In this document: piece after piece, positions 1 through 64,000 of the stretch | Position numbering within the stretch: the first letter of the stretch is position 1 | Layout of the letters: the number at the start of each line of letters is the position of its first letter | Source of the DNA: Phoronis australis | Taxonomy: Eukaryota; Animalia; Phoronida | DNA: 64,000 nt | Direction: 5' to 3' | Assembly (NCBI GenBank): GCA_002633005.1 | Contig: NMRA01000405.1 | Location: 208,702 to 272,701 of the forward strand | The notes under the pieces: model-generated | Told to the model about the DNA's origin: nothing | Seen by the model: only the letters and a program-made list of their open reading frames with translations | Database searches by the model: none | Made by a program: the position numbers and the translations under genes

Positions 1-1379
1 CTTTTGCCTGTTTGAGACTTGATGATACTCCATTAGGCTTATCTTAGAACTGTTTTCCATTGCCCATCATCTTCAGTTCTGACTGTAAAGTTACTGTGGT
101 TGTCTGAAAGAGAGGAATATACATATTATTAACAGTTTAGTTTTTTCACAGAAATGGTAAATTTGCTGTTTTGCATTGTATTAGGTTATGATTAACTGTC
201 AGGCAAAGTAGGAAAATATATCCTACAGCATACAAAATTGATCCATGTGTGTAACCTTTTTGGGTTCTGACAGCCAGGGTAGTTTAACTTGGAAATAGGG
301 ATATCTTTAATTAACAGTCTTGGACTGGGGCACTTGTGCAAACCTGTATGGCTGCCATCATGGGGCCACTAGCAACACAAATCAGCACAAAACTATCGGT
401 ACTTTATCAGCCCAAAAATACACCAGCAATGTAAGAAACCCCAATATAACAAAATAGCGTTCACAGTTTTGGTACCAACAAAACAAAATAAAAGTACACC
501 AAAATTAATAGAACACACAGTTGGACATTATAATCTGTATCTGATCTGGAGAGAAAGTGAAAACTGACTTTGAGTACTGAGCTAAGTGGATAGTGTTATT
601 AACTACAAATGTCTAGTTATGATGAAATCTTTGATAGAGTTTTAACACTACCAAAGAATAATTGCATGTATTCCAACTCACCTTCGGGCACCTTCACCGG
701 GTTCATATAGGCCAAATTTCTAATTGCTCTTTGACAGCCGTGTAGTTGACTGACATCTCCACTTCAAAATCTTTTACTGGGTTTGATGCTGCCTCGTAAT
801 TTTCTACAAAGCCATGGATATTACCCCCAGTGTTTTTTGAAATACTTCACCCACTCTTTTTCTGTGGAGACACTGACAAATGCTCATATTTTCTTTGCTT
901 GCCTGTGTGGTATGTGGGGCCCCACTTTTCCAGACACTCAAAAAATCTGACAATGTTTATAAAAATATTCAGATCTTCAATTTTTTTCTGAGTGGATGTA
1001 AATTGAGCTCGACCTAAATGAAAATATGGTTTTATTCAAAATAGTTTCAAAATTCCTTTTTAATATTAAGTGTGGGTCCGTGTGTGTGAGTAAACTCTTT
1101 GTGTGAGTAGATAAATTGTATACATGTGAAATTATTTATTTCGAGTCTGTGACAATTTCATAATAAACATTAAAAAATTCTTTTACTGCAGTTTCATCTC
1201 CACAATCCATTGCACAAATAAGTCTTAACGTCCAGCTGATCAAATTTTGGTAGCCGCGCGCTTTTGTCTTTCGTATCTTCTTTGTAGAAGAGTGTCTGGG
1301 AATCCCTGCACTCCAAAAATAGAATCATGATTTTCGACAACAGATGTCCTTGCTGCATACCTGGATTGGCTCGTTGACA

Positions 1380-2230
1380 TTGTCCCGCTTCCGAATCAGA
1401 AAGAGGTCAAAGAGCTACATCCGGTAATACGCTATCTGGGCGCTAGATGTCGCGAGAGTAAAAAAGGTAATTTTGCGACTGGGTCGCGTTTGCATCGGCG
1501 ACAGTATTACAAGAGCAGCAACGACGGTCGTCCCAGCAACACGTGAACCTATCCATGCTACAGAGTCCGTAGCCAGCCAGCTAGCTGTATCAACAGACTG
1601 TCGTATATTTAGTATACAGCTTTACACCAAGGCTACATAATCCGTAGAAATGCCACAACGTACCTGCAACAACGCTACAACAGGCTTATTCGCCGGAGAT
1701 GTCATCAACGGTGGCACTTTTAACATCTTCGTGAAAGCAGACGACGTGTAGGCTACGCACTCCGGTCAATGACCTAGTTTCATGAATGAGCTTAGCTCTA
1801 CCGGATGAGGATTTTACAATGTTATAAACATTCTTGTTATTTATTTATTTTCGAAATATGATACACGTTCAGTGCACTTTATCTGTCGTTTTCACACTTT
1901 TTATCAATTTCAAGTAATAAACCGTTACATTTAAAAGTGTTTTCTTTTACTACATGTATATTAAGTTAGCAACATAATGCTCACGTCCATACAAAACAGG
2001 CTGTGATTAGCCAAGTGAACAGTCAGGGTGAAGTATTTATAAAATGCCGAAAGAAAACAAAAGCAACTCACGAATTCCATGCGTATGGGATAAATACAAA
2101 ACGTACCTCGACTGGCGTACATGAAGTAATATCCCCACTCGACCTTATTTCGCGTATCGACCGAGACCGCGGAATAATGTCTTGTGGTATATTACTTCAT
2201 GTACGCCACTCTCGGTACGTTTTGTTTATG
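1380..2230 (+). mobile_element. Crypton-like (tyrosine-recombinase DNA transposon) 3' remnant with terminal hairpin
   Basis: 1683-1751 reads GLFAGDVINGGTFNIFVKADDV*, resembling the C-terminal tail of Crypton/DUF3504 proteins. There is a long imperfect hairpin, 2094-2132 against 2189-2229. The same terminal module recurs in inverted orientation at 33309-33420 and 57540-57660. Confidence 0.5.
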
Positions 2231-3712
2231 TAGCCACCACGCGTGTTCAATGTCGATGAAACTTCTCTAATCGTCTACACAATCCTATCATCAAGCACCA
2301 TTCGGGCGAAGTACTTATCCGGGTACGGCCCGATGATTACGTGAAGTAAATTCATAAGTATTACTGACTTAGTTATCATGGTAATTAGTAGTACCAGTAG
2401 CTGCAACAATTTTGTTGTCCATCTATATCCCATCTTTAACGGAAAGGCCGGGGCTGGACATTTTCCGCGGGGAGTTCAGTCGAACCCCCCCCCCCAACAA
2501 CCCCCTAGGCTACGGTCCTGCAAATGGCAACTTTCATTACAGACAGCTACACGGTAATGGTCCATCAACCGATGCGAACACAACGCCAGTTCAACACTGG
2601 GGCTTTTTAAGGCTGTGTTTCTACCACCAACGTATCAAGACCGAATTTGCCTCAAGTCTAATTCATTACAAAGCATTCTATTTCATTCTTTGCCCTTGTG
2701 GAAAATATTCTCATATTATCGGACCGTCCAAAATTATTTAGCGCATCTACTTTCATTACACGTGAGTATTATTATTGCATTCAGATTTTGGTGGAACATA
2801 CTTATCCACACGCACACTGTAAGTTCAAGCTAGAAAGTACTAGTCGGACTATTACCGGAACTGCCCAGGATAAACATTGTGGGTCCGTGTCTGTCAAGGT
2901 TCTGAAAAAAGTAGATCCGTAGTATATGGGTGCAAAGCAGACCACGGTCTTCCGCAAGAGTCAACAGATTCAGGCACAATAAGTTGTGTTGATATCCTTT
3001 AAGGTCACTATCATATGGCAGCGGTTCACCTCGGTAGCCTATATAGTAATTCTGTGGAGACGAGGCTAGTGTTCTGTAGCGAACTGCGGTGTTTCGAGGT
3101 CCTATCACGTGTGGAATAAAGTTGCGACCGGTTTCACTTACGGATTTCGACGGTTACTAACTATTTCTAATTCCAGCTTGCCGTACCTATAAATCGTTAT
3201 AGTGTGAGTTAGAGTTTGATGTAAGGCAATATGCAAATCGTTTTACGCAGCACGTACAGTGTACATTATCTGTAAGACAATGCATGAGTGTTCATTATTG
3301 GAAAGGCGAGTTAATGCTTCTGCAAAACTAAGCAAAGTATCAGTCTCCCAGCAGTTTTGTTAAATCTGTGTTCTCAAGATAGTGAGCGTTGAATACTTGT
3401 ATCCATACTCATGTCGTTGCGTGGGTGGCGCTAGTTGTAGACCGTACCCGTTAACGATAACCTGACGGCTAGTCGAGCAGAGGAAAGAAGTCTGAATTCA
3501 ACATTTTTCCTTTTCAGGATTCCCAAAGGTTTTTATTTTTCAAGCTTGCCGTGGATCTATGGTTAATATCGCAGTCCAAACAGACAGCGGAAGCCACGAT
3601 GCGTTAACCGAAGTTGAAGTGGACAGAGATAGTCGCATTCATATCAATGCCACGAAACCCCCTAACGCGGATATGCTAACCGTGTATTCCACCACTCAAG
3701 GTTAGACATCTG

Positions 3713-4889
3713 CAGTCGATTTCATAAAGGTGGTTTAAAGTTAAACCAGGTTTAAACTGGACTTAGACCAGGTTTAATGATAATCTGCATTTCATGAAGG
3801 TGGTTTAACTTTTAGACCAGTGGTCTTGTAAAACCTGGTTTAACTCCAGTTTAGACCTGGTCTAAGTCAGTTTTCATTTCACCAACGAGGTCAATATTCT
3901 CTAGACCTGTATTAAGATCTTAAACCATGTTTAAGTTTAGACTTGGTCAGACCCAGGTTTAACTGTTAAATATGTCAGACTTGCATGGTATAGGTACAAC
4001 TGAACGATGCCGCGGTGTGCAATTACGACGCAGTTTTAGAGCGAAAATGGACTATTTTCATTATTCAGGTTTACTACGACACGAGATCAAACGTAACAGG
4101 GGCGGATCCAAGATTTTTTAAAGGAAAGGGGACGGTCAAGTACTGCTTGGAAGGGGGAACCTTGTCAACAATTTGAAAATTATAGATTTGATATCATTAA
4201 AATCAAGGGAAAAAGGGGGCTCCGGACCCCTTGACCCCCCCTGGATCCGCCTATGCGTAGACCAGTACGTGCTGGAGTCTGTCCTGCGGATTCCTCAGAA
4301 TACGACTGGTCGAGCAGGGCGTCATCGTCGCAAGCCCTACGGATTTGACTTAAAGACAGCATACTCTGATTCTTCTGACTGAGTTCCACCTCCACTGTTC
4401 TCCGATTCAATGTTGCCGGGAAGGGGTCATGCCCCCCCTTTGGCCGCGAAAAATAAAAACTAAAATGACACGGAAATAAATTTGGGCCTTTACCATGTTA
4501 CATCTAATCGTGAGCATGTTCTTTAATGTGTGTGTGTGTTGGGCACACAAATTACATTTTTCCTCATGAGAAAAGGTTTTAGACCTTTGTCGTAAATGTC
4601 TGCACTGATTCTAGCGGTGTATGCCATTCTATACCCACGTGATCAAGGTTTCATTGAAGCACTTCAATAGTTTCTTTGTTGGGTTCACCCAGCTCGACAC
4701 AGTGGGGTGCCTTTGATACTTTAAACCTGGTTCTACTGAACCAGCTCCCTGATCTAGCAAAACCAGGCTTTCAGACTCTTAAACCATGTTGGTGAAATGC
4801 CAGTTAGGTCTAAAATTAGACCAGGTTTAGGAAGACCAGGTTTAAGTCTTAAACCTGGTTTTGTTAAACCACCTTTATGAAATCGGCTG
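3713..4889. mobile_element. Internally deleted PIF/Harbinger-type TIR element
   Basis: TIRs cagtcgatttcataaaggtggttta / taaaccacctttatgaaatcggctg, with a 3-bp CTG direct repeat on both sides. Subterminal 'aaaccaggttt' repeats are present. A transposase-like N-terminal remnant (RRSFRAKMDYF) lies near 4025-4095. Confidence 0.7.
4097..4255. mobile_element. GC-rich MITE nested in the Harbinger element
   Basis: Termini caggggcggatcc / ggatccgcctatg; flanks cgtaa/cgtag (near-perfect 5-bp TSD). Confidence 0.65.
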
Positions 4890-5099
4890 CTGTTGTTTGC
4901 AATGGAATAACGTTGTTTTGTATAAACTTTGGAGACTTTTGTTATTGTTGTGTACGTCTGTTTGTCGCATTACCACACACATCTGTTTGTCAAAGATTTA
5001 CAAATAATGCGACGTAATTTAGACCAAATTTAGATTTTAAAAGTATCTTGACGACTTCCAAATCCACTGGGGAATGCAATTCGTATAGGACTGAATGTG

Positions 5100-6740
5100 T
5101 CGTAAAATTTCAATTACGAACCAAAGGGGTATCAGGAAGTATTCCCATCATAAGTTATACAGTGTGCAAATTGTCGTCGAGGAGAAACTTACAACATAAG
5201 GTACTAATGCTAATAAAACAACGATGGATTTAAACCGGCTTCACATGTTTCGGCGTTTATTAAAACAACATCCTCAGAAGAAAAAAAAAACAGTGTCCAC
5301 CTTGCAAGACCCAACAACAAGTACTGATACACAGACACAGTCAGTTACTAGGGAGTAACAGTGGACTATACTAACAATGACAACCTGTGGTGTGCCAGTT
5401 GCCTATTGAGTCTGGGCTTGCACCAATTTATGTATAGACTGAACCTCACGAATTTTAGTCTCGTCTGCTGTTTCTGTTTGGTTTATTACAAAAAAGTCAT
5501 TGAAAGAGCATTGCTCGTAACAAACGACTGGAGCGCTGCAGATGAAAATCAATATGTGAACTTCAGTGAGAATTTAGATGTTCCCTGGTACAGGTTTTCA
5601 AGTGGCAAAGAGTTTCGCCTATATAACTGGAGCCTCGTCCAGCACAGAAATATGTGTACACTACCTTAGACTGTAGACCTGACTATAGGAAAGTTGTCCT
5701 TGGGATTAAATAAATTAGACAGTTTTAGAGACTTGAATGTTAATACAAATTTTAATTTAACACAGTAATAATTCACCAGTTTCTTGAGTTTTCGGTGAGC
5801 AATCTTGGCTTAACAACTAACATAGGGTATTTTGACAAACCTGTAGTTAGTTTTGACTACAGGACGAATATCACGAATATCACCAGCGTTACGTTGCAGT
5901 TTTGATATCTGCACCCTATTGACTTGTTTAAGGGGATAGCTATTCTTTTGCAAATTTGATGTAAGTTCTTTAACATCAGAATGAAATCTAGCCCGATTGT
6001 TGTGAATGCGATACACCCTGTCTATTAGAGTTTTACTGCGACCCGCCATATAAACAAAAGACGTCAAGCTATGAAAACAAGTGTAAAACCCTGCGAGGTA
6101 CCTTCACATTCAAATAACACGTCCAAAAATGGCAATTATGTTCTCAACCTCTATTTCCATACTGAATTTCAAGTAAGGATGCCTCGAGTTTAACTATACA
6201 ACAATTCCTGGGCTGCCTGCTGACTTTGAAATACAAAACGCAACGTCAACATATCGTCGATAGAAATAGACATGAGGACCAGCGTATGTCTCAATCCATG
6301 TTTTCTCATGGTGACCTAAACACATGCCGAGTAATATGGGAGCCAAAGGTGAACTCATTGCTATATATAAAATGGGATTTGCTGATGGCAAATAAATAGC
6401 TCCATCAATTCATATAATGTGATTTTTATACTAGGTCCGTTTATAATGATACAGCCAGTAGCCAAGATATACATTCGTCCATAGCCGGTAGATTAGTAAA
6501 CAAACTCGCATTATCACTAGAAGCCAAGAACCGATTAATGAGAACTTGACTTCAAACTTCAGGAACAAACGAGTATGTATCACCTGCTGTGTAATGTCCA
6601 TGTGTATGTGGTTTGAGTAGTACAAATGGACTTAGCAAGATTATAGTTGAACGTATTCACAGATGACCTGATAGATCTAAATGGAGGAAAAGGATCCTCT
6701 GTTACTCCCCTGTAACTGACTTATCTGTGTACTGTTGTTC
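5100..6740 (-). mobile_element. Decayed 5'-truncated Penelope-like retroelement (RT plus C-terminal GIY-YIG)
   Basis: Minus-strand remnants in PLE order: PFRSIRSSVNTFNYNLAK (~6630-6685), SLFTNLP, SSPLAPIL...YRRYVD (6194-6391 ORF), thumb LIDRVYRI...LQKNSYP (5810-6067), GIY-YIG YIGETLCHLKTCTREH (~5578-5624), then a hammerhead. A short inverted copy of 5314-5361 sits at 6698-6739. The left boundary is approximate. Confidence 0.85.
5239..5280 (-). ncRNA. Minimal type I hammerhead ribozyme motif (degenerate) in the PLE 3' pseudo-LTR
   Basis: The minus strand reads CTT-CTGAGGA-T-GTTGTTT-TAAT-AAACGCC-GAAA-CATG-TG-AAG: canonical core and a palindromic CATG helix III. The cleavage triplet is GTG rather than NUH, so it is probably inactive. 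Confidence 0.75.
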
Positions 6741-9700
6741 CTGGGTTTTCTTCAATTCTATTCTTTTTAGTCTGCGCGTGTAAGCGCAGAGTACTGTTGT
6801 TCCTGGGTTTTCTTCAATTTTATTCTTATTACTCTGCGCGTGTAAACGCAGAGTACTGTTGTTCCTGGGTTTTCTTCAATTTTATTCTTATGCTTATTCT
6901 TATTCTTATTACTCTGCGCGTGTAAGCGCAGAGTACTGTTGTTCCTGGGTTTTCTTCAATTTTATTCTTATTACTCTGCGCGTGTAAGCGCAGAGTACTG
7001 TTGTTCCTGAGTTTTCTTCAATTTTATTCTTATTCTTATTCTTATTCTTATTCTTATTCTTATTCTTCTTATTCTTCTTCCGACCAACTTTGAGGCTTAA
7101 TAACTCCAAATTGGGTGCAGGTACGGTCTTTAAATTCAGCATATGACTTTTGACAGTAAATAAATTTTGATTGGTTATTTAATAATATTCCATATTGTAC
7201 CGGAGGAGGGCGTTTGGTGCAAAGGTCATATGATTTTCAAAATGCTACTCCTCCCTCAGTTTTAAAGCGATCTTTTTCAAACTCGATGCACAGGTGTAAG
7301 TCAACATGACAATGTAAAAAATACTTTTCTAAGTAATCGGGTTATCCAATCAGGTGAAATAGGTCAAAGGTCATTAGGTGCAAACTAAAACTTTGAGCTA
7401 GACACTTCAAATTGACAGGTCTGATTGCCACAGGAAAATCAAATCGGAATCCAAAGTTTCAGTGCAAACATGGGGTCATTAGGTGCATTTTTCTTTTGAA
7501 AATTTGACTTTTTCAATCAGCAAGTATTCTGATGTGTCAACCATTAGACAATTGTGATTCTCAGCGTTAAACACATTTTCCATGGGCTTTGCAATAATTC
7601 TCCTAAAGATGCTTAAAAATCACCGGATCAGGCTAATTAGTGCAAAGGTCATGTAACGTTCAAAATATTATATCTCTTACGTTTTTCAAGGAATTCTTTT
7701 CAATTTCAGCACACTGGTGTAAGTCAACATGCCAATTGAATATCCTACCTTACTTCGCAATAGGCCTAACCAATCAGAAAAAATAGGTCAAAGGTCACTG
7801 AGTGCAAACTAAAATTTTGAGCTAGAGACTTCCGAATTACGTATCTGTTTACTAAGTGTGATTGAGTTTGAATTCTAAATTTTCAGGTCATTTGGTGCAC
7901 CCATGGGGTCATTAGGTGCATTTTCCTTCTGAAAGTTTGATCATTTCATTCATCTTGTATTCTGAAATGCTTAAAGTAAAACATCTGTGACTATTAGCAT
8001 TAACCACACTTTTTATCGAGTTAACAATTACATGTACACCCTCATCGGGGCTCATAATGCACCGGAAGAAGTCAATTAGTGGAAAGGTCATCAAAAAATT
8101 AATATGTAATTTCTCCGACAATTTTAAAGAACTCCTTTTCATATTGGTAAATGGGTTGCTGTCAGTAACTTCCCATAATAATTCCAGTAATACGCACGCG
8201 CAGAGTCTGTTATTGTCACGCCGTGACAATAATCATTCTAGTTCTTATTCTTCTTATTACTCTGCGCGTGAAAGCGCAGAGTGCTGTTGTTCCTGGGTTT
8301 TCTTCAATTTTATTCTTATTCTTCTTACTCTTCTTCCGACCAACTTTGACACTTAATAACTCCAAAATGGGTGCAGGTACGGTCTTTAAATTCATAATGC
8401 ACCGGAAGAGGTCAATTAGTGGAAAGGTCATCAAAAAATAAATATGTAATTTCTCCTACAATTTTAAAGAATTCCTTTTTCATATTGGTAAACGAGTTGC
8501 TGTCAGTAACTTCCCATAATAATTCCAGTAATACGCACGCGCAGGGTCGGTTATTGTCACGCCGTGACAATAGTCTTTCTTGTTACTCTGCGAGTGTAAG
8601 CGCAGAGTACTGTTGTTCCTGGGTTTTCTTCAATTTTATTCTTATTCTTCTTATTACTCTGCGCGTGTAAGCGCAGAGTACTGTTGTTCCTGGGTTTTCT
8701 TCAATTTTATTCTTATTCTTATTCTTCTTCTTATTCTTCTTCCGACCAACTTTGAGGTTTAATAACTCCAAATTGGGTGCAGGTACGGTCTTTAAATTCA
8801 GCATATGACTTTTGAGAGTACATAAATTTTGATTAGTTATATAATCATATTCCATACTGCACCGGAAGAGGTCGTTTGGTGCAAAGGTCACATAATTTTC
8901 AAAATGCTACTCCTCCTTCAGTTTTAAAGCTATCTTTTTCAAATTTGGTGCACAGGTATAAGTCAACATGAGAATTTAAAAAATTACTTTTCTAAGTAAT
9001 GTGGTCATCCAATCAGGTGAAATAGGTCAAAGGTCATTAGGTGCAAACTAAAATTTTGAGCTAGACACCTCAAATTTACAGGTCTAATTGCCAAAGCTAA
9101 GTCAAATCGGAATCCAAAGTTTCAAGTCATTTAGTGCAAACATGAGGTCATTAGGTGCATTTTTCTTCTGAAAATTTGACCTTTTCAATCAGCAAGTATT
9201 GTGATGTGTCAACCGTTAGACAACTGTGGTTCTCAGCGTTAAACACATTTTACATGGGCTTTGCACTAATTCTCCTAAAAATGCTTAAAATGCACCGGAT
9301 AAGGACAATTAGTGCAAAGGTCATGTAAAGTTCAAAATGTTATATCTCTTACGTTTTTCAAGGAATTCTTTTCAATTTCAGCACACTGGTGTAAGTCAAC
9401 ATGCCAAGTGAATACCCTACTTTACTTCGCAATAAGCCTAACCAATCAGAAAAATAGGTCAAAGGTCATTGAGTGCAAACTAAAATTTTGAGCTAGAGAC
9501 TTCAGCATTACGTATCTGTTTACTAAGTGCGATTGAGTTTGAATTCTAAATTTTCAGGTCATTTAGTGCACCCATGGGGTCATTAGGTGCATTTTTCTTG
9601 TGAAAATTTGACCACTTCATTCATCTTGTATTCTGAAGTGCTTAAAGTAAAACATCTGTGATTATTAGCATTAACCACACTTTTAATCGAGTTAACAATT

Positions 9701-11128
9701 ACTCCCTCATCGGTGCTCATAATGCACCGGAAGAGGTCAATTAGTGGAAAGGTCATCAAAAATTAAGATGTAATTTCTCCTACAATTTTAAAGAATTCCT
9801 TTTCATATTGGTAAACGGGTTGCTGTCAGTAAATTCCCATAATATTTCCAGTAATATGCACGCGCAGAGTCCGTTATTGTCACGCCGTGACAATAATCTT
9901 TCTAGTTCTTCTTCTTATTCTTCTTCCGACCAACTTTGAGACTTAATAACTCCAAATTGGCTGCAGGTACGACTTTAAATTCAGCATATGACTTTTGACA
10001 GTATATTAATTTTGATTGGTTATATAATCATATTTCATATTGCACCGGAAGAGGTCGTTTGATGCAAAGGTCAAATAATTTTCAAAATGCTACTCCCCCT
10101 TCAGTTTTAAAGCTATCTTTTTCAAATTCGGTGCACAGGTAAAGGTCAACATGACAATTTAAAAAATTACTTTTCTAAGTAATCGGGTCATCCAATCAGG
10201 TGAAATAGGTCAAAGGTTGTTAGGTGCAAACTAAAATTTTGAGCTAGACACTTCAAATTGACCTGTCTGATTGCCACAGGTAAATCAAATCGGAATCCAA
10301 AAGTTTCAGGTCATTTAGTGCAAACATGGGGTCATTAGGTGCATTTTCTTCTTAAAATTTGACCTTTTCAACCAGCAAGTATTCTGATGTGTCAACCGAT
10401 AGACAACTGTGATTCTCAGCGTTTAACACATTTTCCATGGGCTTTACAATAATTCTCCTAAAGATGCTTAAAATGCACCGGATGAGGTCGATTAGTGCAA
10501 AGGTCATGTAACGTTCAAAATGTTATATCTCTTAAGTTTTTCAAGGAATTCTTTTCAATTTCAGCACACTGGTGTAAGTCAACATGCCAATTGAATACCC
10601 TACTTACTTTGCAATAGGCGTAACCAATAAAAAATATGTCAAAGGTCATTGAGTGCAAACTAAAATTTTGAGCTAGAGACTTCAGTATTACGCATATGTT
10701 TACTAAGTGGGAGTGAGTTTGAATTCTAAATTTTCAGGTCATTTGGTGCACCCATCGGGTCATTAGGTGCATTTTTCTTCTGAAAGTTTGACCACTTCAT
10801 TCATTTTGTATTTTGAAGTGCTTAAAGTAAAACATCTGTGATTATTTGCATTAACCACACTTTTCATCGAGTTAACAATTTCTCCCTCATCGGGGCTCAT
10901 AATGCACCGGAAGAGGTCAATTAGTGGAAAGGTCATTAAAAAACTAATGTGTAATTTCTCCTACAATTTTAAAGAATTCCTTTTAATAATGGTAAACGGG
11001 TTGCTCTCAGTAACTTCCCATAATAATTCCAGTAATACGCACGCACAGAGTCCGTTATTCTTATTCTTCTTCTTCTTCCGACCAACTTTGAGGCTTAATA
11101 ACTCCAAATTGGGTGCATGCTACGGTCT
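6730..11128 (+). repeat. Tandem array of Helentron-associated (HINE/DINE-like) non-autonomous elements, about 4.5 copies
   Basis: The consensus unit has a 5' subTIR ttattactctgcgcgtg plus short IR gcgcagagta, a (TTATTC)n microsatellite, a core, and a 3' subTIR cacgcgcagagt, palindrome tattgtcacgccgtgacaata and CTAG-TT end. Copies lie at about 6730-8243, 8255-8582 (internally deleted), 8583-9907, 9908-11058 (no 5' subTIR, 3' end truncated) and a stub at 11059-11128. Confidence 0.8.
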
Positions 11129-11132
11129 TTAA

Positions 11133-12034
11133 AGACCCTACATAACGGCCAAATGACTTTTGAACATGTTAAATACATGTATATGTATCAGTGATCGACA
11201 CAAACATATCATCCCTCCGTTTACTCCTGGCATTAGCTAATTACGCCAATTACTATCGTACGACCCCATCATGAACCCCATTTAGCGCCGAAAAAAAACT
11301 TTAGGTGGCGCTCGTTCTAATCGACGCAAATGACGTCATCGTTGGTACCCAAGACGTATCGAACAGTCCGTTGCCACAGAAAGCTTACCTTACGGTGTCT
11401 GGTGCATATTTCACAGATTTTCAAAATTACAACTGTTAGAGACAACCAAGCTCAAATACTATGCGACACTTATCTCGACACTTCTACGTGCATGTAATAT
11501 CCTAAAACTCACTGTCCCTTGATCAGTAGTTTAGCGTCACCGCAGACAGTAGCGCGTTCTCGGTGGGGACCACTTACTCACTCTAACATCAAATGCTTAT
11601 TCACAAAGACGTCGGGNAGTGTTCAGTTCAATTCTGTTCGTTTCACTGCGTAGTTCATGGAGTGTCTACTTTATTTGACAAAGTAAGATACACGGAGATG
11701 TTTCATGGCCTCATATTTGCTATTAACAGCGTACCTTTCATTCTTCACTACCGCGAGCCACTTCCTAAGCATTTCGGTCTTTCGAGGAAGTCGATAAAAT
11801 GATATACCCGCTTTCTTCGCAGCTTCATAGTTCGGACAAGCGGGAACGATGCACTGCAATATAGCGGCATTCACTCTGCAGACGAACCACTTACGTCTCT
11901 GCGTCGTTTCTCACCTTCCTCACAGGTTAACGCGACACCTCTTGGCAAGGTGAGGTCGACCGCAAAAGAGGCGAAATAGATATAGACCGATTAAGACGGT
12001 AAAAAAGACTAATTAAATCGGGTGGCATTCTCCT
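11133..12034 (-). mobile_element. Kolobok-type non-autonomous element with THAP remnant
   Basis: TTAA lies at both ends (11129-11132, 12035-12038). The right end gtggcattctcct is shared with the elements ending at 32331 and starting at 58076. ORF 11671-11874 (CIVPACPN...ISFYRLPRKTEMLRKWLAVVK) is THAP-like. The left terminus does not match the right, so this may be a chimera. Confidence 0.65.
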
Positions 12035-12989
12035 TTAAGACATTTATGTTAGGCTTACCTTTTGACAAACTTCGCATTTTTTGTATTTTCACTGCTTAAA
12101 GGTAGCTTGCAGTTAATTTTAAACGTAGCATGATCATTGAACTGTGGTATGGTTACAAAAATGACAAGTCATGGTGTAGTGGCAAAAATGGCTATTTACA
12201 AAAATAACTCAAATTCCTTTTTTTAAAGCTTCAGATATCTAAATACCATGTTTTAACAACTTCAAAATGAGCTCTCTGCAACTCTACAGGCGAAGTGTAT
12301 AGGCTAGAGGCTCTCATCAAAAAGTAATTGAACCGTTTATTTTTTCGTGACGACAGCTCGAACAAGGCTTTGAGTTCAGTAATCCAGTGCCCCTCCCTGT
12401 ACCGATCGAATCTCTCTATGTTGGAAAAAAGTTCAGTTGAACGCCAGCTTACGGGAATATGAATGACAAAAAATGTACCTCTGCTACGAAACAAAACGAT
12501 GTCTTTAGGTCGAAATAACTGAAAAATAGCCAAAAATATATAAACCATTTCAAGAGACTATCGGTAGACTATAGTGGTGATGTCCAGCAGGTGCTGAGAC
12601 AAAGCCTAAAGGCAGACAGATGATTAAAACTCCGGAGTCAAAATCAGACAAGCCACTAACAATGTGACCCACCACCACAAAATGAGTCTTAAGTCGGGAT
12701 TTGTCATTTTTTATTTGTTATTTTTTCTAAAAATAGAGTATTTTCTGATCATTTTGAGGTATGAAAAATGTCCTTATCTTCACAAATGACCGAGTTACTG
12801 CCAATTCTAGTCGGGGAAAGCGAAAATTTAGAGCTTTCAAGAGTCAAGGAAAATGGCCGACAAAAAGTGCCGATAGTGTCTTTAAAATTTCCATATCAAC
12901 CTGCAGTTGAATGCTACATTTCAGACTTACTAGTTTACACAACAACACAAACAAATAAAATAATCAAAAATTAGAAAAAATATAGACCT

Positions 12990-13700
12990 TATTATGTAAT
13001 CTCAGCCAAAAAGGAGTGATATTCATGTTGGGTTGCTGCAAGTGGATCAATAAATTTCCCAGCTAATGTATAAAGGATCAGTCCACTTGTGGAAGGAGGG
13101 GTTACCGCAAGTAAAACAAGTAGTTTTATTTTAAAAAGTGTATTTTGGAGAAGTTTAATAAATTGAAGTCCTGTAGATTACAAAATACACGTTTGTGGCT
13201 GACTTTTGTTCAAAATAATTCAAAATTTTACGCTAGTGTGAATAATTTTGAAAAAATGACAATCACTCATCCCTATCCAAGTCCACTGACACTGACTGAA
13301 GAGCAACGATTTCCTCGACTTCTCATCGATTGATTCAGCCCTATCGAAGATGGTTCTCTCTTGCAGTAATATTCATCTGCTTGCACCCCGATCCACTGGC
13401 TTTGCAGATACAAGACATTGTTTTGCAATTAAGCTAATCCGGACTGTTTTTTTCAAGTTCTGTTTGTTCAAAACGACTTGGAATCCAACGTAACCGTATT
13501 CATGAAACTCATCTGGCCACGAGTTGCTGCCGTCAGACGACTCGTCGCTGTCACGAAATTCCTCCTTGTCTCCACCAACAAATGTGCTCTTTGGTGAGTT
13601 CAGTTAATTCTCGCTGATCTTGATACGGCAGTCAGAGGCAAGAGTTAATCACTGAGATATCAGCTACACTGCGACCAGCCATCTTACTGTTTTGTAAACA
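12990..13700 (-). pseudogene. Degraded P2X7-ballast/KolX-like cysteine-rich ORF, probably transposon cargo
   Basis: Acidic N-terminus (DSDESSDGS), CICKASGSGCKQMNITARE and C-terminal KFIDPLAATQHEYHSF, read across frameshifts. Ends resembling ccgatagtgtct-ttaa occur at 12870-12885 and near 14155. Confidence 0.35.
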
Positions 13701-14536
13701 TGCCGTGACCTCGCGACCCCACAGTTTCACGCCCACTTAACTAGTTCTAGCGAATGAGGTCAGCGATGACTTGGGTTAAAAGGTCGTTGCCAGCTAAAGG
13801 ACTGGTGAGTGACACTTCTATTGAAAATATCCCGAATGCAAAAAGTGGAATAACGACTGATGATTGGACGAAAAGCTCAAAGCGCTTACTACATTCATAA
13901 TGAGCAGAGTTTGAACTTTCTATTGATGTGTTTACGAGCGAATTTGGGTCATCGGAAGACTGAGCAATAACGACACGAAAACCGGCAATTTCGATGAAAA
14001 TTTCACGAGATATGCAGTCGTGGAGAAGGTGATGTTTTTCAAAATGAAATAAATAAGGTTTAAAATGAAGTTTGTTTATTTTAAAGTATTGTTTTGTGAA
14101 GTAGAATGAATAAATAATCATAATCTGCAATAAAAAATTTGACCTAATTTTCACCGATAGCGACTGTTTGCAGTCTTGTCAGGAAATAGAGTTTCCGACT
14201 CATAGGAAGATGACAAAAATGACGGTATATTCTTCTCGAGCTGCATAACGGCTGTCAGACTAACACACGCCATATCAACACCGTATCATCATTATTATCA
14301 CACAAATTCTTGAGCTATAGACTAAAATAAGTTTTACACGACAACGTATTGTTTCTCCGGTCAAATGGCGGCTTGGAAACGCAGACGAAGGTGTGTCAAG
14401 AATGATGCGTTCTAATTGGTCAGTTAAGCCGTCAGTCGTAATCCTGACGATAGGCCAGTTTTTGGCATTTCACCTGCATTAGTATACATGGAAGCCACAC
14501 ACGTGTTGGGTACTTAACAGTGGCAATGAAGCCTAC

Positions 14537-14672
14537 CTCAACTTGAAAACCAGCACTGTTGAGTAATTTCACATAATCATCCTTGGTAATCAGAGTGCAG
14601 TGGAGATCTCTCATCAGGTTACTCCTTTCATCCTCCGTCACTGTACCTTTGTCATACATATCTTCGATGTAC
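14537..14672 (-). CDS. SAM-dependent methyltransferase, exon 6 (last exon found)
   Basis: Acceptor tacag, donor GAG|gtaggc. It encodes (M)YIEDMYDKGTVTEDERSNLMRDLHCTLITKDDYVKLLNSAGFQVE, and its phase-2 start matches exon 5. Confidence 0.85.
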
Positions 14673-14979
14673 CTGTATTCATAAAAACAGAATTTGACGT
14701 TCCGGTGATAGTTCAACACAAACAGGATACATCAAAACGGAAAACATATTGTTTAAACTCGACAAATCTCAGCAAGTCACGTACCATCGCCTCCATATTG
14801 TTGTGCAATATGAGAGTACTCAGAGCATTTTATAAAATGGTTAGCGAATCTTGATAATTTGTTAAACTGTTTGCCCCATTTTATGCAACAGGAAACATTC
14901 GAAATACGACTCTTTAGTGTCGTAAGAGCATAAAGGCGTCCTTGGTTTGACCCAATTTCTAATGGGAGACTTTTAAATA

Positions 14980-15249
14980 CATGCGCGCACCCAGCCATCA
15001 ATTTGAGGGGGCTCGAATTTCCGTCGATGTGGACCTTTTGCCGACAAAATGTCGGCAGGACTAAAAAGAAAAAAAAAACGGGGTGCTACCTCAAAACTGT
15101 AAACTGTGCGTTTGCGTCTTTTTAGTGGAATTTTGCCTCGTTTTCACGGAGTTTTGTTTCTCTTAGGCGGAACTTTTGCCCACTTCGCCAAACTGGGGGG
15201 GGGGGGGGGNGGGGGGGAGTTTAGGCGAGCCCCCCTGGGTGCGCGCATG
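14980..15249. mobile_element. MITE with 5-bp TSD
   Basis: TIR catgcgcgcacccag / ctgggtgcgcgcatg, flanked by a perfect aaata direct repeat. Confidence 0.8.
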
Positions 15250-15729
15250 AAATAGCACTGAACAATGAGATGAACGTGACGACTGGTCACGTGGGACTGG
15301 ATGCCAGTAGCCCAGAGGACGAAGAGCCACTTTTTTGTTGAAAACACATCACGTCTATAACCGCAAGGGTCTTTTCACGATGTCAAACTGTTCCCCTATG
15401 CCACTCACTGCGAAGACAACGTAACTCATGCAAGCCATGGCACAGCTAGGTGGCGATCAGCCCCCATTGCTTCTTGAAAGTCTCCTTAGTATTATGGTGA
15501 GCAAGGCGGGATGAGTTGACAAGGACGAAGCGCTATCTCCTTCATGAACAGGCATTTTGAGACATTGGATATTTTGTGTAAATCGTTTGAATATCCCACG
15601 GCACCGCAGCGACAATTTTACGGCATGATGATCGCAAATGAATAACACAAAATGCTGCGAAATATAACACTGCAAAGCCATACTCGAATGCAAAACGCTG
15701 CCTATCGAGTAACTTATCACCATCTAGCC

Positions 15730-15830
15730 CAGTGGCGGATCTATGATACCAGAAGGGGGGGGGTAACATGTTGCTTCGGGGAATTGGGGAAAGTGCGATT
15801 GCCCTGCCCCCCTCCCTAAATCCGCCTGTG
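15730..15830. mobile_element. GC-rich MITE with 5-bp TSD
   Basis: Termini cagtggcggat / atccgcctgtg, flanked by a perfect tagcc direct repeat. Related to 4097-4255 and to the truncated copy at about 61353. Confidence 0.7.
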
Positions 15831-16840
15831 TAGCCACCATATTTCGTTATGTCGCCGCTACACCAAAAATGTTTATTGTAATGGGATGCCAGTATAAAAT
15901 ACACTGCTTACAGACTTTAACTTGATGAATCTTTTAAAAATAGAAGTACTGAAACAATTGATATATGATGTCCGATTGAGAACAACACTTCGAGAACAGT
16001 AACATGTAAAGATGGACTGAGTAGAACGTTATTACAACTTACTCCCCTCTTTCTTTTTCAGTTCAAATTTGGTAACTAGAGCAAATGAAAAACTTCTAGC
16101 CAGGGGTTGTATGTCCTGCCGAATGGCAGACTGATGCCCGGGAATGATGCAGAAAAAAATGTAGTTAATGACCTCAATTCTTGGCCAGATTGTGTTGGTT
16201 ATGCATTTTATCAAAATAACTAGTTTATGCAAATTTGCATTATCAGATGATTGGAGTTTGCTTTCTTCGCCCTTAGCACGTGCCATATACCGGTAAAGAA
16301 AAATTAAACACGCCGTAAAATGACTCGAGACCTCGACACGCCTATCACTTTGGGTTGGGAGGAAAACAATGTCGGGATTTGGTTTTTAAAACTTCGAGAA
16401 AAGAATAGTTCTTTCGAAGCAAAAGTTGTTGCGTAGAAAGAGATTCTGTAGCTGACTATAGTCTTCCTAGGTGTCACTTTGAACAACGCGGCCGTTTAAA
16501 TGCAATGCAGAGCACAGAACACAGAATTGCCCCGGTAACGACCGTAACTCCGGGCCGTAACTGCACTGGATTTGAAAGCGCGATTTGCTGTTACAAAAAT
16601 CAAGTCCGCAAAGCAGTTTGCGGGTGGGCGCTAGTCTGAGCAGTTTGCTCTACTTAAGAATTCTTAACAATATAAGGTGAACGCTCAGACGTACAGTTGG
16701 AGTTTAATCCGAAAATCATCAAAACTAGAGCAAAAAATTCAAGTCAGGAGATATATGCTGATATACTGGACACTTTATGAACTTGACTTGAAGACCATAC
16801 AGTGGTGAGCAAAAACAACTTATTGGACGTAATAACTTAC

Positions 16841-16949
16841 ATTTTACCGCCACTCTTTAGAACTTCAGCACAGCGTTTGATAAGTGATTCTTTGTCCTTG
16901 ATATGAAGGAATACCAAAATGCCGATTAAAACATCATAACTGCTGGCAT
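16841..16949 (-). CDS. SAM-dependent methyltransferase, exon 5
   Basis: Acceptor tcttacag, donor gtaagt. It encodes (D)ASSYDVLIGILVFLHIKDKESLIKRCAEVLKSGGK (motif II and LKxGG motif III), with consistent phases. Confidence 0.9.
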
Positions 16950-17075
16950 CTGTAAGAAACGATGTGTTCTGCAGCAGTGCTACTTAGAAGAATTCTAAAC
17001 CCTGTTTTTATGATTTCAACCAATCCTCGTTTTGTCACCTCCTAATGCATAACTGGCGTCAACCTTCCAAGTTGA

Positions 17076-18400
17076 AGAAGGATGCAACCGTTTTCGGGTC
17101 ATTTTTAGTAAAAATGCAGTTAGTTGATTATCCAAAACATATTTTTTCAGTTAATAACGGCTTCCCGTGATTTATCAGTTAGTCGTACCTTGCTCCGGAA
17201 GTGACGTTTAGGGGGTTAAGCATTTCCAGCCATTTTGTTTTCAAACATTCTGACTGTGTGAGCTGTAGAGTCGGCATTGTATTACCCAGCTTGTGATAAG
17301 TTCGGTAGTCGTTAGCGTTTGTTAAACCAGTCAACATTCCCATAGGTTGCTGCATACCGGGGTGTACTCATTATTGTCTCACGCCCACTGGGTATACCAT
17401 TACATCGCTTTCCGAAAGATGACACACTCTGCCGTACTTGACTTGTTCACGTGAAGAACGCAGATTTACCCGTCCACGCAACGTACAAAGCAGTGGAGAA
17501 TAACCGAGTGTGTGGCAATTATTTTCTGCCGTCGGATTACGAAAGAGATATGTACGCGGAATTGATGAAGGTTCCTGCAAAACAACGCTGTTGATTCTCG
17601 GCACTGACCCATTGCCAACCCTGAGAAATGCATTTGTAAGCAGCCCTGCAGGAATATTGAGTAGTGGGAGTGAATACAGGCCCAGTAAGGCGGACAGTTC
17701 GTCGTCCAGTGAACAGACCGGTGAGTCAAACTTTGATAAGTTTATTGTGGACTTGACTTAAGAATTGGAGATAGTTAGAAGCTGCCAGGTGTGTGGCGAG
17801 AATGCCACACGGCAAGATGTAGGCGGTATGGGTGCTCAGGTCACCATCCAGTGGGAACAGCATAGGCACTCCATTTAGGTCGGTATAACAGTGCACGCCA
17901 TGCATTTGGACCAAGACGTCCCACCACGTCTGTCCTCAGTCTCTGCCTCATCCCTTTCAACAGCTGTCTGTGCGTATTCTGTCCCACTATACTCGGGATC
18001 ACACACATATCCACTCACTGACTGTTCGTGAAAAAAATTCTCGTCACTACTGCTATGAAAAATGTCTCCGTCATTCATGTCATCGTGCCTGTGATTTGGG
18101 TCGTCGACTCCAGCCATTTTCAGGCTACCGCAAACTAAATCCAACGTAAATGAGTTCTTTAACAACTTAGCTTGTCGTAGGAAACCAGGACGAAAACAAC
18201 AGTAGAACAGATCCTCACAGTAAACTCAAACGCAGAAACAAAATGGCGGAAAATTCTTAACCCCCTAAACGTCACTTCCAGAGTAAAGCACGACTAATTA
18301 ATGAAATTACGAGAAGCCGTAATTAACTGAAACGTATATCTGGGATAATCAATGAACCGTCTTTTTACTAAAAATAACATGAAAAATGTTGCCTTCTCCT
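17076..18400 (-). mobile_element. Kolobok-type element with ~160-bp imperfect TIRs carrying a degraded P2X7-ballast/KolX-like ORF
   Basis: Right end gttgccttctcct|TTAA; left end ttga|agaaggatgcaacc. The internal minus-strand ORF reads MAGVDDP...PEYS...RRGGTSWSKCMACTVIPT*MECLCC. Same family and length (1325 vs 1324 bp) as 43346-44669. Confidence 0.75.
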
Positions 18401-19111
18401 TTAAAGACAAGAATCAAGTAATAACTCATACTCCTCAAGTTACAAATTGGACATAATGGTCCTTGGTTGGTGGTCTTTTCCCACAGTTGCAAGTGTAACC
18501 AACGCTTATAGTTGCTATAAGCGTTGGTTACACTTGATCGTTTAGCAGTCTTTGAAATGATTTTGCAAATTTTGCTCCAAACTTTTGAGGGTCGTTGAGG
18601 GTTACAGAGCATTATTTTGTTTCAGAGAACTGGATGGGAAAGTCGTTTTTAGTATCTGTTAACAGACCAAAATCGTCTTTGGTATCTTTTTAAAGCTTCA
18701 TTTCACAACTGTTTAGCTGGCAATCATTGAATTCTTTACCGAAGCACTTCGGGATTTCAAACATTACCACGGTCATCCGAACTTGTACTGTTGACTGAGT
18801 AGGCAACTCTGGTCATGTGCGATGCGTAGATGCGCTAATTTCAAATCCGCAAATTAAATTTTGGCCAACCTTAATGAACTCTGAAGCGTTTTCTGGAGTC
18901 GCCGATAATTTTTATGTACTTGCTGGTAACGGAAATTATAAAATCAATTTTATCAGAGTCAAATACCTAATTAGATTCTTACTTGTCAAACATTCTGATA
19001 AGAAATCAATGTCTTACTATTAGGGTCATACTAAGGCAATGACATCAAAGAACAACTCCACAGTTATCGTGTCAAGTCTTCCTTAAACTGTCATCCCACA
19101 TTATACATTAC

Positions 19112-19308
19112 CTAATGGCACGTCGATGAAGTTACCACAGATGTGCGTTACATTGTCACCAAGACCACATCTCCTCGTTAGCTCCTGTCCCAATTCATTG
19201 TTCTTTTGCTGCAACTCCACAGCGGTAACGTGACATTTGAAGTTGCTCACCAGGTAACGAGCAGTGCCCCCGAGACCTGAGCCAACATCTATGCAGCGAG
19301 TGGAGGAT
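19112..19308 (-). CDS. SAM-dependent methyltransferase, exon 4 (SAM-binding motif I)
   Basis: Acceptor atttcag, donor gtaatg. It encodes SSTRCIDVGSGLGGTARYLVSNFKCHVTAVEL...ICGNFIDVPL, containing the DxGxGxG motif I. Confidence 0.92.
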
Positions 19309-20527
19309 CTGAAATGAGACATGCACGATTTATTTTAAGTTGTCATAAATTCAAAAAGATTAACTTATGATTTACACCAATTCTACTTGTAGACTCGATG
19401 CCTCGATTTTGGGCCTGACCATGGAAATATATTTAATAATCACGGGAAAATGCTTTAACCAGGTCTCAAAGTTGCACCCCAATGAGTGAAATTTCTCGTC
19501 AAGATACGAACCACTCCTGAAAGTTATTAGTTTTGACTACTTGAGGCATTGAGTGGAATATTGGTGGTAACCGAGGCTGGAATAGGGCATGGGGATTTTG
19601 CCCTCATCTAAAAAGTCACCTCTCAGAAGTGAAAAAGCACCTTCTCCACTTGTGAGCGAGGGTACTGTAGATGTACACATTAGAAGTGTTTTCTAAGACG
19701 GAAGAAAACCGTCAGCCGTTTCTGTTCAATGCCAGGAGGTTAAACAAGTTGGCTTGTCGCGGCGAGTCCTTCTGCGAGGAGTATGATCTCAAGCAATAAC
19801 CAACTGCTAATTTAACAATAATTACTTGTTGTGTCAATAACTTAAGACCAGTTTATATCGGTAATAGTCTAAATTGAAAGTTTCTTTCTTCGATGGAACA
19901 TGGGTTTACAGGTGTTTCACCAGGAACAATTACACGGACTGATCGATTAATAAGGTTACATAACACTACAAACTACTATTATGTGAAATGACTTAGTCTT
20001 TTTAAAGTGACATAAGCTAAAAATTCGATCAGTTTCGGGCCTTAAGTATTAAATTACGTATACAAGAAGCCCCACTTCCGTCATTTTAATGAGATTACGT
20101 GTTACGACATAAAATTTATGTTGCGAACTCTCGCATAAATGATCGATCTCGGGGCAGCATTTCATGTCGCCACAATGTAACGACAACAATTGTCGCCCGC
20201 TGCATGTATCTAATTTTCGTAATCATGAGACTTCTGAAGATGCCCTAAGTTGGTAAAGAAACAAACATTGTTTTTTAACTTATTGATGGACAGCTGTTAT
20301 GCTTGTGTTCTAAATTTTCAGTTCATAAACATTTTGGTGCCGGCGGAGGGGCAAGGAGTGATCAGCTACCCAACCAGGAGGATCAGCTGTCTGCGTGCAG
20401 GAGGTTTGCCGCTAGCGATCCTCTAGACATCAGACAATTGACTGAACTGTACTGCACGAGAATTGTGATCAAGTTTCGAATCTCTGTAATCGTAACAATC
20501 AATGGATTGAAAAATCACCAGACTTAC

Positions 20528-20640
20528 GTGAATGTAATCTTAGTGGACATCTTTTGTAATGTATCTGTTCCGTGGTAATGATAGTTGTCAAATTTGTTCA
20601 CATCTTCCACCTTCAGGGGCTCGTCGTCTTTATAGCCAAG
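20528..20640 (-). CDS. SAM-dependent methyltransferase, exon 3
   Basis: Acceptor ctgcag, donor gtaagt. It encodes LGYKDDEPLKVEDVNKFDNYHYHGTDTLQKMSTKITF, and the phase-2 end joins exon 4. Confidence 0.9.
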
Positions 20641-21315
20641 CTGCAGAGCATATCAGATAACTACTAATTTAATCGCGAGAATGCAAGTTAGCGTGTTCAT
20701 AAGCGTACAAAAGACAGGACATTGCCGCAAAGGTCTTCTATCTTCAAACTTGAATAATAACAATTGCCAAAGATGTCATTTGTTTCGTTTTTACAAATTT
20801 AATGCTAATTTTATTGATAAAAGCTTCTAATGTTATTGTTGTTTCTATGGTGACATCTGCAGCGTAAAACCACGACAACAAAGTTCATCAATTCTCTTCG
20901 TTAAATTTCATTAAAAATTTTGACTATCATAATTGAAATTCCCCTTTCATAAACTTTACCATATCATTTCTTTGTTTTTGTTTGTTTTGTGCTCGCTATA
21001 CACGCCACCAACACATTGATAGGGTGATGATGGAGCTACGCGAGCCAAGTGTATTCCGTTTTTAGAAATGAGTGTGATAAAATCAAATGTACCATTCAAT
21101 CTATCAGGAGACGGTTACCTGTGAATAGCGTGAGTACGAATTACATCGACACAACTATGATTTGATAGATAACACCATGACTTATTTTAAGTGGTAAACA
21201 AATAGATTCTGTAGACAAGTAAAATATACTATCAGGTAGAAGGGTTACATTGAATCAAGGACGAAACACCTACAGGTAAGACTGAGTCTGTGGAGTCTGT
21301 TGTTTCCTGTTATCA

Positions 21316-21525
21316 GGCCTAGTGTGGCTTAGTGGGTTAAGTGGGCGCTTCCTTTACTCAAAGTCCTGGGTTCGAATCCCACTGGGGCATGCTGCTAAAC
21401 CCATGAGTAGGGATTCTAGCTTCTCAGCTCCGTTTTAAGTATAGCATAAAAATAGTCCCAGGTGATCATTACAGTGGGCCCATCTGAGCTGCTTGCTCAC
21501 GTCTGATACAACGTATACTATTTTT
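21316..21525 (+). mobile_element. tRNA-derived SINE
   Basis: Pol III A box TGGCTTAGTGG (21325-21335) and B box GGTTCGAATCC (21369-21379), followed by a non-tRNA body; no intact cloverleaf. The 3' end is approximate. Confidence 0.7.
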
Positions 21526-21852
21526 CATCAGGTCTGTTTATTCCATAATTTATATACCTGCAAATACATCCCAGCCACAGTGGGGATAAAGAACAGGCTT
21601 TGTAATTTCAAGTCCTTGTTTTGTTTTGTCTTATCCTTGTATGCATCAAAAGGAATAGCCAAGCTATGAATTAAAGCAAGCAGCAATAACTTCCAAGTTT
21701 GCCATAACTGTATAATGTATCGGGGGGGGGGGGGGGGGNGGTTCACACTGCGGTGATACTTTTGGCATAGTTAGCTATCTTAAATTATCTCAGTTTGAAG
21801 TTCCAGTTTGTCGAACAGTTTCACTTTAATTGGAGTGTCAAGGATCACGTAC

Positions 21853-21890
21853 CTCTCGTAACTCTTTGTAAATTCTTTCAACTTGCAAAT
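21853..21890 (-). CDS. SAM-dependent methyltransferase, exon 2
   Basis: Acceptor gtttcag, donor GAG|gtacgt. It encodes (Y)LQVERIYKELRE; phases 1/0 match the neighbouring exons. Confidence 0.85.
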
Positions 21891-22813
21891 CTGAAACAGA
21901 CACAATGACAACGCAGAAAATTCAGTTAAAATGCATCCACAACTCAATCGCATACGGCGGGCTTCTAGGAGTATTTTAGTACCATAAAAATGGCGCAGAA
22001 TACGTCGAACCCGTCAGAAATTGGGAATGCATTGTAGCCTATCTAATATAAAACTGTTTGCAATTTTCATGAAAATATGCCACAAAGCTCTAAAGATACA
22101 GACGCAAACGTGAAAACTAGCACAGCGGTAGCAAAAGCTGTCTAAAAAGTCGTGAGTTGCTGTTTTCACATTTATAAGAAAACATCTGCAAAAATTCACA
22201 AAGATCGTGCAATGAATCAGCAGGTCGGAAAAAATACAAAATCGTCACTAGAGTGTACCACAGTTGTCACTCCGATCCGAAAATCAACGTTGGCTATGTT
22301 CTTCTCACCAGCAACACAACTGCTAAGTTTCATTACGATCCCTTGAGCCATTTGGTGGATAAAGAGGCGGACGCCAAAACAGACTCGAAATAATAAAAAT
22401 GACCAATAGGTGGCGAATACGGCAACTTCTAAATAAAAACCTATATGCCAAATTTCACGAAAATCCAGCAAAGAGGCAAACGAAAAAATGCCACTAGGAG
22501 GCACATCTGTAGTCGGATTGGCTGAAAAGTCGTCGTCTGTTGTCATCTCTATAGGACCAGATGTGCCAAATTTCACAGGTATCCTCTAAAAGGTCTCAAA
22601 ACTCAAGACTTCGAGTTCAGACTCAAAATCTTGGGGACATCATGCGCAAAATAAGATAATACGTGCAGTTGTCCAAGTACCATAATGCACTTGGGCACTT
22701 GGGCACAGTACAAGAGACAATGATCTGGAATTCATACCAAAGAAGAAAAAGCAAATGTTAAAAATAGTGTCACTTTAGAGTTAAAAGTTTAGATCACAGA
22801 AGAGCGACACTTG

Positions 22814-23803
<990 letters not shown>

Positions 23804-26800
23804 TTGGTGTGGACGGGACTTAGAGAAATCGAATGAACAACTTGGAATACCGACGTCTCTCACGACGAAGACATCGTTGATGACGCGGGCACAGGCAATA
23901 CCGGTGATGCCGGCAGTAACTCGATGGCCGGACAATGGGTTAAAAACCACAAATCACAAGGACGTCACTCATGATACGTGTTCACGATGCGTTTAAATCG
24001 CTTGAGCAAACATTGTGAACGCGGAGTAAACTGCACTGTTTTTATGTGAAACGGGCTGTTTGAAGCCATTGAATATGTCACAAACTTTGACTAATGAGAT
24101 CGTTAAAAATTTATAAGATGGATAGTAAAAATCGGCCACTTTGCTGAGTAAATAGTCACTTTGGTTTTTAAAAGAGCGTCAAATGGTTTTTCTTTGAGGG
24201 GGGGCATCATTTTGTACGGACACGTGGAAACATGAAAAAACATTGAACAGCGCAAAAGGCATATATGCACATGCGTCCCACATCATGCTTCACCCACTTG
24301 AGAAAGCCCAAGTCGCAATGACATACGGATGACATTATTCCAGATAGCCTTGGCAACTACAATGGCACTGACGCCGACGCTCCAACAGCCGCGACGCATG
24401 CACTGTCAATGACCGTAGCCTCAGCTGCTAGGTTGAGTTTCCGGGACCCAAGACACCTACGTGCACCCAACCTCCGGTCAAAAATGTTCGCTTTGGAACG
24501 AAAAGAGTGAATTGTATTCCATATATTAATTCTATCCCATAATTCATCACAACATCACTGATCAATTACTTAAGTGGCCGCCTCTTAGCTAGTTCATGCT
24601 GGTAGTCATCTGTGAGACTTTTAGTAGTCTTGTATGATCACACTTTTCTCAAATGAAGCGTGGTCTACGGTAGTCTACGCTGTTATAATTGATTGATGTT
24701 TACACACGCTCAGATTATTCTCCAAGCGTATTTTGAAAACACAAAAATACTCAATTTTTGCGGTTGGAGTTCGGTCAGTGCGACAAGGCTCTTACTCGCA
24801 AAACCTTGGAAAACTGGTGGCAGTTTCTGTACCCCCAAGCAATGGCTTAAAGGAGCTTTGTGCAGAGACTAGCCGACAATAAAATGAGGAAACGCCAATA
24901 CAGTTCAAATCCATATATTAGAATCGATTTCGTATTCAGATTTCAAAATGCCAATTTCGGTAAAGTTGCGCACTGAGTATGAATGGTGTGGGGAAACAAA
25001 AGTATCTGGATGACATTAGTCCCTGTCAATACCTATCTTGATGAATAGCCGACAGTCTCTGATCACCGTCCACGACAAACATTTTGCCGTCAAAGCCAGT
25101 TGGATTTTTTTTTCAAGACAGTCACACAAGTTGTCGTAAGTTTCAGAAATATTACGAATTTTTTTTTAGGAATTTCTCTTCCGACCCTTTGTACGAATGC
25201 TGAATTAGTCCAATTCCCAGAGGTGAGTGCACTGCGTTGATTCAAACGGAACAAGTTCTCGTTAGGTCGTATACATGTAGGATGAGACGTCCATAACAAA
25301 TAATACAAGCACAAGTTGATTTTTCTCACTCTATCCATCCTAGGCTTCTATACGATGGTGCAATATCAGTGTAGATGGCCCTTACCTTTTGCACGACCCA
25401 CCAAAACACATTGCTACCCTTGTTATTTTATGGATTCCTTCTATTGTATTCAAACGGCAACAAAAGGTTGATTTCGTCGCTCTGATACACTTGGTCGGGA
25501 ATTAACAAATAATGCAAATTTGATATTTGAAACCAGTATATTCACAGGAGAGGCTCGGCACAAAATACATCCGTTGTGTCAATGGGCGAGGAGATATCAC
25601 TGAAATAGTATGTTATATAATTCAAAGTGCAGCAACGTTGTGAATTCTATTTTGAATGGCAGAATTAAAAGTAACTGTTATCTGGTCTCTGACATAAAAC
25701 ATGTACAGCCAGTCCAAGATCAGTATCTCATGTTTTTATATTTCAACCAGAAGTTATGCAAAACTGACACGTATTTTCCTGTAAATAATGCAGTCACAAA
25801 ACTTTGGAACAGGTCTATCTGCATGACAAATTAAAGAAAAAGTAAACAAATAAAAAATCGAGGACCAAAGCAAAAATTACAAAAATTCCCTGGACGACAC
25901 CAGTCACTGTCCAAGTTCGACCAAGAACAACAGGCATCGAGCCATTGACAAATTACACGAAGTGTGTAAAGTTAATTGGACGAGAAATGCGATCTGTAGC
26001 GTGCTTCTAGACAATGAGATCACGACATCGATAATACTGACAAATAAAATCAAATGAAATTAAATCAATGTACATGTAAACAGAAATTTAAACAGGTGCG
26101 AATGACAATTAAAGTAGAATTCTACTCACACGCAAAAGATTAATTCCGTCTCGGGAACGGGCGGCTTAACCATGAGTCGGAGTGCCACAGAACTATTTGA
26201 AGTAAATAAGTGCACAATAACTCCAAAATGTGCCGGCCAAGGAAAAATGTAAAATGCATACGGTTGAAAAGTAGGACGCAACGGTCTAGAATGCTGCGAG
26301 TAGGAAAGCGTAGCAGCTACCCCCACTGGGTAACGACCCTTATTCAGTGGAAGTCTAACTTGGTTCTCAAATCACAGACCTTCGCATCCCACTATTGCCA
26401 TTCACTATACACAACTTTTAAAACCTGAAATTTTAATTGGTAAGTCTCTACATTGGCCTTTTCCGGTCAACGTGTCCCGGACAAAGGTCAATCATTTAGG
26501 GTAAGGTGGGTAAGATAAACAGTTTAAGCAAACTTAGAGAAGATACATACTGAGATACATAAATGAAGCATAGGACATTTGAAACTTAAACAGGCAAAAT
26601 TACAAGTCAAATCTATGCATATTTTAGTATAACAATTTGGATTAAAAACCATGTCGAAAAACTCAAGAACGAAACGTCGGAGGAGAAAACTGGAAACTTT
26701 GTCTTCTACTGGTGTATTCAACAATTTTTGTCATTTAAAAAATGTAACTCAAATATCCAGATATCCATAACATCGAGAGGACGTTTGTTGCTGTTCGTTA

Positions 26801-28189
26801 CTAAAACCTGCGCTCGAGAATTCATGAATTTTTTGCAGCGGTTGGTCCGCACCTCCCGGCCAACTAACAACTACAAAATGGCAGCCATAGCCGCCCTATG
26901 GCATGTGAACTTCGTGTGAAACCCAACAAATATGCAAAATGACTATGTCAATAAAACGCATTCAAACCGAAAGTAATTGCTTGTATAATACGTCCTCTGC
27001 TTGAGAAAATGTATTCAGGACAAAAAGTGAGGTGCCTCGACAAAAATACCGCCTTATCCGCCATCATGAAACGAGTGCGATTGAAACTGGATGTGGTTCT
27101 ATTTTCCAGCCTAACGTATTGAAAATGCGGGTTTTAAATGAGTTCTCATTCTTAAAACACAATGTCTGCCACGTACGCCATCTTGGTTCGTGCAAAAAAC
27201 AAAAGGCTTTGAGACATGAAGAAATTCCAATTGGAGTGTGATTTCCTGTCAATCAGACAAGAAATGCGGGCTGTAGGAGCGTGCGAACAAACAAAAAAAT
27301 TTACGACTGATACGACCAGAGTAACATACTTGTCGAAATTAATTTTGCCAAGTATTAAAGGTTTCACCCCAAAACGTGACTACAACAATGGTCAAAGAGG
27401 GTGTAACATCAGCTGGTTATAAGTCTATTCCATCTAAGCTGGTGAATGACATCGGCACAGCCGGTGGTTACTCCTATAGAAGTTGTAAGCTAGTGAGTTT
27501 TCGTGACTAGTTTCACTACGACAAAACTCCCTACGTTTAGACACTTTCTGACAAAATTACAAAGCATGAACTAAAACAACGATTTTCAAAGACGGTCTTG
27601 CATCAGCTGATTATTCAATCTATTCCGTCTAAGCTGGCAAATGAGATCGGCACAGCCGGGGGTTACTCCAATAGAAGATGCAATCTGGAGATTTTTCATG
27701 ACTAGTTTACCAACGAAAATCTGCTTTTTCTGACAACATTCCCTAGGAGGGGGCACTTTCTGACAAAACTGCTTACACAATATTCACTGTGGCAGTTAAA
27801 AATTTACAACTACAAAAATCTACAACACGCTGTTCACAATACTGCCTATATTTTAAACGTTGAGCCTTTTAATGCAAACGACGTACGATAACATGGCATT
27901 TTTCTTTCTCTGTTTCATGCTTAGTGAGCAAAAATTTAAGCGTCTATTCCTATCAAAAAGCTTGGTTTATGGATTTATAAAAGGTGTCGGGTTTCTGGCC
28001 GGGATCGAAACCTTTAAAAACGGTCCCATATTTCGAGTCTAAATGGTTAGGTACCAGGATTTTCCCACTGAGACACCCACCAAAATATGATTGAGTATCT
28101 TCAGGCCACCACCCAACGTACAGTGCTGAATAAACACTGATAACTGCAAACATTTCAAGAACACTGAACTTGTCTGCCTTTAAACTTAC

Positions 28190-28229
28190 ACAGTTTAACA
28201 TTCTCGATGTCATCATTGGTCTTCTCCAT
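28190..28229 (-). CDS. SAM-dependent methyltransferase, exon 1 (start); resembles sarcosine/dimethylglycine N-methyltransferase-type small-molecule methyltransferases
   Basis: ATG GAG AAG...AAA CTG T|gtaagt gives MEKTNDDIENVKL(Y). Joined CDS: 28229-28190, 21890-21853, 20640-20528, 19308-19112, 16949-16841, 14672-14537, open throughout (211 codons). Confidence 0.8.
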
Positions 28230-28265
28230 CACGTGACTGTCACAATTATCAGTTTTGATTGGCGA
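28230..28265 (-). promoter_or_regulatory. Candidate proximal elements of the methyltransferase gene (E-box, CCAAT)
   Basis: CACGTG lies immediately upstream of the ATG, and an ATTGG (CCAAT on the minus strand) about 30 bp upstream. Motif presence only. Confidence 0.3.
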
Positions 28266-31200
28266 ACAGTCCTTTCAACACGGCCTTTGATTGATTTAAA
28301 CTTCTGACTGTATTGTGACAGTGACTTTAAGTATACCTTTAGCTGACCTGGTCAGAACTGAAAAAAAAAACTGAAACAGAGCCGGGGTTCGTGTATTCCA
28401 CAGGTGCAAGTCAGTCCCAAGAAGAGCTAGTGTGATCAGGTGTTTTGAGTTCGTACAAAAATAGGACCGAAAATGCCAACAATGAGTTCGAGTTCGAGCA
28501 GACAGAATAGATCCCGGCATCAGGTTTATTTTTGCTTTCTAAGCGGGATAGAAATGGGGTCGAAAACTTCACCACCCTGACCCTGTGCTGATGCAAATTT
28601 GGTAACACCGTTGTGAAAAATTCGGTAGGTACCAAACCCATACCAATTTTTAAAACTGACGTGCTTCTAGCAGTTGACAATAACTTGAGTTGGTACATAC
28701 CGAATGAGCGCAAGGATTTTCTAATGATTTGGTATATTTTCAATACCTAAATTAAGGTACAGATTTGGTACGTACCGAACAGCGACCAAACATGCACCAA
28801 ACATCTATTTGGTATAAATTTGGTGTGTACCAAATACATGTTCATATTTACTACGCCTGTAAGATTCAACAATGCATGCTCAAAAACACATTGTTGGAGC
28901 AAAACAAACAGGTTCGGGGGGCTTTACTCTTTATTTACATAATATGTTGCGGTAGTAGGAGGCGTGATAGTAGTAGTAGTTGTAGTATTCGTAGTAGGTA
29001 AAGCCAATATCGCCCCAAGTCCAACCAAAATTCCGAAGAAACTAATTATGTACATTGACGTTTATCCACCATAAAACGTTTGTGGAATGGCGTTCAAATA
29101 GAGCGGTACCAGAATAAATAGTCAGAGAGAGAGCGACATCTGGCGCAAGAACTACACTGTAGAAAGTCCTCTACATGGCGGGAAAAAAGTGTATTCGTAC
29201 GCCCAATCGGAATAACATAACGTAACGTAACATTGCAGTCTGCAGTAACACACATGAAAAGCAAATAATTAACAAACAAGTAATAAAGTCTCATGATTAA
29301 GAAGGGAGAATAAAACCGTTTTCGGTTATAATTTAGCCGCGCTTACTTCTTGCAGAATAAAAGGAGTATGATTGAGGGGTACACTTTTCGTCTTATTCTG
29401 CCAGCATATAATTTCTTTAAATTTTTAGAATTCATGTCAACGTAAATTTTAAGTGACATCTATTTTCGAGTTTGAAAATAGCATTTAAAAATCTGCAAAA
29501 CAGCAGAACTACAGACCAAACATGAGACTAAAAAAACAGAAATTTATTATTTTTCGAAAATCCCACCACCCAATGTATTTTTATTCATTTAAGGTTTTGC
29601 ATGACCTTAGAAAAATGTCCCATGGTGGCCAACTTCGGAACATCGTATCTCAGAGTTAAATTCTATAGTTTTGTAGATATTCAATAAGGTACTACGTAAC
29701 CTTAATCAGTGACCTCCTTCTCGACCACACGTTCAAATATACACCAAAATCTCGCTACTTCTCGACCACACGTTCAAATATACTCGCTGCATGCATTACT
29801 AACACTTGTTAGGATGAGGGCAACACATCAGAGAACTGAGACAAAGACTGTTTTTCTGTAGACACCACATTTACAGCACCATTTACAGACACTTAAGTCT
29901 CACTGGACTACCAACGGCATTAAAAATTTTCTTGCGTGCCTTAGTGGGGATTTTCAAAAAAAGTTTGAGACCTTTGCTGAAATCGATGCGGGCAGGTGCT
30001 ATTTATTTAATCAGCGAGCTAAGCACTCTGCCTCAGAGTTTCTGAGACAGTAGAAGTACCGGTTAGAACAAAATCTCATCATTGCTACTGTTGCTTCAAA
30101 ACATTTAAGACTGTACCAATAACTTGAGTTGGTACATACCGAATGAACGCAAGACTGTGATACTGTGGAAGGAGGAGGGCACTTTGACCTTATTATGCAG
30201 AATTTCATTTTCATTTCCAGTCCCACTAACCAACATGCCTCATTAAATTTAAGGAAAATCCTGAAAACCCCACCTGAAACGACCAAGGTGGATTTTTTCG
30301 CCGATATAAGTAGTCAATTAAAAGTAACACGCCACCGCGTCGAATTTCAAAATAACCAAACACCAGAACCATGTGTATTTTTCGCATGGTGAAGTAAACA
30401 AATTCAGTTTTACAATGCGCTTTCATGGGCACTCCACAACAAAATGCAGATTTCTGAAAAAAAAACGAATAAATGACAAAAGCAGCACTTGGTCATGAAT
30501 TTACACGTCATCAATGCCTGGATTTTGCAAGAGTACTTTATGTCCAGGCGCAGACGGACGCACACTTGTAGAAACATTCAATTTCTGCTAATTATAATTT
30601 TGTGAACAGACTGCAAACGTTTCTTTCTAAAACATTCTACAAATGTCTTGCGGCAGGCAAAATCTTGAAAATTTTGTCGTTGCAAGTCTGCCAACTATTT
30701 GCTAATTTGATATGTTTGCTTGATTGACCCTGATTGACCGGTCGCTGTAATTCAAAACATACTGATGTTAGCGCAGGTCAACTACCAACATGGCCGACAT
30801 TAACTTAGTGGGTCTCTGGTGCTTGAACTTGGAATTCTGCTTGATCTCAATTCCTGGATTACCTGAGGAACCATAGCAAGTTCACACAAATAATCACGTT
30901 CGCGTTGATAAAAAATTGCATGGTACTTAAGCAAATCACATGTTCATAAAATAATGTAAATTTTAAGCAATCTTTACTGTTTTTTTCATCAATTGCTGAT
31001 CTTTTTCGCCTAAACAAGTTCCGGGAAAAGAGTAAATGGGTGATCGCGGTGTGGGGCCAATAATAGCAAAACTTCTTTACACTGAACAACAAATTTCCTT
31101 TGAATATACAATGCCAAATTCACGTATACGCGATCTTGAGCATAAGTGTAATTATATGGCTGTGTAAGTCCACGGTAATTCCAAGTTCAAGCTCAACAGA

Positions 31201-31854
31201 TGGATCAACTAGTAGTGATACTACATGCACGCGATGCATCACCACGTTACGTGGTTAATTCTGTCCCTCATTTGCTACAATACTTCTCTGTCCTATCAGC
31301 GAGGGAACAGAGAGCTGGGTCAGTGCTTCGTTTGTACAGCGGTAGAAGTAGGCCTAATGATCTATGGTCAGGACTGACAGATCGATCGCCCTTCAGGTTA
31401 CCTGGCTACCTTTCACCCAAGTTGGCTCTTCTTTGAAACTGATGTCCGTTCCCGCACTTTGGCACACTACGATAAGACGGCTTAACCAACACGACTGCTT
31501 CCACTGAGGAAAGCTTTACAGAATGTAGTTCATGCCCTGATTTCTGTCTGGGCATCCTGACCTAACCTGACCTTCTTTCCGCTTTGAGCTTGTAGCTTCT
31601 GCGCTGTAGACTGCATGACTCGATATTATCTTGACGTAACGTGCTTCCAATAGATTTTTCTTTGTTCAGTCTGATCTTCATTTTATTCAATCTGATCTTA
31701 ATTTTTGTTATACAGCGACATAAAACCATAAAACAAAGTTGAGTTTGACAATAGAAGAAAGATGTAAGCTATTTGTGTACTGGCATTACAATACGGATGT
31801 CATCATTTCCCAAATGCAATGACCCAGAACCAAAATTTTTGCATTCATTCTTAA

Positions 31855-32331
31855 AGAAGCATGCCACCCCAAAACAACCTATTTTGTATCAAATTAGATC
31901 GAGTGATTCTACTCGATAACGGTACGTTCGGTTGCGTTACCCGACGGCAGACGAGCCAATGACGTCATTGGTTTCACTCACAGTCTGTTCAGCAGTTCAC
32001 AACATGGGTTACTGGTGTTAGCTTATCGCTTGAATTCATCGTTTAACACCAATAAATTGCCAAAGTTCGTTGCAAAACCCTTAAAAATACACCGAGTTCT
32101 CATAAAAACGTGTTGATTTATTTCGCTGTTACTGATTTATTGGTATTTGGACACACCACAGCCTACAAAGTTCGGCAGGCCATTTTACCAAGGTCCATAG
32201 CAGGAGTTTGGGGTCTGTTCGGAGATAAATTCGAAGAATATTTCCGTGAAATACATACAGGAGAACCTAGATCTGTTTTGTTAAGACTTGCGATAAAAAA
32301 AAAAACTAATTAAATCGGGAGGCATTCTCCT
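31855..32331. mobile_element. Kolobok-type MITE
   Basis: TTAA|agaagcatgccacc ... ggaggcattctcct|TTAA. The interior is homologous (inverted) to about 60890-61290, and the ends match those of 58076-63701. Confidence 0.8.
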
Positions 32332-32689
32332 TTAAACGCACAACATATCTAGATAGATTGGCTATCACATGACTTTGTATATGTGTGGCAGGTCGGCCAT
32401 TTTGTTGTGTGAAACCAAGTGTGATTGATCATGCACGTCGGTGGGCTAAAAGGCCTGACCTTTGAAACCGTTAGGCTGATTTTGATGAAATACGTACCAA
32501 TTTTATACTTGTATTTCCGTACACATTCCAAGGATATCACTTTCGGAATATTACCATTAAATCCTCTCGAGTCCTTAATTTAGTTGTCCTGCTACTGCTC
32601 AGCGTTTGTTCCTTATATGTCTTTGCTTACAGAGAGCTTTCACACAACATTATGGCGCCACGTGAGACACGTGGTTTTACAACAATTTA

Positions 32690-33300
32690 CAATAGAACGC
32701 CCTATCTCTTTCCCTCTCCTTACCCCCCCCCNCCCATCTCCCGCCTCTCTCTTTCTGACCATAAATAACTTTCAAAATTTAAATGAAGAAATTTTTATTT
32801 TTCTAAACATTAGTGTGGCTTCAGAAAATTTCACTATAGAAAATTTGCTTCACTTGAGCTTTTATGTCACACTTGTGTCCATCTTGATAGCGATAAAAAT
32901 CCCCTGGTCATATTTCTCCTTCTATCAAAAGCTATCGACACAACACACCACCAAATACTCTCACAGGAGATGATTCACTACGGTATATTTAGAGGTGAAA
33001 ATAAAATTTTTAATAGTTATCTCTCAAACCGGACCCATTTTATTCCACTGAAGGACACCACTTCCATTAGCTTACCGATATCCACCGGAGTCCCCAAGGC
33101 TCACCACTTTTCTTCTTTAGATCAATGATCTCCCAGATTCGTCTCCCATGTACTCACTACTCTATGCCAACGAAACTTGTCTTGTCACGCCTTAACCTCT
33201 CGCTGAATCATCTCAACACAGTTATCAACAACCATCTACCATTAAGAACAACCTTGAATCTCTTGCAGCCTGTTTTTCCCTAAACAAACCTTAAATAATC
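32690..33300 (+). mobile_element. Decayed CR1/L2-type LINE reverse transcriptase fragment
   Basis: Remnants IFLLLSKAIDTTHHQIL, YGI.RG...SYLSNRT, GVPQGS, INDLP and LYANET match FLDLSKAFD / GVPQGS / YADD. The left boundary is approximate. Confidence 0.75.
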
Positions 33301-33308
33301 ACACACAC

Positions 33309-33873
33309 AATACGTACCGAGAGTGGCGTAGATGAAGAAATATACCACGAGACATTATTCCGCATACCGACCGAGACCGAGGTACGTTTTGTATTTATCC
33401 CATGCGCTTCGAATTCCTAAGTTTCTTTCATTTTTCGGCAGATTTTTAAAAATACTTCACCCACACTGTTCACGTGGCGGATCACATCCAAAATGTATAT
33501 ACTTGCGCGATAGGTTACAAGTTTTCTCTAGTAAAAGAAACAGTCTTAAATGTAACGATTCCTTCCTGGAAACGAGATAACAAAGATGAAAACAAAGGTA
33601 GTCGTGCATTGAACTTATATTTGACATTGTAGTTACCGAGGTTGGGACCTAACTGCATGTCGAGTGATATTTATACTGATGCAGTTGTATTACTATAAAC
33701 TATATTCGGAAAATTTGATGATCGAACCGGCTAACGACGTCGAGTAGAAATTGACCTACTTTTTGAACTTTCCATGTCAGAGGGAACTGTTGAAGTAGTG
33801 CAGGAGGTGAATACGGAAAACAATATCACATGGCCGTATCGCATTCGACTGATTCAACGGGTATGGGATAAAT
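33309..33873 (-). mobile_element. Crypton-like non-autonomous element (uninterrupted copy)
   Basis: Homologous to 2030-2230 (inverted) and to 57540-58071 plus 63706-63886. Subterminal IR ttatcccatgcg / gtatgggataa. Confidence 0.6.
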
Positions 33874-33981
33874 CAAGAAGTAAATTAATAATCTTCCACT
33901 ACACCCAAAAGAAAGCTGACAAATGTATTATTCTCACCATTTATAAATGTGTAATTCTTACACCGGCGTGGAAATGTACAT

Positions 33982-34147
33982 CGCAAACATTTTTAGTCTA
34001 GTCAGCACGCCACCTGGCCACATCACGTGACCTAATATACGGTTAGCAGAAAGTCCCGGCTGGGGCAGAACTCTTTCCAGACTTATATTCATTAGGTCAC
34101 CTGATATGGCCACAGGTGGCGTGCTGATCAGACTTAAAATGTTTGCG
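33982..34147. repeat. Short foldback (MITE-like hairpin)
   Basis: cgcaaacatttttagtctagtcagcacgccacctggccacatcacgtgacctaat pairs with attaggtcacctgatatggccacaggtggcgtgctgatcagacttaaaatgtttgcg. Confidence 0.7.
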
Positions 34148-34259
34148 TTCTCACCATTTATAGTAATTGCAAAACAATCAGTCCTTTCCTTGGTATTACC
34201 GTTAACGAAAACTTTCAGGGTGCCCCACATTTACCTCATTTCAAACAAACTTAACTCGG

Positions 34260-36119
34260 TGGACTCATATATAAATTGAAATCCTATCTTCTCCTCTAAG
34301 CTCTCAAGTTCACATTTGAACTATGACATCACAACGTGTGGTTTGGGGAACACAAAGAAACTGTAAACAGCTCAGAAGAGAATCGTTCCTAATTTCAGTT
34401 TTAGTGCTCACACTCTACCCATATGGAAGAAACCCCACCTCTCTTCATTTCAAGGCATCTTTAAAATCTCAACTGCAAAATTTCACTATAAACTTCAAAA
34501 TAATGAGCTACCAAAGTATGTTTGCACTAACAACTTCTTTATTGAATATTTAAACCAACCAGACACATTAAAACTCCTACGTACTTGAATCAATATTCGA
34601 TCGCTATTCGAACAATACAACCCAAAATTTTAATCCTCCATCCAATAAATTGCCATCAAGAGCATATGTCGGATTTGCAATATCTCGTCTTCTTAACCAC
34701 AAGTAATCTCGGCTCCAAATAGAATAAAATAACAATCTCTGCAAGCATTCTTCAGGTATTTAATCATATTGACGCTACATTCAAACGGCCTGACATCACA
34801 ATATTCTAAGAGAAGACAAAGACTATCATCATAATTGAATTGACAGTGCCACCAGAAGAAAATCTGTCCAACGCATATGTAGGTTTGGTCACACATTGCA
34901 TAAATCATGGTTGGGAAACCCACTTCTTTCCTGTCTAAGTCAGCAGTGGCTTCTACAATGACTCAGCCAGATTACGCCTTATGGCTCTTGGCCTCTCTAA
35001 GGACCTGAGAAAGTCAACCCAAGAGATCTGCAGTAAAGTGGCCCTCCCCGCAAGCTATCACATGTGGATCAACAGGTCGAGTAATTCATTTCACAGAGAG
35101 CAGCTGGCAGAAGAACGAGAAGATGCGAGGGAAGAGGTATGGCTGAGTTCTCGCAAAACTGGTTTAACCCACCGATGTCAGGCCCATAGTCCAGAGACCT
35201 CGCAACTTCCCATCCCTTCGGATGTCAACGTAGAATCAACTGTTTCACCGACTATGTTGATACTCCACAACCCTGGCAACTTGTACTATGGCAACTCAGT
35301 GTTGCATGTTCTAAGACATGTACCAGGCTTCAAAGATACCATTCGTGAAATAAAGACAACGCCAACACAGAAAGATTTTTCGAGTGCAAGTACAGAACTT
35401 CTAGATCGAAGAAGAGCCCACAAAAGCTGATTTGGTCCATTCATGACTATTTTCCACACTACGGCAATGAAAGACAAGAGGACTGTCATGAATTCCGGAG
35501 TGCCATACTGAACAGTATGAAAATGGAAATGAAAGTCTCCACCATCACTGACCAATGAAAGGACTTTTTCTAACAGAGGTGTCTCAGTTGTGGCAACTCT
35601 CGGTACATTGAAGAGCCTTTCCTCATCACAATTCCCTAATCAACTACATCTTGCTACTGGGCCACGTCAACTACTCAACATCTCTGAAATGATGAATGAG
35701 TTCGCCAGAAGTAAAGGATTGGCTGACAACACCCCTTCATGTCAACTGAAGCAGTTCAACAGCCACATGTATTTCAGACATCGTCACCTACATATGTCTT
35801 CATCGTCCATTTGCAAACTATGAAGCGCATTGAAAAGATACAGGCGTATGTAGATTTTGATAAGAAGATGAATTTTCAACCGCAGTGTCGCACTTCCAAC
35901 TCCACAAGCTCTGACGGGTCCTACTTCCTTGTGGCAGTGATTGCCAACCACGGTGAATCCTTAGATTCTGGCCATTTATCCAAAAATGGCTCCGACAGAA
36001 TCTTTAATTGCTTCTTTGAGGAGGTACAGAAAAGTTAAGTAAACTACGTCCTAGTAAACCTCTACAACGGCTCATCTACACTTACACCGAAGCCTGAGAA
36101 GATCCTATACAGGCAAGAA

Positions 36120-36121
<2 letters not shown>
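34260..36121 (+). pseudogene. Decayed RLE-type (Hero/R2-group-like) non-LTR retrotransposon 3' part fused to a USP (peptidase C19) domain
   Basis: Frame 1 reads RPDITIF*EKTKTIIIIELTVPPEEN...GWETHFFPV*VSSGF...ALPASYHMWINR and continues to LHNPGNLYYGNSVLHVLRHVPGF (Cys box). Frame 3 reads QEDCHEF (from ~35475) and YFLVAVIANHGESLDSGH (His box, ~35920-35975). A degraded zinc-knuckle-like region lies at about 34320-34460. Confidence 0.75.
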
Positions 36122-36181
<60 letters not shown>

Positions 36182-36370
36182 TTCAGTGAAAAGTAAGCTG
36201 TTCTTGGCTTTAATTAGTTTGTACAACAAACTTTCGCAGTGTCTACACAATTGTCTTTCATCAGATGGTAGTTGATATAATAGATCGCCCAGTGTAAGTG
36301 GCATCACGAACACATATATGAGTAAATATATAATAAAACTCTGTACAAAACATATCATAATAAAACAGTA

Positions 36371-36404
36371 GCGGTACTTCTACTATACATCAGTCATCAA
36401 AGGC
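36371..36404 (-). ncRNA. Heavily degenerate minimal hammerhead remnant in the 3' pseudo-LTR
   Basis: gc-CTTTGA-T-GACT-gatgtat-AGTA-GAAG-TA-CC-gc has the same layout and position as the motif at 40734, but several core bases are mutated. Confidence 0.35.
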
Positions 36405-36959
36405 AAATAAATTTTAGAATCATAACCGCTATCGTGTAAGATACATGAAACAAGAACAATGACATTAAACACGAATATAAGGATGCATATATAAGAGCGC
36501 AATTACAGAAGGAATTGTCATGGAAACTAATGTACTATGAAACGTTGTAAAATTTAATAAAATACATAGGTGATACAACTTATGGACAGTATCTTGGGAA
36601 TTTATGTCAGGAGTTTCAGTTTTTATTATTAAAGCTTCGAGTATTTTCAAACGAAAGGAGTCACGTTTGAAATACCTGACGATGGTATTGTCAACAATAT
36701 CTGAACGAGAAATTTTCTATTTGTGGAGTTGGAAGTGATCTTTAATTTATCCATTCTGCAAATGCATAGATAACCGGCGAGATAAAGTGCAAGTTGTATA
36801 ACCAACATACCAATCAGTGTTTGAACGAATGCATTCGTTGTGGGCACAACTGAACTGATAAATCAAGTCATTTTTGACTAACACTCGGACAGACTTTGAG
36901 CAAATATTGTTTTTAACAACAAGATCTTTAGTTTTATGGTTTTGGTAATATATAATTAA

Positions 36960-38749
36960 AGTCCTTCTCTCACGCGTTGTTAACCCTTATTACATGGTTA
37001 GAGGATGTTATAAGGATCCAAGAAGTACCTACCCCATAACTAATACACGATCCGTACTCGAAAAAAGTTTAAATGAACGCGCCGCTCACGATTCGCACCC
37101 GAAGAACCACCGCCATTTTGAACTTGCCGCGAACCCGCAAGTACAATTCATTCAGGAACCCAGGCCGAGAAAACGCCGTCAGTGCGACTGGAGCAGTGCC
37201 TGTACTGTTACCAGCCAGCACACGGGGATAAAATAATCAACAGCGCGCCTTAATTTTAATAAAATCAAACTACGGACGATTTTATCGAATTTGCTGAAGA
37301 AATGTGGCGAATAAATTTTGACAGAAATTATTTTGCCAGACTCGGGACCGCAGCCTATAGGACCCGGTGCGGATCGAGACGAGACACTGGCGAACGGTAA
37401 ATGCATGCGGTTGCAAGCTGTTTTGTCGAAGTAAAATGGTCAAATCATAAATGGTCAAATGATACCAGAATTTGACAAGCATCATTAAAAAAATATGAAG
37501 TTGCAAGGAACAAGAAATAGAGGCTCGAAGCTTCACAATCCAACATAGCATATTTCTCAAATTATGATTATTCATATTGTTGACTTCATAACCTGAATTA
37601 AGAAGCAATAAGTTACAAAACATGACTTGAAAGCAATTGAGACTTAAAATTCAGAAAAATATGAATCTTTTTGTGACACCGAATCAAGTCTTGAACAGCA
37701 GTTGACAGTCAAACAAAAAACCATTTCAAAATTATTTCAACTATTTTTTTAGCTTAGTGTAAGATCACCTGAATGGGAAATTTACAGTAAAATAATTCGA
37801 ATACATCTTATATTTTTGCACAAAAAAACATGAAAATTGAACGAAGTTTCTTTTTTGTAGCAACGTTTGTCAAAATGTATCAACGTTAAATCTTCCGAAA
37901 TTACAAAGTAGCCGATTGAACATGCCTTTCAGTTCAGCAAAAGTCGCCATGTTGTCTTTTTGAGTAACAACTGCGAGGCTGAAATTTGGTGAACACTGTT
38001 AAATCGTGCAGAATAGTAAGTAAAGATATGTCTAACTAAATTTCACCGTAATTTGTTGGCGAAAACAATTTACACAAAGTTTTAAACTCGTAACTTATCC
38101 AGCTGTCCTCCAATATGGCCGACGCGATCCAAACAAAGTGACCCAAATTTCGCCACAAAACTTGCAACAACTTTACACTGCTTGCCTCGATTTTGATACT
38201 TTTTCGATTTTTACTGAGTAAAATGCACCACCTTTCTGATGACAGCAAAGTACTTTTTCAAAACGAGAAAAAAAAATAAAACCGAAAAAAATAAGTTCGA
38301 CCCATATTGGTTCCTAGGTTCGACCGGCCTACGTAAGGAACTAAACACCAATGCTATTTTAACATACTAAGTACGCGTAACATTCCAAAAAACATCAACG
38401 ACCACTAACTACAAACTATAAATACACTACATATGCAAACGAATCATGAGATATTACTAACATAACAAAATAATGAAGATTTTTCGAGCAAGCGATAACA
38501 CATTCAGTTACAAGGAAAAAATGGCGGCTTTCAGGACAAGTTCCTGAACTGATGAGCCGGAAATGTGGGTACGGAAATAACCGATGACAACCGGTAATCA
38601 TACGCTCAGAGAGAAGGGTCAAATACTGTTCAAAAATCGCTTTTGGCAAGAAAGGCGAAAAGAATATAAAGAAAGGGTATCGAAAATAAGATTTATGTAG
38701 TAAGTATTTTCGGATACTGGAACCACATGGGCAGTTTGAGAGAAGGACT
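36960..38749. mobile_element. TTAA-target (Kolobok-type) TIR element inserted in the PLE RT-EN linker
   Basis: 13-bp TIR agtccttctctca / tgagagaaggact, TTAA TSD (36956-36959, 38750-38753). Excision restores the PLE frame SFKL|IIYYQN. Confidence 0.85.
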
Positions 38750-40300
38750 TTAACTTAAAGCTGTCTTCTGGCTTAACGGTCTTAACATTATTATGGATGA
38801 TCCGTTTTAAAACTCGTTCATCTTCAATAAAACGTGAATGAAATTGGTTGCGGTAGAATAGTTTCTTGGTACAATCACTTGCTTGTTTTTAACACATAGG
38901 CTTCTGCAACCGGCTTATCAAAAGCTTCATATTCTCATCAACAAACTTATTGCTGTAACCGTTATTTATCATAATTTGCTTAATGCGATTACACTCAGTG
39001 TTGAAGGTTTTCCAGTCTGAGCAAACGGAATATGCTCTTTTCAAAAAGCTTGTCAAAACAGAGAGTTTATATCTCAGAAGACATTGGCTAGTTTCATGTA
39101 AACAAACCCCATCATATGTAGGTTTCCTGCATACTGAGGTTTTAATGCCAGAATCATCATAATCAATTAGTACATCTAAGAACGGTAGCTTGTTGTTAAC
39201 TGGTAATTCATGCGTGAATTTTAATGCAGAATTTTGCTCTAAAGAGAGTTTGATCTCCATCAGCTTATCATGGATGACAATCATAAAGATATTATCAGCA
39301 TACCTGCAGTACATGTTCGGCTTTTCCTGAAGACCATCAATAACTTTAGCTTCAATGTTGCACATGTAAAAATCAGCAAAAGTTGGTCCGAGAGGTGATC
39401 CCATGGATACACCATTGGTTTGTAAATACAGTTTGCCATCGATGTTCCTAAAAGGTACTTTTGTAGTGCAAAGTAACAACAAATCTCGAATTACCTCTTT
39501 AGGAATACTGGGAGGAGCCATTGATACATGGTTGTACATAGAAGATATTATATATTTCTACAGTTTCAACAACAGGGACGTTAGTAAATAAACTTTCAAC
39601 GTCAAGAGATACAGGATAGGAATTTGGTGTTGCGTCAATAGATCTTAATAAATCTAAAAATTCATCACGAGATTTCACATTGTACTTATAGGGTAAGGAT
39701 TGTGTAATAAGTTTATCTAATGTTTTAGCAATTTCATAGGTAGGGGTTAACACTTGAGAAATGATGGGTCGTAGTGGGTACCCTTGCTTGTGTGTTTTAG
39801 GGTTACCGTACAAGTATCCTTCTGAAAAATCACCTTCAACAATTTTGAAATACCGTTTATGAACATTAGCTAGTTTAATTAAACGGTTTAACTCTTTCTT
39901 AAGATTATTTATGGGGTTACGATTTATACTCTCAAACTTTGACTTGTCAGCGATAATGTTATTCAACTTCTCTTTGTACTCGTTGTTATTCATTATGACA
40001 TACGCAGTTGTCTTATCGGACTTCCTAATAACAATGTCATCATTGTCCCTCAGTTGCTTGGCGGCAATACGAAGTTCTTTTGTTAATATTCTTGTGGAAT
40101 TTCTTGAATTGGATATGTTCTTTGTTCCTTCTGCCTTGAGCTGGTCTTTAATATTTGTATTAACATTGACAAAGGCATTTCTCTCAAGGTTTTCAACACG
40201 TTTTTTGACAAAAAATTATTTTCATCTTCTGTAAGTTGATGATCAGACAAATCCATGTATGTTTTCCGCTCTTGCGGTGTAACTATAGCACCTTTATATA

Positions 40301-40394
<94 letters not shown>

Positions 40395-40398
<4 letters not shown>

Positions 40399-41020
40399 AA
40401 ATTGGTTAAACGCACGACACTTTTCATTGTTCACAGTTCCGTTACGTTCGTATCTTCGGAACAAAACTCAACTCTCAACTGAACATAGATAAAGTAACTG
40501 ACTAAACGAACGTAAAATCACTTGTCAAGAAATTGTGGAAAACACGTGAATTCTCTACCTGGAGCACAATGGGCTGCGATTGAAAGTACTATAGTCCCTC
40601 TTGTTTGCGTGACTTTCCTGTTACCCCCCCCCCCTTCATTAGTCATTCTTTGTAGTATTTCACACCCGCCGTGTTCCACTGTGTGTGTCATCAGCTTATG
40701 CTCTGTGGTGGCATTACTGCGTCATTTTATCTCCACTTGAGAATGAAACAAGTATGTTTCGAAATATCGTGTGTCTTTTAATTATGTCGCTAGGTCAGTT
40801 ACTGTATCTATGCTCAGTTGAGAGTAGAGTTTTGTTCCGAAGGTACGAACGAAGGTGCGAACGTAACGGAATAAAGACTGTGAACAATGAAAAGTATCGT
40901 GCGTTTAACCAATTCTGTATAACCGAAAACTTGCTCCCGAAGTACAGCCATAAATGTATGAATATGTAAATATATAATTATATATACATAAACATATACA
41001 TATACATAAATATATATATT
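40395..41020. mobile_element. Head-to-head inverted Penelope pseudo-LTR pair, each running into (TA)-rich microsatellite
   Basis: 40398-40505 (minus) is an inverted copy of about 40790-40915 (plus). The plus copy encodes MSLGQLLYLCSVESRVLFRRYER...FNQFCITENLLPKYS, similar to the peptide at 36180-36305. Confidence 0.75.
40734..40771 (+). ncRNA. Minimal type I hammerhead ribozyme, U3-A8 core variant
   Basis: CAC-TTGAGAA-T-GAAAC-AAGTAT-GTTTC-GAAA-TA-TC-GTG: helix I CAC/GTG, perfect 5-bp helix II, palindromic ATAT helix III and an AUC cleavage triplet. It lies about 12 nt upstream of the pLTR ATG. Confidence 0.7.
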
Positions 41021-41559
41021 ACATGCCAAGCTTAAAATCAAATTCTCTCTAGTCTTTCCTTTCTCGACATCACTACTAAGATCAGTGGTGGGTGCTCATC
41101 CGTAAGAAGATGGCACTTGACCCTGGTGATGTTCCCCTGGTAGGCATACTAATGATTACTTTATCATTAGCAACCACGGTCCAATTAGTTACATTTCCAA
41201 CTGCTTTGGACATAATGGCGTCCAGAAACTGTGCTAGTCCACTTCCTGTTCGGTCATTAGCGCTACTTCACTTCTTAACTATATTCAGAATAGATATTGA
41301 TTAAGTAATTAGTAAGAATAGATCCATTTTAAGTTGCCCAAAATTTGTGCATATGTACTTTTAAACCATGGGGTCAAACTTGTTGACATGTACTTTAACG
41401 TCAAAATCTATTTTTAGATGGTGTTTTGGGGTCAAAGCACTAGAAATTCTAGAAATTTCTGAGAACAAATCTTAGCAGCCAATGATATGATTTGATATGA
41501 TCATGTGGTTTTTATTATCCAGTCGGTAAATAAGTAGATACCTGTAATACCTGCCACGG

Positions 41560-42746
41560 ACAGGATCATTGGGGATATGCTGGTGCATTAATCCCCTCCC
41601 CAGACCATCCCCGTGACAGCAGAAGGCGCAGAACTCCAGGGCTGATGTTGCCTGTAAGCATTTGATTAGACAGCACTCGGGCACGGCTCTTCTTGTGACT
41701 CTTCGCAGCATGGCCATAAATAATACCGGCTTCGAGCAGTCGGCTGCCATCATTGAACTCAGCCAGTTGGGATGCAGTCTGCTCGTGGTTGCGTTTGCGG
41801 GCCAGCAGCTTAACGTCAGCCGAATATAAGTAGAGGGGTTGGTTGGTGGTGCATGAGCCAGCGAGGTAATCTGCACGCTCATTAATCAAGACACCGGCGT
41901 GCCAAGGTACGAAAGACCAGATCACTACATGATGAGGGTGGTGTGATCGGAAGACACCCCAGTTGGCTGGGAGGTTTCCAGATTGAACTTTCATCAACAC
42001 TGCCATGGAATCGGTGGCAAAGATAATGGTGTGATTCTCCAGGTCTAGGAGTGACAGCTTGGTTAGGGCACGTTGTACAACTGTATAGCCTCAAACTCCA
42101 TCCGCGTACTGCTTGTGTATACATGGTGGCAGCCACTACCTTCCGCAATGACGTTGTTAGCACAGCGTATTTGATAACCCCATCCCGCACGATTAGTTTC
42201 ACCATCGAAGGATCCATCAGTTGCTACAATGATCGCGCAAGATGCTCATTGGCTGCCAGTACAAGAACTTGGTGAGGAACCGAATGTCATCATTGATTTC
42301 AACAGGGAAGCTCGGGAATGGCCTCCTGGAGTAGCCCAAGCATTATGCCGTCAGCAATGGCGTGATCTTGGCGGTATTAATGCTAAATAAGTAGAATATT
42401 ATAATATGGGCTAAAATTAAGAAGCTATTCAGATGAGCTATAGTAGTTGAAGCATAAAGACTTGCTACAGCGTACAGAAGAAATTGTACAGCAGAGCCAT
42501 CTCGTGGAAGATTCTAAAGAGGACCTTGGCAAGGGCAAGGGTTAACGAACAGGAAGTTAACTAAGAGCTTGTCATTTGCATCGTGGATGGTGCGATACTG
42601 CCTGAAGTGTTGCGTCACCAGAGACTGTGACCAGCAAGAAGAATCGTGGGTAGACGAAAGTGCCTGCAAGTGTTGCGTCACCAGGGACTGTGACCAGCAA
42701 GTACACTGTCGCAATACAGTGTGTGAAGTTTGAAGATTCACCAACA
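41560..42746 (-). mobile_element. Decayed Ty3/Gypsy LTR element (candidate LTR plus gag remnant)
   Basis: A TGTTGG start at about 42746 on the minus strand, then gag-like remnants EINDD..TKFLY, KYAVLTTSL, KPPSQL, ERADYL and a degenerate Cys/His knuckle (FCAFCCHGDGLG), across frameshifts. Confidence 0.45.
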
Positions 42747-43345
42747 AGTGGAGAGTCCTACAGCTTGGATAGCATATAAGACATTTGATTACTTTGGTTG
42801 ATTGATTGAAGTAATCTTTAAAGAGGGCGCTAGCATAATTACTCTTCTTTGTAGTTGATTACATTAATTAACAACAGGTTTCACTTGTATAATTTGTGGC
42901 TATCATGTAAAAAATAAAATTAATTACTGGATTTTATCATTCTCTCTCCATCTACACACAATCTCAAAGCATAACTGCCTTTTAAACAAACCGACAGTCA
43001 ATTTTTTACATATTTCTCAAACCCTGTTTTCCTTTTATTGATCTTCTTTTTGAATACTTTAATTTCTATTCATTTTTCAATTTTTCATTTGTTTATTTAT
43101 ATAAAGGATACCTCCGTGATAGCGGTCGAAGGTCCCTGCCTGCTTGCCTGCCTGTCTGCCTGCCTGCTTGCCTGCCTGCCTCCCTCCCTCTCTCTCTCAA
43201 ACCCTGCCTTCACCCCTCTCTCTCTAATCCTCACTCCCCCTCCCTCCTCTCCACCTCCCCTCCCCTGCCACTTTCCCTATTCCTTCCCCCGTAAACACAC
43301 CATTCTGCGGCACACAATAGTGTGACCCAAGGACAAACCTCTTAA

Positions 43346-44669
43346 AGGCGAAGGCAACCTTTTTCCATGTCATTTTGAGCTAAAATAAGGTTGGTTGGTT
43401 ATCCTAGACATATTTTTCACTTAATTACAGCTTTTCGTAATTTTATTAATTATTCGTCCGCTTTTCCGGAAGTGACGTTTTAGGAGGCAAGCGCTTCCCG
43501 CCAATTTCTTTTCACATAGTCTGACTGTGAGAGCTGCCGAGTCAGTCATTGTTCTACCTCGGTTGTGTTAAGTTCCGTCGTCGTTCGCTTTCATTTACTA
43601 GTCAGTCAACATGCCACACTGTTGCTGCGTANNNNNNNNNNNNNNNNNNNNNNNNNNNNNNNNNNNNNNNNNNNNNNNNNNNNNNNNNNNNNNNNNNNNN
43701 NNNNNNNNNNNNNNNNNNNNNNNNNNNNNNNNNNNNNNNNNNNNNNNNNNNNNNNNNNNNNNNNNNNNNNNNNNNNNNNNNNNNNNNNNNNNNNNNNNNN
43801 NNNNNNNNNNNNNNNNNNNNNNNNNNNNNNNNNNNNNNNNNNNNNNNNNNNNNNNNNNNNNNNNNNNNNNNNNNNNNNNNNNNNNNNNNNNNNNNNNNNN
43901 NNNNNNNNNNNNNNNNNNNNNNNNNNNNNNNNNNNNNNNNNNNNNNNNNNNNNNNNNNNNNNNNNNNNNNNNNNNNNNNNNNNNNNNNNNNNNNNNNNNN
44001 NNNNNNNNNNNNNNNNNNNNNNNNNNNNNNNNNNNNNNNNNNNNNNNNNNNNNNNNNNNNNNNNNNNNNNNNNNNNNNNNNNNNNNNNNNNNNNNNNNNN
44101 NNNNNNNNNNNNNNNNNNNNNNNNNNNNNNNNNNNNNNNNNNNNNNNNNNNNNNNNNNNNNNNNNNNNNNNNNNNNNNNNNNNNNNNNNNNNNNNNNNNN
44201 NNNNNNNNNNNNNNNNNNNNNNNNNNNNNNNNNNNNNNNNNNNNNNNNNNNNNNNNNNNNNNNNNCACTGCTGTGAACAAGGTCTCCGTCACTCACACTA
44301 CTGTCACTGTGATACGGGTCACCGACTCCAGCCATTTTCAGCTTACAACACACTAAACAATCCCTAAATCCAACGCAGTTGAGTTCTCTACTAACCTATC
44401 TTGCCGCAGAATACTCGCCGATGGAAAGTGGTGGCGACAATTGGTGAAAAATAGCACAAAACAAAAGTAGAATAGAACAGATTCGCACAGTAAGCTCAAC
44501 GCAAAACCAAGTGGCGGGAAGCGCTTGCCTCCTAAAACGTCACTTCCGGAAAAGCGGACGAATAATTAATAAAATTACGAAAAGCTGTAATTAAGTGAAA
44601 AATATGTCTAGGATAACCAACCAACCTTATTTTAGCTCAAAATGACATGGAAAAAGGTTGCCTTCGCCT
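43346..44669 (-). mobile_element. Kolobok-type element with 158-bp TIRs spanning the assembly gap
   Basis: TTAA|aggcgaaggcaacc...ggttgccttcgcct|TTAA; TIR 43346-43503 against 44512-44669. The ORF start MAGVGDPYHSDSSVSDGDLVHSS is homologous to the ORF in 17076-18400. Confidence 0.85.
43632..44265. other. Assembly gap (634 N)
   Basis: Run of N; the ORF-track entries crossing it are artefacts. Confidence 1.
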
Positions 44670-45307
44670 TTAAAGAAAATACCAGCAGGGTGTCACATCC
44701 GTTGTGAAGATGATAACTGTACCGAGGAGTATATCGGGGAAACTCAACAACCGTGAATTGTGAATTAAACAATGGCAACTGAATGAGCTTTATCAAAACC
44801 GTCCATTTGTTATGTTTTGGAACAATTTCCCTTATCATAGAACAAAAAATGGACCTTTCTGCTAAAAAAATTCCCAATCCCACAACAACGCTCGATGCTG
44901 CCTAGCTTGCAGGGTTGCTAGATGTACATAGATGTCACTCGTGGGCCGTGCAGTGGCTAATGTATCGTCGCTCTGAGTGAGTCTTGCACGAGCCGGCTCA
45001 CCAACATCTACAAAACAACATCTCGGGAAGCAGAATAAGTTATGAAAAGCACATATGGTCGCTTGGCATTGCATTTGATGCCAGGTATTACAAGAAAATG
45101 TAAAGCTTTTTTCGTCTCAAAATACCGTATCTGGTAACATGTGGAGATAATCTGTGGTCGGATCTAATGCGCAGGTGTTGGCGTACGGCTAAATAACCCG
45201 AGGGCGTCAAAGACGAGTGAAACGAAACCTATTGTCAACAGTGAGTGTGTAATAGCTGCTCACGTCTTACCCGCCAATACAACATCTGGGTCTTGACGTC
45301 GGATTTC

Positions 45308-46744
45308 ATGATGTGCATTCAAAGTTTATGCTCCCTGTGTTTTTGGATATTTGCCGTTTACTGTCGTTGCATCAACGGGCAGAAGCAAGACATAAGGAAC
45401 TTGTCCAGGGATAAAAGTGATTTTTGGAAACTGAACAACAATCCAGAACAAATACATCTGGCTTTGGGAAATGAAGTATCGGAGATGATCGTTGTTTGGG
45501 CTAGTCCCGATCCGCTTCAGGAGGGAGATGTTCCCTCGGTTATCTATGGAGTGGATTCCTGGAAACTAGACAACAGGAGGAATGGGACGAGTCTCGACTT
45601 TGAAGTACCGGCACAATTTTTCAGTGGAAAATGGGTCCACGCTAACGTGCATAGTGCACATGGATATCACAGAGTGGTACTAACAGCCTTGATGCCTAAT
45701 ACACGGTACTGGTATAAAGTAATATCTGGCAATGAAGAGAGTAATCTGTATTCGTTTAAGACATTAAAAGAAGGACACACCTGGCCAGCTAGATTTATAG
45801 TGTATGGCGACATGGGACGAAAGGCGGGCGCAATCAGTTTGGGTCGATTACGTGCAGAAGCTCAAAGAAGAGATAAGGCAGTCGACGCTTTTATTCACGT
45901 TGGCGACTTTGCGTATAATTTTCAAGATAGTCAAGGAAAGGTGGGTGATTCATTCATGAAAAGAATTGAGAGCATTGCAAGTCATGTACCCTACATGACT
46001 TGCCCTGGAAATCATGAAATTTTTGGCGATTTTGCTCACTATCGCTATCGATTTTCCATGCCATCATCTGATTGGCCAATTCCTTTGAATAAAATGTGGT
46101 ACAGCTTTAATGTCGGTCTTGCTCATTTTATCAGTTATTCCACCGAAGTTTATTTCACACATAAAGGAGCTTACATAAGCGACCAATTGAAATGGCTAGA
46201 AGAAGATTTAAAGTATGCTAACGTGCCAACTAATCGGACTGCACAGCCATGGATTATTGCTTTTGGTCACCGCCCCATGTACTGTTCAAATGCTGACCGT
46301 GACGACTGCACAAAGAAACTCTCAAAAGTTCGAGCTGGACTTGAAACTCTCATGTACAAGTATGGAGTGGACGTCTTAATACAAGGTCATGAACATTCGT
46401 ATGAGAGACTGTACCCTGTGTACAATGAAACTGTCACGAATTGTGACTATGTGAACCCCAAGGCACCAGTTCATCTCATCAGCGGTGCGGCTGGTTGCAA
46501 TGAGAAAGGTGGTCTTTGTTTCGACGTCATGTTACATGCAGCCAGACCTTGGTCGGCCTTCCGGTCATGGCTACCTGGTCTTAATGGCTATGGTCGACTG
46601 ACGGTTCACAACTCAACACACCTGTACTGGGAGCAGGTGATTGCATACACCGGCCAGGTGATGGACAGCTTGTGGTTAGTCCAAGAAAATCATGCGCCAT
46701 TTAGCACTCCATTTGTAGCTGATCAAAGCAAGTGCAGTGTATAA
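45308..46744 (+). CDS. ACP7: Purple acid phosphatase, ACP7/PAPL-like, single coding exon (478 aa)
   Basis: Signal-peptide-like N-terminus after the ATG at 45308, PAP N-domain PEQIHLA, and all five metal-ligand motifs: GDMG, GDFAY, GNHE, GHRPMY, GHEHSYER. The ORF is uninterrupted. The symbol denotes family similarity, not proven orthology. Confidence 0.93.
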   Translation: MMCIQSLCSLCFWIFAVYCRCINGQKQDIRNLSRDKSDFWKLNNNPEQIHLALGNEVSEMIVVWASPDPLQEGDVPSVIYGVDSWKLDNRRNGTSLDFEVPAQFFSGKWVHANVHSAHGYHRVVLTALMPNTRYWYKVISGNEESNLYSFKTLKEGHTWPARFIVYGDMGRKAGAISLGRLRAEAQRRDKAVDAFIHVGDFAYNFQDSQGKVGDSFMKRIESIASHVPYMTCPGNHEIFGDFAHYRYRFSMPSSDWPIPLNKMWYSFNVGLAHFISYSTEVYFTHKGAYISDQLKWLEEDLKYANVPTNRTAQPWIIAFGHRPMYCSNADRDDCTKKLSKVRAGLETLMYKYGVDVLIQGHEHSYERLYPVYNETVTNCDYVNPKAPVHLISGAAGCNEKGGLCFDVMLHAARPWSAFRSWLPGLNGYGRLTVHNSTHLYWEQVIAYTGQVMDSLWLVQENHAPFSTPFVADQSKCSV

Positions 46745-47899
46745 GCTGTGCGAGTTTTCATGTGTCAAAATCATTAAGCTATCGGGAGGAAAGTGTGAAG
46801 GAGGGTGGGAGAGAAGCTGGGAAAGGGTTACAGCAGTCTGGCTAATAAGACATTTGTTTTACAGATCGACAATATAAAGGCAGTAGCGGTACTAAAACGG
46901 TAATATTACAGGGTCAAGGTTTTTATCTTCAAGGTAAAGCTACTACGATCCTACCACCAGACATCTTTTGTCTTAGAACACTTTTAAAGTCCTTTTGAAG
47001 TTGAAATCAAGTTGTTCCATACTCAGGTGAAAGTCATTTCTGCATTTGGAAATAACTGACAATTTTAATTGAAATTTTAATTAAAATTATTCGAGAACAT
47101 GCTCCATGTGTGTCGCTGAGCCAACCATGCAACAACGAACTGTCAGTTCACCGCAATCCCAGTGACGTAATTTTCCAATTCCGGTTGTTATGTACAGTCG
47201 TACAACGCCTCCAAAAATTGCTTGCCAAGCGACAATTGCCTTTTTGCCGAACAGTTTAGACGGTCGACTCTTGATTGATCTGAGTAAGAAAAAAAGTTTC
47301 ATTGCAGTTATAATTTCTGGCGCCACAAGGTTCGTTTCATCAACAACGAATCAGTAACAAGAAGTTCAACTGCACATAACATTTGATAAAACTTATTTTT
47401 GGTTTGACAGAAAGTTGGCACTCTATCCCTACATCCCTGCCTCTTCCCCTCCCTCCTGCGTTTCCTGTCCCTCTCTCCCTCTCTCTCCCTCTCTCTCCCT
47501 CTCATAAAATAGGGTTGAGAAAAAGAAAGGGCTTAACAATGGAATAACTAAGTCAAGTTATCATACGACGTGTGCGCGCTTGAGAAAGAGTCTACACGTG
47601 TCGCATTGATTGAAGCGGGTGGCCATGTGCATATTAGTTGGCTTCTGAAATCAGCACATATGCTGCCTCAGGCTAAAACTGTTATCTTAATAATATGATG
47701 CCTGTGGAAAGTTACCGAGACTATCCCGGGGTATATCAGGTGTTTTCATCCTGATTTAACAATTAGTTTGAATTTTATTTTGGTTCAAATCTTTATCAAG
47801 AATTAGCTTAGCTTCTGGTTTTCACTTTGAATGGATTTTTTTACTTGGGTTTAGTTTTTAGGTTATGACCCGACCTGTCGTCGTGCTGCAAACTGCTGT

Positions 47900-48930
47900 C
47901 AAAGTCTAAAGGTCCATAGTATGCATTGTGATCAAATGTGACTCTAGACAGGTAACCTGTCCGTAAACAAGTATTCCATATCACGAGACTTGCTGCCCAA
48001 GCCAGTACGCAATATAAACTAGGTGCACAGGTTCACAAGGGAATAATTAGTCATCTTGGGTTTTTTCAGGCTGCCCGAAATGAGACATCCAGTTTACTTT
48101 TAATTATTATAACCTTATAACCTTTAGGTAAAATCTTACTTGCAAGTCAAGAACATTCTTACGTTCGACAATATGGGTGTCGTTGCCTCTGTAACGGGGC
48201 TCTTTTCAAATAAATCAAGTGTAGACCGTTTGGAGGTTTATTGCCGTTTATTGCACCAATAGTTGCATAGTCCAATCAATTGGACTGGTTGTGACACACG
48301 GACTAACCAGCTGGATCCTAGCTTGTGAACCCTATTCTGGCAATACTAATTTAAAACAAACTACACCCCAGTTCACAGAACAAATCAAAGACAACGACCC
48401 GAAATGTAGCAAGTGACTGGGCGGACCAATGACACAGACATTGCATTCATAACACCTTTGACTCCCAGGAACATGCAAGCACAAAGAAAATTTGGAAAGG
48501 GTGACATCATTCGACGGATTCCCATAAATGACATTGTGTCCACTTCAGTAGCAGACAAAATCCACTTCACGCTTTTCTTCCATGGCTTCACCGGGTGTGA
48601 GGTTGTGTCAAACTTCAGGGACAAGACGACGGCTAGCGCATGGCAGACATGGAATGAAACTTCAGCCGCATTTGCAATACTCAGTCACCGTCCACGTAAT
48701 ATTTTAAAAGCCTGTCCTATGCGTTCACGAAAAATGTGTGTTTCTCATCTGTGATCAAGTTCAGCATCTTCTCATAATGTAGAATAGAAGCAATGCATGA
48801 ACTCTTTGCACAGAAACAGAGGTCATACGACTTGATCCCACCAACACAAAAGCCTCGAAAGGACCATACCAAACGAACATACTGTTTAGCAGGTCATATG
48901 TAGGGACAATGCCACGTTCGGTAACCAGGG
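47900..48930 (+). mobile_element. Decayed Academ-type transposase (XPG-like region) remnant
   Basis: KFGKGDIIRRIPINDI...LFFHGFTGCEVVSNF...SAWQTW (48413-48754 ORF) and ELFAQKQRSYDLIPPT...HTKRTYCLAGHM match the FHAFTGCD and IPPT..H.KRA motifs. Boundaries are approximate. Confidence 0.65.
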
Positions 48931-50949
48931 CCCAAGGTCTATTTTTTGTACTCGAAAACGTACTCGGAATTATTTTAGTCATTTTCATTCTATTTTTGAG
49001 CAAATTGATTGAGACTTCCATAATTGTGATTTTGTTTTGAGAATTGTCATGAGTAAACTTTACAGTGGGGTGAAATTCTTTGGGGCATGGGTCCAGATCA
49101 TAAAAATATCATCTATTAAATCAGGGTTGAAGAAAGTTGATATCAGATTTCTCAAAAAAATGTGGGGGCCGCAAAGAGCTCGAGTACCCATAGCAGTGCC
49201 TCATAATACTTTTGAAGATAGTGAAAAATGTTAAGAAGGTGAAGTGATTCATAATTAAGACGTGTTCTAGAAAAGTGCGAATGAACAAAACCGATTCAGA
49301 GTTTATTGTAGTTGGCCAAACCTGAAATGACAATTCGAAATTAGCGTTGGCATTGCCTGCAATTGGCGCTGGTAACGGAAATAGAATTCTATCACGGTAA
49401 GGAATATTATGATACCAAGATTAATAGGTTATAAATTCATTTTTTTACTGTTAGCCAGCTAGAAAGAGCGAAATGCAGGCTTTATCTGGTTGATATTTGA
49501 GCGATTAAATTATAATTGCTTGTGTACCTTATTAGTGTGTGGACCACTGGAATGGCCAGAAATTTCAAGAATTACCGGCTAAAAACCGTTGAAAGCATTA
49601 AGACTGCACCTCGCCTCGTTTAGCTGGCAAGACCGAAAATCGAGTTAGGGGCATTACACTAAAAATTCCTCACCGTAATAGATTTCTATTTGTGGTGAAA
49701 TTTTCATTGATCCTACCAATACGTGCTTTGCTTTTTTATCGGGCATACTTTCTAAAAGGGTTCGGTTGCATCATACTCTCTCTCCAAATGGGTTGGTATC
49801 CTGGCCAACTTATGATGGAGCTAGGAACCTAGGCTGGAGTAAGCCACTTCCCCGGGACACAATTTCATGCACTGTGCAACGGCTAACTGCCGGCAGAATT
49901 GGAACGAATTTGCATGTTAATGAACGTCGACCCTTTGTCTGATGAACTCACGATAACAGCTGCTGTAGCTAGTTTGTATTGTTTCTGAATTCGGTCACCT
50001 AATTAGCTATCATGTAACATTGGTTTACCGTGGGTGCTTTAAAAGTCAACTGTTTATTCCATCGATTCATTTCACCCCCATTTTGCTAAGTGCAAATTTA
50101 GGTCTACCAAGGTTCTACGACAATGATGGCGATTACGATGTTTACGTTTTCAGCGTCATCTTTGGTGTCGATGACGTCATCATCCTTGGCTTCATCAGCG
50201 TCATAGGCGTCTTTTGCATTGGTGATTGGGAAATAAATGTCATTGGCGGCGTTGTCGTTCTTAGCGGATGACGGTGGTTTCATGTCATCGACGTCGTCAA
50301 TATTTGTGACTTCGTAATCATTGCTGTTGCATAGGTGTTGTCATCACTGTCGGAGGCGTCATCGTCGCGTTCGTCGATGCTATTATCGGTGCTTGTGACG
50401 TCATTGTAGGTGTTAAAGACAGTCAAAGCACCCATGTCGTAGTCTTCTAGATCGTGATTGCATCGTCGTTGGTGTTGTGAGTATTGTATAGTCTATGGTG
50501 TCTCTACCTTCGCCTTTACACTCTATCCTTGGATCGATTTCGCCGTTGTCTTTCTGTATGAGGACTTTCTTTAGAAATTTCTTTTTGACATGTGTCTTTG
50601 CATAGCCTTTGTGTGTATTTAGTTGTTAATTACAAATTAACGATGAAGTAGTTTTTGACGATCCAGTATTGGAAAATCCCGCGGCTTATCGCACTGGGAT
50701 GGGTCGTTAAAATATATTTTCCATGAAAAATATACGTTTCACGCCTAATGTGCGGTGGCACTTGACGAATTTCAATCGGCTTTAAAATAACATGCAGCAC
50801 CCGTTTGCCAGCCGATGGTTGTTATTGCCGCAAGCGTAGTCCGTAACTCGGAATCCGGCATTGTCCCATTTTGTTATGACATTCGTGTGTAGGTACAGGG
50901 AAAAATGCGGTTGAGCTGTGTATGAGGTGGTTCATAGGAACAGAACAAG

Positions 50950-51165
<216 letters not shown>

Positions 51166-52261
51166 TAGGGAAACACGAATTAACCAATCAAATAAGACAA
51201 ACAAATAAAGATGCACTATGCTGACAAACAAACAGTTCTAGGAATGGGAAGTATTACTCATCTTTTGTTCCAATAAAGTGGTAGTAAACAACAACAGTAA
51301 GTGATGTAATGCGATGACTAAACTAAATGATGCAAAAACACAATAACACATTCTGCGACAATTCGCATAATAATAAACTTGAAATTCATACTCGCTGTGC
51401 CGATTCTTCACTAAAACACTTTTAGCCTACAGTTTGCATCACAGGATCAAAAAATTGTAGATGTGGTAGTTTTCTTTTGGGGTTCACAGTCGTAGAGAAG
51501 TAGGCCCCACTAAATACGTTATGAAGTTATGGGACCTCTGGAGCCGGTTGTGCCTCCAGGAAAGTGGACGCGCCACTATTTTCCCACCAAGACATGACGG
51601 TAAAGTAAAGCCGACTTAGGTGCAACACAGTAATACCGCCTACCCGCTATCACGGGTCACTCTATTTTGATGAGGTTGTACATGCCGCTGACTGGCCGAG
51701 CAATCATAATTATCACTCTGTAGCATAAGAAACGGAGGTAGCCGTTATGTAGATGCACTGTTTATAGCACGTGATGTCGACCAGCACATCGATAACATCG
51801 CGGTTAAAATCAATCCACAATTTTTTACCAAGACTCCCAAAACCTCATGAAATTATATGTTTCTATTGAGCGTGAGTGCAACTGACGTGAATTTTGTTAC
51901 AAATACAACTACTGTGGAGTCCTCTAGTGGCAATTTTCTTTGCACTTGCCTTGATATCTATCAATTTCATAATAAAATTTGGACATTATAGTTACCATCA
52001 TGTAAACGAAAGCACCTGTCTCATTTCACGCGGATTTGACTTACGTTGATCCCCCTAGTGACCCCAGTTTTGAGGCCCGAAATTCAATTTCTTACCTTTG
52101 TAAGTCATTTTAAATACTAAGCTGTTTAATCTTTGTTATAAATTTTTTTGAAGTAGATTTTTCATCTGATCGGAATGATAATGTCACCGCCAAACCGCAC
52201 AAAGTACACCTGTGGGCTTCCCACCGACAAAACCAAGTGTGGTACCATCACTAGACAGACA

Positions 52262-52483
52262 TTATGCGTAATTGTCCGCAAGAAATTGTAGGTATTTCTT
52301 ATTTCTCTGCACTCTTGGCACCTTGAACTGAGACGCGGTGGCTTTGTCGTTATCGCTGAGAATAAGGTTCTTCAAACTTTGGAAACAACCGTTTTTAACT
52401 TGGTGGACAACCATTGGCTTCAGCTCATCTCTTTCTCTCAAAATGTCGTAAAGCTCGTGCTGTTTACGTAAGTTGTCATCCAA
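52262..52483 (-). CDS. GHDC: GH3 domain-containing protein, terminal exon
   Basis: Acceptor atttcag. It encodes LDDNLRKQHELYDILRE...SQFKVPRVQRNKKYLQFLADNYA*, with the GH3 C-terminal Q.K.PR motif. Confidence 0.9.
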   Translation of the reverse strand: MDDNLRKQHELYDILRERDELKPMVVHQVKNGCFQSLKNLILSDNDKATASQFKVPRVQRNKKYLQFLADNYA

Positions 52484-52499
52484 CTGAAATAGGCGTAAG

Positions 52500-53170
52500 A
52501 CTAGCGTTATCATCGTCGTCATTATACCCATTCATGCAAGTGCTTGCCAAAACATTCCGGCATATTTCCCGTAATTTTTGGCGAATTTTTTCATTTGAGT
52601 GAACAAAGATAAAATCCCTCAAATTTTGCGCTCGTGCGATAAACTTGCAAGATTCTGAATCTGAAATTCCGGAAAAATCCGCTGCGAACGAGCCTTGCAT
52701 TATCCTTACATTCTCCTCTAACATTGTCGCTGAAATTAACATTCTCACCCGTACGTTTAACATCGTACCTAACGATTAGCAATAGCTGGCGTAATATTGT
52801 ATCAGTGAATTTTTTAATATTCCTGAACCGCCGTCATCGTGTGTTACAAAACGCACATCTTCATCAAACAAGCAGAAGCGTTGAAAGCAATAAAACACGA
52901 CGTCCCACGCGATACCCAGCATAAGAATGCCTTGCAATCTGTAGGCAAGACTCTAACATGGCAAATACAAGTAGTTATGCATTGCAAAGAGTTTCCCGCC
53001 GTAAAGGGCAAAATTCGCTGGACTCCCAAAATGCCATACCTGCCTTCCGCTAAAAAGCAAGACTTCGAGAGATTAAGTGAGATATTGCCGCGTATTTTAA
53101 GTGAGAACATGTGACTTCACCTAGATTTTAGCTAGGTCCTAGCGTAGGTCCTAGCGTAGGTCCTAGCGAA
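52500..53170. mobile_element. Harbinger-like non-autonomous remnant in a GH3 intron
   Basis: Subterminal (taggtcctagcg)x3 at 53133-53168. 53045-53165 is homologous (inverted) to the MITE at about 59255-59396. Confidence 0.45.
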
Positions 53171-53203
53171 ATCCCCCCCCCCCACCAATCCGTCTGTACT
53201 TAC

Positions 53204-53298
53204 GCGCTCTTTCTGTTCGTCTGACAACTTGACAGAGTCTCCGCTCTTTGAGCACACCTCTACGAATACCACGTAAAATTTGTCGGTGGTGGCACGGT
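53204..53298 (-). CDS. GHDC: GH3 domain-containing protein, exon
   Basis: Acceptor cttctag, donor gtaagt. It encodes (D)RATTDKFYVVFVEV...EQKER, with consistent phases. Confidence 0.88.
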
Positions 53299-54034
53299 CT
53301 AGAAGATAAACAATAAAATTGGGACACAAAGATGCTAATTTCATCAATCAGTAAGAAAAGTAAAATGCGCACAAGGCACTCGTTGTAAGTTCTCTTTTAA
53401 TTACACCAAATACATAAATTTATGTTATTAAGCATTAACGGTCTGTGGAAATTATAACGAGACTGGTGAACTACAGACACCACCATTATTGGTGGCAGCA
53501 AAACAAAGACTACATTGAGGAAAACAAAGGCAGGTACAGGACTGATGTCAAAGGTCAATATAACAATCCAAGCGATAACATTGAATAAACATCACTCGGG
53601 AATGACTCAAATTTTGAATTAAAATTCGTTCATGATTTATTAGAGTTGCATTTCACCTTGTGCAGCTGGAACAAATCGAATTAGGAATGTTACTCTCATA
53701 AAATCGGCTTCGCCATATTGTTCATCGTAATTGGATTCTATTTCCGTTACAGATATTGCGAATACGCGTCACTCTCGACTTCGCAATTTTAGGGTTCGCC
53801 AACCCCATTAAACTCTGAAGCATTTTACTGAGTCGATGATGGTTCCGATGTTCACGTTGCCAACGGAAACAGAATCCTATCTCGGTAAGGCCTGATTTTA
53901 TGTTAGTAAGAGGCCATTTTCGTGTTTTATCCGGCTAAACAGGGCGAAACGTAGAAAGAGAAGACTAGCGTCTGACTATAGCGCCTATTTTTTGCCCCAG
54001 TTGGACTTGGTAATTCCATAGGTCCTTTGTATAC

Positions 54035-54183
54035 CTTCGACTGCGTCCATGTTGACACCTTCGGTGGCAGTATATTCTATGAGAACGACTTGATCTCCCC
54101 ATTCCTTCAATGTGTGCTCGACTGCAGCCAAGAACGCGCTCTCGGGAGTCTTTTCCCAGTGCGCGTTCAACATTTGCCCCAAT
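54035..54183 (-). CDS. GHDC: GH3 domain-containing protein, exon
   Basis: Acceptor tttttag, donor gtatac. It encodes LGQMLNAHWEKTPESAFLAAV...LIEYTATE (GH3 R...L....EK..E motif). Confidence 0.9.
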
Positions 54184-54893
54184 CTAAAAAGTTTCGACAG
54201 CAGTAAGGAATAGTTCATTTTATAACATTACAGTTTCATTGGCAAGTACCGTGTATGCACATATTTAGGCGCATACGCCTATATCAGAAAATGCGTTTTT
54301 TCAAAGAAAGATTTCCCGAAGTGTTTTGCGTATGTGGCTACGCTTCAGTTAGAGACACATGCGACATTTCCTTGTATACGTGCATATGTCTTGGGGTGTT
54401 CTTGTGTGTCTGGTGCATACGAATGAACTTATTAATTCGTAAAAACACTAACATGGATGAATATAATGTAGGACCGTGGGAGCGTGCGATACATTCCGGA
54501 TATAAACGCAGCATGTACAGGTACGGTGAAATTTTGTTCGAGATCTAGCTGAGTCGCGCTTCGTGACAAAACCTTAGTTGCAAAATGCACGTTCAGGACT
54601 AACAAACTCAGTCCTGTGTCGCCATTACCCCCTCGTTGTTACCATGTTTGCCCCAGTCAAGCCGTAACCTACTCTATCGCTACAACTGTTTTTCTTAATG
54701 CCTGGAACGCCCCCTTTCACCGAGATTAGTTATTTCAGATCTAAAACACCGATCATGTAAATTCTATCGCTTTTAGGAACCTTAATGGTAATTGATCTAT
54801 ATCTTACTCGAACTAAATCATCATATAAGCGTATCACACAAAGAAAGACGTACATGTATTCCTAATGCCGTTCGTGTCTCAATTTCCACATAC

Positions 54894-55021
54894 CTGTACA
54901 AAAATCGGTAAACTGGAATCTGTCCTTCAAAACTCTCGATTTTGATCACGTCCCCAATTCTGTAGCGGTAGAACCCAAAAGGGTTCGTTACTACTAGTTC
55001 ATAGTTCTTCCCAACTTCGAC
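54894..55021 (-). CDS. GHDC: GH3 domain-containing protein, exon (motif III)
   Basis: Acceptor ttactag, donor gtatgt. It encodes VEVGKNYELVVTNPFGFYRYRIGDVIKIESFEGQIPVYRFLY. Confidence 0.92.
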
Positions 55022-55615
55022 CTAGTAAAAACAATCGTAAATTAAGTATACTTGGAGGACACGAACAGAAACGAAGTGCAACTTTAAATGTGTGACACTG
55101 TGCCAGAAGCAGTCCTCGCTCCAAAACCTTAGCTTGAATTGCAATGATGAGAACAAAGCTAAGCGCAGGATATAAATGCAGTGTCCAACTAGGGGACAAT
55201 ATATACAGGCTTCCAAGTTCTGAACGTTATAGAACGCACGAGGCGATACATGTGGATAATATATCGAGATTCCAGAAATGCAGACCAATTTAAGAAGGCA
55301 ATTGCGTACCTAACGGTGCTCCCCTCCCCTAAGTTACCACCGATGTCGTACCGCCCCCCCCCCACTGGTCCTCAACAATTTTCGTGCCGCGTCTCCCTTA
55401 TCAAGCACAATTCTTAACGAATCTAATTTTTTATGAGGGCGTCCGATCCACTATGGAAAAGAATCAGTTAAAGGACATTTCATCCAGAGACGATTTTTTG
55501 TAAGAAATTTTGAAATAATTAAGTAAAAAATTCAATGAGATCGATCAGCACAGGGACGCAAGTCTATAAATAATTTGTTTTGTATTGAGCCATGAGCTAT
55601 AGGGAGTTCTCTAAC

Positions 55616-56829
55616 CTGGTGTGCCAGGACAGTTGAAGGACTGTCTGCTTGGAGCTCCTCTTCTGGGATAAATTCATAGAACTGTTTAGTGGGACACAAC
55701 ATGAATCTTGCGTCTGGTTCCTCGGGCCAAATATTTATACCGAAAATCCCCTCCGTGGCAGCGTGCATATTGGTGTATACAAGGACCCCATCCAGGTAAT
55801 GAGATAACGGCTCACGGTAGTTACTGAAGCTCCCCGTCAAGACACACACAACCATCCTCATGTCGGGCCACACACGACGGACAATGCCAAACATCCCCTT
55901 GGAAAACTCCACCCGAAGAAATTCTGCCCTTTCCGGATTCGGTTGTAAATGCAGTTCTAGTTTGCTTCTCAAATCAAGGGGAATATCAAGGTCTCTTTTT
56001 AGGGCACCCATCTCTATATCCGTGCAAATGTCTGACCATTCTGCTTCAAGTTGGCGATAAAATGACAGGGTGGACGGAGCCAAACTATGCGATATGAACG
56101 ACAAGTCGTATTGCAACGAAAAAACACAGGCGATGTAGTAAAACTCGCGTTCTGTGTGGATATCGTACAAAACTTTGGGAAACGATAATAGACAGGGCTG
56201 TAACGATGGAATGCTCTTGGCACCCAGACTTCCGCAATCTATCCCGGTTTTAGTTTTGGAAAGTTTTGGAGCTACGGCCAATAAACCAAGCGGTCGAACC
56301 GTGAAAGACGGTTGATTGGTTTTAGCTATCATCTTGTTGCCTGCCAACGTCACAAGTATCGCGTGGACTTTCAGTAACTGGTTAAATAAGCCCCAGTTGT
56401 ATGGATAAACTTTATTCTTGCCCGAAGTGCCAGAAGTAAAAACGACGAAGTCGACAGGAAATTTTGATTCGTTCAACTGCACGTTGGTTTCCCCGTCGAT
56501 ACGTCGGTCTACGTAGGGTCTGTAATGGTCGTATGTCGTCAGTGGGTGGTTAAGTCTGAACTCGGAGACAGACTTAATCTGGGCTAAATGAAAATCTTCA
56601 GCGTACTTCGTGCAGCCATTTGTCTCCAAACACCACATCAACATTTTCTCTTGTTCTTTGATAAAATTCGAGGTGAACTTCTCAAGTGACATAAGCTTTA
56701 TCAAAACTCCCGGAACATAAACTCTCCAAAGCGAAAACAGGCGCCACGCTGTGCAGTGGTTACACGGCTTTCTTCTTGATATGTCTAAACAAATCAGCGA
56801 AGTTACCATAAGCACAAGACTCGTAGCCA
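55616..56829 (-). CDS. GHDC: GH3 domain-containing protein (GHDC-like acyl-amido synthetase fold), large exon
   Basis: PLTTYDHYRPYV, P-loop TSGTSGKNK, PNPERA, HAATEG and FYEFIP, ending at the donor CAG|gttaga (55616). The 5' edge is either the acceptor gtttcag at 56830 with an unidentified upstream exon, or the ATG at 56809. Confidence 0.92.
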
Positions 56830-57539
56830 CTGAAACCAAACAAAAATATTCATGTTTTTTATTTTATTGACAAGAACAAATTCACGCGTTACGCTTCCAG
56901 AGCCTGATATATAGGCCTAGTTACATTTTAGAAGCTACCTGGACTTTTTGATATGACAATTTGTTGGTGTCTAAGGAAATAAATGTGCACCGGAGGTCAG
57001 AAAAACATGCAACCTCAAACAATCGTGTCTGGGCGTAGGCCGGCCCATGCAGCTTCATTTGAAGCAGCACCTCAAACCGGGATCAGGGGCATGCGACTAA
57101 CACAAACTACTTGAGCAAAAACCAACTAGGAGGAAGTGAGTAAAATTTAACTTTTCATGGTATCAAAACATTGTGCATGCGCCTGTATGAGAAACACTTG
57201 AGTAAATTAAAAAATCGCCCATTACATCGAATGGAGGCTTGTAAGACTCTGACATGCACGCAAATACGGTAAGACAAAACAAGTCTATGTACTCCAACGT
57301 TACTAGGCAACAGATGTAGAGAACTAAAGGTATTAAACTCGTCTTACTTAAGACCTTGAATTACTTCAGGTCGGAGACAAGTGCAGAAGGCAGTGGGAAA
57401 TTACACAAATTTCCCCTTGAGATAATGTAATGTTTATTAAGTTAATGTACAGAGAAGCCTGACGAATGCGGTACGCAGTCCGAGAGGGGGTGGGTACTCA
57501 GGTAAAAGACGATCGGGGATCAGAAATGCAGAGGGGTGA

Positions 57540-58071
57540 CTGCGGTCTCGATCTTGATCGATACGCGGAATGATGTCAATTAGGATATTACTTCATCTAC
57601 GCCAATAGAGGTACGTTCTGTATTTATCCCATACGCTTCGAATTCCTAAGTTTCTTTCATTTTTTGCGGCAAATCTTTTAAATATTTCAACCAGACTGTA
57701 GACGTGGCGGGTCACATCCTATACGTATGTACTTGCCCGTTAGGTTACACGTTTTCTCTGGTAAAAGAAGCAGTTTTAACTGTAACGATTTATTACTTGA
57801 AAAGAGATAACAAAGATGAAAACAACGATAATTGTGCATTGAACTTGTGAAATTCCTGAAAATAATTAAATAACAACAATATTTGATATTGTATTTACCG
57901 AGGAATCGGCGCATGAGTTGCGGCCGATATGATATTTAGCAATTCAAAACTGATACAGAAGTGTCATATAATTAACAGTTTTGTTCCAGATTTTACATTT
58001 GGGACCTCATTGCGTGTTAAATGTTATTTATACTGTTGCAATTGTATTACTATAAACTATTTTGGGAAAGT
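57540..58071 (-). mobile_element. Crypton-like element, left part (continues at 63706-63886)
   Basis: Colinear with 33309-33715; interrupted at TTAA by the 58076-63701 element. Confidence 0.65.
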
Positions 58072-59954
58072 TTAAAGGAGAATGCCACACGATTTAATTA
58101 TTTTTTTTACCGTCTTAATCGGTCTATATCCACATCGCCTCGCATACGGTCGACCTCACCGTGCCGAGATGTGTCACGTTAACCTGTGAGGAAGGTGAGA
58201 AACGACGCAGCGACGTCAGTGGTTCATTTGCAAAGTGAATGCCGTCATGTTGTGGTGCATCGTTCCCGCTTGTCCAAAGTAGGCAGCTGCGAGGAAACTG
58301 GGTATATCGTTTGTTTCGACTTCCTCGAGAGTTCTAAATGCTTAGGAAGTGGCTCGCGATAGTGAAGAATGAAAAGTACGCAGTTAATATTAAGTATGAG
58401 ACCGAGATACATCTCCGCTGGTGTCTGTGGCCGGCAGTCGTCGACAGTGAGTCTGACGAATGCCGGCTTACCAAAGAACTATCCATACTTCCCGTTGTGC
58501 ATGTTCACGGCGCCTCTCTAGTATTTCTCGATCACTGTATTTCTGTTTGAACTGATAGCCTGTGAAACTTAACGGTCCACCTTCGAAATCTTCGTCGGAT
58601 GAGTTCTCGCCAGAAGTCGGGATTGCCAGTTGCCCTGTTTACGTTTATTTTTCTACGTTCTGTTTCAAAATTAATTATTCACACCCTAACCAACGCTTAT
58701 ATAAACTGAAACAAAGCCTGTGTCATTAGATGCAATTTGTAATGCCTTTGGAGTATTCGTGAGTGCAAATGTTTTGAGAAGCCAGCAGTAAATAAACCAC
58801 TGCGTTACCGACTTCAGATGCAATGAAGGTAATTGACCGGGCATCGAGGCCGTGTGAGCGCATACTAATTCAGTGTTTGCTGACAGAAAGTTGTTGGGAA
58901 AGAATAACTCGATTTTACATGCTATGGTCACATGTTAGGGTAATCATTATTTAGATATACATATACATTATTCACATCATTGCTACTGTACAACTTTTGC
59001 CCTGAAGGTTCTGTAAAAGGACAAGTTGACTGACTTCGGGGCCCCCGACAAGTAATAGACAGGCAGCCCAGAGCACTTAGCATAGATGAACGAGGTACCA
59101 ACATCTGACCACGGGAGCATTTAAAGTCCACCTCAGTATGTACAGAAATGGACGTCTGCCGTTGTCTGCACTCTGGGTGTGACCCCTGGGGGCCTTACAA
59201 AGAGTCCAAAAAATGAGCTGGCACATACATTCGAGGTACCACACGAAACCAGGCGTGCGTTCAGTAGACGCTAGGACCTACGGTAGGACTTAGCTAAAAC
59301 CTAGTCAAAGTCACATGTTCTCATTTAAAATGCACGGCATTATCTCACGTAATCTCGCGAAGTCTTGATTTTTAGCGAGGTCCTAGCGTTACTGACCGGG
59401 AGGCAGGCAATGCTGCAGCGAGACCTCTTGTTACCAAAACACGTCGTTGTTTATACCGGTATTTTTATTTAAATAGCATTGGGACTCCACTTCGTGGCTG
59501 CGCACCAAATTATGGGTGATCTGTATTTTATCACGGAAGACATTATGTCGGCCATCGACAAACGACTCCGCGAAACTACTTGAAAACATTGCAAACACTA
59601 TACACTACACTGAATTTCTACATCATGTAAAGATTTCTTCAAAAACTTACCACTAGGCGAGTTAACTGCCTTACATCTTGACACCCGTCTGCTTTTCGCT
59701 TATAGTGATCATGAGAGTAAACACAGGCTTTAGTGAACGAAAGTTTTCTATAATTTGTTTTTGTTTCCTGCAGTCCCGCTTTTTGCAGTTAACTTATTAA
59801 ATACACCACTTTTGTCACCAATTTAGAATATGTGTACTTCGATTTCCGTGGTGCAATTTTTAACATCTTGTTGTCCAGTTGTTTGGATTTCCCACCCGAG
59901 TACTTGAACAAGCAAGGTAAAGCTGCATGGACAATTGTAGCTCCATTTTTAAAG

Positions 59955-60885
59955 GTCCTTTCTGGGTTTCTGGCCGACTATTTTCAGAGTAAAATTTGTC
60001 TTTCACGGGTCATTGGGTGTTCAGTGCAGCACGATTGTTGGTTTTAAAACAGTTTAAGCTGATACCTTGAAAATCTGACTGTCTCAAAAATGGCATACCG
60101 TGGTTGAGATTTTTGAGGGTTTCTGCCAGGCACAATCCAGAGTGTATTTTGTCTGCCGGTCATAGGGCATTTAATGACCTGTGACATGTATTGAATCTCA
60201 TGTAATTGCTTTTGTGGTACCTCGAATGTATGTGCTAACTCATTTTTATGGGGTCTTTTTTGGTTTCTGCTGGACCCATTCCAGAGTGCAATTTGTCTGT
60301 CATGGGTCATTCAATGTTCAGTGTGGTGTTATTGTTCGTTTTAAATCAGTTTTGACCGCTACCTCGAAAATCTAGTCTAGATAAAAATTTTGATGGCATA
60401 CCGTGGTTAAGATTTTTGGGGGTTTCTGCCGAGCACAATCCAGAGTGTATTTTGTCTGTCATAGGGCTTTTAGTGATCTGTGACATGTATTGAACCATAT
60501 GGAATTGGTTTTGTGTGGTACCTCGAATGTATGTGCTAGCTCATTTTGGGGGGTCCTTTTCTGGTTTTTGCCGGACCCATTCCAGAGTGCAGTTTGTCTG
60601 TCATGGGTCATTTGGTGTTCAGTGCGGTACTATTGTTCGTTTAAAATCTGTTTTGGCCGGTACCTCGAAAATCTAATCTAGCTCAAATTTTTGATGGCAT
60701 ACCACGGTTGAGATTTTTGGGGGTTTCTGCCGGGCACAACCCAGAGTGTATTTCGTCTGCCTTTGTCATAGGGGTTTTAGTGATCTGTGACATGTATTGA
60801 ACCATATGGAATTGGTTTTGTGTGGTACCTCGAATGTATGTGCTAGCTCATTTTGGGGGTCCTTTTTTGGTTTCTGCCGGACCCA
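59955..60885. repeat. ~303-bp tandem repeat (about 3 units) with an inverted partial unit at 59200-59250
   Basis: atggcatacc(g/a)(t/c)ggtt(g/a)agattttt recurs at about 60090, 60393 and 60694. gtggtacctcgaatgtatgtgcta recurs three times and is inverted at about 59215-59240. Confidence 0.85.
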
Positions 60886-61699
60886 ACTGAAAAAAATCGC
60901 AAGTCTGAAAGTACAACACACAGCTATCTTTTATGTCTCTATTTTACGGAAGAATGATTCGAATTTATCACCAAACAGATCCAAACTCCCGCGATCAACC
61001 ATGATAAATTGGCCTACCGAACCTAGGAGTCGTACACTCCTTGACAGAACTCTGTAGCCTACCGTACGTTGAAATACCTATAAATCCGTAACAGTGAAAT
61101 AATACAACACGTTTGTTCAAGAACTTGATGTATTTGTAAGGGTTTTACATCGAAATTTGGTGATTTATTGGTGTAAAACGATGCATTCAAGCGATAAGTT
61201 GACATCAATAACCGTGTTGTGAACGGCTGAACAGACTGCGTTCGAACCAATTACGTCATTGGTTAATGTCAACTTCTCCGTCTGCCGTCAGGTGTCAGGT
61301 GAAACAACTGAACTTGCTGATATCGAGTGGAACTACTCGATCTAAATTGACTTAGTGGCGGATCTACGGGGGGGGGGGGGTTCAGGGGATTTAATCCCCC
61401 CCTTGCACCAGGACCCAAAAATAAAAAAAAACGTCTCCAACAAAACAAAAACGGCCCCGCTAGCGTGTGTAAGCCCCAAGTAAACCAACTTGGAAAAAAT
61501 TGAGGGGGGTTCACTCTGAAAATATGATTTTTTGCATTGTGAATTGCTGAGTCTTCGTGGCTCATCGGCAAAACGCGCGGAGATCAGTTGTGTGCGCGCT
61601 TCCGTCGACACTTCTGAAGTAGCCATGCATTTTAGATGTATCCACCGCTGAAAGAGCAGTTCTATAGCTGATTTCTTTAGGTAACTAGCTTCTTTACTC

Positions 61700-62620
61700 T
61701 AAGATATGTTTTGATTTGATTAGGGCAAATACTGTGGTGCCGCAACGCTGATATTCAGGCAAATTGACGAGCAACATTTTTACCTCATCTGTCATGCCGT
61801 ATTACACTCCACACGTTTGTAACTGATGTAAAGTTGTCTTGCGCAATATCATACTGTGTACATGTACATGCAATATTTTTGAAAAAAAATCTTTTCCGAA
61901 GATTTGCTATAGTGGCGGGCGCCGTGGTCTGGTCGCGAGTCCGTTTGAAGATACACTCTAGCAAGTTATGTCTATACAAGGAATGACCAAGGGGGCACTC
62001 ACATTGACAAAGAGACCGCATTCGCGAACAGTGTACATGTACAGTACCAGAAATTGCGGGGAGGCTGTTCTTTCACAACAAAGTCTTACGGGATTCGTGC
62101 GATGTTCAATAGGCCTATGGAGTCCTAGTTCCGACCTCAACACCTACCGTCTTTCTACCTCCAATAAGCACACTGCTGTGTTTTATACTGGGAATTTCCG
62201 CAAAAAGACCCACCCGATGAAACGCTCATGCCCATGGGCATTTATTTGATGTTTGTACTTCGGGTTTCAAGCGTTCAGACATTGGGACGTTTATTTAGAA
62301 AATTGCAAGAGATGCAAATAGGTCCTGGGATACATCGTCAAAGTTTGAAACAGTCCATGATGAACGGAACAAATTTAGTTGCGCATGTAAGTCTTTTGAA
62401 TGGACTTGGCAACAAGGGTCTTAGTGCCAAGTGAGCTGCGAAACGAGATGCTGACATTGCAGAGGCTTACAAGCTCATTGACACAGCAGTTGACGAAGTG
62501 CCAGCGTTGGGAACAATCATCGAAGATATCTGGGTAGAATGGTTCCTAGAGGAGCAAACCATTGGATCTGATATACAGATTCCTCGGCAGTCTAGACAAC
62601 AGAAGGATAGGACTAACGTA
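61700..62620 (+). mobile_element. Decayed hAT-type transposase fragment
   Basis: GKYCGAATLI ... and KGLSAK*AAKRDADIAEAYKLIDTAVDEV...DIWVEWF...IQIPRQSRQQ.DRTNV match the C-terminal half of hAT (PRKRIR/ZMYM1-like) transposases. Confidence 0.6.
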
Positions 62621-62679
62621 TGAGTAACCACTGGGGATTAAAAAGTGTCTAGAGAGAAGTTTTCAATTCAAAATTTTTT

Positions 62680-63005
62680 TAGGTCTCGCGACGGACCAGG
62701 CCAGCTTGATTTGTGTAGATGTTGAGTTTTAGTGTACTTCTCGTCCCTCGGCGAACTAGTCTTGTGATGTTTTACCAATGTGTGCTTTGTAAAACTATTC
62801 CAGCCAGTACTGTTTGGTCCCGCGACAGATCGACTATTTTTATAGAGATAATAAGCACAGGTGTACTCTTGGTCTCGTGACGGACCAGGTCAGCCTTTTT
62901 GTGTACTCTCAGTGTACATCTGGTCCCTCTGCAAACTAGTCCAGTAGGGCCTATATCTTTTCACCACTGTGCACAGGATGTTTTGGTTTCGTGAAACTGT
63001 TTTCA
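62680..63005. repeat. ~190-bp degenerate tandem duplication
   Basis: ggtctcgcgacggaccaggccagc (62682) against ggtctcgtgacggaccaggtcagc (62871), with matching downstream tccctc(g/t)gc(g/a)aactagtc. Confidence 0.65.
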
Positions 63006-63705
63006 GATGATTTGTTTCCTGATACATTTGATCTTTTTCAATTGTTGTCAACGTGATTCTTTACTATTTATTGTCGCTTTCAATAATAGACTATGAGCTG
63101 AGAGCACCATCGTTCGCCACTAAGTTTTCCTCGTAACGAGACAGAACACATGTTTATTTCCGGACTAACAGTACAGGTATTCGTTGTTAAACAACTTGAG
63201 GCTGCTGTTTCGCGATCATCTGCTATTCAAGTTTTTACGCCCCGTCGATGCTCCTTATGCTCTTGAATATTTGGAAGTTGTCTAAACCCCTGTATACACA
63301 CCACACTTTTTCGTATACAACTTTTCGTATGCAAAAAAGGTGTGTGTAAGCAGATGTGCCAACAAAAATTTTTGCTGGTGGCGTGACTCATACCCAGATG
63401 TGCACAATATGGTTTCACGAAACTTATAAGCCAAGTTCATGTGACGAAATCGTGAAGGGTTTTTAACTGTCTTAAGAAAAACTCCAGAGACATGTTAAGT
63501 GCCAGAAACTTACCACGATGCATGGAAATTTCNACAAAAGTGCAATAAATAAACGCAAACGCGCAATTCACAATGGTGCGCCCGTTTTTTTTTTAGTCTG
63601 TCCGCTCTTTTGTTAGCAAAAGGTCCATAACGTCAGGAATTCGAGCTCCCCCATTTTGAAGGCTGGTTGAAGTAGGTTGTTTTTTGGGTGGCCATTCTCC
63701 TTTAT

Positions 63706-63886
63706 GATCGCACCGGCTAACGACGTCGAGTCGACATTGACGTCAGAGGGCACTGTTGAAGTAGTCCGGAAAACAATATCACTAGTGGCTGGAAGAGATA
63801 ACCCCTGCTAGTGGTTAACAATATCACATGACCGTATTGCACCATGGACATTGCAATAGGCTGATTCAACGCGTATGGGATAAATA
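63706..63886 (-). mobile_element. Crypton-like element, right part
   Basis: gatcgcaccggctaacgacgtcgag...gattcaacgcgtatgggataaat is colinear with 33720-33873. Confidence 0.7.
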
Positions 63887-64000
63887 ACGATTACGGTCGC
63901 AAAACACGAGGTCCGCTAGGTCGTAACTACGAGCGTAACCGACAGCCGCCGCCGGTCTCAGTGCTCTCCGGTTTCAGATAAACAATCGAGCTGCTCCGGT

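Follow-up and report, generated by a model that had tools for sequence, protein, structure and literature searches.

One may ask if the ubiquitin-specific protease (USP) sequence that lies downstream of a restriction-like endonuclease (RLE) in the genome of Phoronis australis is a part of a retrotransposon, and what a deubiquitinase (DUB) would do in such an element. The question is raised by a 64,000-nt stretch of contig NMRA01000405.1 (hereafter the window), in which the initial annotation inferred a fossil of a retrotransposon lineage with its own deubiquitinase. RLE-type non-LTR elements, from which today's RNA-only gene-insertion tools derive, are taken to stop at the endonuclease, and in the excerpts of the papers considered here RLE was described as the C-terminal domain of R2, R4, HERO and CRE as well as NeSL (PMC4640811; PMC13708176). 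The role of ubiquitin and SUMO proteases on transposons is a long-open question.

The Element Copy in the Window

The element copy is 5′-truncated and occupies positions 34765–36122 of the forward strand (~1.36 kb). It was first drawn from 34260; the start has to be moved to about 34750–34765, since 16 relatives align from 34750–34786 onward only and the contig depth breaks at 34716. In run X1 the depth is 22–47 over 34716–36122 (contigs identical to the window having a depth of 3–11 there), 180–715 over 34113–34715 and >400 beyond 36122, which is a rise of more than 10-fold. The interval 34260–34740, covered 4–30 times as deeply as the element, is part of another repeat and lies outside the element. 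The RT of the 16 relatives found no match anywhere upstream within the window; the truncation reaches into the endonuclease region, and both RT and zinc knuckle are gone from this copy.

The RLE with its post-RLE helix spans 34765–35079 (forward strand), with R-P-D at 34786–34794 and E at 34837, and is 41–51% identical to relatives P0003–P0005 (E 1e-27 to 1e-31). In frame 1 the motifs follow in the order RPDI..IIIIELTVPPEEN..GW..FPV*V..G..ASYHMWINR, interrupted by two TAA stops (34807 and 34936); a 7-codon in-frame deletion covers the conserved Lys motif and one further codon is deleted. A Pfam search with the frame-1 RLE read-through gave no match. A profile built from the relatives scores 89.2 bits on the window RLE; on 600 codon-shuffled frames the RLE and USP profiles reach maxima of 3.7 and 5.1 bits. 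An in-frame linker follows at 35080–35262 (forward strand, frame 1), which measures ~61 aa and not ~65 aa as previously estimated. Re-reading agrees that frame 1 continues from the RLE through ASYHMWINR to the USP Cys box with only two stops and no frameshift.

The Cys box and the next helix are found in frame 1 at 35263–35403 (forward strand), where LHNPGNLYYGNS starts at 35263 and the catalytic Cys position (35284) reads Tyr, as had been noticed before. The QQD box, first CxxC and His box occupy frame 3 of the same strand at 35404–35975, broken by stops and frameshifts: QEDCHEF at 35475, CLSC at 35580 and YFLVAVIANHGESLDSGH at 35922–35975. The order of these boxes was thus given correctly by the initial annotation, to which it must be added that frame 3 holds 7 stops ahead of the His box; a weak frame-1 match near 35680–35745 suggests two more frameshifts. 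The Pfam UCH profile (PF00443), proposed as a check, matches the frame-3 read-through well above its cut-off (E 1.2e-11; 45.2 bits against 23.9), while the Cys box alone reaches E 0.021 and USP profiles from relatives give 23.2 and 12.1 bits on the window. Among solved structures the best match of the window USP is USP46/USP12 (E 5e-4), and with 22 bits it is weakly closer to the USP of P0009 than to other USPs. The decayed end of USP and element extends over 35976–36122 (forward strand), in which the third catalytic residue has no confident placement. The 3′ boundary is marked by repeat composition and the rise in depth: the copy ends at (TA)n, the start of a (TA)16.5(TG)13.5 microsatellite at 36123–36181 (forward strand). 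The 3′ flanks of 15 USP loci vary among themselves. The copy is dead, because of its stops, the loss of seven codons around the RLE Lys, Tyr in place of the catalytic Cys and the seven more stops in frame 3.

The RLE-USP Junction in Other Copies and in Intact Relatives

One alternative is a chance juxtaposition, in which a processed USP pseudogene was inserted independently beside an RLE fragment, and the full context is indeed readable for the window copy alone. Besides the identical contig, 8 (run X3) and 9 (run X2) contigs less than 90% alike aligned on 35040–35480 in P. australis; at least five of the other contigs, at 80–87% identity, cover the RLE-USP junction region, with 0–1 gap letters in the linker of four records, and one of them bridges the junction from the post-RLE helix to beyond the Cys box (35061 to 35334), its sole gap being 3′ of the Cys position. 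Thus the check for other genomic copies found the junction shared. RNA reads over the junction numbered 12 and 8, every one less than 95% alike. Differences of the other copies from the window were viewed in 40 of 116 rows, outside of which lies the Cys codon (35285); some other copies in this organism may share the Tyr. Since other copies cover the junction and intact ORFs with RT, zinc knuckle, RLE and USP exist, the junction in the window is no chance neighbourhood; as the same order recurs in proteins and loci that are independent and number in the dozens, the probability left to a chance juxtaposition is close to nil.

The intact ORFs were sought with phmmer against 1.84 billion representatives, which gave 419 matches at E up to 0.001, and by an RLE-pattern scan of metagenome contigs, in which 191 loci were confirmed and 80 kept. 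UCH was above the cut-off in 28 of 58 RLE matches scanned, picked above all for their long tails or their length out of the 150 matches listed of the 419, and a USP lay downstream of the RLE in 18 of the 80 loci; both counts are biased upward, since the queries contained USP parts and the matches favour open ORFs. Eleven distinct ORFs (P0097, P0129, P0147, L029, P0166, P0162, P0165, P0181, P0185, P0220 and P0222) carry RVT_1 and UCH both above the Pfam cut-off, and zf-RVT in the relatives is mostly below it, yet at E under 0.05. Among the RLE-USP proteins is a RefSeq model from Hydractinia symbiolongicarpus (XP_057297663.1). In the Atlas, the RLE-USP part falls to a 72-member UCH cluster (0.94), with Cnidaria the commonest among the 6 members that have a phylum, and the whole protein to RVT_1 clusters only (under 0.9). 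Among viral contigs 31 pattern matches included no relative, and Peptidase_C48 (Ulp1) had no match in any full-length relative scanned. In L029, L047 and L059 the stop of the USP is followed by a conserved 3′UTR motif, CGAAA..CTGAYGA, therefore the USP lies inside the element. The distance from the end of the RLE profile to the USP has a median of 44 aa (range 26–301).

Catalytic residues were counted in 44 USP rows dereplicated at 90%, only covered positions being scored: Cys is present in 43/43, His in 32/32, Asp in 32/32 and the QQD Asp in 41/41 rows, and the RLE D, E, K and Y together with four Zn-binding Cys are invariant in 21/21 relatives. Among L010, L011, L013 and L018, at 60–68% identity, the USP dN is 0.21–0.28 with dS of 2.7 or saturated; in young near-identical pairs the USP dN/dS is 0.34 and 0.55, compared with 0.35 and 0.28 for the RLE of the same pairs. 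The modelled USP of L010 (pLDDT 88.9; TM 0.84 to USP36, USP2 and USP46; E 4e-26) is predicted to be a complete minimal USP with the fingers-palm-thumb fold. An architecture of RT-CCHC-RLE-USP in one ORF with intact catalytic residues, which was postulated from the fossil, is therefore found in many independent elements, and the view of the locus as a remnant of a DUB-bearing retrotransposon lineage is upheld: the architecture recurs, and the searches run that could have spoken against this view did not. The sequences searched included no member of the sub-lineage to which the window copy belongs that has an intact USP. The DUB is dispensable, since many relatives lack one (25 of the 80 loci have a closed ORF with at least 700 nt beyond it).

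As to their origin, element USPs are bare domains of ~290 aa with 20–25% identity to any solved USP, and their scores against USP2, 8, 36, 46 and 12 lie within 12 bits of each other; on these comparisons they appear to have no clear cellular parent family. P0186 (1065 aa), a protein with a PIF1 helicase and a C-terminal USP, is the top non-RLE match of the element USP profile; it would be Helitron-like.

Two Unrelated Folds in One Slot

The RLE-linker of the window, used as a query, retrieved three long proteins, two of them being P0003 and P0004, in which RT, knuckle and RLE are followed by a JAB/MPN domain; L005, assembled as a circularly permuted unit, is a third such element. The JAMM domain of ~175 aa follows the same linker as the USP does in the window, matches human AMSH at E 5.9e-58 with about 55% identity (counted on the alignment), and its zinc site, E..HxH-x7-S-x2-D, is present in P0003 and L005, while P0004 ends ahead of the site. 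P0003 also matches R2 protein structures (E 2e-27). The nearest full-length relatives of the window carry an AMSH-type JAMM, whose fold is unrelated to USP. P0003 has, ahead of the JAMM (residues 1060–1210), three additional repeats of the conserved linker peptide's 3′ half.

In a 35-row tree, taken from the rows of a 200-row tree and with a window row that fills 42% of the columns, the window groups with the three JAMM elements and five apparently DUB-less rows (support 99/94; the DUB-less label is unsure for protein-only rows), and P0009, which has an intact USP, comes next outward (97/96). A separate clade with support of 100, made up of 15 USP rows together with one truncated row, is seen in an RT tree of 36 rows. 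The RT active-site motif is FMDD in this large USP clade and YADD in the window's JAMM relatives; the window's element clade is, as our best guess from its motifs, presumably HERO. The trees thus show two deep RLE branches with USP, one of which also has JAMM, and elements that lack a DUB occur in each of the two.

This distribution bears on another alternative, according to which the USP of the window's family is a 3′-transduced passenger or an already inactive domain, distinct from the USP that is functional in the larger clade. It would agree with the rejection of USP-bearing RLEs as a single clade in the 35-row tree (p-AU 5.6e-44), with the Cys codon of the other copies lying beyond the differences viewed, and with the basal position of the window USP in the USP tree, where its placement has no resolution; that tree is open at the base, has long branches and was built without USP2/8/12/36-type sequences. 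The linker, as described below, also runs across what appears to be an old 3′ end. However, a strong match to a cellular USP would be expected of a passenger acquired recently from the host, and the best match to a solved structure given above is not of that kind; the USP is in frame and copies at 80–87% identity retain the junction, and on the window's RLE branch both P0009 and P0122 have intact USPs. We regard a passenger or inactive USP as improbable.

How could the slot have arisen? A 75-nt segment of the linker (35127–35201, forward strand) is conserved at the DNA level with the JAMM element L005 (81% nt identity by blastn). Third codon positions agree between the two in 22/25 codons of this segment, which was itself selected by blastn, compared with 40/107 in the RLE and at most 14/25 in any 25-codon window wholly upstream. 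Read in another frame, the segment of L005 gives EGRATVERS, and EG(R/K)GTVERS is the C-terminal end of both P0006 and P0224, two relatives that lack a DUB. The fold of the 75-nt piece is not significant (z −0.46 and −1.22). The DNA-level conservation and the shared peptide suggest that the segment may combine an ancestral C-terminus with a 3′ cis element. The DUB coding sequence would then have been gained at the 3′ end of the element, and in the window lineage the ORF would have shifted frame, reading through the old stop and the 3′ cis element into the DUB. One DUB may later have been swapped for the other, or each captured separately; since USP and JAMM members share the frame, one read-through followed by a swap would be the likelier course. 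The order may also be the reverse, the DUB having been lost by frameshift in the DUB-less sisters.

What the DUB May Act On

In intact relatives a single protein carries RT, zinc knuckle, RLE, linker and DUB, the last of which is, as judged from its residues and low dN/dS, conserved, predicted active and tethered to the RT-endonuclease. The tethered DUB would remove ubiquitin from the element's own RNP, which could hence escape host disposal; that the intact relatives of the decayed 3′ end in the window act in this way we put at about an even chance. Since the slot is occupied by either of two unrelated folds, it would be the removal of ubiquitin itself that was selected. AMSH enzymes are K63-specific, so the AMSH-type domain predicts K63 chains as a target; the substrate shared by both folds would then include non-proteasomal K63 chains, and simple proteasomal rescue would not be the whole story. 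The K63 routes that may be proposed are autophagy, granule clearance or ribosome quality control.

Alternatively, the DUB may act at the insertion site, where, after the nick, it would free histones, PCNA or repair factors from the ubiquitin that damage induces and so steer repair to a completed insertion. The DUB immediately follows the endonuclease in the fusion, joined by a linker that varies, and K63 chains are also a DNA-damage signal on chromatin, both of which are in favour of such a role. A repair role was moreover proposed for OTU and Ulp1 on Ginger transposases, which lack an RNP stage, by Bao et al. (PMC2836005, in the part considered here). Against it, none of the chromatin DUBs stands out as the cellular family nearest to the element USPs. 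By analogy, we would prefer the RNP as a substrate, at roughly even probability, over chromatin, which we consider rather unlikely.

It may also be considered that the polyprotein of the element is processed by its own protease, as happens with some retroelement proteases. A site of the type [LRKI]xGG is found in 0/43 RLE-USP linkers and a JAMM with AMSH-type residues occupies the same slot, which makes self-processing very improbable.

Returning to RNP protection, a broader reading would see in the C-terminal DUB slot of a widespread animal RLE group a virus-like counter-defence against ubiquitin-dependent RNP restriction, the slot having come about here by read-through of the old 3′ end; we advance it tentatively, at somewhat less than even probability. 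The contents that it assigns to the slot, i.e., an ancient element-specific USP in two or more RT lineages and a captured K63-type AMSH in a third, are put forward with the same reserve. A slot filled by either of two unrelated DUB folds, with DUB-less sisters alongside, constitutes a natural experiment on the role of ubiquitin and SUMO proteases in transposons, and intact ORFs of 1300–2000 aa exist that are fit for a retrotransposition assay.

Relation to Known Systems

The relatives are like other RLE-type elements in having a single ORF with RT, a CCHC knuckle and a PD..E.K endonuclease; those elements, in the excerpts cited at the outset, end at the RLE, whereas here a 290-aa USP or a 175-aa JAMM follows. 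Accessory proteases of other families were named by the initial annotation for non-LTR elements (Ulp1, Josephin, OTU), in agreement with the portions of the literature considered (PMC4640811; PMC13405545). NeSL and Utopia-1_TSP have an N-terminal Ulp1-like protease (PMC4640811), and are thus also RLE elements with an accessory protease for ubiquitin-like proteins that is found in some relatives and missing in others, but theirs is an N-terminal SUMO-type C48 Ulp1, and here it is a C-terminal C19 USP or a metallo-JAMM. Dualen/RandI with Josephin, and one ORF2p with OTU, likewise have a DUB fused to a non-LTR RT protein, N-terminally and with other DUB families in other clades (PMC13405545, in its excerpt). 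Further parallels are Ginger1 transposases with C-terminal OTU or Ulp1, and a Trichomonas (T. vaginalis) transposase with Peptidase C19 (PMC2836005, in part): they share C-terminal, mutually exclusive DUB modules on a mobility enzyme and a C19 precedent on a transposase, but are DNA transposons without RT, RLE or JAMM. With cellular USP2, USP8, USP36 and USP46, and with AMSH (STAMBP), the element DUBs have the fold and catalytic residues in common; element USPs differ from the cellular ones in being bare domains with no single parent family.

The RLE+USP architecture was not known as described to the initial annotation, and no report of RLE-USP or RLE-JAMM came up in the literature search, in the portions of the sources it returned; the excerpts of PMC10318531, PMC9004415 and PMC5718144 make no mention of the fusion, and a catalogue entry in Repbase or Dfam is possible. 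Within those sources, transposons with ubiquitin proteases are already known, but a C-terminal USP or JAMM on RLE elements, exchanged among close relatives, did not come up.

Other Motifs and Neighbouring Sequence

The motif CGAAA-N10-32-CTGAYGA occurs in the 3′UTRs of 25 of the 80 loci (L012, L014, L017, L021, L057, L061 and others), with 28 sense and 1 antisense matches, mostly 50–300 nt beyond the stop of the RLE in elements that lack a DUB. We take it to represent hammerhead core elements in type II order; Rfam, run on five loci, gave 0 matches at E up to 1. Contigs L005, L033 and L059 have terminal overlaps of 108–127 nt, which suggests head-to-tail arrays or tandem-repeat targets, and the unit of L005 has about 300–380 nt between ORFs.

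Upstream of the element, positions 33000–34740 of the window (forward strand) presumably hold a decayed LINE, probably of the L2/CR1 type by its motifs and interrupted by high-copy repeats; this interval had no match in Pfam or PDB. Downstream, a CTGACGA-stem-GAAC sequence at 36652–36710, inside a high-depth repeat, resembles what we take to be the layout of a Penelope-type hammerhead, and a broken reverse transcriptase at 38892–40215 (reverse strand; RVT_1 E 7.6e-5) is, from its motifs, presumably Penelope-like. A 499-codon stop-free frame at 45245–46741 (forward strand) encodes a purple acid phosphatase, apparently intronless, and a 443-codon frame at 55535–56863 (reverse strand) a GH3-family domain. 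Complex arrays with units of ~430 nt and ~300 nt lie at 6700–11140 and 59944–60885.
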